From the IMG/VR virus record IMGVR_UViG_2541047959_000009: 64,000 bases of DNA; one strand, written 5' to 3'. The translations under genes and the position numbers were made by a program. The notes beneath the pieces are model-generated. The model saw only the letters and a program-made list of their open reading frames with translations, did no database searches and had not been told where the DNA came from. The stretch comes from a virus. Its lineage: Duplodnaviria > Heunggongvirae > Uroviricota > Caudoviricetes. This document shows positions 1-64,000 of the stretch, in pieces; the stretch's first letter is position 1, and each line of letters begins with the position of its first letter.

Positions 1-2
1 AA

Positions 3-18
3 ACCTGCCGTAGCAGGT
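3..18 (-). terminator. putative hairpin downstream of ogr (truncated by window edge)
   Basis: 6-bp stem ACCTGC/GCAGGT with 4-nt loop 9 nt after ogr stop; U-run not visible. Confidence 0.25.
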
Positions 19-26
19 TCTCTTTC

Positions 27-245
27 TCAAAAATTCATATGCCCCTGACCACCTGGCAATGGATGTGGAGGAGCAGTAGCAATCAGTGCGGGTGTCACAA
101 TAAACCGGACCACTGTTTCATGGGTAACAAAAGTGCTCCCGCAGTTAATATTTTGGCACTGGCAGTAACGCTCTTTGGTGCTTTCAGTTACTTGAAAACT
201 GCTCCTTGTGTGTGCCGCATGACCACACTTTGGACAATTCATCAT
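27..245 (-). CDS. ogr: late gene transcriptional activator Ogr (zinc-finger)
   Basis: ORF 27-290; CPKCGH...CQCQNINC C4 zinc-finger motif and overall P2 Ogr-like sequence; start set at internal Met giving 72 aa. Confidence 0.85.
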   Translation of the reverse strand: MMNCPKCGHAAHTRSSFQVTESTKERYCQCQNINCGSTFVTHETVVRFIVTPALIATAPPHPLPGGQGHMNF

Positions 246-313
246 ATCCAGATCCCTACCTTTGCTATCAGAATCATTGTAATGATACACAAAATATCAA
301 TATTGAGAACACT

Positions 314-1414
314 TTATTCCATTTCAAGATCATCAATCTTCACTTCGAGTTCAATACTGGTCGTAAAACCATTATCCGGGCTGACGGTATGAGTCAGAGT
401 CGTAATGGTCCATTCCGCATCATCTATCGGTTGTTTAAAGCCACTAACTTTCACTGGCATTTCCGTGTAAAGATCTGCCCGCCCTTCCGCCAGTTGTAGC
501 GAGAATGACGCAACGCCGCGTTGCAGGCGTTCCCACTGCATTTTCGCTGCCCGTTCAGCGTTGCTCCGGTTGGCATAAGTGCGATTAAGTACCAGCACGT
601 TTTCATCCGTACCCACCAGGTAATCGCCCTGCTTCGCTTCCGGCTCTTTCTTCTGCTTCTTAGTTCTGCGCTTACGCTTCACCGTGGTGCTTTCTTTCTT
701 CGCAGGTTCGCGGGTATGCAACCAGCTGGCAATTACGCCCGTGTAGGCTCCGCGATCTGCCAGGGTAAATCGGTGACTGTCGCCGTCCTTGCGTGTGATA
801 GTGATCACTGGCAGAGGTTTACCAGTGGCGCTTTTGCCCTGCCCCTGCCGGATGAATAACAGATTGCCATTTTTCACCGACGCGATGGCACCGTACTGTC
901 GCGCCAGCCGCATCAGAAAACTGCCGTCACTCTCATTAGTCTGGTCTATATGCTCCACGGGCTTATCCGACAGGTCTTTACCCAGTGCCATCTTCAGCTT
1001 GTGCCGCGCGGCTATTTCCTTCACCACTTCCCCGACGGTGGTCTTATGCCACGATTTTTCACGGCGGGTATTCAGCGTTTCCCGAAAATCAGCACTTCGC
1101 GCCCGGATAGTCAGGCGGTCCGGTGCGCCAGTGTGTTCAATCTCGTCCACTGTGAATGCCCCTTTCGGGAAAAGCGGCTGCCCCTTCCAGCCCAGCGCCA
1201 GCGTAATAACCGCACCACGGCGCGGCAGCACGATTTTTCCGTCAGCGTCATCCAGCTCCAGATCAAGCTGGTCCGCTTCAAAGCCCCGGTTATCCGTCAG
1301 CGTCAAACTCATCAGGCGGTTATCCAGCACAGTGGTGATATCCCTGCCCTCAATACTGATGCTGAATGCGGGAGTTTTGTTGCCTTTGTTAAGCAGTTCA
1401 GAGCTGAAATTCAC
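314..1414 (-). CDS. D: tail protein D (late control gene D)
   Basis: 366-aa ORF, P2 gpD-like, position between ogr and U. Confidence 0.85.
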   Translation of the reverse strand: MNFSSELLNKGNKTPAFSISIEGRDITTVLDNRLMSLTLTDNRGFEADQLDLELDDADGKIVLPRRGAVITLALGWKGQPLFPKGAFTVDEIEHTGAPDRLTIRARSADFRETLNTRREKSWHKTTVGEVVKEIAARHKLKMALGKDLSDKPVEHIDQTNESDGSFLMRLARQYGAIASVKNGNLLFIRQGQGKSATGKPLPVITITRKDGDSHRFTLADRGAYTGVIASWLHTREPAKKESTTVKRKRRTKKQKKEPEAKQGDYLVGTDENVLVLNRTYANRSNAERAAKMQWERLQRGVASFSLQLAEGRADLYTEMPVKVSGFKQPIDDAEWTITTLTHTVSPDNGFTTSIELEVKIDDLEME

Positions 1415-1896
1415 GACAGCAGCCCTCCCACCGTTTTACTGATATCGCTTAAGGCAGACGTTGCCGTGTCCTGCAGATTATTCAGTTGCGCACTGAGATC
1501 ACCGAACATATCGGACAGGGATTCATCCACTCGTTTGAGCGACAGGGTGAACTCAATCCGGCGCGGCATACCGTCGCGGAAAAACTCCGTTTTAGTCTGA
1601 TTCAGTCCCTCAATCACATACATGCCGTAAATCGTGCCGCTGCCTTCAATCAGGGGCCATGCTTTCCCCTGTTCTGCCATCTGCTCCAGTGCCAGCAACG
1701 ACAGCCTGCCGCCTGTTATTTCCGGCATAAGAACACCGGAAAGCGTCAGCATGTCGTTTTCCGGTCCCAGAAACTGCGTGGACGGACGTCGGTTTACCCG
1801 ACTGTTTGCCGCATGTCGCCAGCTGCGTTGATACTGCAGTTCCTGATACGGAACGGTGCGCAGCATAAACACGTACAATCCCAGCACCATCATCAT
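1411..1896 (-). CDS. U: tail protein U
   Basis: 161-aa ORF, 4-nt overlap with D, P2 synteny. Confidence 0.85.
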   Translation of the reverse strand: MMMVLGLYVFMLRTVPYQELQYQRSWRHAANSRVNRRPSTQFLGPENDMLTLSGVLMPEITGGRLSLLALEQMAEQGKAWPLIEGSGTIYGMYVIEGLNQTKTEFFRDGMPRRIEFTLSLKRVDESLSDMFGDLSAQLNNLQDTATSALSDISKTVGGLLS

Positions 1897-4800
1897 GCGT
1901 CGTATCCCCCCTGATCGCTGTAGTTACTCCTGGCTTTTGCCTTCAGCCTGCGTTCACGTTCATCAAGCTGGCGTGCCACCTCCCGCGCAATATCCTGCGC
2001 ACTTTGTCCTGGCTGCGTCTGAATGATGATCTGCGTCGGTGCCTCAATCCGTTGAACGAGTGGCACAGTGGCTGCGCGACTCACAATTGCTTCTCCACCT
2101 TTCGCGGGAAGTGCCAAGGGGTGCAACGGTGGAAGCTCTGCTGGCGCGGCAGCAACGCCCATCATTCCGGCAACAACGGCAGCCAGTGCAGCTGTATTTC
2201 TCCGGCTGGTCACATTTGCCGGGCCGTTAACAATTTCCGGCCCGTTTTCACCGACGATGCCAAACTGCCCGCGCGGGATATACCCGCCGCTGTCATACAT
2301 CCCCGCAAAGCCATATCCCCATGATGGAAAACCACCCGATGGCATCATCACTTTACCGTCTGCATTCACCGTCGCAGGTTGCTGACGCGTCACGCTTTCC
2401 GGCAGTTTTGCCTTTGCGGCCTCTTTACTGACAATGCCGAGCTTCTCCAGCAACCAGGAAACGCCGGATTTCAGGGAGTCCAGCGGATGCATGACCATAT
2501 TCAGCCCTTCCGCCAGTGCCTCCCCGAATCGCCGCCCCATTGCCGCTGCGCTCTGCAGTTCGGCAGAGGTCGACTTAACGGGCGTCAGTAGATCAGTAAA
2601 CCAGCCCCACAGCGCCTGCACTTTGTCGCCAATCCACTGGAACACGGGCTTAAGCGGTTCGAACGCTGCACTGATGGGACCTGCCGCCGCTTTGAATCCT
2701 TCCACCACGCCACCGAGAAATGCGGTGATAGGTTGCCAGTATTTCCAGACAACCAGCGCCACGCCCGCCAGTGCAGTAACCACAAGACCTATCGGACTGA
2801 GCAGAGCACCTAACAGACCAGATATGGCATACAGGGCAACGCGCAGCATCGCCAGTGGACCAGATGCCAGTACTCGCAGCACCGTGCCTGCGGCGGCCAG
2901 TCCACCGCGCAGTACCGCCAGAGGATTCATAAACATCACAGCAACAGCACGTAAACCGGATAATCCAGACCGCAAAAGTGCAACCGGCGCACCTGCTACA
3001 GTTTTCAGGACATTTCCCGTCAGTGATGCCGTGCGGCGCAAAGACGACAACGGCGCAGTAAGTAAACCTGCGGCGTTGCCCGATGAAGCAAGCCCGCGTC
3101 GCAGCAGTGCCAGTGGTGCGCCAGCCAGCCAGGACAACGCGCTGCTGGTTCGAGTTACTGCTGCCGTAACGGAAGATAACGTTTTGATACCCAACACAGA
3201 GAATCCCAGACGGATCACTGCCAGCGGCCCCAGCACTGCAGCCAGCGCCACCGCTAAGGTGCCGAGGCCGACGGTAACCGCAGCCACAACAGCCGATGCT
3301 TTCATCAGTGTGCCTGTCAGTTCCGGGTTAGCTTCCACCCAGCGACGCAACGCCCCCGTGACGCTTTTCACCGTGTACAGAATATCCATCAGCGGCTGGC
3401 GCAGCGTTTCGCCCAGGCTGCTGAAGGTGTTCTGCGCTCCGGTTTTGACCAGCAACCACTGCGCAGAAAGTGAATCCTTGTTAATGTCGGATTCTTTCTG
3501 CATGGAGCCAAGCGCATCATTGCCCGCTGTCAGTTTTAACTGACGCTGCAGTTCCGGCAGGTTGTTTGCCAGTTTCGCCGCGTCATCGCCAAACTCTTTA
3601 CCAAACAACATAGTCATGGCAGACAGGCGCTTGTCCTGCGGCAGCGCGTTTACCTTCTCCAGCACGCGCTGGATGGTTCCCATCGCATCCTTCGTCATCT
3701 GCTTTTCAATCACTTCAGGATTGAGTTTCAGCAGATTCATCCCTTCAAAGAAACTCTTGCTTTGCATGGTGGCAATGGACAATTCACGCACCATCGCGTT
3801 TGCTGCACTGGCTGCAACCTCTGGCGCAGCGCCCAGTGTCAGGAAGGTGGAACCCAGCGCCGCCGCTTTACGATAATCCAGACGGTCAGCCACACCGCCC
3901 AGACGTTGCATCACATCAATGATGTCTGCCCCTTTCGACATGGCGTTATCATCCAGATAGTTCAGCGCATCACCGAGCTGTTCAATATTGCGGGTGGGGA
4001 TTTTGTAGAGCTGGGCGATTTTCCCCAGACTTTCTGACAGTTCATCCGCTGGCAGCTCAAAGGCTGTTGCCGCCTTTGCTGCCGTACTGGCGAAGGCCAG
4101 CAGGTCACGTTTCTGATCTTCCCAGCTGTCGTCAGGGTTTGCGACGTTCATGCGCGCACCACCTTCAACCAGTGCAGCGAAGTCCACCGCACCGTTTTCC
4201 ATCGGCAACTGTTCGCTGGCAGCCTTGATGGCATCCTGCATTTCATAAAAACGTGCAGTGCGGTTGCCATTATCGTCACGCAGACCACTGACCTGCTTTG
4301 CCACACCTTTCATGGCATCTTCCATGCTGGTATAGCTTTTTACTGCCGCCATCACTGGCGCACCCATTGCCAGCCCTGCAGCCGTGGTGGTGGCTCCGGC
4401 ACCTGCAATACGATCACGCACCTCCAGCGAACGGGCATAACTGGCACGCGCTGCATTCATCCTGCGCTGAGCTTCCCCCAGTCGCTTCAGCCGCGCCTCC
4501 TGTTTCGAAAGTTCCTGGTTATAACGTGATGTTTCACGGGCTAAACGGGCAGTTGCTCCCGCATCGTCTTTCGCAGAAATTCCCGCCCGGTACAGTTCAG
4601 CACGCACAAGCGCCGTCTGCCGCTGCAGCTTTTTCTGGCGTTCTTCCAGGCGCTGAACAGCCAGCCGTTGACGGCCCAGAGCAACAACCTGACGTTGCGA
4701 AGGCGGCCCCATCGCTCCCAGTTCCTGACTGAGCAAATTTGCACGCTGGCGGGCATAGTTCAGCCTGTCGCCTAATTTCTGATTTTCTGCCTGCAGCTTT

Positions 4801-4970
4801 CGGAAGCTGTCCAGACTGCTCCCGGCCTGATCAAGCTGCTTTATTGCATCGCGGGATTTTTTGACAGCAGCAGCCAGTTCTCTTGAACTGGCCTGCGCAG
4901 ATCGAAATGGGCGGGTGAGCTTGTCAACCGCATTAAGAATGACCTGCAGACGCAGGTTGTTATCACTCAT
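1893..4970 (-). CDS. T: tail tape measure protein
   Basis: 1025-aa ORF, coiled-coil rich N-terminus and Gly/Ala-rich hydrophobic repeats, downstream of E/E'. Confidence 0.9.
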   Translation of the reverse strand: MSDNNLRLQVILNAVDKLTRPFRSAQASSRELAAAVKKSRDAIKQLDQAGSSLDSFRKLQAENQKLGDRLNYARQRANLLSQELGAMGPPSQRQVVALGRQRLAVQRLEERQKKLQRQTALVRAELYRAGISAKDDAGATARLARETSRYNQELSKQEARLKRLGEAQRRMNAARASYARSLEVRDRIAGAGATTTAAGLAMGAPVMAAVKSYTSMEDAMKGVAKQVSGLRDDNGNRTARFYEMQDAIKAASEQLPMENGAVDFAALVEGGARMNVANPDDSWEDQKRDLLAFASTAAKAATAFELPADELSESLGKIAQLYKIPTRNIEQLGDALNYLDDNAMSKGADIIDVMQRLGGVADRLDYRKAAALGSTFLTLGAAPEVAASAANAMVRELSIATMQSKSFFEGMNLLKLNPEVIEKQMTKDAMGTIQRVLEKVNALPQDKRLSAMTMLFGKEFGDDAAKLANNLPELQRQLKLTAGNDALGSMQKESDINKDSLSAQWLLVKTGAQNTFSSLGETLRQPLMDILYTVKSVTGALRRWVEANPELTGTLMKASAVVAAVTVGLGTLAVALAAVLGPLAVIRLGFSVLGIKTLSSVTAAVTRTSSALSWLAGAPLALLRRGLASSGNAAGLLTAPLSSLRRTASLTGNVLKTVAGAPVALLRSGLSGLRAVAVMFMNPLAVLRGGLAAAGTVLRVLASGPLAMLRVALYAISGLLGALLSPIGLVVTALAGVALVVWKYWQPITAFLGGVVEGFKAAAGPISAAFEPLKPVFQWIGDKVQALWGWFTDLLTPVKSTSAELQSAAAMGRRFGEALAEGLNMVMHPLDSLKSGVSWLLEKLGIVSKEAAKAKLPESVTRQQPATVNADGKVMMPSGGFPSWGYGFAGMYDSGGYIPRGQFGIVGENGPEIVNGPANVTSRRNTAALAAVVAGMMGVAAAPAELPPLHPLALPAKGGEAIVSRAATVPLVQRIEAPTQIIIQTQPGQSAQDIAREVARQLDERERRLKAKARSNYSDQGGYDA

Positions 4971-5399
4971 CGTTGGCCCCGCTTCTCTGAATCGCTTTAT
5001 ACCGCCATTCCAGCACTTCGGTCAGCGGCATAACGTCAGTAACGGATGGCGGCCAGTGAAAAATGGTGGCGATATCTGCCACCAGATCGTCAACCGTCAG
5101 GCTGTCGGTAAACCGGCAAGCACCGACTTCTTCAATAAAAAAGTGACAACCTCAACCGACATGGCAGTGAGATCTGCCGGGTCCATCTCTGCAATTTCCT
5201 GTGCAGTCAGTGCCGGACTGGAGATGCGGGAGATCACGGTCATCATCGCGTTTACATCCATATCCATAATGGCCTGCAGGCGTGTACCGCGCAGCGCACC
5301 GGACTGCGGTTTACGCAGCACAATTTCGGTGATTTCTGTTTTACCGCGCTTGATGGGGGTATCCAGTTGAATGGTCTTTTCAGTCTGCTTATCGCTCAT
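4963..5399 (-). CDS. E+E': tail assembly chaperone E+E' (-1 programmed frameshift product)
   Basis: Slippery heptamer T_TTT_TTA at 5136-5142 (minus strand); -1 frame stays open to a TGA at 4963-4965, overlapping the T start. Confidence 0.6.
5097..5399 (-). CDS. E: tail assembly chaperone E
   Basis: 100-aa ORF ending ...TFLLKKSVLAGLPTA, directly upstream of tape measure gene. Confidence 0.8.
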   Translation of the reverse strand: MSDKQTEKTIQLDTPIKRGKTEITEIVLRKPQSGALRGTRLQAIMDMDVNAMMTVISRISSPALTAQEIAEMDPADLTAMSVEVVTFLLKKSVLAGLPTA

Positions 5400-5453
5400 T
5401 TTGCTGTCCTGTCAATTGGGTTCTGGCGCGGTATCCCGCGCCGTTCAGATATA

Positions 5454-5969
5454 TCAGAGGCCGAGGGCGTTGCGGTGCGCTTCCATCAGGTCCACACCGT
5501 CCACAATTTCCACCATGTTGATAAGGTCCACTTCATAGAGCACCTCACCATTGATGGTCAGCTTCGCGTAGCTGTTGGTACTGGTCACTTTGGTGGTGTT
5601 GCTTTCGCCCGTCTTCCACTCGCCGGAATCCACTTCTTTGTGACGTCCACGCACGACAAGCTCCACGGCCTGCACTTCCCCGGTATCGTCACGCTGAATA
5701 GAGCCGGTAAAGCGCAGCTGGATGCCATCCACCGTGGCTTTACCCATCTGTTTAAACAGCAGCAATTCAGTACCACCAATGGAAAATTCTGTGTCCAGCG
5801 CACTGTCATCAAGCCCCAGATCCACATCCACCGCACCCGGCATTCCGCCGCCGCGATACTTCTCATATTTGCGGGTAAATTTCGGCAGCGTCAGCGACTC
5901 AACGATCCCCTGCCAGTTGTTCCCGTCGTTAAACAGGTTCAGGTGTTTTAATTTGCGTGGTAAAGCCAT
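5454..5969 (-). CDS. FII: tail tube protein FII
   Basis: 171-aa ORF, P2 FII-like, synteny. Confidence 0.85.
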   Translation of the reverse strand: MALPRKLKHLNLFNDGNNWQGIVESLTLPKFTRKYEKYRGGGMPGAVDVDLGLDDSALDTEFSIGGTELLLFKQMGKATVDGIQLRFTGSIQRDDTGEVQAVELVVRGRHKEVDSGEWKTGESNTTKVTSTNSYAKLTINGEVLYEVDLINMVEIVDGVDLMEAHRNALGL

Positions 5970-5978
5970 GTTGTCCCC

Positions 5979-7151
5979 TTACGCGCTGACCTGGCTGGCG
6001 AAATTCACCAGGTACTGATCGGTGATGCGCTGACGCAGCATCAGGTTTTCAAGTGGCGGCACTGGCGTGTAGTCGTAGTCGATGGTGAGTTTTCCGGCTT
6101 TCAGCGTGTCTTTGTCGTTCACCGACTCATCCAGCCAGCAATCACCACCAATGAGATAGCCCTGACTGACCAGGCTGCGCATTTTGGCGCGGATACCTTC
6201 GATAATGTCGCGGGCCAGCGACGGGTTAAGCGGTTTATCCACCGCCCACATGTGTGCTTCTGCCATCGTGTCCATCAGCACCTGCGCCGTGCGGGTGTAG
6301 TTTTCGAAGGCAAAGAGCGGGTCATCACTCAGGCAGCGGGAACCCCAGAAGCGGAAACCGTCTTTACGCACAAGCGTGGTGACGTCGTTCTGGTTCAGCA
6401 GACCTGCATCGGTTGCCGGGTCCTGCAGATCCCAGAACACATCTGCAGAAATTCCGGTGACACCGTTCACGCCCACGTTGGACAGGCTTTTGTGCCATCC
6501 GGTCTGCTCGTCAATTTTGGCGCGCAGACCAAGCGCACGGGCGGTGGCATATGCCGTTGCTTCGGCATTCAGCACCGTGTCCCAGCCAGTAAAGTCAGGC
6601 CAGATCAGCATCCCTTCGCGCTGGCTGAAGTTTTCACGGTAAGTGATCGCCTCCTGTATCGTCTTGCAGCCATACGCTGACAGGTAAGCAAACCCACGCA
6701 GGCTTTGCGCCACGCTCAGCAACTCAGTAGCTACCGCCTTGGTGTCGTGACCAGGTACACCCAGAATGCGCGGTTTAACGCCGAGCTGTGACTGGGCAGA
6801 TAACAGGGCTTTCATACCTGTTTTTTTACCTTCAGCAGTCACTGCGCCGATGATATTGGTCGTGGTTTCGTCTTCCGTTTCACCCTGCGGCACACGCACA
6901 ACAACGGTCACGGGTTTTGCCTGGTCAGCGATGGCATCCAGCGAACGGGCCAGCGTGCCGGACTCACCCGCTTTACCGCTGGCAGTCAGCACATCAGTGA
7001 TCAGTACGGGTTTATTAAGAGGAAACATTTTTGCATCGGCATCATCGCCCGTGCAGACCATGCCCACGATGGCGGTGCTCACCGTGGTAATGGATCGGGT
7101 GCCTTCGTTGACTTCAACAACGCGCACCCCGTGGTGGTAATCCTGAGCCAT
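5979..7151 (-). CDS. FI: tail sheath protein FI
   Basis: 390-aa ORF, P2 FI-like, synteny. Confidence 0.9.
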
Positions 7152-7225
7152 AAGGCAGTCTCTCCGGTTGTAGAGGGGGTCTGCCTATGTTCTGGTTGAT
7201 ACACGCAGGGTGCACGCGATGGGTT

Positions 7226-7243
7226 TTGTATGGAAAATGGCAC
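7226..7243 (-). promoter_or_regulatory. Ogr-type activator box (TGT-N12-ACA) of late promoter for FI-FII-E-T-U-D
   Basis: TGTATGGAAAATGGCACA ~80 bp upstream of FI start. Confidence 0.5.
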
Positions 7244-7251
7244 AACGACGG

Positions 7252-7277
7252 GGCGAAAAAATCCCCGCAGGCGCGGG
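7252..7277 (-). terminator. rho-independent terminator after tail fibre assembly gene G
   Basis: Stem CCCCGC/GCGGGG with 4-nt loop followed on minus strand by TTTTTT. Confidence 0.6.
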
Positions 7278-7285
7278 GCAGGAAT

Positions 7286-7888
7286 TTAAATTTCTGGTAG
7301 TTTGGGCCAGTTAATATCAGGGGCTGTGCTGATATCTATTGCTGCTACCACGTCGATATAGTCAAGAACGGAATCGAGCTTTACTGTTTCTTCCGCAGTT
7401 AATTTTCTTCCCGCCTGCAATTTTAGTTGAATCAGAACAATGGAAGACATGGCATCATCAATCAGTGACTGGCGTTGCAGTTCAGCCCCTTCCACTGCTG
7501 CGTTATGTTGCGCTTTGGTATCCGTCACCCATTTCTCACCATCCCACTTATCGTATGGTGTTAACGGAGCAATAGTGGTTGTCTTTTCAGGGTAATCTCC
7601 CGGCACTGTGATTTCTTTTGAGTCCCCCGTTTCGGTGTTATAGACGATTTCACCGCGATGGTCTGGCACATATTCCCATGATCTCAAATCCAGAGTTCGA
7701 CAGGACACATAACCTGACTTATATGAACCAGGAGCATCTAAACACGAATGTGCGGGAATACCGACGCCAACAGCAAGATATTCAGTTGATTCAGAAATAT
7801 ATTCCCGTGTTTCACCATCATAGTTATAAACGGTAATATCCCCTGCCTTTGTAGCAACAAGTCCACTATTTAATATTGCTTTATCCAT
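7286..7888 (-). CDS. G: tail fibre assembly protein
   Basis: 200-aa ORF immediately downstream of H, P2 G-like. Confidence 0.8.
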   Translation of the reverse strand: MDKAILNSGLVATKAGDITVYNYDGETREYISESTEYLAVGVGIPAHSCLDAPGSYKSGYVSCRTLDLRSWEYVPDHRGEIVYNTETGDSKEITVPGDYPEKTTTIAPLTPYDKWDGEKWVTDTKAQHNAAVEGAELQRQSLIDDAMSSIVLIQLKLQAGRKLTAEETVKLDSVLDYIDVVAAIDISTAPDINWPKLPEI

Positions 7889-9513
7889 TATGCTGCTCTC
7901 ACGATATAGTTAAATGCAATATTTCGTGGACGGGTTTCGCTCCCACCTGTGTTACCAATACTCCCTCGTGTATGTAGCGTTGGTGATGGAATCAGAGTCC
8001 CTCCGGCATCGGCAGCATCAAGCCCCCGGCCTTGCGTATATGCTTTTCTGAAGATTGCCGCCAGTTCCCATTCCTCTTTTGAATCATACCCATCGTTGGC
8101 TACAACCATATGGCGGTGTTTTTCCAGCATTCCAGCCTGAAGGCTCAATAAAGCACGCCCAGCATCAATACCACGCCCATCATCCCAGCCACGAATAAAC
8201 TCACCACGTAAATCAGGCAATTTATTTGTCGGATAAACCTTTGCCAGTTTGGGATATTCTTCAGCCGAAAAAGCCGCTCCGTTGCATTTCAGCCAGCCTG
8301 TCGGTGGAGTGGCAGAAGGCCACGGAACAGGGACACCAACAGGTAATGCAGAGCCATCCCCTAAACCAAGATAATCAAGAACGCCCTGTGCGCTGGGCCT
8401 GCTAAGAATGGTACGCCCAACACTTGTCAGTGCAGTTAAGGCAGCTCGATCTTCCCCTGTAAAATAAGGGAGTTTATCTTTTGATGTAGAAAGCCCTGCC
8501 AACGCCGTTAAAGTAGCATCCTTTGGCTGCTTCCCCGCAAGGGAGTTAGTTATTGTCGTGGCAAAGTTCGGATCATTCCCCAGCGCCGCTGCCAGTTCGT
8601 TCAGCGTATCCAGTGCCGCAGGTGCAGAACCCACCATTGCTGCAATTGCCGATTTCACAAAAGCGGTAGTGGCAATCTGTGTATTGTTGACCGACTGCGC
8701 CGCCGTGGGAGCTGTTGGCGTTCCGGTGAGTGCCGGACTCGACAGCGGCGCTTTTTGTGCCAGTGCATTGTTAATGGTGGTACTGAATTTCGGATCATTG
8801 TTAATGGCTGCGGCTATTTCTTTCAGCGTGTCCAGGGTGGCTGGCGCACCATTAATAAGAGCCGTCAGAGCCGCCTGAACAAACGCGGTGGTCGCAATCT
8901 GCGTGGTGTTATTCCCTGCTGCTGGCGTTGGCGCTTTGGGTGTCCCGGTAAACGTCGGACTTTCTTTGGGTGCATACTGTGAATGCGGGTCCGGTGCGGC
9001 AAGATGTTTTGCCATCAGGTCATCCACGTACACCTTCAGCTCCAGTACCTTATCATCCACATACTTGCGGGTTGCCAGCACGACGGCAGGGTCGATTTTC
9101 AGGGTGATATTGTCCGTGCTGCTGGTTATCAGCACCATGCGCACGGTCTGGGTACGTCCGCTGCCTTCAGCCAGTTGCGGCTTATAGCTTTCCGGGCAGT
9201 TTCCCACGGCAATCAATGCCCCGGACTCATCAAACAGGCCCACTTCACGTATCCACCAACCGCCCTCGTTTTCAGGGATCACCTGTTCAGCAATAATCTG
9301 GCTGCTGTTCTGCGGGTCGATATAGAGCATATTCAGCGCAGCCCGGCGTTTCTCATTTACCAATGCTGTCTGCTTGGCGTCCGGCGTTGGCAATGTTCCG
9401 CCGCCATCGCCGACCGCCATATGGGTAATTTTTAAAGGCACACCGAGCGCGGCGGCGCTGGCAAGTTTCGCCGCGCCAATATCCGTCAGCAGGGTATAAA
9501 ATTTTGTGCTCAT
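7888..9513 (-). CDS. H: tail fibre protein
   Basis: 541-aa ORF, conserved P2 H-like N-terminus, Ala/Thr-rich repeats, C-terminal receptor-binding region. Confidence 0.9.
   Translation of the reverse strand: MSTKFYTLLTDIGAAKLASAAALGVPLKITHMAVGDGGGTLPTPDAKQTALVNEKRRAALNMLYIDPQNSSQIIAEQVIPENEGGWWIREVGLFDESGALIAVGNCPESYKPQLAEGSGRTQTVRMVLITSSTDNITLKIDPAVVLATRKYVDDKVLELKVYVDDLMAKHLAAPDPHSQYAPKESPTFTGTPKAPTPAAGNNTTQIATTAFVQAALTALINGAPATLDTLKEIAAAINNDPKFSTTINNALAQKAPLSSPALTGTPTAPTAAQSVNNTQIATTAFVKSAIAAMVGSAPAALDTLNELAAALGNDPNFATTITNSLAGKQPKDATLTALAGLSTSKDKLPYFTGEDRAALTALTSVGRTILSRPSAQGVLDYLGLGDGSALPVGVPVPWPSATPPTGWLKCNGAAFSAEEYPKLAKVYPTNKLPDLRGEFIRGWDDGRGIDAGRALLSLQAGMLEKHRHMVVANDGYDSKEEWELAAIFRKAYTQGRGLDAADAGGTLIPSPTLHTRGSIGNTGGSETRPRNIAFNYIVRAA
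8538..8968 (-). repeat. internal tandem duplication (~216 bp x2) within tail fibre gene H
   Basis: Two consecutive ~72-aa units sharing NNTTQIATTAFV...LDTL...NDP.F.TTI.N.LA.K. Confidence 0.7.
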
Positions 9514-10115
9514 GGATTCACTCTCATTGTGTCAATAACATGGACCGCCCCGCCTTCATGCGCGGTGCCGCCGGAAATAATTGTTTCGTTGATATACGGA
9601 TAGATCGTGATTTCTTCGCCAAGATAGCTGGCGGCTCCCACCCAATGCGGGCCGCTGGTCTGCAGGTTGATGGACATGCCGATCATGTGACGGCTACATG
9701 GTTTGGCATCGCTTATCAGTCGCTCAAGTTCCAGATAGGTATCTTCAGTGATGCCCTGGTCCTGCACGCCGATATCCAGACGAAACGTGCCCGGTGTCTC
9801 TCCGGTCTGCCACCACTCAATAATGCGGATCAGAAAGCCGAACGGCTCCACCACCCGCCGCACGGCACTGGTGGTCCCTTTATGCTGATGAATATAAAAA
9901 GCATCCTTCACCACCTGGCGCTTGACGCTTTCTGTCCAGCCCTCATCCCAGCGATCCACAGAGAACGCCCAGGCGAGATAAGGTAGGAAACTGACCGGAC
10001 AGGTTGCCGGATTCCACAAGTCACGCAGCGGCACCTGCAGATCAGAAATCCCGCTACAGGTCTGCGCCAGTCGGCGCTCCAGTGAAGTTGAACCCGGTGG
10101 CAGCAGACTATTCAT
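9510..10115 (-). CDS. I: baseplate assembly protein I
   Basis: 201-aa ORF, P2 synteny. Confidence 0.8.
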   Translation of the reverse strand: MNSLLPPGSTSLERRLAQTCSGISDLQVPLRDLWNPATCPVSFLPYLAWAFSVDRWDEGWTESVKRQVVKDAFYIHQHKGTTSAVRRVVEPFGFLIRIIEWWQTGETPGTFRLDIGVQDQGITEDTYLELERLISDAKPCSRHMIGMSINLQTSGPHWVGAASYLGEEITIYPYINETIISGGTAHEGGAVHVIDTMRVNP

Positions 10116-11016
10116 CCGTTCCTCCGTTGGTTACGCTCCACTGCGTACATGATGCGGCCTGTGTTTTGTTCAGGACCACATCAGCCAGCGGTGAAGCCAG
10201 CTCCACACGTTGAACCCCCTCAACATGCAGCGCGGCAAAAATGGCACTACGGCGAATATCCCGACCAAGCCGCGTCTGACTGGCGATGTACTTCTGCAGG
10301 CTGGCTTTTGCCGCTGCCATTACCGGCTCTGCTTCGGGCCCCGGATAGAGAAAAATGGTGGCTTCCACGCGGTACGGGATGATTTCTGCGCTGCGAACCG
10401 TAAGACGGTCAGCCACCGGGCGGACGTTCTCACTGTTCAGGGCTTTCTCCACCACATCCAGCAGGTCTTTTTCTGCTGTTCCGTCGCCTTCGCGGCTAAG
10501 GACAGTCAGCACCACCTCTGCAGGTGCCGGGCTGGTTGCACTGGCATCCGCCACCCGACCGTCGGCGCTTCGGGCATGAAATTCATAAGCTGCAGTTGGC
10601 CCCGCAACTGAAAGCCCTTCAAAGGCTGCAGGCACACGCAGGCGTAACGCTTCATCACTTTCCATCACTGCCGCAACGGGCGGCACAGCGTCATTATCAG
10701 CAGGCGTCACCGTCAGGCGTTTCACGTTGTAATTGGCAGCGAGCTGGTCCAGATCGCTCCCTATGGCATAAGCCGCCATCACCGCCTGCGCGGCTTCGTT
10801 AATGCGCTGGCGCAGAAGCAACTCACGATAAGCGTTCTCCTGCAACAATTTGGTGACGGGTTCAGATTCCAGTTCCAGCGTGCGGATCACTGCTTCCTGC
10901 TCATCTTTCGGATGAAGCGCCACAAATTCTGCCTTGCGTTCGGCAAGCAGCGTCTCAAAGTCCGGCACATCCACAATCTGCGGTGCAGGCAACTGCGAAA
11001 GGTCAATCACTGCCAT
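10108..11016 (-). CDS. J: baseplate assembly protein J
   Basis: ORF 10108-11055; start moved to MAVIDL Met (302 aa). Confidence 0.8.
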   Translation of the reverse strand: MAVIDLSQLPAPQIVDVPDFETLLAERKAEFVALHPKDEQEAVIRTLELESEPVTKLLQENAYRELLLRQRINEAAQAVMAAYAIGSDLDQLAANYNVKRLTVTPADNDAVPPVAAVMESDEALRLRVPAAFEGLSVAGPTAAYEFHARSADGRVADASATSPAPAEVVLTVLSREGDGTAEKDLLDVVEKALNSENVRPVADRLTVRSAEIIPYRVEATIFLYPGPEAEPVMAAAKASLQKYIASQTRLGRDIRRSAIFAALHVEGVQRVELASPLADVVLNKTQAASCTQWSVTNGGTDE

Positions 11017-11362
11017 TCTCTGCTCCTGTTGATACGGAAAGGGACACAGGTACACCGTTATTCCGCCGCCCGGTCAGCTCCACCATCATTGAACCGTCAA
11101 AATTGCTGTTGATGGTGATGGAATCCAGCATCAGCCGTGGCTCCCAGCGACTCAGCGCCACATACACTGCCGACATGACCTGCAGGCGTAATGCCGGATT
11201 TTGTGGCTGATCTATCAGTGCCGACAGCAGGGAACCATATTCCCGGCGAGCAATGCGGCTACCCTGCGGTGTCAGCAGAATGTCCCGCACCGACTGGCGC
11301 AGATGGTCAATATCAGTAATGGCTTTACCGCTGGTATTGTTCATCCCGCTATAAAGCGTCAT
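11003..11362 (-). CDS. W: baseplate wedge protein W (gp25-like)
   Basis: 119-aa ORF, synteny. Confidence 0.8.
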   Translation of the reverse strand: MTLYSGMNNTSGKAITDIDHLRQSVRDILLTPQGSRIARREYGSLLSALIDQPQNPALRLQVMSAVYVALSRWEPRLMLDSITINSNFDGSMMVELTGRRNNGVPVSLSVSTGAENGSD

Positions 11363-11937
11363 ACCGGGCCTCCGGTTGTATCGCCGCCTTTCAGGACGCC
11401 AGTATGCTGATGCGCATCAACCACGATCCCGTTAGAACTCATCGCACCGCCGCCCTGGGTAACGCCGCCATTGATCACTACTTCACTATTAATACGCGTG
11501 CGGTCAGCCTCCAGCACAAACTCACTGGTTTTCAGGGTGATATTGTCGGCAGCCTCAATAACCATGGATTTGATGCCCCTGACATACCAGCGCCCGGTGG
11601 CGGGTTCGTATTCAAACCAGCCACCGTCAGGATGTTCTGTCACGCAGGCGTCCGCCGACGTCGACGGTGGTGCGAACTGATTCGAATAGACAGCGGGCAG
11701 CGCAAAGGCGGTCTCCAGATTGCCGCCCAGACTCAGCAGCACCACCTGCTCACCTTCCGATGGTCGCCACCATGTCCGGGCATTCCCGGCACGCAGGGTC
11801 AGCCAGCTGATCCAGTTGGTTTCTAAGTCGCCTGTTTTCACCCGACAAAGCCAGTTTTCCCGGTCCACTTCGGTGACTACCCCAGTGCGGATCAGGTTGG
11901 TGATAAGGCGCATGATTTCGGTTAGTTGTGTGTTCAT
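11359..11937 (-). CDS. V: baseplate spike protein V
   Basis: 192-aa ORF, P2 V-like. Confidence 0.85.
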   Translation of the reverse strand: MNTQLTEIMRLITNLIRTGVVTEVDRENWLCRVKTGDLETNWISWLTLRAGNARTWWRPSEGEQVVLLSLGGNLETAFALPAVYSNQFAPPSTSADACVTEHPDGGWFEYEPATGRWYVRGIKSMVIEAADNITLKTSEFVLEADRTRINSEVVINGGVTQGGGAMSSNGIVVDAHQHTGVLKGGDTTGGPV

Positions 11938-11983
11938 GAAAATAGACTGCTATATCTCAAAATTGAGAAGTAGCTTTGATAGT

Positions 11984-12001
11984 TGTATCACGGCTGTCAC
12001 A
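11984..12001. promoter_or_regulatory. Ogr-type activator box (TGT-N12-ACA) of late promoter for V-W-J-I-H-G
   Basis: TGTATCACGGCTGTCACA centred ~55 bp upstream of the V start codon. Confidence 0.5.
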
Positions 12002-12075
12002 AACAACTGGCAAAAAACGACTACTATCTATAAATTATTGAGAGTTATCTCATTAACAAAAAAGAAGCTTGGTAA

Positions 12076-13776
12076 ATGGAACACTTAAGACAACTGCAAA
12101 ATAAAACTTCCCTGTTAGAAAAGTACGGGACTAGTAACGCACATCTTTTATGGTCATTAGGTCTTTACTTAGATGAATCCGATTTTGATAAGCTAGCATC
12201 TGATGGACTTACTGATGGTGGAAACGATAAGAAAATAGACTTCATTACCGTAATTAATTCAACGTTATTTATTGCTCAGGGTTACTACTGCAATCAGCAA
12301 GCACTTAAAATAGTTGCGCCTGCAAATAAAGCTTCTGACTTAAACACTGCTTTAGCGTGGATTATGGCAGGCTCAGGAGAGTCTCCAAATGCAAAATTAA
12401 GAGCAAAAATTTCTGAGGTTAGAAAATTAATTGATGATAACGAAATTGAAGCTGTTGAATTATTATATATCCATAATTGTGCCGAATCTGAGCAGGTTAA
12501 AACTGAGCTTGAAACTTGTCGTGACTATCTAGCAGGTAGATTTGCAGACAAAGAAATTGAGGTAACTTACAGAGAACTTGGTGTTAATAGTCTTGAAAAA
12601 TTGTATATTGCGCTATCACAACAAATTGTTGTGACTGACAATATAAAGTTCAATGGCGAACTTATAAATTCTGTACAAGGTGATGGCTGGACTTCACATG
12701 TTGGCTTTGCAAACGGCACTTGGCTAAATTATTTATACAAAAATTATGGAGCAGAATTATTTTCTGCTAATTATAGGGGGTTCATGGGATTAAATAAGAG
12801 AAGAAAAATAAACTCATCAATTAAGAATACCGCAGAAACATCCCCAAAAGACTTCTTTGTCTTTAACAATGGTGTATCAATCCTAACAACAAAATTCAAC
12901 AAAGAAAAAGGGTTGTTGGAAGGAGTTTCAATCATAAATGGAGCTCAAACCACTGGTTCTATTGGTTCAGTTCAAGATATACAAAAATTAGATGGCCTAA
13001 AAGTCCTTTGTAAGGTTATTGAATGTAATGATGCGGACAAAGTAAAAAAAATAGTCCAGTATAATAATACTCAGAATCATATTACAACCTGGGATCACTA
13101 CTCTAACAGCACAGAACAAAAACAGGTGGCAGAAGAATTTTCCACTCTTGGTTATACATATTCACTGAAACGCGGCTTCGAAAATACTGGTTCTTTATTT
13201 GGCATTGAGTCTGTTGCTCAACCGCTGATAGCGTTACATGGGGATTATGTTAGCGCCAATAGAGGTAAAAACTACGTTTTCGATACAAAATCAGCCTATG
13301 ACAATGCCTTTCATGATTCGAAAGCCCAGCATATTTTATGTGCTTACACTATTTCAAAAGCTATAGAAAAAGTAAAATCTCAAATCCGTGCAAAAGAGAA
13401 TAAAATTAAAGTAGATGAGGATAACTTATTATTCCTCCAAAATTTAAAGTCTCGATTCTTTTTAATATCCGTCATCGGAGAAATACTTGAAGAATTAACA
13501 GATAAACCTTTGAACAAGAAGAAAATAAAATATAAATATGATACAGCATTATCTAAAAATAACTCTCTGGATGATTTAATCGACCTTTGGACACCAGTTA
13601 TAACTGCGATATTACCACATGTTATCCGTGTTTCAGGTCAAGATTTAACCACCTACTTATCTGTAACAGACAACCCGTTATCTATCGTATCAAAGGAAGT
13701 TAAAAACATATTAACATCCTTAAAAGCGTTCCAACCGATTGAGCCATTAATTACTCTTTCAAATCACCTTGAATAA
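12076..13776 (+). CDS. hypothetical 566-aa cargo protein at the S-V variable locus (candidate anti-phage defence; family not recognised)
   Basis: Long ORF on the strand opposite the flanking late genes, AT-rich relative to backbone, own upstream region and terminator. Confidence 0.8.
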   Translation: MEHLRQLQNKTSLLEKYGTSNAHLLWSLGLYLDESDFDKLASDGLTDGGNDKKIDFITVINSTLFIAQGYYCNQQALKIVAPANKASDLNTALAWIMAGSGESPNAKLRAKISEVRKLIDDNEIEAVELLYIHNCAESEQVKTELETCRDYLAGRFADKEIEVTYRELGVNSLEKLYIALSQQIVVTDNIKFNGELINSVQGDGWTSHVGFANGTWLNYLYKNYGAELFSANYRGFMGLNKRRKINSSIKNTAETSPKDFFVFNNGVSILTTKFNKEKGLLEGVSIINGAQTTGSIGSVQDIQKLDGLKVLCKVIECNDADKVKKIVQYNNTQNHITTWDHYSNSTEQKQVAEEFSTLGYTYSLKRGFENTGSLFGIESVAQPLIALHGDYVSANRGKNYVFDTKSAYDNAFHDSKAQHILCAYTISKAIEKVKSQIRAKENKIKVDEDNLLFLQNLKSRFFLISVIGEILEELTDKPLNKKKIKYKYDTALSKNNSLDDLIDLWTPVITAILPHVIRVSGQDLTTYLSVTDNPLSIVSKEVKNILTSLKAFQPIEPLITLSNHLE

Positions 13777-13780
13777 ATAA

Positions 13781-13802
13781 CGGGTGGCCTCCTAGGCCAC
13801 CC
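13781..13802. terminator. bidirectional hairpin terminator between cargo gene and S
   Basis: Perfect 9-bp stem CGGGTGGCC/GGCCACCCG with 5-nt loop between convergent genes. Confidence 0.7.
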
Positions 13803-13831
13803 GTTCATAACTTATTTTTAATCTAAAATTT

Positions 13832-14290
13832 TTACGGCTTATTGTTATTAATTAACCATTGATAAAAAACATTCTTAACGTTGTTCTCAATATCATTGTT
13901 AATACCCAACAAACGCCGCTCTGCATACCGTACGTCCGGTCCTTTGCGACTGACGCGATCACGCAGACCGTAATGGTGAACACGGGCAATGCGCTGTACC
14001 TTACCTTCAAACTGCACGCTGGCAGAGTCGGCGCTGGCGGCAGTTTTCAGGTATTTTGTGGTGCGCAGCTTTGCAAACATCTGACGTTTGATACGGCCTT
14101 TTTTACTGCGTGCTGTTACCCGTCGCGGTTCATAGCTGCTGCCGTCAGGGTTGCGCTGCATCCTGATATTCTGCTGCTGTGTCCGGCGAAGTTCCTGCGC
14201 CAGCTGGCGCATCATGCGGCTTCTCGAGGCTGGTTCCAGATTCGCCAGCAAGGCACTCAGCCAGTCGTCCACCTTCTGCAGTTCAGCCAC
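13832..14290 (-). CDS. S: tail completion protein S
   Basis: 152-aa ORF, synteny. Confidence 0.8.
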   Translation of the reverse strand: MAELQKVDDWLSALLANLEPASRSRMMRQLAQELRRTQQQNIRMQRNPDGSSYEPRRVTARSKKGRIKRQMFAKLRTTKYLKTAASADSASVQFEGKVQRIARVHHYGLRDRVSRKGPDVRYAERRLLGINNDIENNVKNVFYQWLINNNKP

Positions 14291-14735
14291 ATTTCACCGT
14301 CCACATTTCTTCAGGTGCATCAGGTTCCGCTATAGCTTCAACGCTCGACACACTGCCGTCAGTGCTGACCAGCACACGTTCCGTCAGTTGCAGGTTCAGG
14401 CTGATATCACAGACATCGTTGCGCAGAATATCCACCTCAAAGGTGAATAGCTTTTCCCGTAACGCCGGGTTATTGATGGCATCGGGCTGGTTATCCCTCA
14501 GCCACAGCAAAACCGGGGCCATCAGCAGATTCTGGTCGCCGCTGAAATCCTCAATCACCGCGTTCAGTGTGTAACGGTACTCCCACGACATGGAGCTGGC
14601 CCCCGTGGCAACCAGCGAACCGTTATCCACAAACAGATGCAGTTTGTCCGGGTTATTGCGGACATAAGGCACCGCTTTATTGAGGGCGTGGCGCAGGGAT
14701 TGTGGTTTGTTCACTGTTTCGCTCCTGACACGCAA
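14283..14735 (-). CDS. R: tail completion protein R
   Basis: 150-aa ORF, synteny. Confidence 0.8.
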   Translation of the reverse strand: MRVRSETVNKPQSLRHALNKAVPYVRNNPDKLHLFVDNGSLVATGASSMSWEYRYTLNAVIEDFSGDQNLLMAPVLLWLRDNQPDAINNPALREKLFTFEVDILRNDVCDISLNLQLTERVLVSTDGSVSSVEAIAEPDAPEEMWTVKCG

Positions 14736-14967
14736 TAATCATGTCCACTTTGTCTGCACAGACCGCCCAGGCGGCCTCCGTTTCATCCAGCAACGCGTTC
14801 AGATCACCGTTAGTGCGCGGCGTTGCCTGATCCAGCCGACACGGCGTCACTCGCGGACAACCACTGACGGTAAGCCATACCTCCGGTGAGTGCCGGACGT
14901 TTCCGCAGCCGGATAATGTCAGCAGGCAAAGGAGTATCAGCCCAGCGGCGTAAATCCTCGTTCTCAC
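14677..14967 (-). CDS. lysC: LysC (Rz1-like outer-membrane lipoprotein spanin)
   Basis: 96-aa ORF starting inside lysB in another frame; lipobox LLTLSGC. Confidence 0.6.
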   Translation of the reverse strand: MRTRIYAAGLILLCLLTLSGCGNVRHSPEVWLTVSGCPRVTPCRLDQATPRTNGDLNALLDETEAAWAVCADKVDMIIACQERNSEQTTIPAPRPQ

Positions 14968-15238
14968 GTTTCAGTTCCTCGATCCGGTGTTGTCGTTGTC
15001 TCAGCAGCGTGCTGGTCTGTTCTGCTTCGGCATAGAGCCGCGCCTGCTCCCGGTTATTGGTTTCAGTCAGAATGGACAGGCTGATAAGCTGGCTATTGCT
15101 CTTTGCCAGTGCCTGGCTTTTGCTCTGCAGCTCGTCTGCCTGCGTGCTGATGGTCTGGCTGGCATCAGCCAGCCGCCACGTCTGCCAGCCCAGCGCCGCC
15201 AGTAATAACGTCAGCACAACCAGCAGCAACCGGTTCAT
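14810..15238 (-). CDS. lysB: LysB (Rz-like inner-membrane spanin)
   Basis: 142-aa ORF, N-terminal TM helix then coiled-coil. Confidence 0.75.
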   Translation of the reverse strand: MNRLLLVVLTLLLAALGWQTWRLADASQTISTQADELQSKSQALAKSNSQLISLSILTETNNREQARLYAEAEQTSTLLRQRQHRIEELKRENEDLRRWADTPLPADIIRLRKRPALTGGMAYRQWLSASDAVSAGSGNAAH

Positions 15239-15612
15239 GCTGCTACCTGTTGCGCCATCTGATTACGGGTGATCCAGAAGGCAATAACGGTCAGTAGATA
15301 AAAGACCAGGGTAATAGCCCACCCCGTCCAGGCGAGACTTACAACAATCAGCAATCGCATCACCCAACTGGTAAATACGTTTTCTTTTCGAGTAATTGTC
15401 TTCAGCAAAGATGCCCTTAACTCCTGCCAGAGCGGGCCATTCTTAATTAACGCAGCCAGTGCTACCGGAATTACCGCCCATGTCAGCAAACAGGCTACCC
15501 AAACGCCGGACGCTGCCAGTACCGGAAAAATCCCCTGCGGATACACCATTGCTGCGATTAACAGCGCCATCCATAACATCAGAAACAGTCCGCTGATTAA
15601 TTTCTTTTTCAT
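15235..15612 (-). CDS. lysA: LysA (membrane protein, lysis timing)
   Basis: ORF 15235-15684; start moved to MKKK Met directly after K stop; multiple TM helices. Confidence 0.7.
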   Translation of the reverse strand: MKKKLISGLFLMLWMALLIAAMVYPQGIFPVLAASGVWVACLLTWAVIPVALAALIKNGPLWQELRASLLKTITRKENVFTSWVMRLLIVVSLAWTGWAITLVFYLLTVIAFWITRNQMAQQVAA

Positions 15613-15613
15613 T

Positions 15614-16126
15614 TCAGTTTGCTCCCTGTAAACACCAGGCCATCTCCCGCGCACGGCGGTTATCCAGCCCCTGATTAAAAACACCTTTCACATAAACCCA
15701 GCGCGGCAACTGTCGGCATGCATCCGCCCAGCGCCGCTGATTGAGCAATTTCACCAGCGTGGAACTACAGGCATTGCCCGTCCCCACGTTGAAGGCAAAC
15801 GACACCGTAGCGTCATACACCTTCTGCGGCGGCTGTTGCTTCACACACCTTTCCAACGCCCGCTCCACTCGTAGCACGTTGGAGATCAGCCCTTCAGCTG
15901 CCTGTCGTTCCGTAATAATTTTGCCGGGAATGACGCCCGACGTATTACCAATGCCGTCGGTCCAGACACCCGCGCTGCACTGATACGGCTGCAGACGACA
16001 GCCTTCATAATCAGCGATCAGTTTCAGTCCCTCCTCGGAGGTGTGAAGCTGCTGAAACCCCGGCAGCGTGGCAGCAATAGCCAGCACGGCCCCGACAAGG
16101 CAGCGTTTAACGATTGATGGATTCAT
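15614..16126 (-). CDS. K: endolysin (lysozyme)
   Basis: 170-aa ORF with hydrophobic N-terminus and lysozyme-like core, P2 K position. Confidence 0.85.
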   Translation of the reverse strand: MNPSIVKRCLVGAVLAIAATLPGFQQLHTSEEGLKLIADYEGCRLQPYQCSAGVWTDGIGNTSGVIPGKIITERQAAEGLISNVLRVERALERCVKQQPPQKVYDATVSFAFNVGTGNACSSTLVKLLNQRRWADACRQLPRWVYVKGVFNQGLDNRRAREMAWCLQGAN

Positions 16127-16322
16127 AGTCCTCCCGCGAGATCTGCCCGTCGCGCAGAAGCTGGTAGGCTTTGTGTTTGTAGTACCAGTTGATAGCCAGC
16201 ATCAGCACACCGATCATCAGGCCGCCCAGCGTTGAGGCATCCTTGATGGACAAATCGCCCAGCCAGGCCAGCACGACGGCGATGCAATACGTGATAAAGG
16301 CGCTGATTCGCTCAAGCGTCAT
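16107..16322 (-). CDS. Y: holin
   Basis: 71-aa ORF with two TM helices and charged C-terminus, upstream of K. Confidence 0.75.
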   Translation of the reverse strand: MTLERISAFITYCIAVVLAWLGDLSIKDASTLGGLMIGVLMLAINWYYKHKAYQLLRDGQISREDYESINR

Positions 16323-16325
16323 AAT

Positions 16326-16529
16326 TCAGTCCCATAGCTGGACGGTCTGCACGGTGGTGGTGGTCGGAATGTCCGGCAGCTCCACCTGCAGCCCGTGAGG
16401 TAAAAAGGGGCCGTATTCGGCAAGCCCCGGATTTGCCTTCAGTACCTGCTCCGTGACACCCTGCGTGCGCCCGTAATGACGCCAGCAAAGTGCGTCCACC
16501 GTGTCATACTGATGCGCACGCACTTTCAT
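16326..16529 (-). CDS. X: tail protein X
   Basis: 67-aa ORF, P2 X-like. Confidence 0.8.
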   Translation of the reverse strand: MKVRAHQYDTVDALCWRHYGRTQGVTEQVLKANPGLAEYGPFLPHGLQVELPDIPTTTTVQTVQLWD

Positions 16530-17056
16530 CAGATAAGCTCCACTGTGCAGTGCGGCGCATCCTGCACCCGGCTGATGGCCCAGCGGGCGTCACGCCATAA
16601 ATCACCGCTTGCTTCCGCCAGTTCCTCGCCTCGCTTCGCACCGGATGCCGTGGCGTCATAGTCCTGGTAACGTTCGTTGAGCATGGCGCGTGCCCAGCAG
16701 TAAACCGCGTTGAAATAGTGCTGAATGCGCTCGCTTTTGCCGTCCAGTTGTTCCGCCGGGACTTCTGCCAGCGAGGCATACCCCAGCATCTGCTGGCGTC
16801 TGCGAAACTCATACAGCTCTGCGTTGACCTCCGAAATTGCCGACAGGGCAACCTGTTTTAAACGCGGCTGCGTCACCGTGCCGTCAGTGCGCATCACACT
16901 GCGAAACTCCGACAGGTCCACATCAGGCCAGAACGGCGTATTCCTGATGATTTCCGCCTGTTCCGGTGCCTGTTCTGGCGCAACAAACTTCATGCTGCTT
17001 TCTCCTGAAATAGAGGGCGGTGGACGGGGTTTTGATGTGGCAGTGCCTTTCGCCAC
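16529..17056 (-). CDS. L: capsid completion protein L
   Basis: 175-aa ORF (true start may be the internal MKFVAPEQ Met). Confidence 0.8.
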   Translation of the reverse strand: MAKGTATSKPRPPPSISGESSMKFVAPEQAPEQAEIIRNTPFWPDVDLSEFRSVMRTDGTVTQPRLKQVALSAISEVNAELYEFRRRQQMLGYASLAEVPAEQLDGKSERIQHYFNAVYCWARAMLNERYQDYDATASGAKRGEELAEASGDLWRDARWAISRVQDAPHCTVELI

Positions 17057-17088
17057 CCCGTGCCGCCCGTGCGCGGGGGCACGTTCTG

Positions 17089-17739
17089 TCAGCGGCTGTC
17101 ATTGCGCAGTCTGCGCTCTAGCTGCTGTTTGTCTTTTTTCACGCCACAGCGGGGATCGAGCTGTAACGCATGGTTGAGATGATTAAGGGCAGACGCCGGA
17201 TTTCTTTCACTCAGGACAGCGCCAATCGCTTTATGCAGACGCGCCCGTGACTGGTCCGGCATATCCATACCGTCTGTCAGCTCCAGGGTCTTCAGCAACA
17301 GATCGGTATCAAAGCCGGTGGCGGCAAGCATTGCGCTCTGGGCTGCATCTGCCATTTCCTCTGCCAGCACGGTCTGCACGTTGCGGTTACCTAACGGCAT
17401 CACCCAGCCATGACGCAGGGCGTGACGCCCGATCTCCAGCGCCCCGGCATAATCTCCGGCATCAATGCGCCACAGCATCACGTACATCAGCACGTCATCC
17501 TGTTGAGCGCCTCCGGCAGCCAGGACACCCTCCGCCCAGGCGGCGTACTTCGGCAGCAGCTCCACCTTGATTTCCGCTTTTTTGACCGTGGACTGAACGC
17601 CCTTGAGACGGCGGCGGTCTTCCGCCAGTTGCAGCAGCATCAGGTCATAGCCCGACGCGTGGCGAACGCTGCCGCCCTCGCGGGCGGCCTGTTCAGCCTG
17701 AACGCGCAGGCGATGCTGCCGTGCGGGACTCAGGCTCAT
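17089..17739 (-). CDS. M: terminase endonuclease (small) subunit M
   Basis: 216-aa ORF, synteny. Confidence 0.85.
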   Translation of the reverse strand: MSLSPARQHRLRVQAEQAAREGGSVRHASGYDLMLLQLAEDRRRLKGVQSTVKKAEIKVELLPKYAAWAEGVLAAGGAQQDDVLMYVMLWRIDAGDYAGALEIGRHALRHGWVMPLGNRNVQTVLAEEMADAAQSAMLAATGFDTDLLLKTLELTDGMDMPDQSRARLHKAIGAVLSERNPASALNHLNHALQLDPRCGVKKDKQQLERRLRNDSR

Positions 17740-17742
17740 GAA

Positions 17743-18801
17743 TTACGCTCCGGTTTCTGCTGCTGCGGCGCTGAAGTCGCCAATCTGGATGTTTTCCACC
17801 AGTGCGGCGCAGCGGTAGTCCTCAACCACATAGGCTTCGTTAACGGATTCAAAGTTTTCAATCCGGTCACGTTTCGGGTTGTCGATAACTGAGCGGCGGC
17901 GGGTGTCTTCCTGCCAGTAGATGGACAGGTTATCCAGACGGGTGATCAGCAGTGCATTCGGCGGGAAGAACGGCGCACGCACGGCCTGCAGGCCACCCAT
18001 GCGTTTCTGACTGATGATCATATCAGCAGCCAGTTTTTCACTGTTTTCCTGCTCTTTGTTGACCAGCGGGAAATACTTGTCAGACAGCAGTTCACGACCG
18101 CAAATCACCACCAGATCGTCATCGTCCTGGTAGACCACATCGATAAGCTCATTGACGGCATCCATCACCACGGCGTCCAGGTTGGCATATTCGCCACCTT
18201 TCCCGACTTTCACCGCACCCGGTGTGGTTTCACCGCCCGTGGTGGTGCTGCCCATGACGTGATCCGGTGCATCTTCACGGATTTTCTGCAGCCAGCCTTT
18301 GTTCACATCCTGCAGCAGCGGGTTTTCGCTACGGTTGGAGGTTTTCGCACGCTTCACGCCGTTAAAGCCGATCATGATGCGGTCCAGAGCCTGACGTTTC
18401 ACGATGGCGTCACGGATGCGCACCTGGAAATCCTGAAACTTCGCCCACAGGTCCAGCTTCGCGTAGGTCAGCACCGTGTCAAAGTTGGTCTGCTCGCATT
18501 TATATTCCACATCGACCATCAGCGTCGGATCGACAGGTTCACGCTCTTTCGCGGTGGTGTCAGTGGTTCCGGCAATGGTGCTGCCAACTCCCAGCCCCAG
18601 CAGCTGACCGGACTGCTCAGTCACTGGCGTGACGTTAATCAGCGTCAGGAAAGCGGCGGACTGCTGGATCTGGTCTTCCAGCGTCTGCTGCACAGACGGC
18701 TCCACGGTGAACTTGCTGGACAGTTCTTCAACTGCCACACCGTTCAGACGCGCCAGCTGCTGCAGGTAAGCGTTAAAAGCAAAGCGGGTATTCTTCTTCA
18801 T
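17743..18801 (-). CDS. N: major capsid protein N
   Basis: 352-aa ORF, synteny. Confidence 0.9.
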   Translation of the reverse strand: MKKNTRFAFNAYLQQLARLNGVAVEELSSKFTVEPSVQQTLEDQIQQSAAFLTLINVTPVTEQSGQLLGLGVGSTIAGTTDTTAKEREPVDPTLMVDVEYKCEQTNFDTVLTYAKLDLWAKFQDFQVRIRDAIVKRQALDRIMIGFNGVKRAKTSNRSENPLLQDVNKGWLQKIREDAPDHVMGSTTTGGETTPGAVKVGKGGEYANLDAVVMDAVNELIDVVYQDDDDLVVICGRELLSDKYFPLVNKEQENSEKLAADMIISQKRMGGLQAVRAPFFPPNALLITRLDNLSIYWQEDTRRRSVIDNPKRDRIENFESVNEAYVVEDYRCAALVENIQIGDFSAAAAETGA

Positions 18802-18817
18802 CGGGTTTTGTGCTCCA

Positions 18818-19651
18818 TCAGCAATTGGTCAGAGTGTCAGCGGGGGCGTTACCGCCTGTTGCACGCTGGCGGTAGTCCTGGCGACTGTCTTCATGACTCA
18901 GCTTGTCCACCAGTTCGTTAAAGGCGGTTTGCTGTGCCTGCAGGGCAGTCTCCAGCTCAGACAGGCGTTCTTCCTGCTCAGACAGGGATTTTTCGGTGCG
19001 TGCGCTCAGGTTCTGCTGCTCAGTGGCGACCAGCTCCACGGCCTTATGCACATCAGAGAACCGGGCGTCATCGGACTGCTCTTTTTTGGTAAACAGCGCC
19101 GTGACGCGGGCAAACAGGGACGGTTTGTCGTCCTGGATTTCTTCCAGTTCGATCACCGTTTCCTCTGCAGCGGTAAAGAGATTGGCAGGATTCTGCTTGC
19201 GGTTTGCCAGCAGGTTATGGGCTGCACTGGCGCTGAATGTCAGCATTTCCGTACCCAGACTGGCAGGGTCATCAGTGGCAGCCAGGCCGACCAGATAGGC
19301 TTTGCCCGTATCAGCGAACTTCGGGCTGACTTCCATAGAGGTGAATAATTTCTGGCCTTTTTTCACCAGTTCCACCAGGGACTCCGTTGGCTCAACGTCG
19401 GCATACAGCGCCATCTTGCCTGCCAGCGGACCTTCCGTGATTTCTTCAGCAAACAGCGCCGTCACCTTGCCGTAGCGGTTAAAGGTGCTGTCCGGCAGAT
19501 AAGACTTGATGTGCTCAAGGTTAATCAGCGCGGTATACACCGCCGGGTTGTAGCTGGCTGCCATCTGTTCCAGCCATTCACGCTGGATTTCGCGTCCGTC
19601 GGTGGTGGCACCTTCCACCCCGATGCGAAAACGCTTTGCTTTCACTGTCAT
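18818..19651 (-). CDS. O: capsid scaffolding protein O
   Basis: 277-aa ORF, synteny. Confidence 0.85.
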   Translation of the reverse strand: MTVKAKRFRIGVEGATTDGREIQREWLEQMAASYNPAVYTALINLEHIKSYLPDSTFNRYGKVTALFAEEITEGPLAGKMALYADVEPTESLVELVKKGQKLFTSMEVSPKFADTGKAYLVGLAATDDPASLGTEMLTFSASAAHNLLANRKQNPANLFTAAEETVIELEEIQDDKPSLFARVTALFTKKEQSDDARFSDVHKAVELVATEQQNLSARTEKSLSEQEERLSELETALQAQQTAFNELVDKLSHEDSRQDYRQRATGGNAPADTLTNC

Positions 19652-19729
19652 GAGCCGTGCTCCGTTAGAAAAAACTTACTGGAGCCTTATGGTTGCGGTG
19701 ATGGGGGCAGTGAAACAATGCGCGGTATT

Positions 19730-19747
19730 TGTACCGACAACCACACA
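19730..19747. promoter_or_regulatory. Ogr-type activator box (TGT-N12-ACA) in divergent P/O late promoter region
   Basis: TGTACCGACAACCACACA between divergent O and P starts. Confidence 0.45.
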
Positions 19748-19793
19748 AACCGCAGGCGGGGAAAGCCTTCATTCAAGGCTGTAGGTTTGTGCC

Positions 19794-29540: not shown

Positions 29541-30050
29541 TCACAGCAAACCGAATGAAGCACCGAGGCCAGTCACGGTATCAACTGCACTCACCATCGC
29601 AGGATTAGCCTGTAAACGGGCCTGCAATGAAACAGCCGCCAGCGCCATCAGTCGTGTTACAGAGTTAATGCTGCTGATAGCATCACGACGACCGGCACTA
29701 GTTTTTACATCACCAGATACCGCACCTGCTGCAACACGCCCGATCTCTGCAGTTGCGCTCATGACGTAATGCGGCAGTTTCTCTTTTGCCACCTCATTAA
29801 TCGGTACACATGGCAGACAATGAATCTGTGCCAGAAAACCATCTACCAGCGTTGAATCTTCAGTCAGATCGGTAAGCAGCCAGATTTCTGGTGCGGTTAA
29901 TAAATGAGGCTGAGCTGGGTTCAGCTTGTTCCGCAGAATCTGCACATTCATGCCTGCACGTTCTGCCAGTTGCACCAGGTTGTGACGCAGTGCAAAAGCC
30001 CTACAGGCTTCATCGAAATGCGGATGTTTGGAAATCTTGTAATCAAACAT
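29541..30050 (-). CDS. cII: 186-type CII-like regulatory protein
   Basis: 169-aa [22 protein letters not shown]..., size and position after Apl match my recollection of phage 186 CII. Confidence 0.65.
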
Positions 30051-30082
30051 GGTGCCCCCTTAGAAAGTTCCCATAATTGAAC

Positions 30083-30325
30083 TTACTTACCAACAATGAC
30101 GCGGAAGTTGGAATGACCGAGGGATTCACGGACCTGATCAGTTTTGTACATCAGATAACGAAGGCTTACGCGGCCTTTATTTTTTTCTTTCTTGACCATG
30201 TACTTAGCAAGTTGACCATGGTGAATTTTTTGGTAAACAGAGCCACGGGAAATGCCCTCCCACTCTGCGAACTCTGCAGGCGTAGCCATCTCTTTTGGTA
30301 CACGAATTGAAATATCAGTACTCAT
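30083..30325 (-). CDS. apl: Apl/Cox-like excisionase-regulator
   Basis: 80-aa ORF, first gene of the operon divergent from the CI-like repressor. Confidence 0.55.
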   Translation of the reverse strand: MSTDISIRVPKEMATPAEFAEWEGISRGSVYQKIHHGQLAKYMVKKEKNKGRVSLRYLMYKTDQVRESLGHSNFRVIVGK

Positions 30326-30371
30326 AGTGCAGTATCTCTTACTTTGTGTGCGTGTTAGTTCGTTTTAGCTC

Positions 30372-30398
30372 GTCTCTTTAACTCTCACATCAAGAGAC
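30372..30398. promoter_or_regulatory. putative operator inverted repeat in lysis-lysogeny switch region
   Basis: GTCTCTT-N13-AAGAGAC between divergent apl and cI. Confidence 0.35.
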
Positions 30399-30446
30399 AC
30401 GAAGACATTACGATCTTGATTCAAGATTGTCAAATGGAGATTACCA

Positions 30447-31079
30447 ATGTTAAACATCAGAATGGGTTCCGATACGGGAGGTAAGGCAGCTATTGAGAGG
30501 CTGCTTGAGGCTTATGGATTCACAACTAAGCAGGCATTAAGCGAGCACCTGAATGTCTCAAAAAGTACTATGGCAAACAGAGTGTTACGTGACAGTTTTC
30601 CTGCTGACTGGATAATTCAGTGTGCACTAGAAACCGGTGTTTCGTTACTTTGGTTAGCCACTGGACAGGGAAGCATGAAAGAAGGATACGAGTCTGAGAA
30701 AAGATCTCATAACGAGAACAAACAAGCAATTAAACCGTTATCCAAACTCATAACTCCATCTATTCCTAAAGGAACCTTGGAAAATGGACAACTCAGTATT
30801 GATGAAGAGATTTTCCTAGACCACAGCATATTACCTGCAGATTATGAAGAATCGATGTTCTTAGAAACCCCTACTGATTGTTATCTCATCGATAAATCAG
30901 TTAAACAAGTCAGCAATGGATTCTGGCTTATCAATATTGATGGAATGATTATTATTGCAAAAATCATGCGGATTCCCGGCAATAAGATTGTAGTAAATCA
31001 AGATGAAGCGTCTTTCGAGTGCTCTGCCGATGATGTGGAAGTTATTGGGCGTGCAGTCAAAGTAATAAAGAGTATCTAA
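30447..31079 (+). CDS. cI: 186-type CI-like immunity repressor
   Basis: 210-aa ORF with N-terminal HTH (TKQALSEHLNVSKSTMANR) plus C-terminal domain; directly upstream of int. Confidence 0.75.
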   Translation: MLNIRMGSDTGGKAAIERLLEAYGFTTKQALSEHLNVSKSTMANRVLRDSFPADWIIQCALETGVSLLWLATGQGSMKEGYESEKRSHNENKQAIKPLSKLITPSIPKGTLENGQLSIDEEIFLDHSILPADYEESMFLETPTDCYLIDKSVKQVSNGFWLINIDGMIIIAKIMRIPGNKIVVNQDEASFECSADDVEVIGRAVKVIKSI

Positions 31080-31081
31080 AC

Positions 31082-32101
31082 ATGACTGTCAGAAAACAGC
31101 CAAACGGTAAATGGTTGTGCGAGTGCTATCCCAATGGACGCAATGGCAAGCGCGTGCGTAAGCAATTTGCTACGAAAGGCGAAGCCATTGCTTTTGAAAG
31201 CTTCACAATGGAAGAAGTGAACAAAAAACCATGGCTGGGGGAAAAGGAAGATCGGCGACACCTATCAGAATTAATTGAGCAGTGGTATTCCCTGTATGGT
31301 CAAACACTCGCAGACCCCAAGCGCCTCATAGCGAAACTTAGAATTATCTGTAATGGTCTAGGCGATCCCATCGCTTCAGAACTGACAGCCGGTGACTTTA
31401 CGAAATACCGCGAAGCACGGTTAAAAGGTGAAGTACGAAATGAAGATGGCACGTTTATGTCGCCCGTTAAGCCCCGCACGGTAAACCTTGAACAGCGCAA
31501 TCTATCATCTGTTTTTGGTACACTGAAAAAGCTGGGCCACTGGTCAGCCCCCAACCCGCTTGCTGGGCTGCCAACATTTAAAATTGCTGAGAGTGAATTG
31601 GCGTTCCTGACCCCGGAAGAAATTAAACGTCTGCTGGATGCCTGCGCCGATTCTCAAAGCTCCAGCCTGCTTTTGATTGCAAAAATATGCCTGGCCACCG
31701 GCGCACGCTGGAGCGAAGCCGAAAACCTGCAGAGTCATCAGGTATCAAAATACCGTATCACTTATACCAAGACCAAAGGCAAGAAAAACCGAACTGTGCC
31801 TATTTCTAAGGATTTATATGAAGAACTGCCTAAGAATAGGGGGAAGTTATTCACCCCATGCAGAAAAGCCTTTGAGCGTGCAGTAAAGCGAGCCGGTTTA
31901 GAACTACCAGAAGGCCAATGTACCCATGTTCTGCGCCATACATTTGCCAGTCATTTTATGATGAACGGTGGAAATATACTGGTACTGCGCGATATTCTTG
32001 GACATGCCGATATAAAAATGACGATGATTTACGCTCATTTTTCCCCAGATCATCTTGAAGATGCAGTAACTAAAAACCCATTAGCAACCTTGATGGATTA
32101 A
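31082..32101 (+). CDS. int: tyrosine integrase
   Basis: 339-aa ORF; C-terminal catalytic region HVLRHTFAS...MIYAH (R, H-x-x-R, Y). Confidence 0.9.
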   Translation: MTVRKQPNGKWLCECYPNGRNGKRVRKQFATKGEAIAFESFTMEEVNKKPWLGEKEDRRHLSELIEQWYSLYGQTLADPKRLIAKLRIICNGLGDPIASELTAGDFTKYREARLKGEVRNEDGTFMSPVKPRTVNLEQRNLSSVFGTLKKLGHWSAPNPLAGLPTFKIAESELAFLTPEEIKRLLDACADSQSSSLLLIAKICLATGARWSEAENLQSHQVSKYRITYTKTKGKKNRTVPISKDLYEELPKNRGKLFTPCRKAFERAVKRAGLELPEGQCTHVLRHTFASHFMMNGGNILVLRDILGHADIKMTMIYAHFSPDHLEDAVTKNPLATLMD

Positions 32102-32105
32102 GCAC

Positions 32106-33329
32106 ATGCGCAACATTATCGAATTAGAACAGATATCGGAAGAACTAAAAAAACATGAACTATTGCAACCCCCATTCATTGCCGAGGGAAAACTAATTTC
32201 TGACTTTTCTAAGAGAGTCGAGTGCTATTTAGAATTAATTGACTCCATTAGAAATAAATATCCTGACAACGAGATAATTAAACAAGTAAAGATTCGCACA
32301 AAATCAATAATATATTTATCTGATAAAATAATAGAAACTCTTAAGCTATTTTTAATAGGAAATGTTAAAGAAGCTTATAAAAAATTCGATTTGGCAATTA
32401 CCAAGTCATCAATGCATACTCATCTTTATAAGATGACTGTTCCTCTAACTAAATTATGCAACCCACACACCCCTTTATTTCGCGTAAGGAAAAGTGAGTG
32501 CATCCTAAAACAAAGAGAAGAATTATTTCATATACCATTTAAAAATAGACATTTAGTTAGCGCACAAAGATTTTCTGTATCCGGTCTTCCATGTTTATAT
32601 CTTGGAACATCAATATTTGTATGTTGGCAAGAAATGGGAAAACCTGACTTTGATAAACTTTACATATCTTCCTTCATATCCGATAAAGAAAATTCAAATA
32701 TAAGAATTTTAGATCTTGGGTACAATTTAACATCTGCACTTCGTACAAAACCGGGAGATCTTTGGTATTCATTCGAACAAGGTTCAGATGATGATTACGA
32801 TCTAAATAATGATAATTTCATGGATCAAATTAATGATAAAATTTCAAAGTTGATTGCATGGCCTTTAGTCCTTGCATGTAACTATACAAAAGATAATGAA
32901 AACGCAAGTTTTAATAAAGAATACATAATACCAAACCTATTAATGCAATGGATTAGTAGTGACAGAAACAAAAATATATCAGGGATATCGTATCGATCAA
33001 CAAAGATATTAAACCAAAAAGATAGCGATATTGGGATTAATGTAATTATCCCCCCAAAAATAGAAAACATAGTTGAAACCAATGATACCCACTGTCCTGT
33101 TTTAAAAAAAATATTTAGAGTTACAAACCCTGTTTCCTGGACTGTGTTTAGTACACTAGAAGCCACCCCCTATCTATACAAAAATAATTTTAATTTTTCG
33201 ACCTATAATCCCGCAAAAGGATGGATTGAAGACTTTGATGAATCCCTTGTTGAACATTATGAAAATACCACTTTTAGAAAAGTTGAACTCCTTATTCATC
33301 AAATGATGAAGTATGAATATTTAAAATAA
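32106..33329 (+). CDS. RES-domain protein (candidate NAD-targeting toxin/abortive-infection effector), 407 aa
   Basis: AT-rich ORF starting 4 nt after int stop; RES-like signature AQRFSVSGLPCLYLGTSIFVCWQE. Confidence 0.6.
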   Translation: MRNIIELEQISEELKKHELLQPPFIAEGKLISDFSKRVECYLELIDSIRNKYPDNEIIKQVKIRTKSIIYLSDKIIETLKLFLIGNVKEAYKKFDLAITKSSMHTHLYKMTVPLTKLCNPHTPLFRVRKSECILKQREELFHIPFKNRHLVSAQRFSVSGLPCLYLGTSIFVCWQEMGKPDFDKLYISSFISDKENSNIRILDLGYNLTSALRTKPGDLWYSFEQGSDDDYDLNNDNFMDQINDKISKLIAWPLVLACNYTKDNENASFNKEYIIPNLLMQWISSDRNKNISGISYRSTKILNQKDSDIGINVIIPPKIENIVETNDTHCPVLKKIFRVTNPVSWTVFSTLEATPYLYKNNFNFSTYNPAKGWIEDFDESLVEHYENTTFRKVELLIHQMMKYEYLK

Positions 33330-33445
33330 GAGTGGCGGCATAATGGCGGCAAAGAGTTAAAAACACATAAAACAAGGTAATACATCGTAAACTTAAGTGA
33401 TTGAAAATTAACATAAATAGTTGTTTTGCAACATGTTATAATGGT

Positions 33446-33490
33446 ATGTAGGAATTTCGGACGCGGGTTCAACTCCCGCCAGCTCCACCA
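33446..33490 (+). other. attachment-site core: 45-nt copy of ssrA (tmRNA) 3' end
   Basis: ATGTAGGAATTTCGGACGCGGGTTCAACTCCCGCCAGCTCCACCA matches the enterobacterial tmRNA 3' terminus; upstream sequence is not tmRNA. Confidence 0.85.
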
Positions 33491-33618
33491 ATCATGATTG
33501 GACGGTGTAAGGACAACACCAACAAAAACAGGAAGTTAGAAGTCTCAGCAGGACACCGACCAGACGGTGAGGAGACATAAAAGGATACGCAAAGGAGCCG
33601 CGGCTCCGAAGTGAAATG

Positions 33619-33646
33619 AAAGCCCGCTGATGCGGGCTTTTTTGCT
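33619..33646 (+). terminator. rho-independent terminator
   Basis: Stem AAGCCCGC/GCGGGCTT followed by TTTTT. Confidence 0.6.
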
Positions 33647-33875
33647 TCTTCTCTTTAGCCTGATTCGACACTCTCAATGCGGCCATAAACAACAACCCAC
33701 TTTTCTTATACCGTAGCCTGTCCCCCTCTTCCTGCTTTCTAACCATAACAGATGTGAGCGTTTGCTATGAGCGATATATAGTCATTCGTACCCTCCGATA
33801 CTAATCATCACAGAAATTAATATATTCATTCCTTACTGAAAAGCTATGAAGTAGATATATAGGATTGGGGCGCGT

Positions 33876-34073
33876 ATGGCACTGGACAGTTATGCATCTC
33901 CGAATATTATTCCGGAGCTAAGACAACCGAATGCCGCAGCAGGTAAGATCACGCTAGGGGGGCTGGACAGAATGGCTGTTACGCCCAGTGTGAAGAAAAG
34001 AAGGCTAAGTATGGTAGAATTTCCATACGCACAGACCTTGTTATCCGACTATACAGCCTGGAAGGCACTATGA
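33876..34073 (+). CDS. hypothetical small ORF overlapping start of downstream gene (ATGA)
   Basis: 65-aa ORF, 4-nt overlap suggests translational coupling. Confidence 0.3.
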   Translation: MALDSYASPNIIPELRQPNAAAGKITLGGLDRMAVTPSVKKRRLSMVEFPYAQTLLSDYTAWKAL

Positions 34074-34858
34074 CAAATCTACAACTGGAAGAAAGATTTA
34101 GGGCGCTTGAGAAAGATTACGATGCGCTCATTTCCACAAAATATACTGCGCAGAACGTTCTCACTCACACTATGGAAACCTATGTTGATTCTGGTAAATA
34201 TAAAAACTGGATCGCCAGAGTGAAAAAGTTAATAGAGGACAGCTACGGAAAAGAGTCTGATTATTACAATGACTTCAATACTGTAAACAGCAGGTGGTCT
34301 TCTAATTACAATACACTGATCAAAAGTTATAAACCGTTGTTTGATGCGGCGAGAGATGATCTTGCGCACTCTGCTGTCAGTACTAATACTCCTCAAGAAG
34401 GTTCGCCGCTGAGCCTCGTACTTAATATTCTTAACAGGTTTCCGACCTTTGTTCGCCAGTTAAAGAGGCGGTACAACGGCCGTGCGCCGCTTGAAGTTAA
34501 TGATGAGTATGACGTACAGGATTTGATTTATGCACTGCTGACGCTTCATTTTAATGATATTAGGGCGGAAGAGTATACCCCCAGCTTTGCGGGCGCGGCC
34601 TCAAGACAGGACTTTCTTTTGAAAAAAGAGAAAATTGTGATAGAGGTGAAGAAAACCCGTGAATCTCTGGGAGCGGGTAAAGTTGGTGGAGAGTTGCTTA
34701 TTGATATGGCGCGCTACCGCGCTCACCAAGACTGCGATACGTTGATCTTGTTTGTATATGACCCGGATTGCTACATAAATAATCCTTTGGGCGTGAAAAC
34801 CGATCTGGAATCTAAAGACGCGGAAGGAAAAGTGAAGGTTGTTATTGCGCAGTTCTGA
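34070..34858 (+). CDS. hypothetical protein with C-terminal PD-(D/E)xK-like nuclease motif
   Basis: 262-aa AT-rich ORF; ...RQDFLLKKEKIVIEVKKT... D-x(n)-EVK pattern. Confidence 0.6.
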   Translation: MTNLQLEERFRALEKDYDALISTKYTAQNVLTHTMETYVDSGKYKNWIARVKKLIEDSYGKESDYYNDFNTVNSRWSSNYNTLIKSYKPLFDAARDDLAHSAVSTNTPQEGSPLSLVLNILNRFPTFVRQLKRRYNGRAPLEVNDEYDVQDLIYALLTLHFNDIRAEEYTPSFAGAASRQDFLLKKEKIVIEVKKTRESLGAGKVGGELLIDMARYRAHQDCDTLILFVYDPDCYINNPLGVKTDLESKDAEGKVKVVIAQF

Positions 34859-34945
34859 CACGCTTAAGTGTCACCTTACAGGATTAGGTTTGCGGCCGTG
34901 CCAGCAGGACGAGCATGAAAAAGGCCGCTGGCACGGCCGGATTTG

Positions 34946-35239
34946 TCATCTTTGCCAGGTCAAATCAAAATCTACGTGAAAATCCGCAGGCTTAAGCTCG
35001 CAACTGCCACCACGCCCAATTAACGACGTTATGTTTACAACGTTTGAACCTGTTGAGATGGCAAGTTGAGTGTCATCTGTAAACGTGATGATTAGCATTT
35101 CAGTCTGATGAACCTGTACTCCAGTTTTCTGAAAACCAATCTGGACAGATTTCACCGTTTTCCCAACCATTTCACGGGCTTGATTGATAGAGTAATTAGC
35201 TTCAACTTGTAGGTCATTCCTGAACTTGGGTAGTGTCAT
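34946..35239 (-). CDS. hypothetical protein
   Basis: 97-aa ORF downstream of GIY-YIG gene on same strand. Confidence 0.4.
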   Translation of the reverse strand: MTLPKFRNDLQVEANYSINQAREMVGKTVKSVQIGFQKTGVQVHQTEMLIITFTDDTQLAISTGSNVVNITSLIGRGGSCELKPADFHVDFDLTWQR

Positions 35240-35449
35240 TTTACATCCTCTTTAGTGAAGTTTTCGCTATTTAAATCAGCAGCATTCCTTTTAAATCACT
35301 GGCATGTCAGCAGTGGATAGTCTGAGTGTAACGTCCAGTGAGGGGAATAAATATTGGTCAGACTTTGCACAAAAGAGCCAACTATCGCGGGCTCTCTCTC
35401 ATCATGTGCGAAAATTGACCACAATATGAAATCCAGTTCCATTCCGAAA

Positions 35450-36274
<825 letters not shown>

Positions 36275-36389
36275 TCAATTGACAACTTATAATCCCTACT
36301 AGTTAGCATTATGATTTCCAGAGTGAGGAATATAAAAATCTCTGTTTCTGGCACATAACAGCCCTTAAGATCGTAGCTCGCCATCATGG

Positions 36390-36430
36390 GGTGTCGGGGG
36401 GCGGAGGTTCAAATCCTCTCGTGCCGACCA
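36390..36430 (+). other. tRNA 3'-end-like fragment (T-arm, acceptor 3' strand, CCA), tRNA-Pro-like
   Basis: GGAGGTTCAAATCCTCTCGTGCCGACCA; no complete cloverleaf could be folded upstream. Confidence 0.4.
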
Positions 36431-36444
36431 AAAATCCCTTAAGA

Positions 36445-36470
36445 ACCAGCCTATTATGGCTGGTTTTTTT
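36445..36470 (+). terminator. rho-independent terminator after tRNA-like fragment
   Basis: Stem ACCAGCC/GGCTGGT followed by TTTTTTT. Confidence 0.65.
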
Positions 36471-36612
36471 ATGATTGTTTTTTATGCGGAGAAATACCGG
36501 GGAATAATTGGGGTAAAACACCTTTAGGCTATTCACTTAGCCTACCACCATCAAAATCTTTCCGAATGTATCCATCTCTTTTTTCTTATGCAGCTAAAAC
36601 GAAGTCTTGATA

Positions 36613-36628
36613 CTGTTTATTTACACAG
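36613..36628 (+). promoter_or_regulatory. LexA (SOS) box CTGT-N8-ACAG
   Basis: CTGTTTATTTACACAG ~44 bp upstream of DinI-like remnant. Confidence 0.5.
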
Positions 36629-36671
36629 ATAAGAATAATACTGTCTACAAACGCAGTACAAAAGAAGTGTT

Positions 36672-36850
36672 ATGCGTATTGAGATCTCCATAGCCAAAGA
36701 CAAAATGACCAAATGCCAAACGGCGCTGTGGACGCGTTAAAGGAAGAATTAACCCAACACATTGGCAAGCGTTATGACGATGTGGAGATGATCGTAAAAG
36801 CCACCAGCAACGATAGTTTTTCAGTTAGACATACTGCAGATAAAGATTGA
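36672..36850 (+). pseudogene. DinI-like gene remnant (frameshifted, truncated)
   Basis: [12 protein letters not shown]... then in another frame [35 protein letters not shown], DinI-like. Confidence 0.5.
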
Positions 36851-37214
36851 GCTAAAACTTTCGTTCAGGAAACTCTGAATGATACCTGAGAGTCTACTGA
36901 AGAGTTGTTTGTTCACTAGTTAGCACGTAGGAAATCATTCAATACTCGCACTATCGGAAGTTCACCAGCCAGTCGTAGCACGTCCTTGCAAACGACGTGC
37001 CTACGGTTTCAATCACCTCTCACCATCAATTCTATCAATAATAATTAAACAGCGCCTAGACAAAATAAATAACAACAAGTCAACAACCTCGACAGGATGC
37101 CGATGGGATGATGAAGAGATAAGAAAGAATAACCAGTAAAGCCCTAAAACGTCAGCGTTCAGACGCGTTTTTTACTTAATCGGTAACAAATACGTTGTAT
37201 CATAGCAAAATAAA

Positions 37215-39164
37215 ATGATTGTTCTAAATCAGATTAACTCCTCACTTTTGTACAATGTCGCTTACAGGTATACCATGAAATCCGAGACGCTAACTGTCCA
37301 ACAACTTTTTCAAGACCGCCGACAATACTGTGTTCCATTCTATCAACGTGCCTATGTATGGACTCAGCAAGACCAGTGGTCAGCTCTACTGGAGGATATC
37401 CTAGAGAAAGTACAATCCCGGCTCTCGGGTACAAAACCAACTCCCCATTTCCTTGGTGCGGTTGTACTGGAACCTCAATCAAAAAAAGGATTATTAGGTG
37501 TAGATTCCATACATATTATTGATGGTCAGCAACGATTGACCACTCTTCAATATGTTCTGGCATCCATCCGATTAGCATTACGTGCTACGGATCTTTCCAG
37601 CTTAGAGGCTCTCATTTCGCCTTGCCTGAAAAACTCAAACGAAGACACAATGCGAAATAAAGAAGTAGAACGCTTCAAACTGTGGCCAACTTTTCGGGAT
37701 CAAACTCATTTTATTCAAAGTTTTAATGTTGAAAATATTGACGATCTCCGGGACGTATTCTCTGATAGTTTCACGCAGCATGGTACGTTGCGTAAGCATT
37801 TTAATCACCCGCCATCACTAGAAGCATTATGTTTTTTTACTGAAGCCTTTATAAAATGGATTAAAATAGAAAACCACTCACCACAAGAAAATGCTGTAGC
37901 TCTAATTGAGGCTGTCTTAACAGATCTGAAACTGGTAAGCATATTTCTCGAAGCTGAAGATGATGCCCAAATAATTTTTGAAACATTAAATGGGCGAGGG
38001 GCGGAACTTCATGCTACGGATCTTATTCGCAACTATATCTTTATGTGCGCTGAGCATGAAAATATTAATGCTATTGAATTATATGAAAATGAGTGGAAGA
38101 GCTTTGAAGATAAATACTGGTCGGAAAAACAACGCCGTGGACGTATTAATAAACCACGCATGGAGTGGCTAGTACATGCGACATTGCAATCAGAAAGGCA
38201 ACGTGAAATTGATCTGTCTCGCCTTTACAATGAGTATCGTGATTATGTAAGTAAGGACTTGTCTTCACAACGAGCAGATCTGCAAGTAAAGCGCCTCAAA
38301 CAATATGCATCACAATATAAAGAATTGGTTGATGGTTTTGGCACAACCCCCATCTCACACTTTGGATATCGCATCGCAGACTATGATGTGACGACACTTT
38401 ATCCGCTTGCTTTGTTCATTTCGATAGCTAACATCGCTGATGATGAGAAAGCAGCCATGTATAATGATCTTGTCTCCTACGTAGTACGAAGAGCCGTATG
38501 TGGCCTGACGCCAAAGAATTACAACAATGTATTTATGAATGTATTGCGGCACTTGGCTAAAACGGAAATTTCCAGTGTTGAGTTACGTAATATCCTCAAT
38601 AACTTAAATGGCGAAGCCTCACGTTGGCCTGGTGACTCAGAATTTCTCAACGCTTGCATCAATGCTCCACTTTATCCTGGCAGGCTCGACGCACCGAAAA
38701 TGCGCTCAATGTTAACGGAACTTGAAAGAGAACTTTGTCGCCAAGTAAAGACAGAAAAGCCTGATGTTCCAAATCTTTCTAATCTCGATATCGATCATCT
38801 TATGCCTCAAAGTTGGTATTCCTGTTGGCCTCTCGAAAATGGTCGTATGGTGACAAATTCAGATGCTACGGTATTGAACCAAATTGTTCTGTCTGGAACC
38901 GATCTTACCCCTGAACAGCTACTGGTAAGGAAACGGCAACAAGCGATATCTACTTTGGGAAATCTAACTTTGCTTAACCTTAGCGTAAACCGTTCTGTTC
39001 AGAATGCTGTATTTCTGAAAAAACGTGATGCTCTCATCGTCCACACCAATCTACGACTGAACATTCCACTTATAGTTAAGGATAAATGGGATGAGGATGA
39101 AATCCTGGAGCGGGGTAAAAAGTTGGGGGAAATTGCATTGAAAGTATGGCCAAAACACGATTAA
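37215..39164 (+). CDS. GmrSD-family putative type IV restriction endonuclease (DUF262 + DUF1524/HNH-like)
   Basis: 649-aa AT-rich ORF; N-terminal PFYQRAYVW and IIDGQQR (DUF262/ParB-like), C-terminal DIDHLMPQSW (His-Me finger). Confidence 0.8.
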   Translation: MIVLNQINSSLLYNVAYRYTMKSETLTVQQLFQDRRQYCVPFYQRAYVWTQQDQWSALLEDILEKVQSRLSGTKPTPHFLGAVVLEPQSKKGLLGVDSIHIIDGQQRLTTLQYVLASIRLALRATDLSSLEALISPCLKNSNEDTMRNKEVERFKLWPTFRDQTHFIQSFNVENIDDLRDVFSDSFTQHGTLRKHFNHPPSLEALCFFTEAFIKWIKIENHSPQENAVALIEAVLTDLKLVSIFLEAEDDAQIIFETLNGRGAELHATDLIRNYIFMCAEHENINAIELYENEWKSFEDKYWSEKQRRGRINKPRMEWLVHATLQSERQREIDLSRLYNEYRDYVSKDLSSQRADLQVKRLKQYASQYKELVDGFGTTPISHFGYRIADYDVTTLYPLALFISIANIADDEKAAMYNDLVSYVVRRAVCGLTPKNYNNVFMNVLRHLAKTEISSVELRNILNNLNGEASRWPGDSEFLNACINAPLYPGRLDAPKMRSMLTELERELCRQVKTEKPDVPNLSNLDIDHLMPQSWYSCWPLENGRMVTNSDATVLNQIVLSGTDLTPEQLLVRKRQQAISTLGNLTLLNLSVNRSVQNAVFLKKRDALIVHTNLRLNIPLIVKDKWDEDEILERGKKLGEIALKVWPKHD

Positions 39165-39188
39165 TGCAATTAATAAAATGATTATAGT

Positions 39189-39208
39189 GGCCTTACATTA
39201 GTAAGGCC
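39189..39208 (+). terminator. hairpin downstream of GmrSD-like gene
   Basis: 8-bp stem GGCCTTAC/GTAAGGCC, weak U-run. Confidence 0.35.
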
Positions 39209-39414
39209 GCTACTCACTATTAAATACTTTAATTTGCATCAAGAACAGCAGTGTCAGCCCTAGGTCTCGGACTTTGTACCGCTTATCTTGTCTTCAAAAA
39301 TCAGCTCGCATCCTGCACAGTTCAGCGCATTACGTTGTAGATCTGTGTTCTGGTCATTTGTTGACACACGTACATAGCCAATAAGCATGGTAGATCTCCC
39401 TGACAAAAGCAGGA

Positions 39415-39711
39415 ATGATGCCATTTGCTCGTTATTTCTGCATTTTCATAAACGTTGGTTTGGGAGAAGGCGCTGCATGGCCTGTGGGCGTCGCTGATAA
39501 ACAGACCCCAGACACATCGCTCAGGACGGGTCTGAGATGCAACGGAACGGCTGTGATTGGTGAACCTTACCGGGAAATCATTCAGACTGATCCGGTAAGT
39601 ATAAGGCGCGAATTGCCTATGAATGGAATGACTGACAGTGCTGATGGGCGCGGAGGTGATAATAGGCGTTCTGTGGTCTCAGCACCATTGCCAACTGTAT
39701 TTACTATTTAG
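39415..39711 (+). pseudogene. 5'-truncated copy of tail-fibre constant-region 3' end, reading into left inverted repeat
   Basis: NVGLGEG..VGV.D.Q...CNG...YRE...SAPLPTVFTI* parallels C-terminus of fibre gene 41127-41672. Confidence 0.5.
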
Positions 39712-39715
39712 GTGC
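39691..39715. repeat. left inverted repeat of tail-fibre switching cassette
   Basis: CCAACTGTATTTACTATTTAGGTGC; inverted copy at 41124-41148 with 1 mismatch. Confidence 0.75.
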
Positions 39716-39909
39716 TGGTAGCTATCCTCTTGGGATCTTCGAGAGGTTCAGGTGCTATATTCAGTAATATAGTAGGGTCAGGCGCAACCGGGGTTAGCAT
39801 TACCGTCGCCGTCAGTAGGAATAATACCGTTGTGGGCACAGTGGCCGTACCACTGATTGCAACCTGTCCTTCCAATACCAGAGTCTCCGCTATAGTGATA
39901 GCACGGTAA
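39712..39909 (+). CDS. alternative tail-fibre C-terminal segment (no ATG; GTG immediately after TAG in repeat)
   Basis: 65 codons homologous to segment 40950-41126 (..S.R.SG..F..I.GS.AT.V...VA.R.NNTV...TV....I.TCP...RV). Confidence 0.45.
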   Translation: MLVAILLGSSRGSGAIFSNIVGSGATGVSITVAVSRNNTVVGTVAVPLIATCPSNTRVSAIVIAR

Positions 39910-40253
39910 TGATGAAAGCAGTATTCTATACAGGACGAAGTGCAACAAATGATCGGCAAGATATGGTTCAAGAATATGATGGTGAGAGAACGCTACCTGA
40001 TGACACTTTAGAAATTTACATTGACATAGGTGAGCGAATCCCTGGACAGTCCTCACAAGGTAAAGCAAGTGTAGCTGAGGCTGCAGAAGCGCCCGGTTGT
40101 ATTGAGTATTCACATCCATCGGAAGAGGTTCAGGAGCTGCCGGGTGAAATCGACAAAATATCTTTGACTTCAGAATTAAATCAAAACACAGCAACCCATG
40201 ATTGGCCCGGAAATGCTACTACTGGTCGTCTAATAGGCCCGTACCATGCGTAA
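39909..40253 (+). CDS. tail fibre assembly protein (variant 1)
   Basis: 114-aa ORF; C-terminal EEVQELPGEIDKISLTSE...HDWPG shared with 40603-40929. Confidence 0.6.
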   Translation: MMKAVFYTGRSATNDRQDMVQEYDGERTLPDDTLEIYIDIGERIPGQSSQGKASVAEAAEAPGCIEYSHPSEEVQELPGEIDKISLTSELNQNTATHDWPGNATTGRLIGPYHA

Positions 40254-40602
40254 GATGATTCGTGGCGGGAGTACCATAACGAGCTGGAGCTGGGCGACGC
40301 TTCATACGCGGCAGATGCTCAGTGTCAGACACCTACGGATGTTGAGACCGGTTGCCACGGGGCGCTTTAGCTGAAATTGCAGCCCGCACCGAATCTAAGG
40401 AATGCAGCAAAAACCCAACCTGAGGCGTTGCTGGCTGAATTAGATTCGGTCCGGGCTACAATTACCACCAAATCGCACGATTTCAAGTCGTCTGAGCTGC
40501 CATCGGCGTCGGACGTTGTATTTCTGCCGCGTAGAATGTGTCGCCCTGTTCCAGTGCGGTCACGGTCTCCAACCTCGCACTATACTACTTCACTTCCTCG
40601 GT

Positions 40603-40929
40603 TTATAGGCCAATAATAGCTGTTTTTTCGGGCCAATGACGCGGATTGGTGTTGGTATTGGCTTCTCCAGTTAAGGATATTTTGATGATTTCAGCCCTCA
40701 ACTCCTGAACCTCTTCCCATGGGTTTGGGTACTTAGACCAACATGTCGCTCCACACGCGTCAGCTCTACCTGCTTCATCTTGACGGGGAAGTGCCGGGAT
40801 TCCATCATAAATGTCTCTATATACACTTGTAACAGAAACAGATACCCTAGCTTCACCATCATATTTTTGAACCGAATTATCCCGTGACATAGTATTAATA
40901 ACGGGACTAATTAATATTGAGTTATTCAT
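40603..40929 (-). CDS. tail fibre assembly protein (variant 2)
   Basis: ORF 40603-40968 trimmed to MNNSILIS Met; paralogous C-terminus to 39909-40253. Confidence 0.6.
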   Translation of the reverse strand: MNNSILISPVINTMSRDNSVQKYDGEARVSVSVTSVYRDIYDGIPALPRQDEAGRADACGATCWSKYPNPWEEVQELRAEIIKISLTGEANTNTNPRHWPEKTAIIGL

Positions 40930-40949
40930 TACGGTCCTATCATGAAATA

Positions 40950-41126
40950 TTAAACTCTGATATCGCATGGACAGGTATCGATCGGTGTTTCGTCGACTGT
41001 GAACGAAACCGTATTATTCTTCCTGTCAGCGACAAAAGAATTAACCGCGGTCGCGTATGAACCTGCAATATCAGTAAATTCACCACCTGAGGCTCTCGTA
41101 GATACCGGGGGGATAACTCGCTGCAC
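40950..41126 (-). CDS. tail-fibre C-terminal segment in frame with fibre gene but separated by TAG in the inverted repeat
   Basis: 58 codons VQRVIPPVSTRASGGEF...TCPCDIRV, homologous to 39712-39909. Confidence 0.45.
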   Translation of the reverse strand: MQRVIPPVSTRASGGEFTDIAGSYATAVNSFVADRKNNTVSFTVDETPIDTCPCDIRV

Positions 41127-41148
41127 CTAAAAAGTAAATACAGTTGGC
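41124..41148. repeat. right inverted repeat of tail-fibre switching cassette
   Basis: Reverse complement CCAACTGTATTTACTTTTTAGGTGC. Confidence 0.75.
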
Positions 41149-41672
41149 TCTTGGGCTGAGACAACCTCAGGCTTTTTATAACCGGTGAGGCCATCAGCCT
41201 TGCCAGTAATACCCTTACCAGCCACTGGGGCGATTTTACTTGCCGGAACAACCTTTGTCATTTCCCGGTAATGTTCAGCAAACAAAAACGCTCCATTGCA
41301 ACTAATCAAGGTTGAGGGAGGTATATCAGAAGGTTGGGTATCAGGGACGCCCACAGTTCGTGCAGAGCCTTCTCCCAAACCAAGGTTTTCGAGAGCCGTT
41401 TTCACCGTGCCGTCCGATTTGATATCGCTAAACGGATTCTTGCGGCTTAACAGCAGCGCACGAAGCGCGGTAAGCAGCTGGTCGTGCCGCGCCTTCTCCA
41501 GACTGGCACCGGATGCCTCCACCACGCTGCAGAGTTCTTCCTGCAACATGTCAAAGTAGTCATCATCCAGATCGGTGGCAGGCGTGCCTGTCTGGGGGTT
41601 ACCACGGGTAAAACCGTTCTTACCCGCGCCGAACTTATCCTTCTGCGCGGTTTTCGTGTCTATACGATGCAT
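41127..41672 (-). CDS. tail fibre protein, conserved N-terminal (constant) part
   Basis: 181-aa [24 protein letters not shown]...LQEEL, typical side-tail-fibre N-terminus. Confidence 0.8.
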
Positions 41673-41675
41673 GGA

Positions 41676-42260
41676 TTACTCCGGATATTTAAAAATTACG
41701 TAGGTATGCGAAGGGCAGAGTTTGTTAAGCACACATTCGACGACGGTGTCGCCCCAGATACGCAGCGCGGAATCACAGGGATCGCCACATGTCATCCAGG
41801 TGCTGTTGGTGGCGGCTGGCATGTTGACCTGCCAGTAATACCGCCATTCCGGCGCATTCACCGCGTCAGTACAGGCCGATGAGCAGGTGAACGTGCTTTT
41901 GTCGTATCGCGTGATGGTGGCGTCTGGTCTGCCCAGGGCAGCAAGCTGTGCAAGGTAAAAATCCTCATTGATGCCGCCCGCCAGGTTAACCTTCGCATCC
42001 AGTCGTTGCTGACGCTGGCGAAGGGTCTGTGTTCCTGCGGGAATACATTCATCCGGCAGGCCGCACAGACGCTCCCAGCGATTTATCAGTTCGGTGGTGG
42101 TGCGCGGATCCAGCTCCCGCATCAGGGCATCCGCACGCTGATGAACGCGGGTTAATGACTGTGCCGCACCGGCAATCGCCGGATCGCTGGCTGACCACGC
42201 CGGACCGGGCGGCAGCAGTGCCGACAACAGACGGATGTAATCATCGTTTGTCACGCCCAT
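41676..42260 (-). CDS. Mu gp48-like tail/baseplate protein
   Basis: 194-aa ORF, position between baseplate J-like gene and fibre. Confidence 0.7.
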
Positions 42261-43309
42261 GAAATCGTCCCCAGAACCGCCAGTTCATTTTTTGCAATGG
42301 AGATATTTTCCGCCGGTGCAAGCAATTGATGGCTGTATTCCCCGTTCGCACCGGAAATCGCTTCACTGATACGCGACACCTTCAGTTCTCCCTGCGGATA
42401 ACCATCACGCAGCAGGAACGAACGCAACTCCGCGGTGATGGCAGCCCGTATTTCCGGTGTATCCGGCGTCACACGGATATGAAAATCCACCGTATGCGCC
42501 ACCGGCCTGAACACATACAAATCAGAGCCTGCCACCGGGGCCAGTGGCCCGATATGTTGTCTTGCCGCCGTTTCCGTTGATTCTTCCGGAATGGGATTAA
42601 TCAGGTCACTGCTGGCAATCATCACACCGACAGTCCCCGTTCCCATCCAGTGACGGTATGCCCATGCGCGGGTAATGCCGGGCAATTCTTTAGCCCAGAC
42701 AACATAGTCCCCGTCAGCCCCGCCCTGAGGCGTCCAGTAATACCGCTCAATGACGCGGGCGCGCCACGTTTCCAGCTCTTCAGTATCAAATCCACCTGTC
42801 AGAGTGTCTGCCACGCCGGAAGACGGCAGACCATTAACCGGCGTGACCAGGATTAATGACGTACCGTCGTCAGCGTTACCGACCGCGCCTGCACTTGAGC
42901 AGGCGATCGGCACGCGCAGGACACCACCGGCGCTGGTTGCATCGGCAGTTGCCGTGTACTGAATCAGGTCATCGCGCTGAATAACACTCCCGGCGGTCAC
43001 CTTCAGGCCATCGCTGACGCCTTCCCAGCGCATATACCCGCTGGCAGTCGTGGCCCCCTTGCGCGGACACCGTTTCATCGCAGCATGTCGCGCCAGCCAG
43101 GACTCATCGCACAGGTCAGGCAGCATGTTCATTGCCAGATAATCGATGTACCCGTAAACCGTATGCAGCGCCGCCGCATACACCTTTGCCCGCACGTCTT
43201 CATCCATGCGCCGGAGCGTGTCGCTGACGTCCAGCCTGGCGAATAAATCGTTACGGAGCATACTGATATTTTCTGCCAGCGTCGGGCGCTGAAATTCACT
43301 GTCCGCCAT
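42251..43309 (-). CDS. baseplate J-like protein (Mu gp47-like)
   Basis: 352-aa ORF, synteny in baseplate cluster. Confidence 0.75.
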
Positions 43310-43724
43310 GCGTTATCGCACTCCACAGATCATCTAAAGAAATCATTACCGGTCCGTCACGACGCCAGAGAGTGATACTGTTACCCAGTTCATTAATCCC
43401 GGTGCGGAGGATATCCAGATCAATACGGGACACCACGCCGTCATCAATCATCCATTGCAGGCATTCGCGGATATACCCCCTTACCGTCTGCACCAGCTGA
43501 TTGGTCAGTTTGCTGCGCTGAAGCAGCCACAGTCGGGAGCCGTAACGGTCATTCTGTACCGCAGGCCAGGTATCCCCCCACCATCCCATCGGGACGTCGG
43601 CGTTGTCATCAGGCTCCGCCCGCCGCCAGGTAAACAGGGAAATCACCACGGCGCGGGTCAGCGGATCCAGCGGTGCGCTGGCGCAGGTGCGTTTACCGTT
43701 CACCGTCAGCCACAGTTCCATCAT
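43296..43724 (-). CDS. baseplate wedge protein (Mu gp46-like)
   Basis: 142-aa ORF, synteny. Confidence 0.7.
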   Translation of the reverse strand: MMELWLTVNGKRTCASAPLDPLTRAVVISLFTWRRAEPDDNADVPMGWWGDTWPAVQNDRYGSRLWLLQRSKLTNQLVQTVRGYIRECLQWMIDDGVVSRIDLDILRTGINELGNSITLWRRDGPVMISLDDLWSAITHGGQ

Positions 43725-44269
43725 GCCTCCATCGCTTTATCAGGTTTGTCGGTGTTACTGCCCTGACCGTTCTCTCTGTGACGATGCCCGTTATAGGCAA
43801 GCCGCATCGCTGACATGGTGGTGCCGCTGGAGTCGCACAGGTCTTTCACCTGTCCTGTCACTTCCAGGTCCATTTCAAAACGTGCTTCAGGTGCATTGCG
43901 AAACGTGATCGTTTTACCTGCACCGTCCACCACGATCCCCTCCCGGGTCAGCGTCACAGACTGCCCCTGATCGTCATAGACCGCCACCTCACCCGTCTGC
44001 AGCCCTTTCAGGCGGTAGCGCCGGTCCGACACCGTAACAACCACCGCATGAGAACGGTCACCATCCGGAAACAACACCACCGCTTCCGCACCGCTGTTTG
44101 CCCTTGCGGTAAAACCGTAGGGTTCAAGATGTTCAACCCCGGCTTTGGGTTCACCGGCAATCAGGGACACATCCACGGTCTGACATTTCGTGGCGGCACT
44201 GATGCTTTTCACCACTGCCCGCCCAATCAGGCCGAGGAGTTGTCGCTGCATGGCTTCAATCGTACTCAT
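43721..44269 (-). CDS. baseplate assembly/spike protein (Mu gp45-like)
   Basis: 182-aa ORF, synteny. Confidence 0.7.
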   Translation of the reverse strand: MSTIEAMQRQLLGLIGRAVVKSISAATKCQTVDVSLIAGEPKAGVEHLEPYGFTARANSGAEAVVLFPDGDRSHAVVVTVSDRRYRLKGLQTGEVAVYDDQGQSVTLTREGIVVDGAGKTITFRNAPEARFEMDLEVTGQVKDLCDSSGTTMSAMRLAYNGHRHRENGQGSNTDKPDKAMEA

Positions 44270-45348
44270 CAGAACGGGTCCTCCTGTACTCTGGCTTTTT
44301 TCTTTTTCCGCGCGCCGGGGGCTTCGGGTTCAGGCAGATAAGCATCAGGTGGGCCGACACGGATTTCCGTCAGGGTGCCGTTCTGGTCCTGAGTAAACGT
44401 GACTTCCGAGACAAGCAGTTCGGTATTGTCGAAACCACAGACCGGATCGAAGACAATCACCCGCTGGTTGGGCTGCCACAGCGTACCGTTACCCTGTCGC
44501 CAGCCCTGCACCACATAGGTGGTTTCATCCGTCCGCGCCGCCCGTTGTCGGGCTTCAAAGTCAGCACGCGCAATACAGCCTGCCCCCGTAGCCTGCCCTG
44601 TCTGCCTGATATACATCGGACGGTAACGGGCAATAAATGCGTCCTCTGTGCGGGCCCGCAGCGCGCTGGTGGTGGCCTCACCGAAATCATCGTCGTTTCC
44701 AGCACGCTGCCCCGCCACCTGGTAAACAGAAAACCGCTCCCGGATACTCTTCTCCGTATCGCAGGAAAGGATGTTTTCCCCGAGTACCAGCGCAGTATGT
44801 GCCCGCGTTGAGCCAATACCGCCAATCACCAGCCTGCCGTGTGGGTCGTCGTAAGCCAGTGCCTGCTGCTGACCGAGTATTTTGTTGATTACCTCAATCA
44901 CCGTTTCACCGTGATCGGGCTGGACGTCAGGAATAACACCCGACGGCGCACCGTTGTTCACCACCTCAATGCCGAAAGGCGCAGCAAGCGCCTGCGCAAT
45001 CTGTACCAGCGATCGTCCGTTAAACTGTGTCGGTTCGGCTGCACAGTCAATCAGGTCAGCGGTCAGACTGCGTCCGGCAATACCGGTGCTGACCGAACGG
45101 GCATCGTAACGAACGGGCGTCGCCTCCACCCAGCCGGTGATCACCAGCTCATCACCAATCAGCACCTCCACTTTTGAACCGTTTTTAATGCGCGGCTGAA
45201 GCGTGGTGATACCCTCATCACCCGGCCACTGGCGGGTGATCTCCACACTGAAATCCCGCGCCAGCCGTTCAATACCGGCACCGATGCGCACCGATGTCCA
45301 GCCATTCCACTCCCGGCCATTTACCCGTAGCGTGACGTTATCGTTCAT
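44269..45348 (-). CDS. baseplate hub protein (Mu P-like)
   Basis: 359-aa ORF, synteny. Confidence 0.7.
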   Translation of the reverse strand: MNDNVTLRVNGREWNGWTSVRIGAGIERLARDFSVEITRQWPGDEGITTLQPRIKNGSKVEVLIGDELVITGWVEATPVRYDARSVSTGIAGRSLTADLIDCAAEPTQFNGRSLVQIAQALAAPFGIEVVNNGAPSGVIPDVQPDHGETVIEVINKILGQQQALAYDDPHGRLVIGGIGSTRAHTALVLGENILSCDTEKSIRERFSVYQVAGQRAGNDDDFGEATTSALRARTEDAFIARYRPMYIRQTGQATGAGCIARADFEARQRAARTDETTYVVQGWRQGNGTLWQPNQRVIVFDPVCGFDNTELLVSEVTFTQDQNGTLTEIRVGPPDAYLPEPEAPGARKKKKARVQEDPF

Positions 45349-46715
45349 TGCACTGGCACCTTCAGAGGGATCACCGGCACAAAGCCGGGATGCGTAATGG
45401 CATTACGCCGGATAATGTCCGCGTCACGCGCCGCGTTATCAAACCAGGTCGCCGCCAGCACCAGCGCGGGTAAAACCTCATCCGGTGTGCGCTGAATGAT
45501 CCGTGCAGACTGTTCAAGGCGCGTGTTGATATCCGCATTCAGATCTGCTTTCACCCGGCGCAGCGCCAGAAACAGCACATCACTGGTTGTACGGGACAAC
45601 TCCTTATCAATTGCCGTATTCAGTGTGTCGCGAATGTCGGTCAGTTCTTCCCACGTTGGCAGGTCAACCGTGTTTTTCACCGCCGGTGCATTGTTCAGTG
45701 CCGGATGCGTGACAGAAGGCCAGCCGGTGCTCTGCGCGGGTGTTGTTGACTGCCCCACTGTGGCATTCTGCATCACCGCGGAAGTTGTGGGCGCAGGCAA
45801 TCGTGTGACGGCATACGCCGCTTCGCTGATTGCGGTCGTACGAAGGGTGCTGGCAACCACGTTACGCTGCTGCGTCGCCGTGGCGGTGGTTTTACTGTCC
45901 GTTTTCCAGACGCCGCGCGGTTGCAGATCGCTGCCGAGGCTGACACCGGAAAGCGTTTTGATCATGGTGACCAGGTCGCTGGCGTTACCATAAAGGCGTT
46001 TCCCGGTACGCCACATTTTCTGCACCTGCTCAACGAAATTTTTGCCTGACGATGGCGGCGGCAGAAGTACCGAGATATCCCCCTGCAACAGCCTGGCGGC
46101 ATCCGATACGGCAGAATCCACCACTTTCATCGCATCAGAAACATACCCAAGCATTGTGCTGGCATTACCGACGACGTCGTTCTGCACAAAATCTGCCACG
46201 CCATCGATACTGAAACCACTGAAGCTGTCACTGATGCAGTCATCCAGTGCAGAACAGGATGACATCAGCGTCTGCGCCGTCGCCGCACCTGAAGTGGGGT
46301 AAGAGAGTTCTCCCGCTTCGACAAACTTCAGGTCAAAGCGGACAATACGCCCTTCACTCTTCGATGTGCTGACCCGAACTTCCCCGTCAACACAGACTTT
46401 CAGCTCACCGTAAGTCGGATGGACAAGCGTGCCGGGACCGGGTTTATTCAGCGCGTCAATCAGGCGATCGCGCTGGTCAAAGCAGTCATCTCCCACCACA
46501 TAAGCTGTGATGGACGGGCGGAAAGTGATTTTCCCCAGGTCTTCGGTATAGGGTTTGTCGCGGTTCGGGTATTCGTGCGTTTCCACACGACGACCGGTTC
46601 CCGCACTTTCTTCTTCAACCTTAAACGGCACACCGCGAAATGACGCGTCCTGAAGTCTGTCTTTCCACGTCATATAAACTCCGTACATAAAAAATCCCAC
46701 CGGAGTGGGACTCAT
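45345..46715 (-). CDS. Mu N-like DNA circularisation/tail protein
   Basis: 456-aa ORF; N-terminal ASFRGVPF...HEYP..D.PY.EDLG motif. Confidence 0.7.
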   Translation of the reverse strand: MSPTPVGFFMYGVYMTWKDRLQDASFRGVPFKVEEESAGTGRRVETHEYPNRDKPYTEDLGKITFRPSITAYVVGDDCFDQRDRLIDALNKPGPGTLVHPTYGELKVCVDGEVRVSTSKSEGRIVRFDLKFVEAGELSYPTSGAATAQTLMSSCSALDDCISDSFSGFSIDGVADFVQNDVVGNASTMLGYVSDAMKVVDSAVSDAARLLQGDISVLLPPPSSGKNFVEQVQKMWRTGKRLYGNASDLVTMIKTLSGVSLGSDLQPRGVWKTDSKTTATATQQRNVVASTLRTTAISEAAYAVTRLPAPTTSAVMQNATVGQSTTPAQSTGWPSVTHPALNNAPAVKNTVDLPTWEELTDIRDTLNTAIDKELSRTTSDVLFLALRRVKADLNADINTRLEQSARIIQRTPDEVLPALVLAATWFDNAARDADIIRRNAITHPGFVPVIPLKVPVQ

Positions 46716-46733
46716 TAACAGATTAATTTTTCA

Positions 46734-48569
46734 TTACCTGCCAAAGCGCGTATAGCCAACATCATGGCTGACATCAAAACCGCTGGATCGCGTTTCCATA
46801 ACCCGCATACCCGGAGGTGAATTCACAAAAGAGACCTTGATCTCACCATCAACTTTTGGCGCAGAAGCTTTGTTAATCATGAAGGGATTCGGGCCTGTGG
46901 CACCGGAGGCGTTGTTTGACTGAGCCGGATCCACCGCCTGATAAGGTGTGTATCCCCGTGCCGGTATTCCCGTCCCATAAGCATCATAAGCACCCGCGCC
47001 CCACTGCGCAGAGTTAATGGCATCGACCGTGTCACCGGAACTGTCGGTAAACCACTCAATAATTGGCTTCAGCTTGTCCCACATATCCTGAAACCACTTA
47101 ACAACCGGTCCCCAGTTATTGATTACCATCCCCAGCGGCGACCAGGCAAAAACCTTCTTCAGAAGTTCCCGGCCAGCCTCAAAATAAGGACCAATGGTTT
47201 CCCAGAGCTTCTTGAAATAAGGTCCGACAACATCCCAGTTAGTGATAATTAATCCCGCAGCCAGGGCTATCGCCGTCGCAATCATGCCAATCGGCGTCAT
47301 CGACATGATCCTGCTGACAATACTGATGGCACCGCCAACGCCCATCAATCCCAGTTTCAGAATCGCAAGACCGGCAGCAAGCCCGACGACGCCGCGAATA
47401 ACCCGGGGATTTTCATCCGCAAACTTCGTGAATTTCTCCCCCAACTCCCCCAGCCATTGCGTGATATTTTTAGCGTCACCAGAAAATGCGCCGCCAATAG
47501 CCGCAAGGCCGTTAGTTGCGGTCCCTGTCATTGCCTCCCACAGGTTGGACAGCGTACCAAGCTGTGCCTGAACACGTTTATTCAGACTGGCCTGTTTATT
47601 CATCTTCTGCTGGATCTGGTCGTAGCCATCCTTTCCTTTATCGATTAGTGCATTGACCACCTGAAGGGTTTCGGCATCATCACCAAATATTGCCTTAAGT
47701 ACACCAGTTCGCTTAACGTCGGTCAGTTTTCGCAGCTTTGCCAGTTGCCTGAACATGTTATCAAGACCGCCAAAACTCCCTTTGCCGTCAGTAAAATCGA
47801 GCTGTACCCCGAGTTTCTGGCGGGCCATGACTTTATTGACGTCCCTGATTTTCTTAACGCTTAATCCGGACTGGATAACTTTTCGCAGGGCGTTACCTGC
47901 CGACTCCCCGTTCATCCCCATCTGATCCATCATGACGCTGATGGGGGCAAGGCTCTGTGCAGCCTGAAGACCGTCCTTGTTCACCATCTTCAGAACAGAG
48001 CTGGTTTTAGTGAAGAAGGACAACATGTTGGTATCGTCAACGCCCAGATAAAACGCCTTCTGGATAGTGTCGAACAGCCCCATCATGTCTTCTGACGCCG
48101 TTCCGGTAGCATCCTGCATCTTTGCGGCAAACTCGGCAGCCGCTTCCGGTGTTTTTTTCAGTTGTACCGCAAGATAAGCTGTCGCTTTACCCACACCGCC
48201 AAGAATGTTTTCTGCCGGGATCCCCTGACGCACCAGCATCTGCATCATGTTCTGGAAATCAGCCGTTGTACCGGGTAGCTGGTTACCCAGACCAATAGCC
48301 AGTTTATTGATGTCCTGAAAGCGCTTTCCGACCTCACCGTTCGCATCCATCATGGCAACTTTCAGCCCGGTGGCGGCGTTTTCCTGATCGGCATAAGATT
48401 TCAGGGAAAGCGTCAGACCCGCAGCCAGTCCGCCACCAAGCGCCAGCCCACCCTGTGACGCTTCTTCCGCCTGGCGTTTAAATCCCCGGATTTTCTTTTG
48501 CATTTTCGACAGCGCGGGAGAAAGCCTGTCGACACCGGTGATCAACGCCTTAAGCTCAAATTCAGCCAT
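46734..48569 (-). CDS. tail tape measure protein
   Basis: 611-aa ORF, downstream of frameshifted chaperone pair, hydrophobic Gly/Ala-rich central region. Confidence 0.85.
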   Translation of the reverse strand: MAEFELKALITGVDRLSPALSKMQKKIRGFKRQAEEASQGGLALGGGLAAGLTLSLKSYADQENAATGLKVAMMDANGEVGKRFQDINKLAIGLGNQLPGTTADFQNMMQMLVRQGIPAENILGGVGKATAYLAVQLKKTPEAAAEFAAKMQDATGTASEDMMGLFDTIQKAFYLGVDDTNMLSFFTKTSSVLKMVNKDGLQAAQSLAPISVMMDQMGMNGESAGNALRKVIQSGLSVKKIRDVNKVMARQKLGVQLDFTDGKGSFGGLDNMFRQLAKLRKLTDVKRTGVLKAIFGDDAETLQVVNALIDKGKDGYDQIQQKMNKQASLNKRVQAQLGTLSNLWEAMTGTATNGLAAIGGAFSGDAKNITQWLGELGEKFTKFADENPRVIRGVVGLAAGLAILKLGLMGVGGAISIVSRIMSMTPIGMIATAIALAAGLIITNWDVVGPYFKKLWETIGPYFEAGRELLKKVFAWSPLGMVINNWGPVVKWFQDMWDKLKPIIEWFTDSSGDTVDAINSAQWGAGAYDAYGTGIPARGYTPYQAVDPAQSNNASGATGPNPFMINKASAPKVDGEIKVSFVNSPPGMRVMETRSSGFDVSHDVGYTRFGR

Positions 48570-48980
48570 GTGTGCGTTTCTCCTGCTCTATCCTGTTTGC
48601 CTGACTGACCAGCAAGGGAATTTCACTGATCGGCATATTCAGCAATTCGAAGGGATTAATGCGCCAGTAGCTGGCGCAGTCAAAGAAGCGATCAGTGAGG
48701 TATTCAGCCGTCAGGCCTGGAGGAAAAAACCAGCCACAAGCCACGCCGCAGCATTCAGGTCTGCCGGAGACATCTGGTCGACAGAGTTTTGCGGCACTTT
48801 CGCCAGCCGCACAATGTATTTCGATACCACATGCGCCAGAAGTCTGACGGACTCATCCTGATTCATCTGGTAGGGATACCCCAGCTCGCGGACATCTTTC
48901 CCGGTGGGCTCATCAAACTCCAGTACGGAGAGTGTCTCGCCATGAGCGGTAATCGGTTTCTTTAACTCAAGCTCTTTCAT
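48562..48980 (-). CDS. tail assembly chaperone -1 frameshift fusion product
   Basis: Slippery heptamer T_TTT_TTC at 48723-48729 (minus strand); -1 frame open to 48562, overlapping the tape measure start. Confidence 0.55.
48711..48980 (-). CDS. tail assembly chaperone (zero-frame product)
   Basis: 89-aa ORF between tube and tape measure genes. Confidence 0.7.
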   Translation of the reverse strand: MKELELKKPITAHGETLSVLEFDEPTGKDVRELGYPYQMNQDESVRLLAHVVSKYIVRLAKVPQNSVDQMSPADLNAAAWLVAGFFLQA

Positions 48981-49336
48981 TACTGGTAATCCCCTTCTTC
49001 ACCGTGGAACTCAAGATCAACCGTCCCTTCTTCGGCATTATGGTTCGCTTCGCCGTGCAGCCAGGCAGACGACAGTACATAGACCTGACCGTTCGCCAGC
49101 TCGGCAGTGATGGTCATCTCATCAGACGAGGTGATTTTGCTCACCGGAAAATTCTTCGGCACCTTGAAGGTCCCTTTAACATAAGGCGCACGGTGAGTTT
49201 CCTTGCGGTCCACTGAACCGTCCAGGCCGATGATGTCATCATTGACCGTCCTGTTCATGGGCACCTCAATGCCGCCGGTCAGCGATAGCTGCTGACCGTC
49301 AATTTTGAAATAACAGGTTCCCCCGATACGGGCCAT
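48980..49336 (-). CDS. tail tube protein
   Basis: 118-aa ORF downstream of sheath. Confidence 0.8.
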   Translation of the reverse strand: MARIGGTCYFKIDGQQLSLTGGIEVPMNRTVNDDIIGLDGSVDRKETHRAPYVKGTFKVPKNFPVSKITSSDEMTITAELANGQVYVLSSAWLHGEANHNAEEGTVDLEFHGEEGDYQ

Positions 49337-50832
49337 TATGCGGACTCCTCTGAATACTGAAGACGGAACTGGTTAACCACGGCAAAGACACGCAACTGGT
49401 TAACATAGTCAGGCGGGAACAGCGTGTTCAGGCGGTTCGGATCGCTGGCATCACGCTCCACAACCAGGTACTGCTTAAAAAGTTCGTAGTTTTCCACGAT
49501 CCCCGCACGCTCAAGCTGACGGTAGGTTGCCAGCAGTTCCCCTTTGATCACCGCCGGGGTGACAATCGCCTGACCGGGACCAAAGCGGGTACCGTCGCTG
49601 GCAAGCTTGTGACGCCCGTACTTACTGGTAATGACGGATTTCAGTTTGCGCAGTACATACGCACTGGTATGCAGCGTCTCGCTGTCGAGGTAGCTGTTAT
49701 CCGCAACCCCGTAAGCGTTTTTCCTGTACGTGGTGACATCACGCTGAATGCGCAGTACCCCGCTTTCGACATACGCCGTTGCCACGCCATGAGACAGCAG
49801 GGTCTTTTGTTCGGTCATCGTGAACCGTTTCCCCTTCGGCGCAGGCAGCATACCCACCAGCTCACCGGTCTGCGTGGGACGTGCCGGATCGTTGCGGATA
49901 AACACCGCTGCGCGGGCGGTACGGCTTGCCGCCAGCTCGTCGGCAGGCGTCTGGGTGTCTTTTTCGTACCCCGCCAGGGTAATGTGCTGCTGGTTAAACT
50001 GGTCACCTGCGGTCACCAGTTCTGACAGCGTGCCGGTCTTTGCCGTATACACATGACCATACAGCTGACGCGCATAGCTCCAGCGACCGCTGGTATCGTT
50101 CATCTCGGTCACCAGCGTGTTAACGGAGGCCGTGTCGTTGAACGGCAGGCCGATATAATCAAACGGCTCATCCGCCATTGCAGCCACAGCGCCGGTGAGA
50201 ACCGGAGCACCCGTTCCGGCGGTACCCGTCACCACGGCAATCTGTACGCCCGCTGGCAGCACTTCGCCCCCACCAAAGCCGTAGTAATTGAGGCTGACAG
50301 GAATTTCATTCCCGCAAAGCCCCTTATGACGCGCGGTCAGTGTGACCACGCCTGCCGAAGATGAAGCCGTAAACGGCAGGGTCGGAACGGCATTGATGGC
50401 ATCCTGGATACTGCTGGCAATCATCGTAACGTTATCGCCGTTAGTCACCGGTACCTGCACGCGGGTACGTCCCACATACACATTCACCGTGCCGGTTTCG
50501 GTTGCCGCCCCGGTCACCGTCAGCGTAACCGTTGCCGCCGCGCCTGTGGATTCAGGAACGGCAATCACATACAGCTCGCCAAACGGGTCAGTCTGGCGAT
50601 AAGCCTCGACCATACGCGCCAGCTGACTTCCCGCACCACAAATCTGGCGTGCATAGTCTGCCGACGGCATCAGTACCAGACTGTTGGCAACAATCTCTGC
50701 ACCGTTATTGGCATGACCAATCAGCAGCGATGCTCCGCTGTCCTGTGCAGTATTCGCAGCCTGGTTATCCATTTCCGCATAAAACAGCGGAACCAGCGTA
50801 TTCGACGGAATGGTGTTAAAGCTTATCGTCAT
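49336..50832 (-). CDS. tail sheath protein
   Basis: 498-aa ORF, Mu L-like. Confidence 0.85.
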   Translation of the reverse strand: MTISFNTIPSNTLVPLFYAEMDNQAANTAQDSGASLLIGHANNGAEIVANSLVLMPSADYARQICGAGSQLARMVEAYRQTDPFGELYVIAVPESTGAAATVTLTVTGAATETGTVNVYVGRTRVQVPVTNGDNVTMIASSIQDAINAVPTLPFTASSSAGVVTLTARHKGLCGNEIPVSLNYYGFGGGEVLPAGVQIAVVTGTAGTGAPVLTGAVAAMADEPFDYIGLPFNDTASVNTLVTEMNDTSGRWSYARQLYGHVYTAKTGTLSELVTAGDQFNQQHITLAGYEKDTQTPADELAASRTARAAVFIRNDPARPTQTGELVGMLPAPKGKRFTMTEQKTLLSHGVATAYVESGVLRIQRDVTTYRKNAYGVADNSYLDSETLHTSAYVLRKLKSVITSKYGRHKLASDGTRFGPGQAIVTPAVIKGELLATYRQLERAGIVENYELFKQYLVVERDASDPNRLNTLFPPDYVNQLRVFAVVNQFRLQYSEESA

Positions 50833-50994
50833 CGGTGTTCACCTTTTTATTCACGCGCCGGATATCACCCGCTGCTTCACGGCGCAGCCAGTAGTTGTTC
50901 TCATCAACATTTCGCCCTTCGGCGGGCAAAAGGTCGCCGCGGGCAGGGTCAGGCACTGACCGCCCTTTAACAGGTTTCACAAACATGATGATCC

Positions 50995-51555
50995 TCAGGA
51001 AGGAAGGGGTATTTCGGTGTGATGTTCGATATCGCCGTCAGACCCGTTACCGGGATCGAGATAATCAACATCAATCGCCAGCGTTCGCAGTTCATCCAGA
51101 CTGTTCAGGTCATCCTGCTGGCGGGTATCGTCTTCGGTCAGCTCTCTGATGACCGAAAAATCGAACTGATAAATCAGCTCATGACGATTCAGATCCAGCA
51201 GCGTGCCGCCGTCATAGGTAATCGGGTTACCGCACGCTTCCGGGTTCCAGCCCAGCAGGGCCTTAAAGAGCATCTGCCGGACATCGTCCACCACATCATA
51301 CGAGGCAAACTGACCGCGCTCATCACGTCCGTTACTCAGTATGACAACCACGGAGAAGCCCTCTTTCAGCTCCTGCCAGTAGTCGGTCTGGCTTTTGTTT
51401 TCTCCCGGAGAGTCATCACCCGGTACCACATATGCCGCCGGGAGTCTCAGCTTTCCGACCTCCGGCAGATTTTTGAACTGTGCCGCGCCTGCCACCCGGT
51501 TTTCAAAATACGGGCAGCGGGCACGCAGCGCAGCAATAACAGGCGTCAGTTTCAT
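50995..51555 (-). CDS. tail completion/terminator-like protein
   Basis: 186-aa ORF between head-tail genes and sheath. Confidence 0.5.
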   Translation of the reverse strand: MKLTPVIAALRARCPYFENRVAGAAQFKNLPEVGKLRLPAAYVVPGDDSPGENKSQTDYWQELKEGFSVVVILSNGRDERGQFASYDVVDDVRQMLFKALLGWNPEACGNPITYDGGTLLDLNRHELIYQFDFSVIRELTEDDTRQQDDLNSLDELRTLAIDVDYLDPGNGSDGDIEHHTEIPLPS

Positions 51556-52058
51556 CTGCGTCGTCGCTCCGGCTTCAGTGATTTACGTAATTCCCGCGCC
51601 AGAAAATAGCGTGTCCAGCTGCGGTTCTTTTCAAGCGTTTCCACCATAAAGTTATTACGTGGAGCCAGTCGCCAGCCGCTGCCACCGGATGCACCACGAT
51701 GATGGCTGCGACGACGCTTTGCCCCTCGCCTCACGCCATAGAACAAAAAAGCCGGATAAAAATCACCGGTGATACGGCGGTTTCCCTCTCCATTACGCTG
51801 GTTAGGGGCTATACGTGCCATAAAACCAGGGCGATGTTTACTGGCTCTGGGTACCATGTAACCAATCGAACGAGCCAGGCGTCCGGTCTGATAACCGGGG
51901 TTTTCACCCGGTGCCGACCGCGCACGGCGCATCACCAGCCGACGGGCATCACGCATATGACGCTGACCAATCGTGACAAACGCCCGCCGGACACGGGCGC
52001 GGTTAAAGCGCATCTCCGCGGGCTGCTGAAAATCAACGTGCAAAAAGGAAGTCGTCAT
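51552..52058 (-). CDS. head-tail joining protein (HK97 gp10-like)
   Basis: 168-aa basic ORF, synteny. Confidence 0.5.
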   Translation of the reverse strand: MTTSFLHVDFQQPAEMRFNRARVRRAFVTIGQRHMRDARRLVMRRARSAPGENPGYQTGRLARSIGYMVPRASKHRPGFMARIAPNQRNGEGNRRITGDFYPAFLFYGVRRGAKRRRSHHRGASGGSGWRLAPRNNFMVETLEKNRSWTRYFLARELRKSLKPERRRR

Positions 52059-52443
52059 TGTTGCCTCCGTGACTCTGCCTACATTCGCCCAGCTCCGTAC
52101 ACTCCAGCAGCAGAAAGCGCCGCGCCCCGTTCAGATCGCGCTGACGTTTCACCCGGTACACACTGTCACCGCAGACCACCTCATAATCAGCGGTAATCCC
52201 CCGGCGGTAACGAATGGTGATGTAATGGGTGATGGCGTCCCCGGTCTGCGCGGTTTCCTGCCAGGTGGTGGCACTGGTCTGGATAACCTTCGCCCATGTC
52301 CGGAACGTAATCAGGTATTGAGGCTCCACGCCAAAGTTATCCGCGGGCATATCCACCCGCAGGCGGATCAGGACGCGTTTATTCAGTTCACCGGGGTCCG
52401 GCAGAATGTAGGTTGCGCTGGTCTGCGCCTGACGAATTTTCAT
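52033..52443 (-). CDS. head closure/head-tail adaptor protein
   Basis: 136-aa ORF, synteny. Confidence 0.5.
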   Translation of the reverse strand: MKIRQAQTSATYILPDPGELNKRVLIRLRVDMPADNFGVEPQYLITFRTWAKVIQTSATTWQETAQTGDAITHYITIRYRRGITADYEVVCGDSVYRVKRQRDLNGARRFLLLECTELGECRQSHGGNNDDFLFAR

Positions 52444-52763
52444 TGCGGAAAGTACCTGTACGGGCCGACAAGCCAGCCAAAACTCTGCGGCATGTCGAGT
52501 TTCTCCACTTCCGTAACCGACGAGCGGTTTTCGTAAAAATGGCTGATAAGCATCAGCATCCCCAGACGAATATCATCCGGCAGGTGCAGCCCGTCCGGAT
52601 CGCTGTCCGGAATGGTTTCATCCGGTGCATAGAGCTTCCGGTTCAGATACGTTTCCGTCCGCTTTTGTGCCGCACAGGCCAGCAGTTGCAGATGGCGGTC
52701 ATCAGCATCGAAATCCTCATCCAGCCGGAGTTGGGCTTTAATCTCTTCCATTGTCAGAAGCAT
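52440..52763 (-). CDS. head-tail connector protein (gp6-like)
   Basis: 107-aa ORF immediately after capsid region. Confidence 0.6.
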   Translation of the reverse strand: MLLTMEEIKAQLRLDEDFDADDRHLQLLACAAQKRTETYLNRKLYAPDETIPDSDPDGLHLPDDIRLGMLMLISHFYENRSSVTEVEKLDMPQSFGWLVGPYRYFPQ

Positions 52764-52765
52764 AC

Positions 52766-52966
52766 TCAGCCCTCTTTACTGGTCGTGGCTTTTTTCTCTT
52801 TTGCCGCTTTACTGCTTTTTGCACTGATTCCGCGCTCTGCTAACCCGGCCTGAAGTGCAATCTCCTGCACCCGGGCAGGAAGCGCCCCATCGTCATACTC
52901 ACCGGCCCGAATGACCTCAACACGCATACCGTCCGGTGACCATTTCAGATCTTGTTTCAGGATCAT
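52766..52966 (-). CDS. hypothetical small protein
   Basis: 66-aa ORF between capsid and connector genes. Confidence 0.4.
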   Translation of the reverse strand: MILKQDLKWSPDGMRVEVIRAGEYDDGALPARVQEIALQAGLAERGISAKSSKAAKEKKATTSKEG

Positions 52967-53015
52967 GATTCTTCACCCGTCAGAACAGGGGGCGCGGTTC
53001 CGCGCCCCTGAGTGA

Positions 53016-54221
53016 TTACGCCGCTGCAATCTTCAGCAGTTTGATGGCCTGCGAATCGACCAGCATCCCGCCGGTGCGCTTGGTGGTATAAAAACCGACA
53101 AACGGTTTATTGGTGTACGGGTCACGCAGAATGCGGGTGCCGATACGGTCAACGATGGTGTAACCCCGTTTGAAGTTACCAAATGCAATGGCTTTCGCAT
53201 CAGCGGCGATATCCGGCATCTGTTCGTTTTCAGCGATACCGTAACCCGCCAGAGAGGACGGCTGCCCCAGTTCCAGCCCCGGACGCCACAGATAGTTACC
53301 CTCGCTGTCTTTAAGCAGACGGATGGCAAACAGGCTGTTGTTGTTCATCATGAACTTCGCGCCAGTGCGGTGTGCCTTACGCAGCGTGTAAATCAGTTTG
53401 ATAATGGCGTCTGCGGTCACCGCCGTCGCTTCGCCGGATACAATATGCTGAAGTTTGCCGAACGCCCGGACCTTATCGGTTTCATCAGTGGATTCATACG
53501 CCAGGAACCCTTTCGGCTTCTTGGTACCATCGCCGGTGGTAAAGGCAATTTCTTCCTGTTCGGCAAATTCGGTTGCCAGCTCGCTGTTGATCCATGCTTC
53601 CACGTTGAAAAAGGCATCATCCAGCATTTTCTGGGTGGCCTGCGGGTTACCGTAGATTTCCCCCATGAAAGGTTCAATCAGGCCCAGTTTTGAGGTGGCA
53701 GTCTGGGAGCGCGCGTCAGTCTCGCCAACCCATCCGGAAGCCGTGCCGCCCAGATTCACCAGTTTTTTGTAGTCGGAACCACCAACGGTGATCACCGTGG
53801 CTTCCTGGCGCATCACCACTTCATCTTTCAGCAGGGTGAGAATGTTGCGATCCAGTGCTTCCGGCACGGCATAGCCGCCGTCTTCATCGGTGCCCACCTG
53901 CAATGCCTTGCGCTCCAGATCGCGCAGACCATCTTCACGGCCTTTACGCAGGAAGCCCACAAACGCTTCTTTATGCTCGGTGGCCAGTTTATTTTGCGCA
54001 CCACCTGCCGGACGTTTCAGCTCAAGCAGCTCTTTTTCAAGATCGCTTTTGAGGTTTTCCAGCTCGCTGAGTTTCCCGTTCAGGGTTTCCACCTGCCCGG
54101 CAAGTTTGCCTTTTTCCTGCTCAATCGCATCCACGCGCTTGTCGTTCTTTGCTTTGAAGTCGTCAAACTTCTGCTGCAGCTCCTGCGCGACCTGTTCGAC
54201 ATCTTTAATATCAACCGCCAT
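53016..54221 (-). CDS. major capsid protein (HK97 fold family)
   Basis: 401-aa ORF with N-terminal coiled-coil delta-domain-like region, downstream of protease. Confidence 0.85.
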   Translation of the reverse strand: MAVDIKDVEQVAQELQQKFDDFKAKNDKRVDAIEQEKGKLAGQVETLNGKLSELENLKSDLEKELLELKRPAGGAQNKLATEHKEAFVGFLRKGREDGLRDLERKALQVGTDEDGGYAVPEALDRNILTLLKDEVVMRQEATVITVGGSDYKKLVNLGGTASGWVGETDARSQTATSKLGLIEPFMGEIYGNPQATQKMLDDAFFNVEAWINSELATEFAEQEEIAFTTGDGTKKPKGFLAYESTDETDKVRAFGKLQHIVSGEATAVTADAIIKLIYTLRKAHRTGAKFMMNNNSLFAIRLLKDSEGNYLWRPGLELGQPSSLAGYGIAENEQMPDIAADAKAIAFGNFKRGYTIVDRIGTRILRDPYTNKPFVGFYTTKRTGGMLVDSQAIKLLKIAAA

Positions 54222-54235
54222 CGTATTTCTCCTGA

Positions 54236-54922
54236 TTAGAAGTTCAGATTTTTCAGTGCATTCAGTGCAGAGCCCACATCCTCAGCGTCGCGCAGGGACA
54301 GTGCGCCATAGCCCCCGGCCATGAATGCTTTGGCCTGGGTACGGGAGAGTCCGACATCACGCAGGACTCTTTCGATTTTTTTCTGTTCGGGGATTTCCCC
54401 GCGGGCCAGTGCGTTCTTGACGTCGCTGATCCGCGCCTCGTCGTTAGACGGGAACGTCACCAGGCTGACTTCCCAGAGGTCGATTTCTTTCAGCAGAAAG
54501 GCTTCTTTGCTCCGGTCGTATTCCCAGTCTTTCAGGACGTACCCAATAGAAAGGCCGGTTAACGAACCGGCCTTCATGTGTGCATGTGCGCGTTTTGCGA
54601 GGGGATCATCATCAATAAGCAACCGTCCCCTGACGTAAAGCCCGACATCGTCTTCCTTCATTTCGGTGTAAACACCGATGGGTTCATCCATGCGGTGCTG
54701 CCAGAGCAGCGCAGGTAACGCTTTTCTGTCACTCCACGCCCGCAGGGAAGCAGCAAATGCCCCGGACATCACCACATCATCGTGGCTGTCCTTTACACCA
54801 AAGACGGAGCCATACCCTTCAAACTCACCGGAGTCACTGACAGATTTCAGACTCAGCGGTACATCAAGACGTTGTTTCGTCTGCATTGGCGTTATCCTTC
54901 TGCTTACCGGCTTTACTGCCAT
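54236..54922 (-). CDS. prohead protease
   Basis: 228-aa ORF between portal and capsid. Confidence 0.7.
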   Translation of the reverse strand: MAVKPVSRRITPMQTKQRLDVPLSLKSVSDSGEFEGYGSVFGVKDSHDDVVMSGAFAASLRAWSDRKALPALLWQHRMDEPIGVYTEMKEDDVGLYVRGRLLIDDDPLAKRAHAHMKAGSLTGLSIGYVLKDWEYDRSKEAFLLKEIDLWEVSLVTFPSNDEARISDVKNALARGEIPEQKKIERVLRDVGLSRTQAKAFMAGGYGALSLRDAEDVGSALNALKNLNF

Positions 54923-56105
54923 CGGAGGGTTTCGTGGTCATGTTCATCGGTGTGAGATAGACATCCCCACCGGGACGGGGATTCATATCTTCCAGGTCGC
55001 GGCAGTCATTGGGAGAGTAAATTCCCCAGTTAATCCCGGTGGCGTAGGCTTCAAAACGGGACTTCATATCCCCGCGCAGTAACGCCCCGGCGTTAAATTT
55101 GGCGTAATAAACGCCCTGCTTACTTTTTCGAACCAGTCCGGTGTTGATCCGCTGCTCGATGCGGGTCAGATACGGCACCAGTGAATAGTTGATAAATCCC
55201 AGCCCCAGCTCTTCAATATTGTTGAAGGTGGCGCGATCGGTGTTCTGCACCATGTGCAACGGCACCCGGAACAGACGACAGATTTCTTCAAGCTGAAACT
55301 TGCGGGTTTCCAGGAACTGGCTGTCCTCGGCGTTCAGCGCCATCGACTTCCAGTCCAGCCCCATCTCAAGGATCATCGGGCGGTGAGCATTACCAAGCCC
55401 GGTGTGACGCTCCTCAAAATCTTTCTTCAGGCGCTCGTAAGCCTGATCTGACAGCGTCTGCTCTGTACGCAACACACCCGACGTCACCGCACCATTGCTG
55501 AACAGTCTGGCCCCGTGCTCTTCGGTCGCAGCTGCCAGCGATATTGCCTCGCGGGCATAGGCGATGGGATTCAGCCCCACCAGACCGTCCAGCGTCAGCG
55601 TGCGCACATGCCAGATATCTTCCTGGCTCAGCACATCCGTGGAGCCGTCCGAGAATGTGACCTGATAGACCGGCTCCCAGCTACTGTTAAGCTTCGGTAC
55701 CACACAGCCAGGATCGACGGGCAGCAGTTCAGCCACTTCGCCAAATGCTTTCACTTTGTAGGCGTAAAAGTTTCCCCGCAGGCACAGACAGGTGACCACC
55801 AGCTCCCAGAACTCCTGCGGCGTCATATAGCCATTGGGATGCGTGGAGATCAGCTTATGCAGACGTTCGCCGGTGGCCCTCTGTTTCAGGCTGCCGTTCA
55901 GGTGATACAGATTGCAGGGCAACATCCCGACCGACTCTGCCAGCACCCTGACGCAGGAAAAAACCGCCGTCAGTCGCATGGCCCGCTGGCTGCTGATCTG
56001 CTTTCCGGTATAGGTGTCGTATGACAGCCCGATAGCCTCCGCCAGCTCTGCTGGCGTGGTCACCGGCGCGTCACTTTTTCGTTGAAATAATCCCGAAAAG
56101 AACAC
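54864..56105 (-). CDS. portal protein
   Basis: 413-aa ORF downstream of large terminase. Confidence 0.85.
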   Translation of the reverse strand: MFFSGLFQRKSDAPVTTPAELAEAIGLSYDTYTGKQISSQRAMRLTAVFSCVRVLAESVGMLPCNLYHLNGSLKQRATGERLHKLISTHPNGYMTPQEFWELVVTCLCLRGNFYAYKVKAFGEVAELLPVDPGCVVPKLNSSWEPVYQVTFSDGSTDVLSQEDIWHVRTLTLDGLVGLNPIAYAREAISLAAATEEHGARLFSNGAVTSGVLRTEQTLSDQAYERLKKDFEERHTGLGNAHRPMILEMGLDWKSMALNAEDSQFLETRKFQLEEICRLFRVPLHMVQNTDRATFNNIEELGLGFINYSLVPYLTRIEQRINTGLVRKSKQGVYYAKFNAGALLRGDMKSRFEAYATGINWGIYSPNDCRDLEDMNPRPGGDVYLTPMNMTTKPSDGSKAGKQKDNANADETTS

Positions 56106-56287
56106 TATTTACCTCCGCCGACAGACAGCTGTGTACGATCGAGATATCGCGCCACCAGCCACGACCAGAACAGGCACAGCGCCCCGGCAACAACAAAACC
56201 CGCCGGGGGATAAATCAGCCAGGCACCATATGCCAGCAAAAGCGCACCCAGCACGCCCACCAGAGGCGCGAGAATCAGCATGATCAT
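56105..56287 (-). CDS. hypothetical small membrane protein
   Basis: 60-aa hydrophobic ORF. Confidence 0.35.
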
Positions 56288-56298
56288 AATTACCTCAG

Positions 56299-58032
56299 TT
56301 AAAGCGAGCGGATCCCGTAGGACTCAATGTGGTCAGACAGCGTGTCTTCTTTCTCGTACAACATGGCTCTGCCAACCGCCATAATCAGCGCAACTGCACC
56401 ATCGATTTTGTTTTCCGCCTGCTCTTTGACGGGTTTCACCACATCATCGTTACCCGGAATGGTTTTGCCGACCACGTTGCCGATACACCAGGTCATGATG
56501 GGATTGCCATCATGATGAAAGCGCCCCGATTCAATTGCCGCTTCCAGCTCTTTCATCGGGTCGGACATGTTGGTGTAGTTCTGAATGATAGTGATGGGGT
56601 TCAGGTCTTCATCAGCAAGGTCATGTGACAACCCGGTCGCCCCGAAGGGGTCGATGGGTGACTCACTGACCGGGCTGATTTTGTTCGCCGCTTTGGCCTC
56701 CTCGAGGATGTAGCGATAATCCACCTCCGCACCATCGGTAACGGTCAGAACGCCCATTTCCACCCATTTCTGAAAGCGTTCGGCTGTCCGTCGATCTTCA
56801 TTTTTCTCGACGCTGTACACCGTGTCATACGGTACCCAGAAACGCGGGGCCACACTGTAGTAATGCGTTTTACCGTCAATCTCGCGGGTATAAAGTCGCG
56901 CCATGCTGTTCATATCCAGCTTACGCGCCAGGTCAAAGGCCAGAATGCACGGCTGCCCCTCGAACTGCTCAAGGGTCAGTGATTTATCCTCGCAGCTCTG
57001 CCAGCTCACCAGGTTGAAATACGCCGAACGCGCCGACACCCAGATATTGAGGTGTTTTGTTTTAAAGACGTTTGCCAGACGGGCGTTATTTTTCGCACGC
57101 TGCTGCTGACTTAACAAAAATTCGCGATAAACCGACACGCCAATATTTGGATTGGCTTTTTCCAGCACCTGCGGGTCGGTCCAGTCGTCACCTTCATCAA
57201 CGGTATAGATGATCCCGAACAGTTCATCGTTAGGCACCGAGCCATTGAGCATCTCGATGACTTCCCGCCGCTTGTCGTAGCACGGCCCCTCAATGTTGTA
57301 CCCGGCGGTGGTGATAGCCCACATCAGTGGCTGACGTCGCGCCCCCATCCCGGTAAGCATCGTGGTGTAAAGCGCATCGGTGGCGTGCTCGTGATATTCA
57401 TCCACCACCGCACAGTGGGGTGATGAACCATCACCGGGGTTACCGATCAGCGGTTCAAACCGCGCGCCATCCTCCGGACGGTTCATGTTTGAGGCGTTAA
57501 CCTCAATCCCGAACGCTTCCGTCAGCATGGGTGTGCGTTTACACATCAGTCGAGCCGGGCGAAAGACTTCCCACGCCTGTTTCTCTGTCGTGGCACCGGA
57601 ATACACTTCCGCGCCAAACTCGTTATCACAGGCAAAACAATACAGGGCAACACCGGCAGAGATTGCCGATTTGCCGTTCTTACGGGGGATTTCGGTATAC
57701 ACCTCCCGGAAGCGGCGCAGCCGGGAGCCTTTATTGACCCAGCCAAACGCGCAGCAGATCACAAAGAGCTGCCACGGCTCCAGCGTGATGGGCATCCTCT
57801 TAAATGCCCACTCACCCTTGGTGTGCGGCAACAGCTGAATAAATTTGGCGGCCCGTTCAGCCAGGTCCTTGTCGAAGCGGTAACGAAACGACTTACTTTT
57901 TTCCGCCATCAGGTCATCAAGATGGCGCTGGCAGGCCTGAATCACAAACTGGCAGGCCACAATCTTTCCGCGCACGACATCCCGGGCATACTGATTGGCA
58001 GCATTTACGTTGGGGTAAGATTTCCGGCTCAT
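56299..58032 (-). CDS. terminase large subunit
   Basis: 577-aa ORF, upstream of portal. Confidence 0.9.
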
Positions 58033-58532
58033 GATTCGATGATTTTCAGAAACGGGTTAGTGGCTTTCTTCTGCCCCGCCAGGCCAATCAGACGCTGACG
58101 GCTGCTGGGGTCGAGTCCGAGCATTGCCCCCGTGCTGCTCATCTCGGACTCCTGTTCTTTTTTGGCTGTCAGCTCCGGATTTTTGACCCTGCCGCCCATT
58201 GCGCCGGTGATGGTATTGCCCTGTATGGCAATATTTTTCACAGCACGTCGCCAGAACTCATAGGCCACGCACCACCGCTCAAGCACCGCGAGGTCAGTCA
58301 CGCACAGCAGGCCCTGACCGCAGAGTTCTTTGGTTGTCAGTTGCCACATGATCGTGGCGAGAGGGAGATCTTCTTCAGCGAACCACTCCGGTGGCTCAAC
58401 ACCTTTGATGGGCGTAAAAACAGGTTCATCTTTGTTCAGGGCTCGCTTGCCGGGGTTTCCGGCCAGCGCCTTGCGCGCCGTTGGCTTGGGGCGACGCCCG
58501 GAACGCCCCGCCGTTCCAGCCATATGCGGCAC
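58029..58532 (-). CDS. terminase small subunit
   Basis: 167-aa ORF overlapping TerL start. Confidence 0.7.
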
Positions 58533-58648
58533 TCCTGGTTAAATTTCATTTTTCGCGGGTATAAAAAAACGATGGGGCGGGCAGTCCGGAAGACGTCAGG
58601 TCACAGGGATTTGACCCGCCCCTCCCCTCAGAAAGTTGAGAATTATTA

Positions 58649-58999
58649 TCACTTCAGTCGTTCACGGGCCGTCTTCGCCTTATGACACGGCCAGCACAGG
58701 CTCTGCAGATTGCAGTCTGCATCAGTGCCGCCATGCGCTTTAGGGATGATGTGGTCAACGGTTTTCGCCTCACGCACCACACCGACATGCAGGCACAACT
58801 GACACAGGCCTTTGTCACGCTTCAGCACGCGCGCGCGGATAACATCCCACTTCGAACCGTAGCCGCGCTGGTGACGGGATTGTCCTGGCTTGTATTGTTT
58901 CCAGCCTTCGCTTTTGTGGCTTTCACAATAGCCTGACGGATCAGTGGTGGTTTGGCGGCAGCCGCGAACGCGGCAGGCTTTTGGGGTTCGTGGGGGCAT
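58649..58999 (-). CDS. HNH endonuclease (terminase-associated)
   Basis: 116-aa ORF with CxxC...H..P...GG....N...LC..CH zinc-HNH motif. Confidence 0.8.
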   Translation of the reverse strand: MPPRTPKACRVRGCRQTTTDPSGYCESHKSEGWKQYKPGQSRHQRGYGSKWDVIRARVLKRDKGLCQLCLHVGVVREAKTVDHIIPKAHGGTDADCNLQSLCWPCHKAKTARERLK

Positions 59000-59101
59000 T
59001 TAAAGTGGGATCTAACTCTAATAATTTAAAAAATTTAATTGGGTCTTGATATTAATCACATAGACTCAATGCTCTTTAGTTCTTACATAGGTGGTTGTAT
59101 T

Positions 59102-59542
59102 ATGAGTATCCCCAGTTTAGATGTTCATAAAGTTGTTAAGTGCGCAGAGCATAAAAAGGCTTTAGATGCAATATCTCTCAAACTTAAGAATAACATTATT
59201 GACTCAAGCTCTGAATACGATTTTCTTGGCGACACAATAATTTTCAATAAAGATAAAAAAAATAGGTTAACCCTCAAACTTTCAACATATGAACTAGAAC
59301 TTATTTTCAAAGAAACACTGCTAGTCATTGATGAAGCTCCTGTATTGAAGTTTGCTGCCATTGACCCAACCGATGAAAATAACAACGAGCTGATTGATTT
59401 ATTTTTATCCAAAGGTGGATTTATTTATATTAGAGAATACAAATCCGAGCCACATTATGAGTATGGCGACACTTCTCTATTTTTACATATACTTGACGCT
59501 ACTCTTAAAGAGCTTAAATCTGCAAACAAAATATCCTATTAA
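59102..59542 (+). CDS. hypothetical AT-rich moron protein
   Basis: ORF 59039-59542 trimmed to MSIPSLD Met; opposite strand to all flanking phage genes. Confidence 0.55.
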   Translation: MSIPSLDVHKVVKCAEHKKALDAISLKLKNNIIDSSSEYDFLGDTIIFNKDKKNRLTLKLSTYELELIFKETLLVIDEAPVLKFAAIDPTDENNNELIDLFLSKGGFIYIREYKSEPHYEYGDTSLFLHILDATLKELKSANKISY

Positions 59543-59648
59543 ATAAATTTTTGCTAACATAGCCCCGCGCCATGACAAGATTTTCTGTTCTAGATGCAAG
59601 GGCTATGTGTGAATATCTATAAACAAAAACCCCATCCGGTGATTTTTG

Positions 59649-59873
59649 TCATTTTTTAGCCATCTCAATTGCGGCATCAAAAAGTCGTTCAAGAATAAAA
59701 TCAGGGTACTGTAATTTTTCTTGCTCGATATGAAGCTCATAAATTTTCCCTTCCCACTCCCATTTAAAATTAAATCCAGAAGCAGAAGGTGCGAAATGTG
59801 TTTTAGCTTTAGGGTTAGCGTAACCAGCAACAGTCAACACATCAAACTTAAAATCTTGAGGTTTAATACGCAT
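59649..59873 (-). CDS. hypothetical AT-rich small protein
   Basis: ORF 59649-59900, convergent with 59102-59542. Confidence 0.45.
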   Translation of the reverse strand: MRIKPQDFKFDVLTVAGYANPKAKTHFAPSASGFNFKWEWEGKIYELHIEQEKLQYPDFILERLFDAAIEMAKK

Positions 59874-59970
59874 AATCATATCCTTTGCCAAGTTCATCAT
59901 TATTCTTCTCGATTATAAAACAATGAATAAAATCATTAAAGCATAGACGTTAAATATCCTCAAAATGTGA

Positions 59971-60408
59971 TTAGTTGGGACATTGCGTCCTGATATACTC
60001 CTGCAAGTAATTGACCTGTGAGGTTATCTTGTCGATTCCACTTCGGAGACGGTAATAATGGAGTTCAGCATCTGCTGTAAGTCTAGGGCTTTCTCCATCG
60101 CCCATGCCGCTGGCTCCGGTCGTTGACTTTGTACAGGTGGCGGCGACTTGCAGGCGCTTATGCCCAGCAGAAACATCAGCACGAAGACTTTCGATAGTCG
60201 CATTAGCATCAGCAAGCTCCTTTGTATATCTGGCATCGAGTTCAGCTACATTACGTTGACGCTTCTGCATATCAGCGATGATGGATGTGGCTTTATCGCG
60301 CTGTACTTTGTAGACGATGGCGTCATCACGGTAATTATCAACAGCCCATGACAAGCAGACGATGATGCAGATAACCAGAGCGGATATAATCACCGTTACT
60401 CTGCTCAT
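59971..60408 (-). CDS. Rz: Rz-like i-spanin
   Basis: 145-aa ORF near-identical in pattern to lambda Rz ([22 protein letters not shown]). Confidence 0.85.
60024..60209 (-). CDS. Rz1: Rz1-like o-spanin lipoprotein
   Basis: Embedded ORF in +1 frame of Rz with lipobox LLGISAC and Pro-rich region. Confidence 0.6.
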
Positions 60409-60881
60409 ACCTGAATCTCTTTGACCGTTCCGCCGGCTTCTTTGAATTTTGCAATCAGGCTGTCAGCCTTATGCTCAAACTGACCATAACCAGCTCCCGG
60501 CAGTGAAGCCCAGATATTGCTGCAACGGTCGATAGCCTGACGAATATCACCGCGATCAATCATCGGTAAAGCACCACGCTCTTTAATCTGCTGCAGTGCA
60601 ACAGCATCCTGGCTTTTTGGAGAGAAGTCTTTCAGTCCAAGCTGTTTACGGTATGCATCCCACCAGCGGGAAAGAAGCTGGTAGCGCCCGGCAGCCGTTG
60701 ATTTGAGTTTTGGGTTTAGCGTGACAAGTCTGCGAGGGTGATCGGAGTAATCAGTGAATATTTCTCCGCCCACAATGACGTCATAACCATGATTACGTGT
60801 CGGTTGTAGCCCATTATCCGTTCCTTCTGACCAGGCCACCATATCGAGGAAAGCTTTACGCTGAGGATTAAGATTTTGCAT
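60405..60881 (-). CDS. R: lambda R-like endolysin (lytic transglycosylase)
   Basis: 158-aa ORF very similar to lambda R ([17 protein letters not shown]). Confidence 0.9.
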
Positions 60882-61173
60882 TTTTCACCCCTGTCAGTCG
60901 TTCCCAGAAGTACGTCAGTGCAACCGAACCCATCGCACCACTAATCCCCGCAGTTGCGAGAATCATGTAAATACTGAATCCACTTTCGATACTGATTAGG
61001 CCACCAATAACACCGGTGAATCCTGATACAACTATCTGAGCGAGGGCATTTATCCAGCTCCACGTTGCTTTACTCTGCTTCACATCAATCAGGTAACGGA
61101 CAAGCCCCCCCCAACCTGCGATGATCAGCAAAACAAGCCAGAACGCTCCGGCAAGATTCTCTTTTTCGTGCAT
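60868..61173 (-). CDS. S: holin
   Basis: ORF 60868-61272 trimmed to MHEKENL Met; three hydrophobic segments; directly upstream of endolysin. Confidence 0.7.
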   Translation of the reverse strand: MHEKENLAGAFWLVLLIIAGWGGLVRYLIDVKQSKATWSWINALAQIVVSGFTGVIGGLISIESGFSIYMILATAGISGAMGSVALTYFWERLTGVKNAKS

Positions 61174-61290
61174 ATGAATAGCCGCAGTTTCGCCTCCGAC
61201 AGAAAATCGGAGCGTGAAATGATATGTTGATTTATTATTAATTCGAAAATTACATTCTAATTCATCAGGCATTGATGATTTTATAATAAT

Positions 61291-61313
61291 AAAGGCCGTT
61301 CGTTACGGCCTTT
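61291..61313 (-). terminator. hairpin terminator after acidic moron gene
   Basis: 8-bp stem AAAGGCCG/CGGCCTTT with 7-nt loop. Confidence 0.5.
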
Positions 61314-61324
61314 ATTATTGATAT

Positions 61325-61660
61325 TTATTTTACATCCCAAGGTAGTTCCTCAAGAGAGAAGACTAATTCATTATCAATAATTTCGTATTCTGCATAACCT
61401 TCAACCTCTCCTGAGAAGTTATTGTCAACGCATCCTTCATAATAGCTATATGGTGCTATAAAGTGAAACCCATATTCATCTATCTCTGTGATTTCAAAAT
61501 TGTAGTAATCGTAAGAATATCGAATATCATCATCAGAAATAGAACTAAGTACATAGTTATTAAATTTATCGGAATGCTTAACGATAAGTTCTGACAACGC
61601 GTCAAGATTCTCTGGAGAGATATTTCCTAACGGTAATCTGTACTCAACGGCATTAATCAT
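61325..61660 (-). CDS. hypothetical highly acidic 111-aa protein (moron at Q-S junction)
   Basis: AT-rich ORF with ~27 Asp/Glu versus ~6 Lys/Arg; between Q-like gene and holin. Confidence 0.6.
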   Translation of the reverse strand: MINAVEYRLPLGNISPENLDALSELIVKHSDKFNNYVLSSISDDDIRYSYDYYNFEITEIDEYGFHFIAPYSYYEGCVDNNFSGEVEGYAEYEIIDNELVFSLEELPWDVK

Positions 61661-61713
61661 ACAACCTCCTTTTTAACTGATATGAGGTTATATAATGTGT
61701 TTCAGTACAAGTA

Positions 61714-61739
61714 AATAAAAACCCGCTCAACAGCGGGTT
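61714..61739 (-). terminator. tR'-like terminator downstream of Q-like gene
   Basis: Stem ACCCGC/GCGGGT followed on minus strand by TTTTATTT. Confidence 0.55.
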
Positions 61740-61845
61740 CGTGAAAATTATCAACGGCAGACATACAAAGCCCATCGTTGAGAAAATCTTATCCATATTT
61801 TTTGAAAAATGCAAGCTTCATGTCACTATCTTCGGCGAAAATCAC

Positions 61846-62598
61846 TTATCTCGTCACCTTTCTCAATTGTGTTTCAGCATATGCTTCTTCCTGCCAGCAC
61901 TTTGTTACTAGTTTATCAATTACGTCTGCATATCCTTTGTACCACTGATAATCAGTCAGGTCTGGAACCAGCTTCTGGACATGACGTCGTGCCAGTGTAG
62001 TCGGTAAACGGCTAAACCGGTTTCCATTGCAACGCCCACAAGTCTTATAAACAGGCGTGCCATGAAGCCGGGTTCTTTTTTCATCCAGGACAATACCTTT
62101 ACCCTTACACCCTCTGCACGCCGTGCTGACTTCTCCCTTGCCATGACAATGCTGACACAGTTCCTTCACCCACTCTTCTTTGATAACGGATTCCCCGCTT
62201 CTGGAATGTTTCACCACTTCGCGCAATACATTATGAAATCCAGTACCAGTACAATGCTCACAGCGAGCCTTACTTGCCGCAGACCTGGAATAATCAGCAA
62301 AGGCAAAATTCACAAGGTAAGGGATGATCTGTAACCGGGTTTCTTCACTCAATTTGTTCAATGTCGGGTTATCCAGTGCCATCGCGTAATTGAGCAGGCC
62401 TTCAATCGCAAACTGAGGATCCTGAACACCAACTTTTGCCAGGAATAAGGCAAACCCAAGCGGTGCTTTCGACTGCACCATCCCCTGCGCAGCCATTACA
62501 TCCGTAATTGTTAAACCACCCGAGCCTGTCGCCGATGCGTCATCGCTCAATTTTGGAGATTTTGGGGAGTAATATTTCGGTAAGGCTTCAAGGTTCAT
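61846..62598 (-). CDS. putative late-gene antiterminator (Q-like) with DnaJ-type zinc finger
   Basis: ORF 61846-62640; four CxxCxGxG repeats; position immediately upstream of the lysis cassette. Confidence 0.5.
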   Translation of the reverse strand: MNLEALPKYYSPKSPKLSDDASATGSGGLTITDVMAAQGMVQSKAPLGFALFLAKVGVQDPQFAIEGLLNYAMALDNPTLNKLSEETRLQIIPYLVNFAFADYSRSAASKARCEHCTGTGFHNVLREVVKHSRSGESVIKEEWVKELCQHCHGKGEVSTACRGCKGKGIVLDEKRTRLHGTPVYKTCGRCNGNRFSRLPTTLARRHVQKLVPDLTDYQWYKGYADVIDKLVTKCWQEEAYAETQLRKVTR

Positions 62599-62611
62599 GC
62601 TCGTTCTCCAC

Positions 62612-63607
62612 TTACACCAGTACGCCAATTGCCAGCGCACGATCGATAAAACGAAATATCAGCTCCAGCTGGGAGCCATACATCTCTTCAAATGCCACGG
62701 TATCCGCATGCAGCTCGTCGTGATGCTTTCTGCACAAAGGCAACACAAAAAGGTCATGCGCTTTTGTACCCATTCCACCCTGTCCGTGGCCTATCAGGTG
62801 GTGGGGATCATCAGCGGGCTTTCCACAACATGCACACGACTGTGTCTTAACCCAGCGCGTGTACTTTTCATTAACCCAGCGGCGACGTTTTGGGCGTAAC
62901 ATAAAAGACTCCGGCGACTCCGGATCCACTTTCAGCGCCAGCACCTTTTTCGCCTTATCCTGGATGATGCTGGTGGCAGGAACCGAAGGCACAAGGTCAC
63001 TTTCCCGGGTGACAGACGGCACAACAGGCTTCGGTAATCTCAGTGCCTTACGGGCTGCACTTTCCGGTAAGGCATCCGCCAGATCATTACGAACCAGCCA
63101 CCAGCACAGTTCCGGCATTGTCACAACGTGACTGTCATCAAAACCGAGATCCCGACGCACAACAGACAACACCCAGCGGGCACAGTTATCCGTTGCCATT
63201 GATTCCAGCCGTTCCGTGAACTGATCGCGAAGCAGGTTATCGCAGTGCCAGCACAGACGGATTGCGCCCGGCGCGTGTCGCATTGTGGTCATGTTCTCGC
63301 TGTGCCATCCGGAATGAGGCCACTGACAGCCCTTTTCACGAAGTAACCAGCTTTCAAGACATTCCACACCCCCCGCACGACGAATAACTGCCTCATTGCG
63401 GAACACGGCCCGAATGGCAGGATCATCCGCCAGCGGTTGTGATGCCGCCGGAACGGCACCACTGGCAAAAGATGAATAACGTTCCGGCTCAGGCTCCAGC
63501 AGGACACGCCCCTGCATAAACAGGGGCATCAGCTCTGAACCGGGCCTGAACAATACGATCCCCATACGCGGGGCAATTTCAGGGGTCAGTAGTGCTCTCA
63601 CGGTCAC
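62612..63607 (-). CDS. hypothetical phage protein with His/Cys-rich C-terminus
   Basis: 331-aa ORF; CACCGKP..DPHHLIGHG...CRKHHDELH. Confidence 0.55.
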   Translation of the reverse strand: MTVRALLTPEIAPRMGIVLFRPGSELMPLFMQGRVLLEPEPERYSSFASGAVPAASQPLADDPAIRAVFRNEAVIRRAGGVECLESWLLREKGCQWPHSGWHSENMTTMRHAPGAIRLCWHCDNLLRDQFTERLESMATDNCARWVLSVVRRDLGFDDSHVVTMPELCWWLVRNDLADALPESAARKALRLPKPVVPSVTRESDLVPSVPATSIIQDKAKKVLALKVDPESPESFMLRPKRRRWVNEKYTRWVKTQSCACCGKPADDPHHLIGHGQGGMGTKAHDLFVLPLCRKHHDELHADTVAFEEMYGSQLELIFRFIDRALAIGVLV

Positions 63608-63608
63608 C

Positions 63609-63989
63609 TCAATGAACGGTATCGAGCAGCTTTAACAGCTCAGGGAATCGGGATTCGAAGAAATGCGGCTGCGTCTCGCGCGGATTTGCAGGACTGGTGA
63701 TGTTCTTGCCGAACATGCAGCCTTTCGCCGTCAGCGACCAGAATTTTTTGATGTTGTTAATCGCTGTACGGCTGTATCGTTCGCGCTGTTCGACGATCCC
63801 CAGCTTCGCCATCTGGTGATATGCCTGATTAGCCGTAAGGCGGATACCATACTGTTTCAGCAGTGCACTCAGCGACAGTGTCGGGCGACTTGAGCCATCA
63901 GGCGCGTCAGCAGGAGCATCAATGGCATAGCGCGGTGCCAGATTCGGTAAGCCAACAGCCTCCTGAAGCTTCTGACAGGCTCCAAGCAC
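63609..63989 (-). CDS. hypothetical phage regulatory protein (possibly antirepressor-like), N-terminus may lie beyond window
   Basis: 126-aa ORF whose start is 11 nt from the window edge. Confidence 0.4.
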   Translation of the reverse strand: MLGACQKLQEAVGLPNLAPRYAIDAPADAPDGSSRPTLSLSALLKQYGIRLTANQAYHQMAKLGIVEQRERYSRTAINNIKKFWSLTAKGCMFGKNITSPANPRETQPHFFESRFPELLKLLDTVH

Positions 63990-64000
63990 TGATGAGTTAG

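Follow-up and report, generated by a model that had tools for sequence, protein, structure and literature searches.

An AIPR/AbiU-family gene carried as cargo between S and V in a 186/P2-like prophage

A single open reading frame of 566 amino acids stands between the late genes S and V of the phage DNA analysed here (64,000 nucleotides, called the window below). It is found exactly where an earlier reading made from the letters alone (the sequence-only reading) had put it, on the strand opposite the late operon, and as described there it is more AT-rich than the phage backbone: the GC content is 0.30-0.38 over positions 11900-13850, as against 0.53-0.61 in the flanking late genes. The element that hosts it is a 186/P2-like prophage adjoining ssrA, with a gene set that includes CI, CII, Fil, Ogr/Delta and the complete late genes, and with a replication gene A that is annotated as frameshifted in RefSeq. 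The region of the window is found with 100% identity, the 566-aa protein included, in the E. coli isolates S88 (NC_011742), MS7163, N53 and BEN5202. The prophage also carries a homolog of PD-T7-1, which would make a second defence gene beside the one described here. Another gene known from strain S88, pFR103 ('Putative HEPN'), was compared with the window gene at 22642-24051, and the two are different genes. The features of the locus are collected in Table 1.

Table 1. Genes, protein domains and regulatory features at the S-V junction (positions in the window)
Feature	Position	Strand	Basis or remark
Gene V (baseplate/spike), 192 aa	11359-11937	-	RefSeq: baseplate assembly protein V
Divergent intergenic region, V start codon to AIPR start codon	11938..12075	.	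Late promoter P_V (-) and short AIPR 5' region 12002-12075
TGT-N12-ACA dyad (TGTATCACGGCTGTCACA), Ogr/Delta-type late activator box of P_V	11984..12001	-	Fixed spacing to V
AIPR/AbiU-family gene, 566 aa	12076..13776	+	Pfam PF10592, PADLOC AbiU, PHROG 1841; RefSeq WP_000400690.1
N-terminal restriction-endonuclease-fold domain, ~aa 36-215	12181..12720	+	Non-canonical core
AIPR Pfam domain, aa 229-498	12760..13569	+	
ParB/sulfiredoxin fold, first part of the AIPR domain, ~aa 229-345	12760-13110	+	
C-terminal all-helical domain, aa 420-566	13333..13773	+	pLDDT ~89-97 in the full-length model
Hairpin between the convergent AIPR and S stop codons	13779..13805	.	AACGGGTGGCCT-cct-AGGCCACCCGTT, 12-bp stem, 8 GC
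Cassette-specific AT-rich 3' end of S, alternative C-terminal tail of ~22 aa	13832..13920	-	Identity profile against the empty site
Gene S (tail completion), 152 aa	13832-14290	-	RefSeq: virion morphogenesis protein

The junction was compared in four states, namely the window, an empty site (L003), a second AIPR allele (L002), and a Klebsiella phage with P-loop cargo (L004). All four diverge from position 11938 on, and the left end of the cassette thus coincides exactly with the V ATG. On the right the cassette reaches into S as far as about 13,920 (between ~13,900 and 13,950) and takes in the last ~25-30 codons of that gene. Identity to the S gene of the empty site is 1.00 from 14040 on, falls to 0.80 at 13920 and reaches 0.37 at 13832, and the last 75 nt of S have 25% GC as against 55% in the empty state. 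Every cargo type carries an S tail sequence of its own, AT-rich and ~22 aa long. The sequence-only reading had drawn the cassette as 11938-13831, with the left edge in the right place and the right edge too early.

The same reading had given the cargo gene an AT-rich leader of its own. An AT-rich region is present between the two start codons, but judging from its layout it is mainly P_V, the minus-strand late promoter of the V operon, since in each of the four junction states the centre of the dyad is 55.5 bp away from the first base of the V ATG. The sequence around the dyad is unrelated among these states despite the constant spacing. It is worth noting that the window holds 15 dyads of the form TGT-N12-ACA where ~16 are expected by chance, so that the evidence lies in the conserved position. 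In the P2 record the corresponding place bears the annotation 'activator binding site; activation of pV promoter', and transcription of the V operon is given as starting at base 1 of the V coding sequence. What remains as the cargo gene's own 5' region is 74 bp. A promoter scan found 6 sites where 7 were expected, none of them on the plus strand in the leader. A weak -10-like TAnATT, which the phage AIPR alleles have in common, stands ~40 nt in front of the ATG and could, as a conjecture, serve as the AIPR promoter.

At the other end of the gene, a perfect bidirectional terminator with a 9-bp stem had been claimed. The hairpin is real and stronger than claimed, with a dG of -22.6 kcal/mol for the plus strand and -24.0 for the minus strand (z = -6.8 and -6.0), and none of 200 shuffles folds as well. 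Its stem is 12 bp long, and a U-rich tract follows straight after the stem only on the minus strand, the plus-strand T-run beginning 9 nt past it. P2 has a 'putative rho-independent terminator for O operon' annotated at the corresponding point between S and orf30. From its place and structure, the hairpin is the probable end point of two transcripts, that of the cargo gene and the late one of the O operon.

The S-V junction is a replaceable cassette and a true cargo slot, and the 566-aa gene is horizontally acquired cargo in it. Among 54 junctions, taken at even intervals from related E. coli prophages, 34 are empty (68 bp long) and the other 20 are filled with diverse genes; in 4 further sampled records V and S are more than 2 kb apart. 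This confirms the claim of the sequence-only reading that the junction, orf30 in P2, is a variable locus, and it agrees with the P2 annotation and with the literature, where orf30 is one of three moron regions in P2-like phages (PMC3091744, PMC6823313). The other cargo includes a TIR-domain protein, an FRG-domain protein, PcfJ and many 'hypothetical' genes, as well as a P-loop ATPase of the Sll1717 family together with a hypothetical protein. In E. coli B and BL21, the cargo is DUF6216. In its layout the window follows P2 itself, with S, the O-operon terminator, cargo on the opposite strand, the pV activator site, and V. As is typical of an orf30 moron of the P2 type, the gene in the window has a foreign GC content, is bordered by the O-operon terminator and the pV activator site, and is absent from related phages. 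The P2 morons (orf30, tin/old and Z/fun) are likewise AT-rich foreign cargo, but P2 orf30 is a short non-essential ORF that is unrelated to the AIPR gene.

The 566-aa protein belongs to an already catalogued, mechanistically unsolved anti-phage family, AIPR/AbiU, as judged by several profile collections. Pfam AIPR (PF10592) matches aa 229-498 over profile positions 1-289 of 308 with 90.9 bits (E 1.6e-25), which is more than 65 bits above the curated gathering threshold of 25 bits. PHROG 1841 ('Abi ... abortive infection') aligns with the whole protein at E 4.3e-146. The RefSeq name of the protein from E. coli S88 is already 'AIPR family protein'. The sequence-only reading had ventured a faint resemblance to AIPR proteins, and was correct in this. 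It had also presented the gene as unassigned and undescribed, a claim that falls with the matches in Pfam, PADLOC and PHROG and with the RefSeq name; the profile-HMM searches returned just the strong match to a known defence family that this reading had itself named as a refutation. We know of no AIPR protein with a solved structure or a demonstrated biochemical activity.

Among named systems, the closest comparison is with AbiU (AbiUi/AbiU1) from the Lactococcus lactis plasmid pND001, which is likewise a single protein of similar size. The PADLOC AbiU model (PDLC02357) matches aa 115-511 at E 1.7e-24 over profile positions 138-513 of 537. The AIPR core lies within this match, and a FokI-like N-terminal fold is common to both proteins, but the first 114 residues, which hold the motifs of the nuclease core, do not align. 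In sequence, the likeness was drawn by way of the PADLOC model; furthermore, AbiU is found on a lactococcal plasmid and the 566-aa gene on a P2-like prophage, where a HEPN partner gene like AbiUii is absent. A second comparison is with MzaE of the MZA system, which has the AIPR core in common with our protein (aa 213-349; PADLOC MzaE, E 5e-9). An identity with MzaE was rejected: the NCBIfam MzaE model (NF041935) gives 50.3 bits, far under its equivalog cutoff of 1050, and while MzaE is part of the five-gene operon mzaABCDE, the gene in the window stands alone between V and S.

A word-indexed search returned more than 1000 homologs, almost all of them full-length and ~570 aa long, from Enterobacteria, Aeromonas, Burkholderia, Clostridium, cyanobacteria and Bacteroidota. 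An exhaustive profile search against 1.84 billion cluster representatives gave 7615 matches at E<=1e-3, corresponding to the broad AIPR family, and 377 at E<=1e-30, corresponding to the full-length subfamily. With homologs in these numbers, the ORF is, by sequence comparison, a genuine gene and not a chance reading frame. Relatives with 76% identity are found on IncF/IncR plasmids of Klebsiella, beside an IS3 element and a NACHT gene. On chromosomes, the AIPR gene is solitary and its neighbours vary, from housekeeping genes in Aeromonas to a type I R-M operon or an EAD11/NNH5/nSTAND1 system. A solitary gene with changing neighbours is what one expects of a mobile defence gene that works by itself.

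The full-length AlphaFold model of the protein (mean pLDDT 83) had no significant match in Foldseek, and a profile search of PDB sequences gave no match below E 0.5. The separated N-terminal and C-terminal domains have no Pfam match even at E<=10. The N-terminal domain has the alpha/beta core fold of type II, IIS and IV restriction endonucleases (REases), which belong to the PD-(D/E)xK superfamily, and it superimposes on FokI when folds are compared. The central domain has a ParB/Srx fold of the DndB or DUF262-like kind, with KorB among the fold matches. The helical domain at the C-terminus is less conserved than either of these. An N-terminal HEPN domain has been proposed for AIPR (PMC3506569), and the same group later assigned ParB plus other nucleases to the family (PMC3632139). 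For the protein described here a HEPN domain was rejected, as there is no HEPN fold match and the invariant residues do not include R and H in Rx4-6H spacing. The architecture with two folds agrees with published assignments, in which a model of AbiUi superimposes on FokI (PMC13064643) and AbiU-1 is placed inside the PD-(D/E)XK superfamily (PMC13099982).

The core residues of the N-terminal domain are D47, D51, D55, Q68-G-Y70, K85, D88, N90, H133, N134 and E137. In 111 full-length homologs with at least 42% identity, T46, D47, D51, D55, Q68, K85, D88, N90, H133, N134, E137 and E144 are invariant, and the same is true of the motifs of the central domain, NYRGF, NNG and I-N-G-A-Q-T-T. The canonical triad D...(D/E/Q)xK is incomplete: D55 and Q68 are invariant, but the position of the lysine is taken by Y70, and among the 111 homologs this position is Y in 107, F in 3 and H in 1. 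The sequence-only reading had seen no PD-(D/E)xK motif. The canonical lysine is indeed missing, while the REase fold and its acidic residues are kept. Without this lysine the domain may or may not be an active nuclease. K85, which is invariant and stands on the following helix, might from its conservation be a candidate substitute for it. In the central domain, the Arg/His nucleotide-binding motif (GxxRxxA, DGQHR, DGQQR) is absent and its equivalent is I-N-G-A-Q-T-T, so that NTP binding is not assured either.

The difference in the nuclease core is best seen beside pFR77, an AIPR protein from a P4-like satellite of E. coli E1167. This is likewise a single-gene AIPR cargo of an element of the P2/P4 system and has the same layout of two domains. 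The identity is ~30% and restricted by BLASTP to the AIPR core, where FNNGVSI and IINGAQTTG of the 566-aa protein align with YNNGITI and IVNGAQTV. By hhalign, the two proteins align with a probability of 99.3% over 310 columns, and the Mrr-type core of pFR77, VDGADDNGID...VQSK, is paired with TDGGNDKKID55...AQ68GY70. While pFR77 thus has the canonical Mrr-type D...QxK, and related AIPR proteins have QxK, the subfamily of the 566-aa protein has QGY. The two genes also occupy different hotspots, pFR77 being located at P4 psu-int.

The reading that we favour, with a probability of about 0.6, is that the gene is a horizontally acquired moron that encodes a stand-alone AIPR/AbiU anti-phage protein in the orf30 slot of a 186/P2-like prophage. 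Its place between the O-operon terminator after S and P_V before V would allow a transcript in the lysogen that does not depend on the late genes. The DNA of an invading phage would then be sensed or bound by the ParB-like and helical parts, possibly under nucleotide control, as in other ParB-fold defence proteins (GmrSD/BrxU/SspE, DndB). These sensing parts would license the nuclease-fold domain, and phage nucleic acid may be cut or blocked early in the infection, with an outcome that might be either abortive or direct. A defence role is suggested by the selection on 12 polar residues of the nuclease domain, by the variable slot, and by the company of defence genes. An early cut or block would fit the delay in phage transcription reported for lactococcal AbiU (Dai et al. 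2001, via PMC13064643). Against the reading, AbiU is reported to give only 10- to 100-fold protection (PMC13064643).

The delay in transcription (PMC13064643) also speaks for a different mechanism in which the protein is a non-catalytic DNA binder or silencer. Here the degenerate nuclease fold would recognise DNA, and the ParB-fold domain, as a nucleotide-gated clamp or a DndB-like repressor loaded on incoming phage DNA, would block transcription without any cut. The replacement at position 70, which is never lysine in the 111 sequences, points the same way, and KorB, which was among the fold matches, and DndB are NTP-dependent transcriptional repressors with a ParB fold (bioRxiv 10.1101/2025.10.10.680097). 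We nevertheless regard this mechanism as unlikely. The invariant polar and charged residues are arranged round the REase core in a pattern that is commoner in active sites than in binding surfaces. In addition, K85 could stand in for the lysine, as in other rearranged PD-(D/E)xK enzymes (Steczkiewicz et al. 2012, cited in PMC13099982).

A further possibility starts from the likeness of the central domain to the ParB-like NTPases of GmrSD, BrxU and SspE. In an analogue of these systems, which would amount to modification-dependent restriction of type IV, the ParB-like NTPase would gate the nuclease, modified phage DNA would be destroyed and the host would survive. The named systems combine a DUF262 ParB-like NTPase with a DUF1524 nuclease of the HNH (His-Me) type at the C-terminus, whereas the nuclease domain here stands at the N-terminus and has a REase fold. 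Neither the order of the domains nor the type of nuclease is that of GmrSD, and there is no DUF262 or DUF1524 signature in Pfam, even at E<=10 on the separated domains. Where GmrSD, BrxU, SspE and DndB have the motif DGQ(H/Q)R, our protein has NGAQTT, and there is no Pfam match to DndB in it. No SRA-like or other domain that reads modified bases was detected in the 566-aa protein, and the family is named after an abortive-infection phenotype. Restriction of this kind therefore seems improbable.

To return to the favoured reading of an anti-phage moron, the only E. coli AIPR that is known to have been tested is pFR77. Rousset et al. 2022 list it under 'additional tested systems' in their Table S2B, and it is not among the systems that they validated against eight coliphages. 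As the distant relative is absent from the validated systems of that screen, the gene might have no defence function in this host, and be either a moron that does something else or a neutral passenger of a decaying prophage. The frameshift annotated in replication gene A speaks for this, as does the rarity of the gene, since AIPR occupies the slot in just 9 of 1042 E. coli genomes with a related prophage, in the form of two alleles. However, four unrelated isolates share the ORF in intact and identical form, and the second allele, which shares 83% amino-acid identity with the first, retains all motifs. The subfamily is strongly conserved across phyla, and defence genes are found both among the neighbours of its members and in the same slot and prophage. 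On this evidence, a passenger or a moron of another kind is very unlikely.

Taken by itself, the gene is one more prophage-borne member of a catalogued family. Its practical value is that of a model, as it is a compact, single-gene AIPR native to E. coli with defined invariant residues. What interest goes beyond this lies in the unsolved mechanism of the family, the nuclease core that lacks its lysine, and the diversity of the S-V slot, most of which is unexplored. From the sequence features described above, the ~570-aa subfamily could consist of proteins in which an Srx-fold module that lacks the Arg/His motif gates a QGY REase-fold domain with a rearranged active site. That this amounts to a distinct single-protein immune enzyme, in which a ParB/Srx module gates a lysine-less nuclease, and that the S-V slot is separately a second defence hotspot of P2-like phages, is a tentative proposal which we hold to be possible but doubtful. 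The hotspot survey of Rousset et al. took in the cos-proximal A-Q region and the P4 psu-int region, and not S-V. The S-V slot could thus be one that is not systematically mined, and it holds TIR, Sll1717-type P-loop, FRG, DUF6216 and PcfJ proteins as well as many unannotated single genes. With about one third of the slots filled in related E. coli prophages, and with a cargo that consists for the most part of unannotated single genes, some of it bearing domains of the defence type, the junction is a useful and well-anchored place in which to seek new systems.

Genes of this AIPR subfamily are found in the same slot outside E. coli prophages. In the distant P2-like viral contig L014, an AIPR gene with 76% identity lies between S and V genes that have 44% identity to those of the window. 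In the more distant P2-like contig L018, the identity is 42% for AIPR, 50% for S and 30% for V, and the flanks have 66-69% GC. In both of these contigs the AIPR gene is on the strand of the late genes, unlike the gene in the window, and either orientation therefore occurs. The GC content of AIPR is well below that of the high-GC phage flanks in L014 and in L018-L021, whereas L017 and L022 show little or no difference.

The C-terminal tail of the tail-completion protein S, about 22 residues long, differs with each type of cargo found at the S-V junction. This is seen in the window and at the equivalent positions in a junction with a second AIPR allele (L002), an empty junction (L003) and a Klebsiella phage with P-loop cargo (L004). 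Since each cargo type has its own tail, the end of S tolerates replacement and moves together with the cassette. Among other, related prophages of E. coli and Klebsiella (H102, H103 and H115-H149, as well as L004) the same slot holds diverse cargo of one or two genes each, including a TIR-domain protein, an Sll1717-family P-loop ATPase, FRG, DUF6216 (E. coli B/BL21), PcfJ and many hypothetical proteins. The P-loop ATPase in L004 has weak matches only in Pfam and PADLOC. A published survey of P2 hotspots did not extend to the S-V junction.

Features at the S-V junction, elsewhere in the prophage and in related contigs (window coordinates unless a contig is named)
Feature	Position	Strand	Remark
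S tail, AIPR cargo	13832-13920	-	ends ...GINNDIENNVKNVFYQWLINNNKP
S tail, empty junction			ends ...GVNDDVEAMTRDMILQWLAG
S tail, P-loop cargo			ends ...GIAEKEQSFIFYTLISWLQ
Sll1717-family P-loop ATPase, 503 aa	L004 2765-4276		S-V cargo; Walker A GRKGTGKT
WP_000008839.1, 469 aa	22642-24051	-	annotated 'hypothetical protein'
TGT-N12-ACA dyad	19730-19747		terminase ATPase gene (start 19794)
TGT-N12-ACA dyad	7227-7244		tail sheath gene (start 7151)
Replication endonuclease gene (gpA)	24959-27399	-	frameshifted in RefSeq annotation
Hypothetical protein, 407 aa	32106-33329	+	directly past integrase
AIPR homolog, two ORFs (146 + 430 aa)	L022 4001-5744		one viral contig

A further gene of the prophage sits at the cos-proximal P2 hotspot, flanked by the portal gene Q on one side and a DinI-like gene on the other. 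Its product, WP_000008839.1, has no match in Pfam; in PADLOC it matches PD-T7-1 over its full length (E 1.3e-196, 652 bits), and there is also a match to PD-T7-5 (E 1.4e-56). Because of the PD-T7-1 match, the defence-type cargo genes in the prophage number two, this homolog and the AIPR gene.

Additional TGT-N12-ACA dyads lie at other late-operon boundaries of the window. The one at the terminase ATPase gene is centred 55.5 bp from the start codon, a spacing equal to that at V, and the other sits upstream of the tail sheath gene, about 84 bp from its start; they probably mark the late promoters P_P and P_F.

The replication endonuclease gene is annotated as frameshifted, and the prophage may therefore be defective, with its cargo genes still intact. 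At the prophage edge, the 407 aa protein gave no match in Pfam or PADLOC, and about 740 bp downstream of its gene there is an annotated PD-(D/E)XK nuclease-domain gene; this region could hold further cargo.

For the split AIPR homolog in the viral contig L022 there are two readings, a copy with a frameshift or a methylase-linked two-part variant. The homolog is preceded by a gene with a Dam-like methyltransferase motif at the start of its product, and by a second gene of 566 aa.

Follow-up and report, generated by a model that had tools for sequence, protein, structure and literature searches.

MbcT, NatT, P. putida Res and KnaT are toxins with a RES domain that act as NAD+ phosphorylases and belong to RES-Xre type II toxin-antitoxin (TA) modules. 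Canonical toxins of this type are small single-domain proteins of ~150-250 aa, and their genes lie in TA operons with an adjacent Xre/COG5642 antitoxin gene. In the NatT 'Flap' subgroup, a regulatory element is inserted into the RES core. NatT alone is not toxic and needs activation, its antitoxin NatR is a separate protein, and its gene belongs to the P. aeruginosa core genome and is absent from enterobacteria (PMC11535050). According to a 2024 study, no RES module had so far been implicated in immunity, and DSR2 (SIR2) and TIR effectors are NAD+-depleting defences (PMC11535050).

The hotspots of P2 and P4 elements consist of interchangeable low-GC cargo between conserved flanks. Rousset and colleagues reportedly place such hotspots at the tin/old and Z/fun positions of E. 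coli P2-like phages. A cI-int hotspot in Vibrio P2 relatives is described in an excerpt of their article (Rousset et al., 2022; PMC9122126).

Here we analyzed a 64,000-nt stretch of viral DNA (the window) that contains a prophage of E. coli S88 (NC_011742.1); a window position equals the record position minus 2,798,890. The last gene of this P2/186-like prophage encodes a protein of 407 aa with a predicted RES fold. Relative to the RES-Xre toxins the protein is large and has an additional N-terminal helical domain, a variable insert of ~50 aa and a C-terminal region. An Xre/COG5642 antitoxin gene is absent next to it, and members of its family sit in prophage cargo positions and defence islands rather than in TA operons. 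It resembles NatT in carrying an insertion in the RES core, and NatT sets a precedent for keeping a RES enzyme switched off. CapRel(SJ46) is a fused toxin-antitoxin sensor in which one polypeptide combines a toxic catalytic domain with variable regions. The S88 protein is likewise a single polypeptide borne on a prophage or island, as are DSR2 and TIR effectors, and would be expected to abort infection through the loss of an essential metabolite; its fold differs (RES/ART versus RelA-SpoT, SIR2 and TIR), and its extra domains were not found to be homologous to a cognate antitoxin, as the extra domain of CapRel(SJ46) is. Low-GC cargo is also present at both described P2 hotspot positions of the S88 prophage; the position studied here differs from these in lying between int and attP, and no description of this hotspot position was found in the literature searched. 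YopC of phage SPbeta belongs to the same family (29% identity, E 4e-34) and shares the phage-borne location and a near-threshold match to the RES profile. It differs in being 442 aa long and in having its gene mid-genome, in a phage of 134 kb. A small HTH gene of 75 aa, yopB, directly precedes yopC, which is an isolated exception in the family.

Gene order, prophage edge and expected transcription

The features of the locus are listed in Table 1. In E. coli S88, intact ssrA lies outside the window, 607 nt to the left of its first letter; together with the att copy in the window this gives a prophage of ~34.1 kb. An earlier note on this DNA, made from the letters alone, had placed an ssrA 3'-end att copy ~115 bp past the open reading frame (ORF), and this copy was recovered with a gap of 116 nt and 45 nt identical to intact ssrA. 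No tmRNA or tRNA was detected inside the window with ARAGORN and Rfam. The 407-aa ORF starts 4 nt past the int stop codon, as had been noted, and the spacer reads GCAC. It is also as AT-rich as claimed, with a GC content of 0.314 between 32,001 and 33,000, versus 0.47 in the preceding kilobase (int) and ~0.55 in the structural genes of the prophage.

Table 1. Features at and beyond the right edge of the S88 prophage, in window coordinates.
Feature	Position	Strand	Description
cI repressor gene	30447..31079	+	Pfam Phage_CI_repr 1.7e-30, Phage_CI_C 7.2e-31; RefSeq 'phage repressor protein CI'
Tyrosine integrase gene int	31082..32101	+	ssrA-specific, 186/Fels-2 type; Pfam Int_N 1.1e-28, Phage_integrase 6.4e-26
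RES-fold gene, whole with stop codon	32106..33329	+	407 aa, ATG start; WP_001244285.1; UniProt B7MJK4
N-terminal helical domain, aa 1-110	32106..32435	+	hypervariable; modelled with high confidence
Predicted RES/ART core, first half, aa 111-200	32436..32705	+	66% mean identity; invariant columns
Hypervariable insert, aa 201-250	32706..32855	+	23% mean identity; many indels
Predicted RES/ART core, second half, aa 251-350	32856..33155	+	59% mean identity; conserved columns
Variable C-terminal region, aa 351-407	33156..33326	+	32% mean identity; two predicted helices
attR	33446-33490	+	45 nt repeating the 3' end of ssrA exactly; right edge of prophage, right flank of cargo slot
First terminator-like hairpin downstream of the RES-fold gene	33618..33641	+	outside prophage

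The ORF is a real gene and not a chance ORF, because at least 296 homologs with conserved columns were found, PHROG 7835 matches the protein over its full length (4.8e-180) and the protein is annotated in RefSeq, where WP_001244285.1 carries the name 'hypothetical protein'. No match was obtained in NCBIfam, and neither a signal peptide nor a membrane segment is visible in the 407-aa sequence. The replication gene A of the S88 prophage is frameshifted according to RefSeq, and some genes of this prophage may therefore be decaying.

The pL transcript of phage 186 carries both cI and int. Co-transcription of the RES-fold gene with cI-int had been suggested for the lysogen, and nothing was found that speaks against it. 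Read-through from the lysogenic cI-int transcript fits the 4-nt gap, the promoter signal, which does not exceed chance, and the lack of a terminator ahead of the att site.

The int-att interval as a cargo slot

The gene order cI, int, RES-fold gene, attP is constant in free phages (Cartapus, RE-2010) and in prophages. An integrase 90-96% identical to that of the window was present in 77 of the 80 IMG/VR loci with a family member, and in 74 of the 80 contigs such an integrase lies directly upstream of the family gene. In one locus (L089) the family gene is located between cI and int. Beside this near-constant integrase, the alleles of the RES-fold gene in the IMG/VR loci are mostly just 38-60% identical.

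The borders of the variable segment were located from the nucleotide identity of the S88 locus to three prophages with near-identical cI and int. Identity was 0.9-1.0 in cI and int, ~0.75 at the end of int and 0.34-0.46 exactly at the int stop codon; past this point it returned in part, to 0.61-0.73, over the catalytic core only, and rose again at the att core. The divergence between alleles falls outside the catalytic core.

In sister prophages of E. coli the slot is occupied by other genes: WL297 carries a dCTP-deaminase-like gene together with ThyX, while AF5 and CEA212U carry an unrelated 222-aa protein. The cI and int genes of S88, WL297, AF5 and CEA212U have 92-96% nucleotide identity. 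The int-att position thus behaves as a P2-family cargo hotspot with int as its conserved left flank, in which unrelated cargo is interchanged, and we hold with high confidence that the RES-fold gene is stand-alone cargo of this variable slot.

A role as recombination directionality factor or integrase accessory was also considered and was rejected, since unrelated genes occupy the slot and family members are found far from integrases.

Evidence for a RES fold

The earlier note had recognized in the protein a motif resembling the RES domain. The motif is present as AQ-R155-FSVS-G160-LPC-L164-Y165-L166-G167-T168-S169-IFVC-W174-Q175-E176, and the resemblance was upheld at the level of fold and family and not at that of the Pfam profile. 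When the 407-aa protein was searched with Pfam RES (PF08808), the score was 12.2 bits (E 0.19), below the gathering score of 23.2, and the match paired aa 141-205 with positions 11-75 of the 157 in the profile. At the Pfam threshold, the profile match that the earlier note had asked for is thus formally missing. The link to RES rests on the fold and on family-level evidence. Fold prediction gave a RES/ART fold, for which the best structural matches were the NAD+ phosphorylases MbcT and NatT. RES was the commonest weak Pfam match among the homologs (20 of 31, best E 0.0045). In distant members and in SPbeta YopC the match covered most of the profile and rose to 22.4 bits (E 1.4e-4), with alignments of distant relatives extending up to profile position 135 of 157. 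Searches of PDB sequences with the family profile (full length or core only) or with a distant member returned nothing relevant, and Foldseek with the whole model returned nothing significant in PDB or BFVD. On balance, the 407-aa protein very probably has a RES fold. The domain call itself is not new, as B7MJK4 is named 'RES domain-containing protein' in UniRef and the homolog of phage Cartapus is annotated as 'putative RES protein'.

Putative catalytic residues

MbcT depends on R27, R47 and Y58 and in part on E69, and can dispense with S126 (PMC6436930). The MbcT sequence was checked against 6FKG, and an MbcT-subfamily profile was built from members at least 50% identical to MbcT; it is hence narrow, which restricts the comparison. 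Aligned by hhalign to the family core, this profile gave a short, weak local match of 21 columns (E 1.1e-3, probability 20%), in which LPCLY165LGTSIFVCWQE176 is paired with FPAIY58LADSAQACMVE69, so that Y165 corresponds to Y58 and E176 to E69. A permissive, low-confidence alignment further paired Y/F125-R126 with Y26-R27 and Q-R155-F-S157 with G-R47-W-N49. The spacing is alike in the two proteins (R155-10-Y165-11-E176 versus R47-11-Y58-11-E69 in MbcT), and so is the character of the motif (QR155FS versus GR47WN). The loop around R155 has low pLDDT, and the mapping of the arginines rests on the low-confidence alignment and on the spacing.

Conservation was assessed in an alignment of 38 sequences with identities down to 24%. 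Y165 and E176, the counterparts of MbcT Y58 and E69, are invariant, as are R128, R155 and S157; R126, S169 and N312 recur in 90% or more of the sequences. Sixteen columns are strictly conserved over 24-70% identity. N312 lies on a predicted strand, in agreement with the R-Y-N signature described for the RES clade by Iyer et al. (PMC9503650). From these sequence patterns, the core is probably an active, divergent RES/ART-fold enzyme.

Two kinds of chemistry have to be weighed for such a core. By analogy to MbcT and NatT, we have moderate confidence in NAD+ depletion, for which the chances appear about even. NAD+ depletion is not the sole possible chemistry, since RES-fold enzymes include protein ADP-ribosyltransferases (ParT), and the main rival is ADP-ribosylation of a macromolecule (compare ParT on Prs and DarT on DNA). 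The protein would then modify a protein or nucleic acid of the host or of an incoming phage, and exclusion or lysogenic conversion could follow with no need for killing. Against this stand the best structural matches, which are NAD+ phosphorylases, and a signature of the R-Y-N type in which the catalytic ARTT glutamate was not identified; Iyer et al. tie signatures of this type that lack the glutamate to NAD+ phosphorolysis (PMC9503650). The fusion of a relative to a restriction endonuclease (see below) is a single case. We therefore regard a macromolecular target as unlikely.

Domain layout

Mean identity is 66% and 59% in the two conserved halves of the core, and it drops to 33% in the N-terminal domain, 23% in the insert and 32% in the C-terminal region, the variable parts by which the core is framed and interrupted. 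R126/R128, H142, R148, R155, S157, Y165, S169, W174 and E176 are located in the first half of the core, while the second half contains the motifs EYIIPN (E272, Y273), GISYRSTK (S298, T299) and INVIIPP (N312). The insert is acidic in the S88 allele (EQGSDDDYDLNNDNF), and pLDDT falls below 50 over aa 217-235 in the structure model, which also predicts C-terminal helices at aa 377-383 and 389-400. In many distant relatives the family profile matched only to about position 345. One relative, P0148, has an LlaMI-type restriction endonuclease domain in place of the C-terminal region and adjoins a Gabija-like pair.

The helical domain of aa 1-110 is proposed to be a regulatory or sensor module. The 'unusual architecture' put forward in the earlier note is accurate in comparison with canonical RES-Xre toxins only; within its own, very large family the layout is the standard and conserved one.

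Absence of a partner gene

No plausible small ORF was found between int, the RES-fold ORF and the att site, so that the lack of an adjacent antitoxin gene reported in the earlier note was reproduced, and the same was seen as a rule of the family. In the 80 species-level loci there was no recurrent neighbour family or partner gene, and, at limited sensitivity, no HTH-like ORF directly upstream on the same strand. Similarity of the N-terminal domain to Xre/MbcA-type antitoxins was not detected.

Two candidate antitoxins were considered separately. The idea that the N-terminal domain is an Xre-type antitoxin fused to the enzyme was rejected for lack of detected similarity, and cI as a dedicated antitoxin was rejected because it is present whatever the cargo.

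These results bear on the possibility that the protein is an addiction or persistence toxin in the manner of RES-Xre, neutralized in cis or by a prophage factor such as cI, with cell arrest following prophage loss or induction, or stress. Every RES toxin characterized so far comes from a TA module with a link to plasmid stability or persistence, the Xre-class HTH repressor cI is encoded in the same putative operon, and yopB provides a small HTH gene next to yopC, all of which would suit such a toxin. A dedicated antitoxin is nevertheless not recurrent in the 80 loci, and cI also accompanies unrelated cargo in the sister prophages and so is not a dedicated partner. The extreme diversification of alleles at a conserved flank and the Avs2, restriction-modification (RM) and DISARM neighbours described below suit an arms race better. 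An addiction or persistence toxin is accordingly judged improbable.

Family size and spread

When 1.84 billion cluster representatives were searched with the family profile, the family was found to comprise 2,730 clusters at 50% identity, 1,136 of them at E <= 1e-30. Almost all clusters are 350-460 aa long and were matched over nearly the full length. In species-representative genomes, relatives were found in Enterobacteriaceae, Aeromonas, Marinomonas, many Bacteroidota and Bacillota, and also in Planctomycetota, Acidobacteriota, Desulfobacterota and Spirochaetota. About 30 large plasmids of the Bacillus group carry relatives. The family is rare in E. coli, where a blastn search of 5,426 complete genomes detected it in at least 30 and the exact allele in 3.

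This distribution, too, can be set against an alternative, in which the gene serves pathogenic E. coli and Salmonella as a conversion gene for host fitness or virulence, or else is a passenger that is catalytically inert and has no selected function. S88 is pathogenic, near-identical copies are common in Salmonella enterica, relatives were found in the conversion phage SopE-phi, and gene A of the S88 prophage is frameshifted, all of which would agree with this alternative. A pathogen-specific role is at odds with the presence of the family in soil and gut Bacteroidota, Bacillota, Planctomycetota and others, and an inert passenger with the 16 strictly conserved columns; the lack of a visible signal peptide or membrane segment also counts against the alternative. 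We consider this alternative highly improbable.

Defence-gene neighbourhood

All 99 immediate neighbours of at least 120 aa from 67 species-level loci were searched with PADLOC at E <= 1e-10. At least ~15 of the 99 are PADLOC defence proteins, which is a raw count and not a measured enrichment. They comprise Avs2 (three), type IV restriction endonucleases (mREase_IV, two), type I restriction endonucleases (two), ThsB/TIR (two to three), PDC-S66 (two), mad2 (two) and one each of type IIG RM, DrmD and PDC-S46. Pfam searches of the same 99 neighbours also identified seven integrases and several transposases. The first ten neighbours examined had been picked for size. Several distant members came from metagenomic contigs too short to tell anything about their surroundings.

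Outside prophages, family genes are often tightly packed against known defence genes. Three Flavobacterium species have a full-length Avs2 downstream and a STAND-like AAA+TPR protein upstream of the family gene. Other neighbours on the upstream side are a type I HsdR in a planctomycete, a DISARM DrmD in a Bacteroidales genome and a GmrSD/HEC-06 enzyme in Pedobacter. The 407-aa protein, YopC and P0225 had no match in PADLOC-DB v2.0.0.

The association of the family with defence genes is suggestive, and it fits a defence role. Because a swappable prophage slot is combined with known anti-phage neighbours across many phyla, the family is probably a kind of anti-phage gene. Inferred from gene content and sequence, a defence role has our moderate confidence, at somewhat better than even odds.

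Discussion

The reading that we prefer, and to which we give a probability of roughly 55%, is that the S88 protein is an autoinhibited, lysogen-expressed, NAD+-consuming abortive-infection effector with an antitoxin-less RES fold, carried as slot cargo by a prophage of the 186/Fels-2 type. In this model the RES-fold gene would be read through from the cI-int transcript in the lysogen. A RES enzyme that is made constitutively and lacks an antitoxin must be held off, which is why autoinhibition within a single chain is proposed; the variable N-terminal domain, the insert and/or the C-terminal region would keep the protein inactive in cis. As the N-terminal domain bears no detected resemblance to antitoxins, we purely infer this inhibition in cis. 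Upon infection by another phage, one of these variable parts would sense a phage product and the conserved catalytic core would be released. Like MbcT and NatT, the core would then use up NAD+, whether by phosphorolysis or by hydrolysis, and the infection would be aborted.

A literature search found no study of the family, of YopC or of a RES protein in phage defence. While the domain label already stands in databases, the stand-alone family, the hotspot behaviour and the defence association appear undescribed. We put forward, tentatively and at odds a little short of even, that the family may represent the first RES-fold immune protein: an antitoxin-free combination of an NAD+-destroying core with hypervariable sensor or autoinhibitory modules, present in defence islands of at least seven phyla and forming the dominant, fast-diversifying int-attP cargo in enterobacteria.

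The natural role of RES toxins, a large NAD+ phosphorylase family, is unsettled, and a role in immunity, if true, would help to clarify it. RES would then join TIR and SIR2 as the third NADase fold in bacterial immunity, and nature would offer a case of a RES enzyme kept in check with no antitoxin. The search for defence genes could also be extended to the int-attP slot of 186-type prophages.

Context and architecture of RES-fold family members

In P0148 (L009:3522-5357), a 611-aa member of the RES-fold family, a LlaMI/MvaI-type restriction endonuclease domain (Pfam 2.8e-42) takes the place of the C-terminal region. The P0148 gene lies directly 3' of genes for an OLD-type ATPase/TOPRIM protein and a UvrD-like helicase, which together form a Gabija-like pair. 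On one viral contig (L089:4395-6932) the family gene did not follow int (53% identity) but separated it from a cI homolog (40% identity). Rousset et al. (PMC9122126) describe a hotspot at this cI-int position for P2 relatives from Vibrio. In Bacillus phage SPbeta (L007:2348-4011), yopB (75 aa; HTH_26, 3.6e-17) is located 108 nt upstream of yopC, which encodes a 442-aa family member. This arrangement looks like an Xre-RES pair and was seen nowhere else in the RES-fold family.

Cargo genes of the prophage and its sister prophages

The slot between int and the att site contained different cargo in sister prophages whose cI and int are nearly identical (loci L004, L005 and L006; see table). For the 222-aa protein found there in two strains, the sole match was a faint PADLOC one to 1TM-TIR (E 0.007).

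Within the S88 prophage, two further cargo ORFs had a GC content of 0.34-0.36; they occupy the equivalents of the Z/fun and tin/old hotspots in P2-like phages. A PDB sequence search gave no match for either ORF. At the other end of the prophage, a gene for a BRCT-domain protein was located between the intact ssrA and ogr; at the equivalent position phage Cartapus carries a gene (L002:5467-5949) annotated as 'putative exonuclease'. The ssrA-ogr interval may be another cargo slot beside attP. As the gene A homolog is marked as frameshifted in RefSeq, the prophage may be replication-defective, yet with its cargo genes kept intact. Elsewhere in the window, positions 59001-60000 and 61001-62000 had a low GC content (0.33 and 0.38, respectively) amid 0.55-GC sequence.

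Features of the prophage, its sister prophages and the adjacent island (window positions unless stated)
Feature	Position	Strand	Remarks
dCTP-deaminase/dUTPase-like protein + ThyX	L004:4222-5777 (E. coli WL297)		int-att slot; Pfam DCD 5.9e-15; ThyX 2.6e-48
222-aa protein	L005:4210-4878 (E. coli AF5); also L006 (CEA212U)		int-att slot
160-aa BRCT-domain protein	S88 record 2798408-2798890		immediately left of the window start
566-aa ORF	12076-13776	+	low-GC cargo
469-aa ORF	22642-24051	-	low-GC cargo
Replication endonuclease (gene A homolog)	24959-27399	-	frameshifted (RefSeq)
DpnII/MboI-type PD-(D/E)XK nuclease	34070-34858	+	island; PADLOC Aga_Helical-REase-like 1e-26
97-aa ORF	34946-35239	-	island
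PD-T4-3 GIY-YIG	35450-36256	-	island; PADLOC 9.8e-136
DinI pseudogene			island
DUF262 protein	about 37275-39164	+	island
Recombinase fragment			island

Low-GC island at ssrA

Directly to the right of attR, a separate low-GC island (33491-~41000) was found, which is followed by tail-fibre genes from another prophage remnant. ssrA thus carries mobile defence cargo arranged in tandem.

Follow-up and report, generated by a model that had tools for sequence, protein, structure and literature searches.

A 262-aa PD-(D/E)xK nuclease gene at the tmRNA integration site of E. coli: a candidate single-gene, autoinhibited defence nuclease

Introduction

Does the short islet at the tmRNA integration site of this DNA encode a coupled two-gene defence or toxin module, or a nuclease that works by itself? 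The question is raised by two open reading frames (ORFs) on the plus strand, both with ATG starts, which we confirmed at 33876–34073 (65 aa) and 34070–34858 (262 aa) and which overlap by ATGA. A preliminary description of the window (the whole stretch of 64,000 nt analysed here) had taken the two frames as one module, with the larger protein as a small nuclease and the smaller frame translationally coupled to it. Our analysis retains the nuclease and discards the coupled small ORF. We give an even chance to the reading that the product of the 262-aa gene is an autoinhibited defence nuclease that works as a single-gene system.

Results

The surroundings of the gene were examined first at the level of the integration site. 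A 3′ fragment of ssrA, the tmRNA gene, is found at 33420..33490 on the plus strand (Rfam tmRNA match, E 9.6e-11) and is the attachment-site copy left by a 186-like prophage. In strain ATCC 11775, which lacks the 186-like prophage, an intact ssrA ends 580 nt before the start of the nuclease gene. Because the tmRNA 3′ fragment is present here and an intact ssrA directly precedes the nuclease gene in ATCC 11775, we conclude that the islet occupies the tmRNA integration site. This locus is hotspot #9 in a survey of E. coli defence islands (PMC10121019). The search for tRNA or tmRNA genes returned none in the window or in the loci of close homologues, with Rfam giving the tmRNA fragment only, and a repeat search found no direct repeats flanking the islet. 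E. coli S88 and MS7163 are identical to the window over the nuclease stretch, and the whole islet is carried by 113 of 5,426 complete E. coli genomes. The neighbours of the nuclease gene in the window are PD-T4-3 (PADLOC, E 1e-135) and a GmrSD type IV enzyme. Together with the tmRNA hotspot these genes provide the defence context expected of the proposed nuclease-based defence or toxin module, of which the nuclease part stands and the coupled small ORF falls.

The 262-aa gene (34070..34858, plus strand; present in the ORF listing and annotated by RefSeq) is AT-rich, as had been noted, with 43.2% GC compared to 50.7% for the window. Residues 117–261 of its product (34418..34852, plus strand) match the PD-(D/E)xK nuclease domain REase_DpnII-MboI (PF18742) in Pfam with an E-value of 9.5e-49 and 165.3 bits, which exceeds the 27-bit gathering cut-off and places the protein in this family; the match covers profile positions 3–149 of 150. 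The E...D...EVK pattern of the preliminary description proved to be real, lies inside the PF18742 match and constitutes the catalytic signature: D145-E146-Y-D148, R179-x-D181 and E192-V-K194 (that is, E192-x-K194) are invariant in 43 homologues. The catalytic codons are located on the plus strand at 34610–34612 (D181), 34643–34645 (E192) and 34649–34651 (K194).

The AF2 model of the protein (pLDDT 84) displays a canonical alpha-beta-beta-beta-alpha-beta nuclease core bearing the motif residues, with an acidic residue on beta-2 and the (D/E)xK motif on beta-3 as in the PD-(D/E)xK superfamily; acidic residues are also present on helix 146–158 of the C-terminal domain. A fold search with this model returned restriction-endonuclease-fold matches, while Foldseek against the PDB gave weak matches to the nuclease domain only, the best at E 2.5e-3. 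Fold prediction and fold search, together with the Pfam match and the intact motif, thus uphold the restriction-endonuclease fold that had been suggested. Taken together, these results indicate that the 262-aa protein is a PD-(D/E)xK nuclease with an intact catalytic motif. In PADLOC the protein matches the Argonaute-associated Aga_Helical-REase models only (E 1e-26); version 2 of this database has no separate system for the family. The sole solved relative by sequence is EcbAgaN (PDB 23wq, E 8e-6), with which the RxD...IEVK motifs are aligned.

Since the Pfam domain takes its name from DpnII and MboI, the protein might be a solitary restriction endonuclease of the DpnII/MboI kind, which would cut unmethylated GATC, leave the host protected by its orphan Dam and restrict unmethylated incoming DNA. 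Enterobacterales are Dam-positive, the adjacent prophage in the window encodes a DNA adenine methylase, and a Dam-protected enzyme could afford to be a solitary gene. However, the protein matches neither a PADLOC type II REase model (REase_II) nor any other Pfam REase family, its nuclease domain is a minimal core of ~150 aa, and no DNA-recognition domain is recognisable by the AF2 model or the fold search. Furthermore, EcbAgaN, which among characterised relatives is the closest, acts as a non-specific DNase effector, and the solitary ~260-aa form occurs across phyla and in archaea without an adjacent methyltransferase. We therefore regard a GATC-specific enzyme as quite unlikely. No Dam-type methyltransferase was found within 5–6 kb at ~135 loci, and the islet and the recurrent neighbours of 75 diverse loci contain no methyltransferase. 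DpnII and MboI share with the 262-aa protein the domain family that names PF18742; unlike in their restriction-modification systems, a cognate methyltransferase is absent here, and the protein carries an additional N-terminal domain that it shares with HEPN-like proteins. A canonical type II restriction-modification enzyme was rejected for lack of an adjacent methyltransferase.

The N-terminal half, which had been described as coiled-coil-like, looks different in the AF2 model: residues 1–100 (34070..34369, plus strand; pLDDT mostly >86) form a helical domain with a beta-hairpin, and there is no long coiled coil. The domain is followed by a variable, low-confidence linker of residues 101–112 (34370..34405, plus strand; AF2 and alignment). 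Residues 102–108 have a pLDDT <50 and are modelled as disordered, and column entropy in the alignment peaks in the linker. Mean identity is 50% for the N-terminal domain versus 69% for the C-terminal domain, showing that the former evolves faster.

When residues 1–115 were compared with 1.84 billion representatives, only 16 matches were obtained, mostly fragments of the nuclease family, so that by sequence the domain hardly occurs outside it; among the matches HEPN-like fusions were revealed. Three proteins (P0129, P0131 and P0133) share the N-terminal domain of the nuclease (hhalign 98.8%, E 5.6e-17, residues 2–100). In two of these, P0131 and P0133, the domain is followed by a different C-terminus, which contains an R-N-x-x-A-H-G motif and matches HEPN families weakly, while P0129 is cut off before the HEPN-like region. 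A profile of 25 N-terminal domains searched against a 5.8-billion database yielded fragments of at most 175 aa only and no new architectures. As judged from these sequences the N-terminal domain is modular, fused to an REase domain here and to a HEPN-like C-terminus elsewhere. To combine a single regulatory module with different nuclease effectors is typical of immune systems, and we propose the N-terminal domain as a regulatory or sensor module.

We next considered the 65-aa ORF (33876..34073, plus strand), which, following the ORF listing and comparison with homologues, we judge to be non-coding sequence over the leader and promoter region of the nuclease gene. In the two-gene module it would be translationally coupled to the nuclease as an antitoxin or regulator. 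The ATGA overlap and the ATG-initiated 65-codon frame do exist, and when the 429-nt intergenic region was shuffled, just 1.3% of the shuffles gave an ORF of 65 or more codons up to the same TGA, a frequency that is unremarkable given the ~60 genes of the 64-kb window. Against the proposal, RefSeq does not annotate the ORF in any of 4 genomes, although the 262-aa gene is annotated there; searches of Pfam, PADLOC and NCBIfam gave no family match; and GC content by codon position is 0.50/0.48/0.47, that is, without periodicity, compared to 0.49/0.34/0.46 for the nuclease.

The comparison of leaders points in the same direction. Among 14 further distinct leaders, taken from Enterobacterales homologues with 57–91% protein identity, this frame stays open over 5–34 codons only. 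The 65-aa frame is unique to the E. coli leader, being absent or broken in Serratia, Pantoea, Enterobacter, Pectobacterium, Kosakonia and the plasmid homologues, even in leaders whose nuclease is 85–91% identical. The Serratia leader, whose nuclease is 91% identical, can be aligned over its full length; here the ORF start is ACG, and a 13-nt and a 1-nt indel break the frame. The sole recurrent piece is a mini-frame of ~20 codons with its ATG inside a TGnTAnAAT element, and in some homologues (P0034 and P0126) the DNA of this mini-frame is in frame with the nuclease instead. Since the DNA of this region is sometimes part of the nuclease frame, conservation is at the level of the DNA. The 65-aa ORF is probably no gene and instead a by-product of the leader sequence, and we consider its coupling to the nuclease very improbable and already largely refuted by the comparative data: the ORF lacks annotation, shows no conservation and lies over a promoter-like element that is itself conserved. 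A toxin–antitoxin pair comprising the 65-aa ORF was likewise rejected, as the small gene upstream of a toxin would be expected to be conserved along with it and this ORF is not conserved.

The conserved signals of the leader instead suggest that the nuclease gene is expressed from its own promoter. Of 16 distinct homologue leaders, 15 contain the TGnTAnAAT element, at −45 to −58 relative to the ATG and independently of the reading frame. In the window it reads TGGTAGAAT (34012..34020, plus strand) and in Erwinia TGGTATAAT. We read it as the predicted extended −10 element of the nuclease promoter, an assignment drawn from conservation across leaders; a consensus promoter scan that depends on a −35 element did not report the site at 34012–34020. 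A GGAAGG Shine-Dalgarno sequence of the nuclease gene follows at 34060..34065 (plus strand), and the arrangement GGA(A/T)GG then CAC(T/A)ATG is kept across homologue leaders. RNAalifold detected no conserved 5′-UTR structure in 13 leaders. Upstream of the leader the consensus scan identified a terminator-like hairpin (33618..33641, plus strand; 10-bp stem, then a T run), which would stop transcription from upstream before it reaches the 65-aa ORF.

A different small gene lies on the other side of the nuclease. The 97-aa hypothetical protein WP_000174562.1 is encoded on the minus strand at 34946..35239, convergent with the nuclease, and its linkage makes it a candidate accessory partner. Between the convergent genes is inverted repeat I5 (34893..34939), with a perfect 13-bp stem and a 21-nt loop, which is likely a bidirectional terminator; it is conserved in Serratia, and the consensus scan also reports a minus-strand terminator-like site there. 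Leader, nuclease, terminator and 97-aa gene together form a 1.6-kb cassette (33790..35380) that shares 89% nucleotide identity with Serratia marcescens by blastn. The Serratia cassette is situated between lysR-type and lacI-type genes, and a repeat search found no terminal repeats at the cassette ends.

These observations admit a two-gene reading, in which the nuclease works with the 97-aa protein as, for example, an inhibitor, immunity factor or trigger adaptor. The 97-aa family is narrow, with 20 clusters only, all from Enterobacterales, and in 6 of the 7 genera examined the gene is convergent to a nuclease homologue or its remnant: this holds for E. coli, Enterobacter, Serratia, Erwinia and Kosakonia, for Citrobacter at a distance of 2.4 kb, and for Salmonella with a nuclease remnant of 25 aa. 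The identities of nuclease and 97-aa protein co-vary (91/94, 87/86, 85/84, 61/57 and 57/70%), and both genes have moved as a unit of 1.6 kb between E. coli and Serratia. However, most nuclease homologues, including those of IncX and IncF plasmids, Pantoea, Pectobacterium and all other phyla, lack the 97-aa gene, which for this reason is not obligatory; and since the two genes are convergent and separated by the terminator, they are not co-transcribed. In addition, the 97-aa protein has no match among the Pfam, PADLOC and NCBIfam families, its AF2 model (pLDDT 54) is uninformative and not good enough to support a fold search, and one Pantoea ICE carries the gene without a nuclease nearby. On balance we deem a two-gene cassette unlikely. 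If any partner exists, the 97-aa gene is a better small-partner candidate than the 65-aa ORF, and it might be required in the subfamily of this nuclease, in which case the description 'single-gene' would be wrong here.

To place the nuclease in a wider context we collected ~2,500 homologues; more than 550 species-representative genomes carry one. The ~250–265-aa architecture is found in Enterobacterales, Planctomycetota, Cyanobacteria, Bacteroidota, Firmicutes and archaea. The 137 nearest-neighbour proteins at 75 diverse loci contain no family more than 3 times, the commonest being phage integrase (3). The absence of a recurrent neighbour family and of a Dam-type methyltransferase nearby characterises the gene as solitary. 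As had been noted, there is no partner NTPase in the islet or among the recurrent neighbours of the 75 loci. No Argonaute is encoded near the gene in the window or among the neighbours of these loci. GajA, Old, type I S subunits, Eco47II and HEPN proteins are scattered among the neighbours, and many other neighbours are ordinary genes. Kiwa KwaB is found nearby in the Enterobacter locus, which is in a prophage region. The defence reading of such neighbourhoods is guilt by association. No homologue was detected in 50,697 phage genomes, and homologues are rare in IMG/VR (34 loci); this scarcity in phages fits defence and equally any host or plasmid function.

The plasmid copies bear on a further possibility, namely that the nuclease serves the mobile element that carries it, through competition or exclusion between plasmids or islands, through recombination or repair, or by addiction-type stabilisation. 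The gene is frequent on conjugative IncX1, IncX4 and IncF plasmids, beside resolvase and partition genes, and elsewhere it adjoins integrases and satellite-like primase genes, as in the Pantoea locus, where a truncated integrase flanks it on one side and a satellite-type primase on the other. About half of the plasmid matches are truncated remnants, which suggests cost or dispensability. However, on plasmids the gene sits in variable cargo and not in the replication or transfer backbone: it occupies a hotspot of IncX plasmids, and on IncX1 the order is resolvase / nuclease / Abi_2 with variable cargo of CBASS-like, TIR or HEPN type after it. An antitoxin-like conserved neighbour is absent from the 75 loci, and the chromosomal islet has lost any integrase, yet the nuclease protein is intact and identical in the 4 E. 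coli genomes checked and the islet persists in 113. An element-serving role is, in our estimate, improbable.

Discussion

Collectively, our results favour a stand-alone nuclease that resembles several characterised systems in working principle only. The closest parallel is EcbAgaN, the BPAN effector of a long-B pAgo. Like the 262-aa protein, it has a helical N-terminal domain, a flexible linker and a homologous C-terminal PD-(D/E)xK nuclease with an RxD...(I/V)EVK motif. EcbAgaN requires its D-EVK motif, and on its own the C-terminal domain is toxic; the dimer is autoinhibited through the helical N-terminal domain and turns active upon higher-order assembly (PMC13535254). However, EcbAgaN is 390 aa long and has an Argonaute partner, whereas our protein is 262 aa long and its gene has none. 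The AgaN alignments (PADLOC and PDB) pair query residues ~100–258 with residues 212–372 of the AgaN model and thus cover the nuclease only, and the N-terminal domain of AgaN has no detectable similarity to that of the 262-aa protein. A BPAN/AgaN system was rejected, as there is neither a co-encoded, catalytically inactive long-B Argonaute nor full-length homology that would include the N-terminal Ago-binding domain.

PF18742 has also been described as an alternative effector domain in Detocs (bioRxiv 10.1101/2023.01.24.525353). In such variants the DtcC effector carries the PF18742 REase domain, as does the 262-aa protein. Unlike our locus, Detocs consists of three genes that form a phosphorelay, with the effector under the control of a receiver domain; neither the partner genes nor a receiver domain occur here, and a Detocs component was rejected on these grounds. 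Shedu (SduA) is a single-protein defence nuclease, but its family is DUF4263 rather than PF18742, it has no sequence homology to the 262-aa protein and the latter is much smaller; with DUF4263 not matched in Pfam, Shedu was rejected. The PD-(D/E)xK DNase toxins CdiA-CT of EC869 and Y. pseudotuberculosis and the CRISPR ancillary nucleases Can2/Card1 are alike at the level of the fold only (9–15% identity); the 262-aa locus lacks the CdiI-like immunity gene and delivery domain of the former and the CARF sensor of the latter. As with type II restriction-modification, the resemblance to BPAN/AgaN, Detocs and Shedu thus does not extend beyond the principle.

In the model that we prefer, the protein would have two domains, a helical N-terminal domain of ~100 aa and, after a flexible linker, a C-terminal REase domain with D181, E192 and K194, and would be expressed from its own predicted promoter (the extended −10 at 34012–34020) and its own Shine-Dalgarno sequence. 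In the resting state the N-terminal domain would keep the nuclease, probably dimeric, inactive. An invader-derived cue would be sensed via the N-terminal domain and would relieve the inhibition, probably by a change in oligomeric state, and the freed nuclease would then degrade DNA with little sequence specificity. The protein would thereby act as an effector of defence or abortive infection that consists of a single gene and travels on mobile islands and plasmids. We base the proposed silencing of the nuclease by the N-terminal domain before a cue arrives on the EcbAgaN precedent and on the use of PF18742 as an effector in Detocs; since the N-terminal domain has no detectable homology to that of AgaN, autoinhibition is proposed by analogy. 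The identity of the nuclease domain, its fold and catalytic motif, the solitary architecture, the surrounding defence genes, the modularity of the N-terminal domain and the lack of conservation of the 65-aa ORF come directly from the analysis; autoinhibition, the trigger, non-specific DNase activity and an anti-phage or anti-plasmid phenotype are all features that we infer.

A bolder extension of this model, which we put forward tentatively and think rather less probable than not, would make the ~100-aa N-terminal domain a hitherto unrecognised sensor or regulator that gates swappable effectors, an REase DNase in the present family and a HEPN-like RNase in its relatives. This would define a new, compact (~260 aa) and widespread family of single-protein abortive-infection systems, present on IncX/IncF resistance plasmids and paired with a dedicated 97-aa modulator in some Enterobacterales. 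The N-terminal module shared with HEPN-like proteins offers a tractable case in which to study how a minimal sensor might control a generic immune nuclease without Argonaute, CARF or phosphorelay partners.

Literature searches found neither an experiment nor a publication on the stand-alone family, and we consider these ~260-aa nucleases an uncharacterised, widespread candidate defence gene. Should it prove to function in defence, the catalogue would gain a very small system made up of one gene. The gene is common in the islets of ExPEC/APEC lineages at the tmRNA hotspot and also travels on conjugative IncX1, IncX4 and IncF plasmids with resistance genes. As for annotation, a false small gene is removed from the locus and the convergent 97-aa gene takes its place as a different candidate partner. 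The family is not scored as its own system by PADLOC v2 and is frequently mislabelled in public databases: many entries name homologues of the nuclease 'malate dehydrogenase', which is a misannotation.

Genes around the nuclease

Convergent to the nuclease gene lies a gene for a hypothetical protein of 97 aa (window 34946-35239, minus strand), which may be the real accessory partner of the nuclease. This gene was found in the window and at loci L008, L089-L091, L093, L097, L098 and L100; linkage to a nuclease homologue, or to a remnant of one, holds in six of the seven genera, and the two genes co-diverge. Together they make up a 1.6-kb cassette, present in the E. coli tmRNA islet (window 33790-35380) and, flanked by lysR-type and lacI-type genes, in Serratia marcescens (L089 4749-6352), with 89% nucleotide identity between the two copies. 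The cassette carries neither terminal repeats nor a recombinase.

Known defence genes of the PD-T4-3 and GmrSD types lie next to the nuclease locus. One, at window 35450-36256 on the minus strand, encodes a PD-T4-3 GIY-YIG nuclease (PADLOC E 1e-135); the other, at 37215-39164 on the plus strand, encodes a type IV restriction enzyme of the GmrSD type (PADLOC E 0). Between the two, RefSeq annotates a frameshifted DinI-like pseudogene. A 407-aa ORF of very low GC content (30.6%; window 32106-33329, plus strand) starts 4 nt past the integrase gene of the 186-like prophage and has no match in Pfam, PADLOC or NCBIfam; lying at the attachment-site end, it is a possible prophage moron or defence candidate.

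Plasmid and satellite-like settings

On IncX1 plasmids (L102-L105 and L003) the DpnII-MboI nuclease occupies a cargo hotspot in which a resolvase gene is followed by the nuclease, a convergent Abi_2 gene, variable cargo (SMODS/AGS_C with SLATT_6, HEPN_RiboL-PSP, ApeA-HEPN or a CAP12-PCTIR TIR) and hns/hha. In about half of the plasmid records that match the nuclease (367 in all), the gene survives only as truncated remnants (matches H37-H60); on IncF plasmids, for example, these cover aa 1-70 or 1-218. This suggests frequent decay. In Pantoea sp. BAV 3049 a homologue with 89% identity and a DUF2971 gene sit together, with a truncated integrase on one side of them and a D5-type primase and Ash on the other; this region (L007 4332-11433) is a satellite- or PICI-like element.

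Domain exchange and database naming

The N-terminal domain of the nuclease recurs in two proteins of ~220 aa, P0131 and P0133 (hhalign 98.8%). Their C-terminus is HEPN-like, with an RNSAAHG motif and weak matches to HEPN_RiboL-PSP, DUF4145 and Ymh, and its presence on this N-terminal domain is an effector swap. Many NCBI and UniProt entries of the nuclease family (P0004, P0007, P0011 and others) are named 'malate dehydrogenase', evidently a propagated misannotation.

What the first reader, a model, noticed from the sequence alone, without database searches (positions are those of the whole stretch)
37215..39164. GmrSD-type putative type IV restriction gene at the position where e14-like prophages carry pin-mcrA
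Seen: a 649-aa AT-rich ORF combining DUF262 motifs (PFYQRAYVW, IIDGQQR) with a C-terminal DUF1524/His-Me finger (DIDHLMPQSW), lying just outside the tail-fibre switching cassette of prophage 2. Established knowledge: the DUF262+DUF1524 fusion defines GmrSD-family modification-dependent restriction enzymes; in E. coli e14 the equivalent position holds the invertase pinE and the type IV enzyme McrA. Inference: a defence gene swap at a conserved prophage-end locus, with the invertase lost.
Basis: partly seen in the sequence, partly recalled or inferred. Interest (0 to 1): 0.55.

Follow-up and report, generated by a model that had tools for sequence, protein, structure and literature searches.

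The report
Known GmrSD restriction enzyme in prophage

Summary
The ORF at 37215-39164 (+) exists and carries full-length GmrSD_N (DUF262) and GmrSD_C (DUF1524) domains. From Met21 (37275) its 629 aa are 629/629 identical to UTI89_C2960, the published "UT" GmrSD enzyme. That enzyme restricts T2, T6 and RB69 but not T4, and is insensitive to IPI*. About 300 of 5,426 complete E. coli genomes carry the same cassette.

The e14 comparison holds. Prophage 2 has an e14-type tail end, and the gene sits just beyond pin, where K-12 e14 has mcrA. The invertase is truncated, not absent: 41 codons identical to PinE remain (39388-39266, -). A 2.26-kb AT-rich cassette (37010-39266) replaced pin codons 42-184. 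An 80-nt anchor bounds it on the left; in a relative that anchor abuts the stop codon of an intact pinE. Sampled relatives carry McrA, CMoRE/PD-T4-3, retron Ec67, Ppl or unknown genes near this slot.

Two by-products:
- A second characterised type IV enzyme, CMoRE, lies about 1 kb to the left.
- The "switching cassette" (39450-41388) is a per-base mosaic of both orientations of the UTI89 segment, most likely a consensus artefact. Both orientations also occur among genomes with the truncated pin, so inversion probably continues in trans.

Novelty: already known.

The parts
37275..39164 (+). GmrSD coding sequence, 629 aa. The longest ORF starts 60 nt earlier, at 37215.
   Evidence: ORF. Pfam GmrSD_N plus GmrSD_C. 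PADLOC mREase_IV PDLC03655, 1415 bits, aa 21-649. 629/629 identical to UTI89 WP_000834402.1.
37521..37535 (+). DGQQR motif (D83-R87) of the N-terminal DUF262 domain. Its role as an NTPase motif rests on family knowledge.
   Evidence: Sequence position, inside the Pfam GmrSD_N match.
38793..38840 (+). His-Me/HNH catalytic residues D507-H508 (38793-38798) and N522 (38838-38840).
   Evidence: Same residue numbers as the D507A, H508A and N522A inactive mutants of Eco94GmrSD. Positions.
37010..39266 (+). The acquired AT-rich GmrSD cassette (2.26 kb, GC 0.404). It comprises 265 nt upstream, the gene, and 102 nt downstream with a perfect 8-bp hairpin at 39189-39208.
   Evidence: Homology to prophages with intact pin stops at 37009 on the left and resumes at 39267 on the right; in one locus (L007) weaker similarity begins at 39243. 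GC. Hairpin read.
36930..37009 (.). 80-nt conserved anchor segment, annotated elsewhere as a 'capsid protein' pseudogene fragment. It marks the outer edge of the cargo slot.
   Evidence: 84-89% identical to L005 5490-5568, where it abuts the pinE stop codon, and to L004 4471-4549, where CMoRE lies between it and pinE. It recurs in many genomes.
39260..39388 (-). pin' : truncated Pin-family invertase gene (42 codons plus stop). The first 41 codons are identical to K-12 PinE, and 143 codons are missing.
   Evidence: Alignment 41/41. tblastn of PinE finds only this fragment in the window. Annotated in UTI89 as 'recombinase family protein, incomplete, missing C-terminus'.
39450..39499 (.). Left arm of the inverted repeat, holding the pix-like crossover site AAACGTTGGTTTGGGAGAAGG.
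   Evidence: Inverted repeat I1, 50 nt, 88% complementary to 41339-41388.
41339..41388 (.). Right arm of the inverted repeat, inside the tail-fibre gene.
39450..41388 (.). Invertible tail-fibre/tfa segment. As written in this window it is a per-base mosaic of the two orientations of the UTI89 segment, so its ORFs are not real.
   Evidence: 699 positions match only the forward orientation, 662 only the inverted one, 578 match where the two agree, and 0 match neither. The runs test is consistent with random choice, z = 1.41. Gapless protein alignments contain in-frame stops.
35450..36223 (-). CMoRE / PD-T4-3, a GIY-YIG type IV restriction endonuclease specific for 5hmC and 5ghmC DNA. It is a second characterised anti-T-even nuclease in the same cargo region.
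   Evidence: PADLOC PD-T4-3, E 9.9e-136. 256/257 identical to PDB 9U7U, APEC O1 CMoRE. Function from PMC12923530.
34070..34858 (+). 262-aa protein with a C-terminal REase_DpnII-MboI (PD-(D/E)XK) domain. It is further cargo of unknown role.
   Evidence: Pfam PF18742, E 9.5e-49. PADLOC Aga_Helical-REase, E 1e-26.
36373..36889 (+). Relic of a proL-type prophage end: the 3' part of tRNA-Pro with its terminator (about 36373-36472) and a frameshifted DinI-like pseudogene (about 36672-36889).
   Evidence: Sequence. No intact tRNA in the window. Nearly all E. coli genomes match 36373-36472 at their tRNA-Pro gene, and strain Ec-050-T5-ESBL has yejM, an intact tRNA-Pro and then dinI' at a prophage end. 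The DinI-like pseudogene is annotated in UTI89.
33446..33643 (+). The last 45 nt of ssrA plus about 150 nt downstream. This is the att repeat that marks the left end of the ssrA-integrated element holding the cargo region and prophage 2, and the right end of the P2-like prophage 1.
   Evidence: Matches L006 3391-3589 (ssrA 3' end) at 94%, and a second copy beyond the integrase at the far end of the UTI89 element, L003 28133-28314, at 90%.

Best explanation
[quoted passage not shown] It is a prophage-borne phage-exclusion gene. The N-terminal DUF262 domain (DGQQR motif) supplies the NTP-dependent function, and the C-terminal DUF1524 His-Me/HNH domain (D507-H508-N522) cleaves incoming DNA that carries glycosylated hydroxymethylcytosine. 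Unmodified host and prophage DNA is spared. For this allele the reported spectrum is T2, T6 and RB69 but not T4, and it is insensitive to the T4 inhibitor IPI*. The gene lies in the variable cargo interval between the attachment site (here the 3' end of ssrA) and the pin invertase, at the tail-fibre end of an e14-family prophage. A 2.26-kb AT-rich cassette recombined in between an 80-nt conserved anchor and pin codon 41, deleting pin codons 42-184.

Shown here: the domains, the sequence identity, the cassette boundaries, the synteny and the diversity of cargo at this end. Taken from the literature: the enzymatic activity and the phage spectrum. Inferred: expression from the lysogen, and the order of evolutionary events.
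For: Pfam finds both domains over their full profile length. PADLOC mREase_IV scores 1415 bits over the whole 629 aa. The protein is 629/629 identical to UTI89 WP_000834402.1. He et al. 2015 (PMC4437046) describe UTI89_C2960 as a fused single-chain GmrSD that is insensitive to IPI*, restricts T2 and T6 but not T4, and probably lies on a prophage; they place the Eco94 gene immediately downstream of tail-fibre genes and APECO1_3911 next to a tail-fibre gene. The 93%-identical Eco94GmrSD shows NTP-stimulated cleavage of T4 DNA, abolished by D507A, H508A and N522A. Thomas et al. 2018 (PMC6024577) report that the UTI89 enzyme restricts RB69 but not T4 or DDY1. The catalytic residues sit at the same numbers here. 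The locus is colinear with UTI89 and identical to it outside the invertible segment apart from 1 nt. e14 has pinE followed by mcrA at the equivalent end. The cassette with both junctions is present in 300 of 5,426 complete E. coli genomes.
Against: Nothing in the sequence shows that the gene is expressed from the lysogen. The simple promoter scan found no convincing sigma-70 site directly upstream of either start codon, and the total number of promoter-like sites in the region was near the shuffled expectation. The start codon (37215 or 37275) is not settled by conservation. NCBIfam has no model that matches. The phage spectrum comes from cloned genes, as reported in papers I read only in part. 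No sequenced phage in the 50,697-record collection carries a close homologue (best 24-28% identity), so mobility of this prophage as an active phage is undocumented.
Confidence: 0.93

Rival explanations
1. The gene is a silent relic. It is intact but not expressed, or not active, in the lysogen, and is carried along passively with a decaying prophage end.
For: Its neighbours include decay products: a truncated pin, a frameshifted dinI-like gene and a tRNA-Pro fragment. No clear promoter was found.
Against: The ORF is intact and 100% identical at protein level across many ST95-type genomes. Alleles of 92-96% DNA identity also keep the reading frame. The identical protein is reported active when cloned.
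Confidence: 0.08
2. It is the nuclease component of a larger multi-gene system, like BrxU inside BREX or SspE with SspABCD, rather than a stand-alone type IV enzyme.
For: PADLOC also gives weaker matches to SspE and to 'Orf5'/HEC-06 models that contain DUF262. GmrSD homologues are embedded in BREX loci in other strains.
Against: The best model by far is the stand-alone mREase_IV (1415 bits, against at most 262 bits for any other). The neighbours are a single-gene GIY-YIG enzyme, pseudogenes and tail-fibre genes, with no BREX, Ssp or Dnd genes. The family works as a single cloned gene.
Confidence: 0.03
3. The gene replaced mcrA specifically, in a one-for-one exchange of type IV enzymes in an e14 ancestor.
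For: It lies in the same position relative to pin and the tail-fibre segment. e14 gene names are used for the neighbours, and the pin remnant is 41/41 identical to PinE.
Against: No mcrA-derived or icd-derived sequence flanks the cassette: the e14 locus L002 matches the window only from 39267 rightwards. The orientation is opposite to that of mcrA. The left flank is the 80-nt anchor seen in relatives with an empty slot or with CMoRE, not in e14. The slot holds many different cargos in relatives. This fits independent insertion into a generic cargo slot better.
Confidence: 0.05

Closest known systems
EcoUTI89GmrSD (UTI89_C2960, WP_000834402.1), the 'UT enzyme'
   Same: Identical 629-aa sequence. 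The locus is the same and identical at DNA level from ssrA' to the invertible segment apart from 1 nt.
   Different: Nothing in the protein. In this window a P2-like prophage is additionally inserted at ssrA to the left, as in strains S88 and MS7163.
Eco94GmrSD (ECSTEC94C_1402) and EcoCT596 GmrSD
   Same: Same family and architecture, 629 aa, 93% identity to the UT enzyme according to He et al. 2015. They share the D507-H508-N522 catalytic site and are prophage-borne next to tail-fibre genes.
   Different: The phage spectrum and inhibitor sensitivity differ. The CT596 and Eco94 enzymes act on T4 lacking IPI and are countered by IPI*. The UT allele is IPI*-insensitive and does not restrict T4.
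McrA of K-12 cryptic prophage e14
   Same: A type IV modification-dependent nuclease in the HNH/His-Me superfamily, encoded just beyond pin at the tail-fibre end of an e14-type prophage.
   Different: A different family: it matches PADLOC PDLC03656, not PDLC03655, and has no DUF262 or DUF1524 domain. It is co-directional with an intact pinE and next to the icd attachment site.
CMoRE / PD-T4-3 (GIY-YIG type IV enzyme)
   Same: A single-gene nuclease aimed at the hmC or ghmC DNA of T-even phages. In relatives it occupies the same anchor-to-pin slot (L004, L008), and it is also present about 1 kb away in this window.
   Different: An unrelated fold (GIY-YIG). In the relatives that carry it in the slot, pinE stays intact.
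BrxU (GmrSD homologue within BREX) and SspE
   Same: They share the DUF262 domain, and BrxU is a GmrSD-family enzyme that restricts T-even phages.
   Different: They are distant in sequence. PADLOC SspE models match only the N-terminal part of this protein, at 58 bits or less, and the only solved structure found by sequence is 9jfl at E 3.5e-8. They are embedded in multi-gene systems, whereas this gene stands alone.

Membership tests
GmrSD type IV restriction endonucleases | N-terminal DUF262 (GmrSD_N) domain with the DGQQR motif | tested here: met
   Pfam PF03235, E 7.2e-34, full profile. DGQQR at aa 83-87.
GmrSD type IV restriction endonucleases | C-terminal DUF1524 (GmrSD_C) His-Me/HNH domain with the DH...N catalytic residues | tested here: met
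   Pfam PF07510, E 3.8e-20. D507, H508 and N522 are present at the positions whose mutation inactivates Eco94GmrSD.
GmrSD type IV restriction endonucleases | Both domains fused in one polypeptide of about 600-650 aa | tested here: met
   A single ORF, 629 or 649 aa.
GmrSD type IV restriction endonucleases | NTP-stimulated cleavage of hmC or glycosyl-hmC DNA but not unmodified DNA, and restriction of T-even phages | not testable with these tools
   Follows from 100% identity to the UT enzyme and published assays on it and on the 93% homologue.
e14-type 'pin plus type IV enzyme' prophage end | e14-type tail end: ymfQ, a tail-fibre gene crossing a pix-type inverted repeat, and an invertible tfa segment | tested here: met
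   Annotation of the identical UTI89 locus. K-12 e14 layout. Inverted repeat. 96% DNA identity to e14 over 41368-41800.
e14-type 'pin plus type IV enzyme' prophage end | Intact Pin invertase next to the segment | tested here: not met
   Only codons 1-41 remain.
e14-type 'pin plus type IV enzyme' prophage end | Type IV nuclease gene immediately beyond pin, between pin and the attachment site | tested here: met
   GmrSD ends 96 nt from the stop of pin' and lies between pin' and the ssrA att repeat. Its orientation is opposite to that of mcrA.
e14-type 'pin plus type IV enzyme' prophage end | Integration in icd | tested here: not met
   The element is flanked by ssrA 3'-end repeats.
McrA family | McrA-type sequence (PADLOC PDLC03656) | tested here: not met
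   K-12 McrA hits PDLC03656 at 6.5e-203. The window protein's best model is PDLC03655, and no McrA model appears among its 25 listed hits.

The most novel reading that the evidence does not exclude
The interval between the attachment site and pin in e14-family prophages is an exchange slot, bounded by the 80-nt anchor and the pin gene, that preferentially collects modification-dependent (type IV) nucleases: McrA, CMoRE and GmrSD. In this lineage two of them (CMoRE and GmrSD) plus a DpnII/MboI-like nuclease-domain protein are stacked as complementary layers against T-even phages. Cargo entry can clip pin without disabling tail-fibre switching, because a Pin paralogue elsewhere in the genome acts in trans.
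Probability: 0.35. Interest if true: 0.4.

Novelty: already known. Interest (0 to 1): 0.15.

Why it matters
For the finding as given, very little. The enzyme, its activity and its prophage position beside tail-fibre genes are all published. Three practical points follow.

1. The exact allele matters for any assay.
2. This lineage carries two characterised type IV nucleases against hmC/ghmC DNA about 1 kb apart, GmrSD and CMoRE. The CMoRE paper's main text mentions neither GmrSD nor prophages. The pairing bears on how T-even phages and their internal-protein inhibitors are counter-selected.
3. The tail-fibre "switching cassette" sequence in this window should not be used for gene calling, because it is a blend of both orientations.

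Tried and rejected
- ARAGORN on the whole window found no tRNA or tmRNA. The tRNA-like stretch at 36373-36430 is therefore a 3' fragment of tRNA-Pro. I first considered it the att site of prophage 2. I rejected that because the element is flanked by ssrA repeats. The fragment plus dinI' matches the end of proL-integrated prophages in other strains.
- NCBIfam gave no hit for GmrSD or its neighbours.
- A protein search of 50,697 phage records found only distant homologues (23-28% identity over alignments covering 40% or more of the query), so no sequenced free phage carries this gene.
- I first tried to read the ORFs inside 39415-41672 as real tail-fibre and tfa genes with conserved in-frame stops. 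I rejected this once every position proved to match one or the other orientation of the UTI89 segment.
- I looked for a second pin-type invertase in the window to explain trans inversion and found none. I could not scan the rest of the source genome.
- Conservation of the upstream ATG (37215) in a 96% allele did not settle the start codon.
- The simple promoter scan gave nothing above the shuffled expectation.
- I ran no structure prediction, fold search or large protein-database search, because the identity to a characterised enzyme made them unnecessary.
Full report
**Observation.** The ORF 37215..39164 (+) of 649 aa is real. It contains the quoted motifs: PFYQRAYVW at nt 37335-37361, DGQQR at 37521-37535 and DIDHLMPQSW at 38787-38816. 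Pfam finds GmrSD_N (PF03235, formerly DUF262; aa 28-276, E 7.2e-34) and GmrSD_C (PF07510, formerly DUF1524; aa 471-639, E 3.8e-20), each over the whole profile. The gene has GC 0.412. Prophage 2 from 41389 to the window end has GC 0.535, and the whole window 0.507.

The likely product is 629 aa, starting at ATG 37275. The PADLOC profile aligns aa 21-649 to positions 1-629 of 629. RefSeq annotates the same start in UTI89, and the expressed homologue is 629 aa. An AGGT lies 5 nt upstream of 37275. The upstream ATG is conserved in a 96% allele, so the start is not proven.

**What it is.** From 37275 the protein is 629/629 identical to UTI89 WP_000834402.1. The PADLOC model mREase_IV PDLC03655 scores 1415 bits.
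- He et al. 2015 (PMC4437046) name this protein UTI89_C2960, EcoUTI89GmrSD or the "UT enzyme". They describe it as a fused single-chain GmrSD that is insensitive to the T4 inhibitor IPI*. It does not restrict T4 with or without IPI, but it restricts other T-even phages such as T2 and T6.
- Thomas et al. 2018 (PMC6024577) add that it restricts RB69 but not T4 or DDY1.
- The 93%-identical Eco94GmrSD shows NTP-stimulated cleavage of T4 DNA. Its D507A, H508A and N522A variants are inactive. The same residues stand at the same numbers here.
- He et al. also report that the Eco94 gene lies immediately downstream of prophage tail-fibre genes, and that the UTI89 and APEC O1 genes are likely prophage-borne too.

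The gene, its function and its general location are thus already known. A segment spanning the cassette and both junctions (36900-39400) is at least 80% covered in 300 of 5,426 complete E. coli genomes, in alleles of about 100%, 96% and 92% DNA identity. No record in the phage collection has a close homologue.

**Surroundings.** Window 33446-41800 is colinear with UTI89. Outside the invertible segment it is identical apart from 1 nt. From left to right the order is:
1. The end of a P2-like prophage: CI repressor 30447-31079, integrase 31082-32101, and an AT-rich 407-aa cargo gene 32106-33329.
2. The last 45 nt of ssrA plus about 150 nt downstream (33446-33643).
3. A 262-aa protein with a REase_DpnII-MboI domain (34070-34858), then a 97-aa ORF.
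4. A GIY-YIG gene (35450-36223, -).
5. A tRNA-Pro 3' fragment with its terminator and a frameshifted dinI-like gene (36373-36889).
6. An 80-nt conserved segment (36930-37009).
7. GmrSD.
8. A pin remnant (39388..39260, -).
9. The invertible tail-fibre segment (39450-41388), followed by ymfQ and the baseplate genes.

In UTI89 a second copy of the ssrA-end repeat lies beyond the integrase, about 43 kb away (L003 28133-28314). The whole stretch, GmrSD included, therefore sits inside an ssrA-integrated element.

**The e14 comparison.** K-12 e14 reads ymfQ, stfP, tfaP, then tfaE and stfE' on the other strand, then pinE, mcrA and icdC. The window has the same tail end. Its pin remnant is 41/41 identical to PinE residues 1-41 and then stops. 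Homology to relatives with an intact pinE begins at window 39267 (39243 in one case). On the other side, the 80-nt segment 36930-37009 matches the sequence that directly abuts the pinE stop codon in strain ACN002, which has an empty slot. In strains 23CRST031 and OW1E2 the same segment lies just outside a cargo gene inserted next to pinE. A 2.26-kb cassette (37010-39266, GC 0.404) has therefore replaced pin codons 42-184. No mcrA or icd sequence flanks the cassette. GmrSD is convergent with pin', whereas mcrA is co-directional with pinE. The position is equivalent, but a literal mcrA-for-GmrSD exchange is not indicated.

**A variable slot rich in defence genes.** I sampled related prophage ends. 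These are the genes between pin and the chromosome; some lie directly beyond pin and others further out.
- McrA in K-12 e14 (PADLOC 6.5e-203).
- CMoRE/PD-T4-3 in strains 137, 23CRST031 and OW1E2. In 23CRST031 a retron Ec67 RT-Toprim gene lies further out.
- A 165-aa hypothetical protein next to pinE in ACN002, with a Ppl gene further out (5.1e-157).
- Hypothetical proteins with no PADLOC hit in NWU_1 and PM06121, which are also at ssrA.
- Other hypotheticals in a different myovirus prophage family, in F11 and A1_136. A1_136 shows an independent 3' truncation of pin next to a different cargo gene.

The sample is small and not a census.

**A second type IV enzyme next door.** The GIY-YIG ORF at 35450-36223 (-) matches PADLOC PD-T4-3 at 9.9e-136. 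It is 256/257 identical to PDB 9U7U, the APEC O1 CMoRE. CMoRE was shown in 2026 to be a type IV endonuclease specific for 5hmC and 5ghmC DNA (PMC12923530). This lineage therefore carries two characterised nucleases against T-even modified DNA about 1 kb apart. The main text of that paper mentions neither GmrSD nor prophages.

**The switching cassette in this window is not a real sequence.** All differences from UTI89 except the 1 nt noted above fall within 39450-41388, at a uniform level of about 35%. UTI89 cassette proteins align to the window without gaps but across in-frame stops. I compared each of the 1,939 positions with the UTI89 base in the forward orientation and with the base expected if the segment were inverted:
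- 699 positions match only the forward orientation.
- 662 match only the inverted orientation.
- 578 match where the two orientations agree.
- None matches neither.

The choice between orientations along the segment is statistically random: 707 runs against 681 expected, z = 1.41. The probability that all 1,361 informative positions match one or the other by chance is about 10^-410. The simplest reading is a consensus or polishing artefact from a culture holding both orientations at roughly 1:1.

Independent support comes from complete genomes with the same GmrSD-pin' junction. Of these, 79 have the UTI89 orientation and 25 (including IHE3034 and PMV-1) the opposite one, at 99.9-100% identity. 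Inversion has therefore continued after pin was truncated, presumably through a Pin paralogue acting in trans. There is none in the window. Trans inversion of the e14 segment by PinQ is documented (PMC12529663). "Invertase lost" is thus true only in cis, and the switch is probably still live.

**Mechanism.** The domains and catalytic residues are shown here. By identity with the published enzyme, the product recognises glycosylated hmC DNA and cleaves it through the C-terminal His-Me site, with NTP-dependent stimulation linked to the N-terminal domain, and so excludes a subset of T-even phages. Constitutive expression from the prophage is inferred. The promoter scan was uninformative.

**Verdict.** The finding is correct in substance but already known. 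The proposed T4 assay would give a false negative for this allele. Interest is low. The by-products (the CMoRE neighbour, the anchor-bounded cargo slot and the mosaic artefact that reveals trans inversion) are modest leads.

Noticed in passing
window 39450-41388: The invertible tail-fibre segment is a per-base mosaic of the UTI89 segment in both orientations: 699 positions match only the forward orientation, 662 only the inverted one, 578 match where both agree, and 0 match neither. The choice along the segment is random. This is most likely a consensus artefact from a mixed-orientation culture. The ORFs called in 39415-41672, with their in-frame stops, are not real.
   Followed up: yes
window 39260-41388, with E. 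coli complete genomes: Among complete genomes that share the truncated-pin junction, 79 have one orientation of the segment and 25 the other. Inversion therefore continues without a cis invertase. No second pin gene lies in the window, so the trans-acting enzyme is unidentified.
   Followed up: partly
window 35450-36223 (-): This GIY-YIG gene is 256/257 identical to APEC O1 CMoRE (PD-T4-3, PDB 9U7U), a characterised type IV nuclease specific for 5hmC and 5ghmC DNA. It lies about 1 kb from GmrSD. In relatives a 75%-identical copy sits directly in the anchor-to-pinE slot.
   Followed up: yes
window 34070-34858 (+) and 34946-35239 (-): The 262-aa protein has a C-terminal REase_DpnII-MboI domain (Pfam 9.5e-49) and also resembles the pAgo-associated 'Aga_Helical-REase' effectors. 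No methyltransferase was seen among the adjacent genes (the 97-aa ORF next to it has no family hit, and the UTI89 annotation of this stretch lists none). This may be a further single-gene defence candidate.
   Followed up: partly
window 32106-33329 (+): A very AT-rich (GC about 0.30-0.33) 407-aa gene lies directly after the integrase of the P2-like prophage 1. It has no Pfam, PADLOC or NCBIfam hit, only PHROG 7835 of unknown function (4.8e-180). In strain BEN5202 the annotation of the matching stretch lists a GapS1 family protein instead, although the alignment there covers only 80% in three pieces. It is a candidate uncharacterised cargo or defence gene.
   Followed up: partly
window 36373-36889: The 3' part of tRNA-Pro with its terminator, followed by a frameshifted dinI-like gene. 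It matches the end of prophages integrated at proL (yejM, tRNA-Pro, then dinI' in strain Ec-050-T5-ESBL). It looks like a relic of another prophage end recombined into this cargo region.
   Followed up: yes
window 33446-33643, and UTI89 L003 28133-28314: The last 45 nt of ssrA plus about 150 nt downstream recur beyond the integrase in UTI89 (90% identity, with a 5-nt deletion in the CCA end). They delimit an element of about 43 kb at ssrA. In this window a P2-like prophage is inserted in tandem at the same site. The intact ssrA lies outside the window.
   Followed up: partly
L013 (E. coli A1_136) 5856-6122: An independent case of a pin gene truncated at its 3' end (89 codons left), next to a different 281-aa cargo gene, in another myovirus-type prophage family. 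Cargo turnover at this end appears to clip pin repeatedly.
   Followed up: no
window 36930-37009: An 80-nt segment conserved at 84-94% at the outer edge of the pin-adjacent slot in many E. coli prophages at different integration sites. PGAP annotates it as a 'capsid protein' pseudogene fragment. It contains a GCACGTC...GACGTGC hairpin. It may be a recombination anchor or the pin terminator.
   Followed up: partly

Follow-up and report, generated by a model that had tools for sequence, protein, structure and literature searches.

Two small cargo genes at the lysis/packaging junction of an Escherichia coli lambdoid prophage: a hypervariable moron slot and a modest candidate for phage defence

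Morons, as reportedly defined for phages HK97 and HK022 by Juhala and colleagues in 2000 and by Cumby and colleagues in 2012, are extra genes that lie between genes adjacent to one another in related phages, that have an atypical base composition and that are flanked by a promoter and a terminator. The bor gene of phage lambda and its homologue iss are single-gene, AT-rich morons of this type, found at the Rz/packaging junction. The Bor and Iss proteins are outer-membrane lipoproteins with a signal peptide and a lipobox.

In several temperate phages, genes that act against other phages are placed opposite to an operon of the lytic programme. In phage phi80, tai (orf63) lies on the strand opposite the Q-controlled late operon and its product is made in the lysogen, at a level that falls when Q is expressed, whilst the late-operon gene ati (orf64) encodes a 76 amino acid antidote, an arrangement that has been termed a noncontiguous operon (He et al. 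2024, PMC11364771). Late transcription and tai expression influence each other in this phage; homologues of Tai are found predominantly upstream of the packaging module and most of them are without a recognisable Ati (He et al. 2024, PMC11364771). The same opposite-strand logic has been reported for Tha/Ith in the Staphylococcus aureus phage 80alpha (PMC11087260) and for TerI/anti-TerI in the Listeria phage phi10403S (bioRxiv 10.1101/2025.02.27.640495), the latter source citing Tab from Pseudomonas alongside TerI.

A cargo cassette between the lysis and packaging genes

The window analysed here (the whole stretch of DNA, 64,000 nucleotides in length) carries a lambdoid prophage of E. coli with an HK97-type head module, the prohead protease being annotated as HK97-family. 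At the junction of its lysis and DNA-packaging genes lies an AT-rich insert of 981 bases and 32.9% GC (59000–59980), defined by its composition and by breaks in homology to sister prophages, that extends from the HNH start codon to the Rz stop codon. In a composition scan, positions 59000–60000 have 30–37% GC compared with 52–59% in the flanking phage genes. E. coli S88 is 100% identical across the cassette region. The left border is formed by an HNH endonuclease gene (58649–58999, minus strand; Pfam HNH, E 5e-14) that belongs to an HNH/TerS (P27)/TerL packaging module, the genes on this side being those for capsid, protease, portal, TerL, TerS (P27 family) and HNH. The right border is the Rz spanin gene (59971–60408, minus strand; Phage_lysis, E 8e-37), within which the Rz1 lipoprotein ORF (60024–60236) is embedded, and the genes on this side are those for Rz, lysozyme, holin and Q.

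The cassette holds two convergent small ORFs, designated ORF-A (plus strand) and ORF-B (minus strand). The original prediction, that an AT-rich pair of ORFs lies between Rz/Rz1 and HNH, is borne out in that both ORFs are real. The prediction that ORF-A runs against the phage genes is likewise correct, all annotated genes of the prophage segment other than ORF-A being on the minus strand in the S88 annotation, but ORF-A is the only gene to do so: ORF-B is co-directional with the late operon. The predicted sizes of 146 and 74 amino acids also stand, but the ends of the predicted span (59039–59900) correspond to the TTG of a 167 amino acid frame and to the upstream ATG of an 83 amino acid frame.

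Comparison with sister E. coli prophages defines the borders of the insert. TerS in these prophages is 95–99% identical to that of the window over the best alignment (it is frameshifted in one of them) and HNH is 92–94% identical. Homology breaks off precisely at the start codon of HNH (58999/59001); two of the sisters have a closely related Rz, and in these it resumes at 59981, 8 nt after the Rz stop codon. Between these points the sisters carry iss, a DUF6236 gene, an unrelated 83 amino acid ORF or no cargo, with iss, the bor homologue, being antisense like ORF-A. With such exact breaks and such varied cargo, the junction is, as had been proposed, a moron site: the slot is hypervariable and the cassette is genuine cargo.

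In common with the HK97 and HK022 morons, the cassette is an insertion between genes that are adjacent, or have other cargo between them, in relatives, it has an atypical base composition and its ORFs are flanked by promoter- and terminator-like elements. It differs from them in that its promoters, its terminators and its expression from the prophage are predictions: consensus promoter and terminator scans of the island perform at chance level in such AT-rich DNA. A repeat search of the island found no terminal repeats or target-site duplication indicating transposition, and an Rfam scan of the island gave no match.

Two further loci illustrate the content of the slot elsewhere. In an Enterobacter asburiae prophage (6521–7012 of loci L003/L004), an ORF-B homologue is convergent with two antisense genes that occupy the same slot and encode a 63 amino acid DUF2158 protein and an 80 amino acid protein. 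In IMGVR_UViG_2648501357_000002 (4001–5137 of the locus), a distantly related ORF-B (33% identity) precedes an antisense fragment of 95 amino acids that lies immediately ahead of the small terminase gene. The fragment is homologous to the N-terminal half of Tai from phi80 (36% identity, E 1e-17), showing that this is the same hotspot.

Other AT-rich regions are present in the window. A second island (61200–61900, 30–39% GC) separates the genes for the Q antiterminator and the holin and occupies what we take to be the slot in which the stx genes sit in Stx phages; it contains a 111 amino acid ORF (61325–61660, minus strand) that matches only PHROG 13663, a family of unknown function (E 9e-54). 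Outside the late region of the prophage, strongly AT-rich blocks (31–36% GC) are found at 12001–14000, 22001–24000 and 32001–33000, with ORFs that include 12076–13776 (plus strand, 566 amino acids) and 22642–24051 (minus strand, 469 amino acids). These blocks may be further horizontally acquired islands.

ORF-A and ORF-B as protein-coding genes

ORF-A (59102–59542, plus strand) encodes a 146 amino acid protein annotated in S88 as hypothetical (RefSeq WP_000026993.1). The first ATG is at 59102 and is preceded at a distance of 7 nt by the ribosome-binding site GGTGG (59090–59094); the same frame read from the TTG at 59039 gives the 167 amino acid form. The upstream region (59026–59101, plus strand), identified by alignment and from its sequence, is a block kept in five homologous loci that includes TTGATATT, with an extended –10-like TGaTATTAA at 59048–59056, and is a putative promoter. 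Just 3′ of the ORF-A stop codon there is a long hairpin (59557–59608, plus strand) with a 9-bp perfect base formed by ACATAGCCC and GGGCTATGT, and a hairpin is found directly 3′ of the stop codon in every ORF-A homologue. ORFs of at least 146 amino acids arose in 0.05% of 2000 first-order Markov simulations of the island (p about 0.0005), thus the length of ORF-A is beyond chance. Between intact homologues at 30–64% identity, where dS is unsaturated, dN/dS is 0.13–0.43, and a C-terminal KISY motif is kept in all family members except the most divergent.

ORF-B (59649–59873, minus strand) encodes a 74 amino acid protein, also annotated in S88 as hypothetical (RefSeq WP_001220676.1). An upstream in-frame ATG at 59900 would yield the 83 amino acid form, but the shorter form agrees with the RefSeq call and with the length of all full-length homologues, which have exactly 74 amino acids in Enterobacter asburiae and Pantoea latae and 72 in Citrobacter freundii. 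The ribosome-binding site AAGGA, 7 nt 5′ of the ATG, is kept in all copies. It lies within an upstream region (59874–59970, minus strand) that also has a perfect TATAAT (the reverse complement of 59917–59922), about 40 nt upstream of the ribosome-binding site, and TTTAAT 17 nt upstream of the TATAAT. The Enterobacter copy also has a TATAAT, and the region is a candidate promoter. Directly 3′ of the ORF-B stop codon is a terminator-like hairpin with a U-rich tail (59623–59650, minus strand) that also folds on the plus strand; it was not picked up by a strict terminator scan. In the Enterobacter and Pantoea copies, strong GC-rich intrinsic terminators occupy the same position. Since ORFs of at least 74 amino acids appeared in 20% of the 2000 simulations, the reality of ORF-B rests on its conservation (dN/dS 0.07 in comparison with the Enterobacter copy). 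Both ORFs, then, are protein-coding genes under purifying selection.

The ORF-A protein is soluble and acidic (pI 5.4), with no hydrophobic segment, lipobox or signal sequence (the maximum 19-residue hydropathy is 1.1 and the N-terminus reads MSIPSLDVHK). Its structure model has a pLDDT of 43 and is unusable. The ORF-B protein is soluble, with a pI of 6.7 and no hydrophobic segment or signal sequence; the AF2 model (pLDDT 68) has the topology helix, three strands, two helices. Prediction of signal peptides and transmembrane segments, suggested as a check on the cargo, thus found neither in either protein, and the lack of a hydrophobic segment or lipobox in both speaks against the serum-resistance role of Bor/Iss type that had been envisaged.

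Both families are tiny. ORF-A is represented by four clusters among 5.8 billion proteins, by six representatives among 1.84 billion in an exhaustive profile search, and by 13 IMG/VR loci and 10 metagenome loci, and ORF-B by about a dozen clusters and 12 IMG/VR loci. Neither gene was found by megablast or tblastn in 50,697 deposited phage genomes, phi80 included. Searches with both proteins and with divergent ORF-A members gave no meaningful match in Pfam, PHROGs, NCBIfam or PADLOC, and for Pfam, NCBIfam and PADLOC nothing reached an E value below 0.01; PADLOC PDC-M24A (E 0.016, across 30 residues) came closest, together with isolated Pfam matches to individual members. Profile searches against PDB sequences returned noise only, the ORF-A profile matched nothing in genome contigs, and a literature search on the two RefSeq accessions found no papers. 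In these homology searches, which had been suggested as a check, neither gene matched a toxin, antitoxin, immunity or defence model. A 143 amino acid plus-strand ORF between Q and holin in one of the homologous loci (L012) was considered as an ORF-A paralogue and proved to be unrelated.

Homologous loci and carrier strains

The homology of the cassette to other loci falls into separate blocks. The block containing ORF-A (58979/59065–59542) has 72% nucleotide identity to three loci (L002, L017 and L018) and ends at the ORF-A stop codon, whilst ORF-B and Rz together form a block (59651–60408) with 64% identity to the Enterobacter prophage locus L003. Homologues of ORF-A (30–64% identity) are present in five other backbones, all without ORF-B, whose TerL proteins are 25–63% identical to that of the window and whose packaging modules resemble those of Escherichia and Klebsiella temperate phages. 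The ORF-A homologues all have 30–35% GC and their reading frames are intact in all of these other backbones. At all loci the direction of ORF-A is opposite to that of the late operon and its position is between the lysis genes and HNH/terminase, often head-to-head with HNH, and a position adjoining the HNH gene is kept in most loci. What lies on its other side varies: ORF-A converges on another, unrelated small sense ORF (76 or 119 amino acids) in L024 and the L002/L017–L022 group, and directly adjoins the final lysis gene, without a small sense ORF in between, in L010 and the L011–L013/L025–L026 group.

Homologues of ORF-B without ORF-A are found in prophages of Enterobacter and Pantoea and on several viral contigs from IMG/VR, next to unrelated cargo or none. 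In the Enterobacter, Pantoea and other prophages, which have quite different terminases, they directly follow the spanin gene. The two genes occur together only in the S88-type phage (L014–L016, L023 and L030–L033). Judged from these comparisons, the cassette is a composite of two independently acquired single-gene modules rather than a functional pair. The original prediction of a pair is not supported, given the convergent arrangement, the start signals and hairpin that each gene has of its own, the separate homology blocks and the occurrence of each gene alone outwith the S88-type phage.

The possibility had been raised that the two genes form a toxin-immunity or toxin-antitoxin pair, with one product toxic and the other protecting the lysogen, and two small, adjacent, AT-rich genes for hypothetical proteins in a mobile element would suit such a pair. 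It is, however, not supported, because ORF-A and ORF-B co-occur only in the S88-type phage, each being alone in most lineages. The genes are convergent and not co-transcribed, and neither matches a toxin, antitoxin or immunity family. Nor are they lost together: ORF-A is lost by frameshift in strains that keep ORF-B (see below), and the reverse is seen in some Logan contigs, although these contigs look like error-prone assemblies and were left out of the evidence. We regard a toxin pair as very improbable.

A different kind of partnership is suggested by phi80. As with tai and ati, ORF-A and ORF-B lie in the slot that follows the lysis genes and precedes the packaging module; ORF-A and all its homologues, like tai, are antisense genes interrupting a Q-dependent late operon; and a small sense-direction protein of about 75 amino acids (74 for ORF-B, 76 for Ati) is encoded beside the antisense gene. 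By analogy, ORF-A would block phage development in the lysogen and ORF-B, as a late-operon gene, would neutralise ORF-A after induction. The convergence of ORF-A with another small sense ORF in the L002/L017–L022 group and L024 is in keeping with this, and the rarity of ORF-A and ORF-B together is not decisive, because most Tai homologues are also without a recognisable Ati.

Against this stand the ORF-A homologues with no intervening small sense ORF, the ORF-B homologues without ORF-A, the separate homology blocks and the retention of an intact ORF-B where ORF-A is frameshifted. There is no sequence similarity to Tai or Ati either, with hhalign probabilities of 0.1% for the ORF-A family against TaiEcA and 0.5% for the ORF-B family against AtiEcA, and Tai has 204 amino acids compared with 146 for ORF-A. 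Finally, tai and ati are divergent with overlapping 5′ ends, whereas ORF-A and ORF-B are convergent. We therefore consider both a defence gene paired with its own antidote and self-immunity to ORF-A as the function of ORF-B to be improbable here. Two independent modules, as above, is the arrangement that we prefer.

The cassette is present in 105 of 5426 complete E. coli genomes, in copies that are at least 99% identical and all chromosomal. The carriers listed include S88, UTI89, UM146, ATCC 11775 and avian pathogenic O1, O2 and O18 K1 strains, and are largely neonatal-meningitis, urinary and avian pathogenic isolates. We take the strains in which the prophage was mostly found (S88, UTI89, ATCC 11775 and so on) to be members of the recognised ST95 lineage. 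Within ORF-A there is an A8 homopolymer (59254–59261, plus strand) that is A7 in UTI89, UM146, N41 and APEC E12053. The A7 allele cuts the protein short at about 53 residues, and annotation no longer records the ORF. Among 30 genomes sampled at even spacing from 106 matches, ORF-A is intact in 17 (about 57%), frameshifted in 12 (about 40%) and cut by IS1 in one. ORF-A is thus dispensable for its carrier strains, being frameshifted in roughly 40% of them, UTI89 and UM146 included. ORF-B is intact in all six strains checked, amongst them strains in which ORF-A is frameshifted. The island is nearly invariant, with too few SNPs across strains for SNP linkage to bear on the history of the A7 frameshift.

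Other forms of damage to the prophage were also seen. In E. coli APEC E18006 (NZ_CP126942.1; 2501–3300 of locus L028), an IS1B element interrupts ORF-A at 85 nt, the remainder of the island is deleted together with the lysis and early regions of the prophage, and HNH/terminase is joined to yfdR-side DNA. A cassette variant that is 89–94% identical (IMGVR_UViG_3300029562_000227; 5001–5771 of locus L023) has a frameshifted ORF-A and an ORF-B with an in-frame stop, reflecting either joint decay or assembly error. In UM146 (1–23 of locus L053), the P27-family small terminase gene is annotated as frameshifted, so the prophage is probably defective in at least some strains.

These observations raise the question of whether the two genes are decaying passengers that once had a role in other hosts and survive as neutral remnants in a prophage that is inherited vertically and largely fixed. 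The frameshifts and IS1 truncation of ORF-A in the sampled genomes, the disruption of both genes in the L023 variant and the TerS frameshift in UM146 all fit with this, as does the near invariance of the island, which places within-lineage selection beyond measurement. On the other hand, dN/dS is well below 1 across the family, the frames are intact in all other backbones, more than half of the sampled carriers (about 57%) keep the 146 amino acid frame and ORF-B was disrupted in none of the six strains checked. On balance, decay appears rather unlikely to be the explanation.

Another possibility is that of lysogenic conversion, in which the genes would serve host physiology or virulence rather than act on phages; ORF-A might, for example, modulate a cytoplasmic pathway useful to extraintestinal pathogenic E. 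coli. The restriction of the cassette to so few complete genomes, with listed carriers that are largely pathogenic isolates, is compatible with this, and both the slot and the antisense orientation are those of iss in the sister prophages. The resemblance to bor and iss (an identical insertion site, antisense orientation in the sister prophages, a single-gene AT-rich moron) does not extend to the protein, however: ORF-A has no sequence similarity to Bor or Iss and cannot act as they do, because it has no signal peptide, lipobox or hydrophobic segment. Moreover, UTI89 and UM146, both archetypal pathogens, have a frameshifted ORF-A, and the family follows the phage rather than the pathotype, because it is also found in prophages with Klebsiella-like or other Escherichia-like packaging modules. 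We consider a contribution to virulence or host physiology unlikely.

A possible role for ORF-A in conflict between phages

It is also conceivable that the antisense transcription unit is itself the function, damping leaky late read-through into or out of HNH/terminase in the lysogen, with the protein secondary. The retention in most loci of a position adjoining the HNH gene and the hairpins in the convergent gap would be in line with this, as would the mutual effects of late transcription and tai expression in phi80 (PMC11364771). The amino acid sequence of ORF-A is, however, under purifying selection down to 30% identity and this, together with the conserved C-terminal KISY motif, indicates that the protein has a function. 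Frameshifted ORF-A alleles keep the transcription unit and so do not separate this from the other readings. A function for transcription as such seems to us most improbable.

The most likely role for ORF-A, argued by analogy, is that of a lysogen-expressed anti-phage or exclusion factor. We propose that ORF-A encodes a soluble protein of the cytoplasm and is read, in opposition to the Q-dependent late operon, from start signals of its own; with this antisense placement it would be expressed in the lysogen, and late transcription converging on it would suppress it once the prophage is induced. The protein would act in the cytoplasm against superinfecting phages, perhaps by binding a phage assembly or packaging component, as do Tai, Tab and TerI. 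A role in defence or exclusion is favoured because the antisense placement of ORF-A is kept and matches that of Tai, Tha and TerI. Like TerI, Tha and Tab, ORF-A would be a small defence gene expressed in the lysogen and placed opposite a lytic operon, which in those systems carries a self-immunity gene, and the locus, like theirs, is a fixed one with interchangeable cargo; those systems differ in their hosts, in their genome positions (early or lysogeny modules) and in having no homology to the genes described here. Counting against a defence role, bor/iss occupies an antisense position too and is no phage-defence gene. A part for ORF-A in phage–phage conflict is put forward tentatively, with a chance clearly below even.

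ORF-B would be a small protein of alpha/beta fold, read in the sense orientation directly after the spanin gene and with its own –10 box and terminator-like hairpin, and late transcription, at least, is expected to give rise to it. Its probable role is that of an independent accessory protein with a binding partner from the host or from a phage. For both genes, expression pattern and function are what we infer from arrangement and comparison.

Taken together, these results show the cassette to be ordinary moron cargo, at a prophage hotspot that was already known, and make it a modest candidate for defence. The best overall explanation, to which we would give slightly less than an even chance, is that the moron slot has received two independent modules and that ORF-A acts against superinfecting phages. 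A bolder form of this proposal is that ORF-A founds a new anti-phage family, expressed in the lysogen and disabling the assembly or packaging of incoming phages of the HNH/terminase type, with the adjoining late-operon gene as interchangeable self-immunity and the A8 tract as a slippage-prone on/off switch; this is a long shot.

If ORF-A does not act in defence, the cassette is one more pair of orphan morons and an instance of ordinary prophage mosaicism. If it is anti-phage, the prophage defences that are switched by antisense placement in a lytic operon would gain a new family, one without a recognisable domain, and the lysis/HNH–terminase junction would be a defence hotspot worth mining. 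In that event ORF-A could also affect the susceptibility of the pathogenic E. coli that carry it to therapeutic phages.

What the first reader, a model, noticed from the sequence alone, without database searches (positions are those of the whole stretch)
61325..61745. Highly acidic 111-aa moron at the Q-S junction (the locus that carries stx in Stx phages)
Seen: between the Q-like gene with its tR'-like terminator (61714-61739) and the holin lies an AT-rich ORF encoding a protein with roughly 27 acidic versus 6 basic residues and many aromatic residues, followed by its own hairpin. Established knowledge: the Q-S interval is where lambdoid phages carry late-expressed cargo such as Shiga toxin. 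Inference: the charge profile fits a DNA-mimic anti-restriction protein or an immunity protein, expressed with the late genes.
Basis: partly seen in the sequence, partly recalled or inferred. Interest (0 to 1): 0.5.

Follow-up and report, generated by a model that had tools for sequence, protein, structure and literature searches.

The report
Acidic cargo gene before phage holin
A small, very acidic protein gene sits as a self-contained cargo cassette between the late-gene switch (Q) and the lysis genes of an E. coli prophage; it belongs to a conserved, uncharacterised prophage family whose function is not established.

Summary
ORF 61325-61660 (-) encodes a 111-aa protein with 24 acidic and 5 basic residues (not 27/6), 19 aromatics and pI 4.05. 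It is the most acidic of 152 ORFs in the window. GC is 33% against 51% for the window. It has a strong Shine-Dalgarno site, the Q-side terminator upstream and its own stable terminator hairpin downstream.

The same Q-terminator module (about 89% DNA identity) precedes stx2 in phage phiSTEC1575-Stx2k, so the Stx-slot statement is correct.

The gene is not private to this prophage. It matches PHROG 13663 and about 45 protein clusters across Enterobacterales, all roughly 110 aa and all acidic, under purifying selection. In nearly every prophage copy it lies between Q (three or more Q families) and the holin (three or more holin families). Each copy carries its own terminator and a conserved promoter-like block. 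Two lineages place it directly upstream of a DNA methyltransferase. A few copies stand alone in chromosomes.

Verdict: a genuine moron of unknown function. A decoy or inhibitor role is plausible but unproven. Immunity is unlikely.

The parts
61846..62598 (-). Q antiterminator gene (context, 250 aa; the mechanical ORF extends to 62640)
   Evidence: PF03589 Antiterm E=2.7e-54 and PHROG 127. RefSeq annotates 'antitermination protein' in UTI89.
61719..61740 (-). tR'-like intrinsic terminator just downstream of Q; the T-tract runs to about 61712
   Evidence: Terminator scan. dG -14.9 kcal/mol, z -4.4. About 89% identical to the annotated terminator of phage SfV.
61206..61716 (-). Approximate extent of the AT-rich inserted cassette (moron)
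   Evidence: Homology to SfV/Stx-phage Q modules stops at 61717. Homology to the holin module of phage PhiR47_2 stops at 61205. GC is 30-37% in the windows lying mostly inside this interval.
61687..61715 (-). Promoter-like block TTTACT-N17-TATAAC directly after the terminator T-tract (inferred, not shown)
   Evidence: Kept as TTTACA-N17-TATAAC in the Salmonella and Citrobacter copies while the surrounding bases differ. Distant lineages have TTGACA-like-N15-TAnnnT at the equivalent place. It fails the strict sigma-70 scan.
61665..61671 (-). Shine-Dalgarno AAGGAGG, 4 nt before the ATG
   Evidence: Read from the sequence.
61325..61660 (-). 111-aa acidic protein (WP_000606308.1), PHROG 13663 family
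61284..61320 (.). The cassette's own symmetric (bidirectional) intrinsic terminator hairpin
   Evidence: dG -20.2 kcal/mol, z -7.5. Most prophage copies inspected have an equivalent hairpin plus T-run after the stop codon.
60868..61173 (-). Holin (context), first gene of the lysis cassette
   Evidence: PF16083 Phage_holin_3_3 E=7.5e-22. UTI89 annotation.

Best explanation
Shown: this is an autonomous moron of about 510 bp inserted between the Q-side terminator and the holin of an SfV-like lambdoid prophage of extraintestinal pathogenic E. coli. It carries a strong ribosome-binding site, a 111-aa ORF under purifying selection and its own terminator. The product belongs to a small uncharacterised family (PHROG 13663; roughly 110 aa; net charge about -7 to -22 among the full-length members, -19 here). 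The family is found across Enterobacterales and almost always sits in the Q-to-holin interval, whatever the Q or holin family.

Inferred on expression: Q-modified RNA polymerase reads through both terminators, so the protein is made in bulk at the start of late transcription. A conserved promoter-like block may also give some expression in the lysogen.

Inferred on mechanism (weakest step): the protein has no signal peptide or membrane segment, no partner gene and no match to any catalytic domain. It has a compact cystatin/NTF2-like alpha+beta roll, and its negative charge is conserved as a bulk property rather than at fixed positions. It therefore most likely acts alone in the cytoplasm as a stoichiometric binder or decoy that blocks a positively charged, probably nucleic-acid-binding, host or competitor protein. 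That would be an anti-defence or host-takeover function and may work by electrostatic DNA mimicry. It is not a member of any known DNA-mimic family.
For: Cassette anatomy. Base composition. Cassette boundaries and related phages with an empty or differently filled slot.

Family and charge: PHROG 13663 full-length match, E=9.4e-54. 26 representative clusters at 50% identity and 27 clusters at 90% identity. All full-length members have pI 4.05-4.99. Only 5 columns are positionally acidic, while 12 aromatic columns are at least 70% conserved; Cys77 is nearly invariant and Arg47 is common (64% basic in the 25-sequence alignment). dN/dS is 0.28.

Position: the gene lies between Q and the holin in E. 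coli, Salmonella, Citrobacter, Enterobacter and Duffyella, and 21 of 23 IMG/VR loci have a holin or a DNA methyltransferase as the next gene with a Q-type or Q-position gene upstream. The Q families are PF03589, PF06576 and PF06530. The holin families are PF16083, PF16931 and PF04971. No conserved partner gene is seen, and stand-alone chromosomal copies exist. In two lineages it is directly upstream of a PF01555 DNA methyltransferase in the same Q-S slot.

Structure and regulatory flanks: AlphaFold model pLDDT 90.4, pTM 0.81. A conserved promoter-like block upstream, and a terminator downstream in most prophage copies inspected.
Confidence: 0.3

Rival explanations
1. Orphan immunity protein. 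It would be expressed from its own promoter in the lysogen and neutralise an incoming nuclease-type toxin (colicin/pyocin, CDI or T6SS effector) made by competitors, giving the lysogen a fitness benefit.
For: The protein is small, cytoplasmic and very acidic, like many nuclease immunity proteins (established knowledge). The cassette has a promoter-like block and its own terminator. Stand-alone chromosomal copies exist.
Against: No toxin, Rhs, CdiA, bacteriocin or effector gene is adjacent at any locus. The one colicin-domain gene, in the Citrobacter prophage, lies about 2.7 kb away on the other strand and is of the pore-forming type, whose immunity proteins are membrane proteins (established knowledge). 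No Pfam immunity family is hit in any of 25 members. Immunity does not explain the strict Q-to-holin position.
Confidence: 0.15
2. Ligand-binding 'sponge' or small Cys-dependent enzyme. The NTF2/cystatin-like cone would form a pocket lined by the conserved Tyr/Phe/Trp, Arg47, Asp45 and Cys77 that sequesters or modifies a small molecule, for example an immune signalling nucleotide, late in infection.
For: The conserved columns are mostly aromatic, plus near-invariant Cys77, Asp45 and a frequently basic residue at position 47. The weak structural neighbours are NTF2-like pocket proteins such as ketosteroid-isomerase-like and SnoaL-like proteins.
Confidence: 0.12
3. Modulator of late transcription or lysis. 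The protein would tune Q antitermination, holin timing or endolysin activity, which would explain why it always sits just before the lysis cassette.
For: The position next to the holin is constant in most prophage copies.
Against: The neighbours belong to at least three unrelated Q families and at least three unrelated holin families, so a specific protein-protein partner among them is unlikely. Its own terminator separates it from the holin. In four loci a methyltransferase lies in between. Chromosomal copies exist without any lysis genes. Related phages function without it.
Confidence: 0.1
4. Lysis-released effector acting outside the bacterium, analogous to Stx: a virulence or host-interaction factor of extraintestinal pathogenic E. 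coli.
For: It occupies the same slot as stx. In E. coli it occurs in 131 of 5426 complete genomes, and the list is dominated by well-known extraintestinal pathogenic strains such as UTI89, S88, IHE3034, NU14 and APEC O18.
Against: Family members occur in plant-associated and environmental Erwinia and Duffyella and in Enterobacter and Citrobacter. There is no signal peptide and no similarity to any toxin or effector.
Confidence: 0.05

Closest known systems
Phage morons as defined for lambdoid phages (Hendrix/Juhala; e.g. HK97 gp15, lambda bor and lom), and stxAB as late Q-S cargo
   Same: It is an autonomous unit with a ribosome-binding site, ORF and terminator, and probably a promoter. It is inserted between genes that are adjacent in related phages, has deviant base composition, and sits in the Q-S slot read through by Q-modified polymerase.
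   Different: The product is unrelated to any characterised moron product. It is cytoplasmic and acidic, not a membrane or periplasmic protein or a toxin.
DNA-mimic anti-restriction proteins (T7 Ocr, ArdA, KlcA/ArdB)
   Same: It is a small, stand-alone protein with extreme negative charge, carried on a mobile element.
   Different: There is no sequence match and no fold match. The model is beta-rich, unlike helical Ocr. It sits in the late operon rather than in an early or leading region, and it is absent from plasmids and isolated phages.
PHROG 13663 (unknown function)
   Same: Full-length match over residues 1-111 of a 111-position profile, E=9.4e-54. This is the family it belongs to.
   Different: The family has no annotation, so membership gives no function.
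Cystatin / NTF2-like alpha+beta roll proteins (VirB8-like domains, ketosteroid-isomerase-like proteins)
SfV orf47-orf48 and Stx-phage Q-S methyltransferase cargo
   Same: Same slot after a homologous Q+terminator module. In loci L044, L045, L047 and L048 a family member lies directly upstream of a 350-aa PF01555 methyltransferase, the same length as SfV orf48.
   Different: The window's prophage has no methyltransferase in this slot. SfV orf47 (64 aa) was not detected as a family member (tblastn against isolated phages found no match).

Membership tests
Phage moron | Inserted between two genes that are adjacent in related phages | tested here: met
   PhiR47_2 has a 92%-identical holin preceded directly by Q with no ORF in between. 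SfV and phiSTEC1575-Stx2k have the same Q+terminator followed by other cargo.
Phage moron | Base composition different from the surrounding phage genome | tested here: met
   33% GC against 45-55% for the neighbouring genes and 51% for the window.
Phage moron | Own transcription terminator | tested here: met
   Hairpin 61284-61320, dG -20.2 kcal/mol, z -7.5. Most homologous prophage copies inspected have one too.
Phage moron | Own promoter | tested here: inconclusive
   A conserved promoter-like block is present: TTTACT-N17-TATAAC here and TTGACA-like-N15-TAnnnT in distant lineages. It fails the strict consensus scan, and no transcription data are available.
DNA-mimic anti-restriction proteins (Ocr, ArdA, KlcA/ArdB) | Sequence membership in the Pfam families for these proteins | tested here: not met
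   No such Pfam hit at E up to 10 for the window protein or up to 1 for 25 family members. No NCBIfam hit.
DNA-mimic anti-restriction proteins (Ocr, ArdA, KlcA/ArdB) | Fold similar to a solved DNA mimic | tested here: not met
DNA-mimic anti-restriction proteins (Ocr, ArdA, KlcA/ArdB) | Large conserved net negative charge | tested here: met
   Net -19 over 111 aa. All full-length family members have pI 4.05-4.99.
DNA-mimic anti-restriction proteins (Ocr, ArdA, KlcA/ArdB) | Binds and inhibits type I R-M or BREX enzymes | not testable with these tools
   Needs restriction-alleviation assays or binding assays.
Toxin-immunity pairs (bacteriocin or polymorphic toxin immunity) | Cognate toxin gene adjacent | tested here: not met
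   None at about 50 loci from 7 or more genera and metagenomes.
Toxin-immunity pairs (bacteriocin or polymorphic toxin immunity) | Match to a known immunity-protein family | tested here: not met
   No Pfam, NCBIfam or PADLOC match.
PHROG 13663 | Full-length profile match | tested here: met
   E=9.4e-54, residues 1-111 against profile positions 1-111 of 111.
Cystatin / NTF2-like fold | Significant structural superposition | tested here: inconclusive

The most novel reading that the evidence does not exclude
The family is a new, structurally distinct class of single-protein inhibitor encoded by prophages. It would be produced at the very start of late transcription, and possibly in the lysogen. 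It would disarm a host defence or nucleic-acid-binding protein by electrostatic mimicry, for example a system that senses late structural proteins or attacks replicating or packaging DNA. Its fixed place at the head of the late operon would then be functional rather than accidental.
Probability: 0.2. Interest if true: 0.65.

Novelty: new member of a known kind. Interest (0 to 1): 0.35.

Why it matters
The Q-S junction is the slot from which lambdoid prophages express their most consequential cargo, Shiga toxin. This gene defines a second, widely distributed occupant of that slot. It is an uncharacterised acidic protein family with a confident but unmatched predicted structure. It is present in model uropathogenic and neonatal-meningitis E. 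coli strains (UTI89, S88, IHE3034) that are easy to manipulate. If it proves to be an anti-defence or decoy protein, it would add a late-expressed class to the known phage counter-defence genes. If it is an orphan immunity factor, it would be a new kind of lysogenic conversion. As it stands, it is a well-delimited candidate for functional screens, not a discovery.

Tried and rejected
- Domain and family libraries. Pfam gave only a sub-threshold NIR_SIR_ferr hit (15.4 bits against a cutoff of 24), treated as chance. NCBIfam and PADLOC gave nothing. A Pfam scan of 25 members gave only scattered single-member sub-threshold hits.
- Solved structures by sequence. A profile search of the PDB gave nothing below E=0.18.
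- Sequence collections. tblastn against 50,697 isolated phage genomes found no match, with either the window protein or the distant member P0031. Plasmids gave one hit only, which is the circular phage genome itself.
- Related-locus scans. The search for related loci with the full alignment failed for lack of a conserved stretch. With a sub-alignment the genome collection returned only one Erwinia locus, while IMG/VR returned 23 loci.
- RNA families. Rfam gave only sub-threshold chance hits such as IS102 RNA and Trp leader, so no structured RNA explains the region.
- Literature. Searches by accession, by peptide strings and by topic found nothing on this protein.
- Rejected readings. Spurious ORF: rejected by purifying selection and family conservation. 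sigma-54 promoter or LexA box in the conserved upstream block: rejected by inspection of the sequences, because the GG/GC or CTG...CAG elements are absent in most copies. Holin-specific regulator: unlikely because the holin families differ.

Full report

Yes. All the genes here are on the minus strand. The order is:
- Q antiterminator (61846-62598, PF03589)
- an intrinsic terminator (61740-61719 plus a T-run)
- the 111-aa ORF (61660-61325)
- a second, very stable symmetric hairpin (61284-61320; dG -20.2 kcal/mol, z -7.5)
- holin (61173-60868, PF16083), GH24 lysozyme and Rz.

The ORF has an AAGGAGG Shine-Dalgarno site 4 nt before the ATG. The protein has 24 Asp+Glu, 5 Lys+Arg and 19 Phe/Tyr/Trp, with pI 4.05. 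Among 152 ORFs of at least 90 aa in all six frames of the window, it is the most acidic per residue by a wide margin (net -19/111; next -12/114) and the most aromatic of the eight most acidic ORFs printed. Its GC content is 33% against 51% for the window.

**2. Where does the window come from, and is this the 'Stx slot'?**

The 661 bp around the gene are 100% identical in UTI89, S88, IHE3034, NU14, APEC O18, ATCC 11775 and other strains. In all, 131 of 5426 complete E. coli genomes carry the full stretch. RefSeq calls the product a hypothetical protein, WP_000606308.1.

Only the Q end and its terminator (window 61717-61860) match isolated phages, at 83-90% identity. These include SfV, mEp460, phiSTEC1575-Stx2k and 15 Stx2c-converting phages. 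In phiSTEC1575-Stx2k the same module is followed by three tRNAs and stx2AB. In SfV it is followed by orf47 and orf48. On the other side, the holin matches phage PhiR47_2 at 92% up to window 61205. That phage has nothing but about 300 nt of non-coding DNA between Q and S.

The cargo is thus delimited to roughly 61206-61716. The statement that this is the slot used by stx is correct.

**3. Is it a real, conserved gene?**

Yes.
- It matches PHROG 13663 (unknown function) end to end, E=9.4e-54.
- Close homologues occur in Salmonella (72% identity) and Citrobacter (69%).
- A profile search of 1.8 billion representative proteins found 26 clusters. A second indexed profile search found 27. Sources name Enterobacter, Citrobacter, Salmonella, Erwinia and Duffyella.
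- Nearly all members are 106-118 aa. All full-length members have pI between 4.05 and 4.99.
- Conserved columns are F33, D45, R47, Y48, F55, Y73/Y74, G76-C77, D79, Y92, D/E104-E105 and W108. The recurring motifs are 'D.RYS', 'YY.GC.D.N' and 'LDET.W'.
- Only five columns are positionally acidic. The negative charge is therefore conserved as a bulk property.
- Synonymous sites are saturated between the E. coli and Salmonella copies (pS 0.79, pN 0.17). dN/dS between Salmonella and Citrobacter is 0.28.

**4. Genomic context of the family**

This is the most informative result. In Salmonella (5 places), Citrobacter (5), Enterobacter (2), Duffyella (1) and a further metagenome-assembled lineage (2), the gene lies between the Q-position gene and the holin.

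Of 23 IMG/VR loci:
- 17 show Q, then the gene, then the holin, with fixed gaps of about 155-195 nt upstream and about 100 nt downstream.
- 4 (L044, L045, L047, L048) show the gene followed about 180 nt later by a 350-aa PF01555 DNA methyltransferase; in L044 the holin, lysozyme and Rz follow that.
- 2 (L046, L049) have an unannotated Q-position protein upstream. L049 has a P21-type holin downstream.

The flanking modules are not conserved. The Q proteins belong to PF03589, PF06576/DUF1133 and PF06530, or are unannotated. The holins belong to PF16083, PF16931 (with PF05449) and PF04971.

Three exceptions lie outside intact prophages:
- a degraded prophage in Erwinia tracheiphila
- a solitary copy near sbcB, with no partner ORF in about 1 kb on either side
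- a solitary copy near dsbB/fadR.

No toxin, Rhs/CdiA or other conserved partner gene appears anywhere.

The family is absent from 50,697 isolated phage genomes. Among 72,556 plasmids there is a single hit, a 37.7-kb circular record that is simply this phage's genome.

**5. Cassette anatomy is conserved**

Most prophage copies inspected have a GC-rich hairpin plus a T-run just after the stop codon.

Upstream, immediately after the T-tract of the preceding terminator, distant lineages share a block of about 45 nt: CATTTCTGAYTTAAAAAA.ATTTYTGACATAAC. It is followed 15 nt after the TTGACA-like hexamer by TAnnnT (TATGCT, TAGGAT, TAGCAT, TAAGAT or TAATAT). The block travels with the gene even where other cargo separates it from Q (L044, L047). 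The E. coli, Salmonella and Citrobacter group instead has TTTAC(T/A)-N17-TATAAC (window 61715-61687).

These look like promoters, but they miss the strict consensus through a 15-nt spacer or a C at position 6. The scan tool does not call them. An own promoter is therefore inferred, not shown.

With composition, insertion between otherwise adjacent genes and an own terminator all met, the element fits the classical definition of a moron. Q-modified polymerase must read through both terminators to reach the holin. The gene should therefore be transcribed at the very start of the late programme. This follows from the established mechanism of Q antitermination and was not tested here.

**6. The protein**

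It has no signal peptide or hydrophobic segment, as the sequence shows directly.

AlphaFold2 with four sequences gave pLDDT 74. With 26 family members it gave pLDDT 90.4 and pTM 0.81. The predicted elements are strand 3-10, helices 19-28 and 30-41, then strands 48-50, 56-60, 64-73, 82-95 and 98-105. This is a cystatin/NTF2-like alpha+beta roll. In the long strand 82-95, the Glu residues at 85, 87, 91 and 93 alternate with V86, G88, A90, Y92 and I94. That pattern implies an acidic exposed sheet face, an inference from periodicity alone.

**7. What does it most likely do?**

Function is not established. My best reading, at about 0.3, is a stand-alone cytoplasmic binder or decoy. It would be made abundantly at the onset of late transcription and block a basic, probably nucleic-acid-binding, host or competitor protein. 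This is an anti-defence or host-takeover role that may work like a DNA mimic.

In favour:
- family-wide extreme negative charge without positional conservation
- small single domain
- no partner gene and no catalytic signature
- residence in a slot that in related phages holds a DNA methyltransferase, and direct adjacency to that methyltransferase in two lineages.

Against:
- late rather than early position
- no fold or sequence tie to known mimics
- absence from plasmids and isolated phages
- conserved residues that look more like a pocket or an interface.

Rivals:
- orphan immunity protein (0.15): weakened by the complete absence of toxin neighbours
- ligand sponge or small Cys-dependent enzyme (0.12)
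- regulator of lysis or late transcription (0.10): weakened by the diversity of neighbouring Q and holin families and by chromosomal copies without lysis genes
- lysis-released virulence effector (0.05): weakened by presence in plant and environmental Enterobacterales.

**8. Comparison with what is known, and novelty**

As an element it is an ordinary moron in a well-known cargo hotspot. As a protein it belongs to an already catalogued but unannotated family (PHROG 13663). It lacks a Pfam model and has no informative structural neighbour. It fails the membership tests for Ocr, ArdA and KlcA and for toxin-immunity pairs. The claim 'works like a DNA mimic' is neither supported nor excluded. I class it as a new member of a known kind (moron cargo of unknown function).

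Interest is moderate to low at 0.35. The consistent head-of-late-operon position across unrelated Q and holin modules, the conserved regulatory flanks and the confident orphan fold make it a good screening candidate. Nothing here would surprise a specialist yet.

Noticed in passing
window 59000-59970: A second AT-rich island (GC about 30-37%) lies between Rz and the HNH/terminase genes. It holds a 167-aa ORF on the opposite strand (59039-59542 +, not annotated in UTI89) and a small minus-strand ORF (59649-59900; annotated as 59649-59873, WP_001220676.1, hypothetical). Neither matches Pfam or PHROGs. It looks like another moron-type cargo slot after the lysis cassette.
   Followed up: partly
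L050 (NZ_CP081716.1, whole record): A 37,667-bp circular 'plasmid' of E. coli CX04 is essentially this phage's genome (same holin and acidic protein by accession, with homologous DUF968, KilA-N, RusA, capsid, terminase and Mu-like tail genes). This suggests that a phage of this type exists as an excised circular replicon in that strain, or that the record is an assembly artefact.
   Followed up: partly
L044 4513-5565 and L047 4515-5564: In two lineages the acidic gene is followed about 180 nt later by a 350-aa PF01555 N6/N4 DNA methyltransferase in the Q-S slot. The length equals that of SfV orf48. Late-expressed orphan methyltransferases in this slot may point to an anti-restriction theme for the hotspot.
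   Followed up: partly
L044 1473-3027 (minus strand): A three-gene reverse-strand insert (140, 89 and 289 aa) sits between Q and the acidic gene of a Salmonella/Citrobacter-type prophage. It may be another cargo or defence module.
   Followed up: no
L007 1181-2275 (minus strand): The Citrobacter freundii prophage that carries a family member also encodes a 364-aa protein with a pore-forming colicin domain (PF01024) in its early region, upstream of RusA.
   Followed up: no
L023 575-2449: A 624-aa NACHT/NB-ARC protein (Avs-like architecture) is encoded in the early-right region of another prophage that carries a family member.
   Followed up: no
window 61797-61826 (minus strand): A weak sigma-70-like site (GTGACA-N18-AAAAAT) lies between the Q stop codon and the terminator, where the late promoter PR' would be expected. 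A transcript ending at the terminator would be about 75 nt long, by analogy with lambda 6S RNA. It was not examined further.
   Followed up: no
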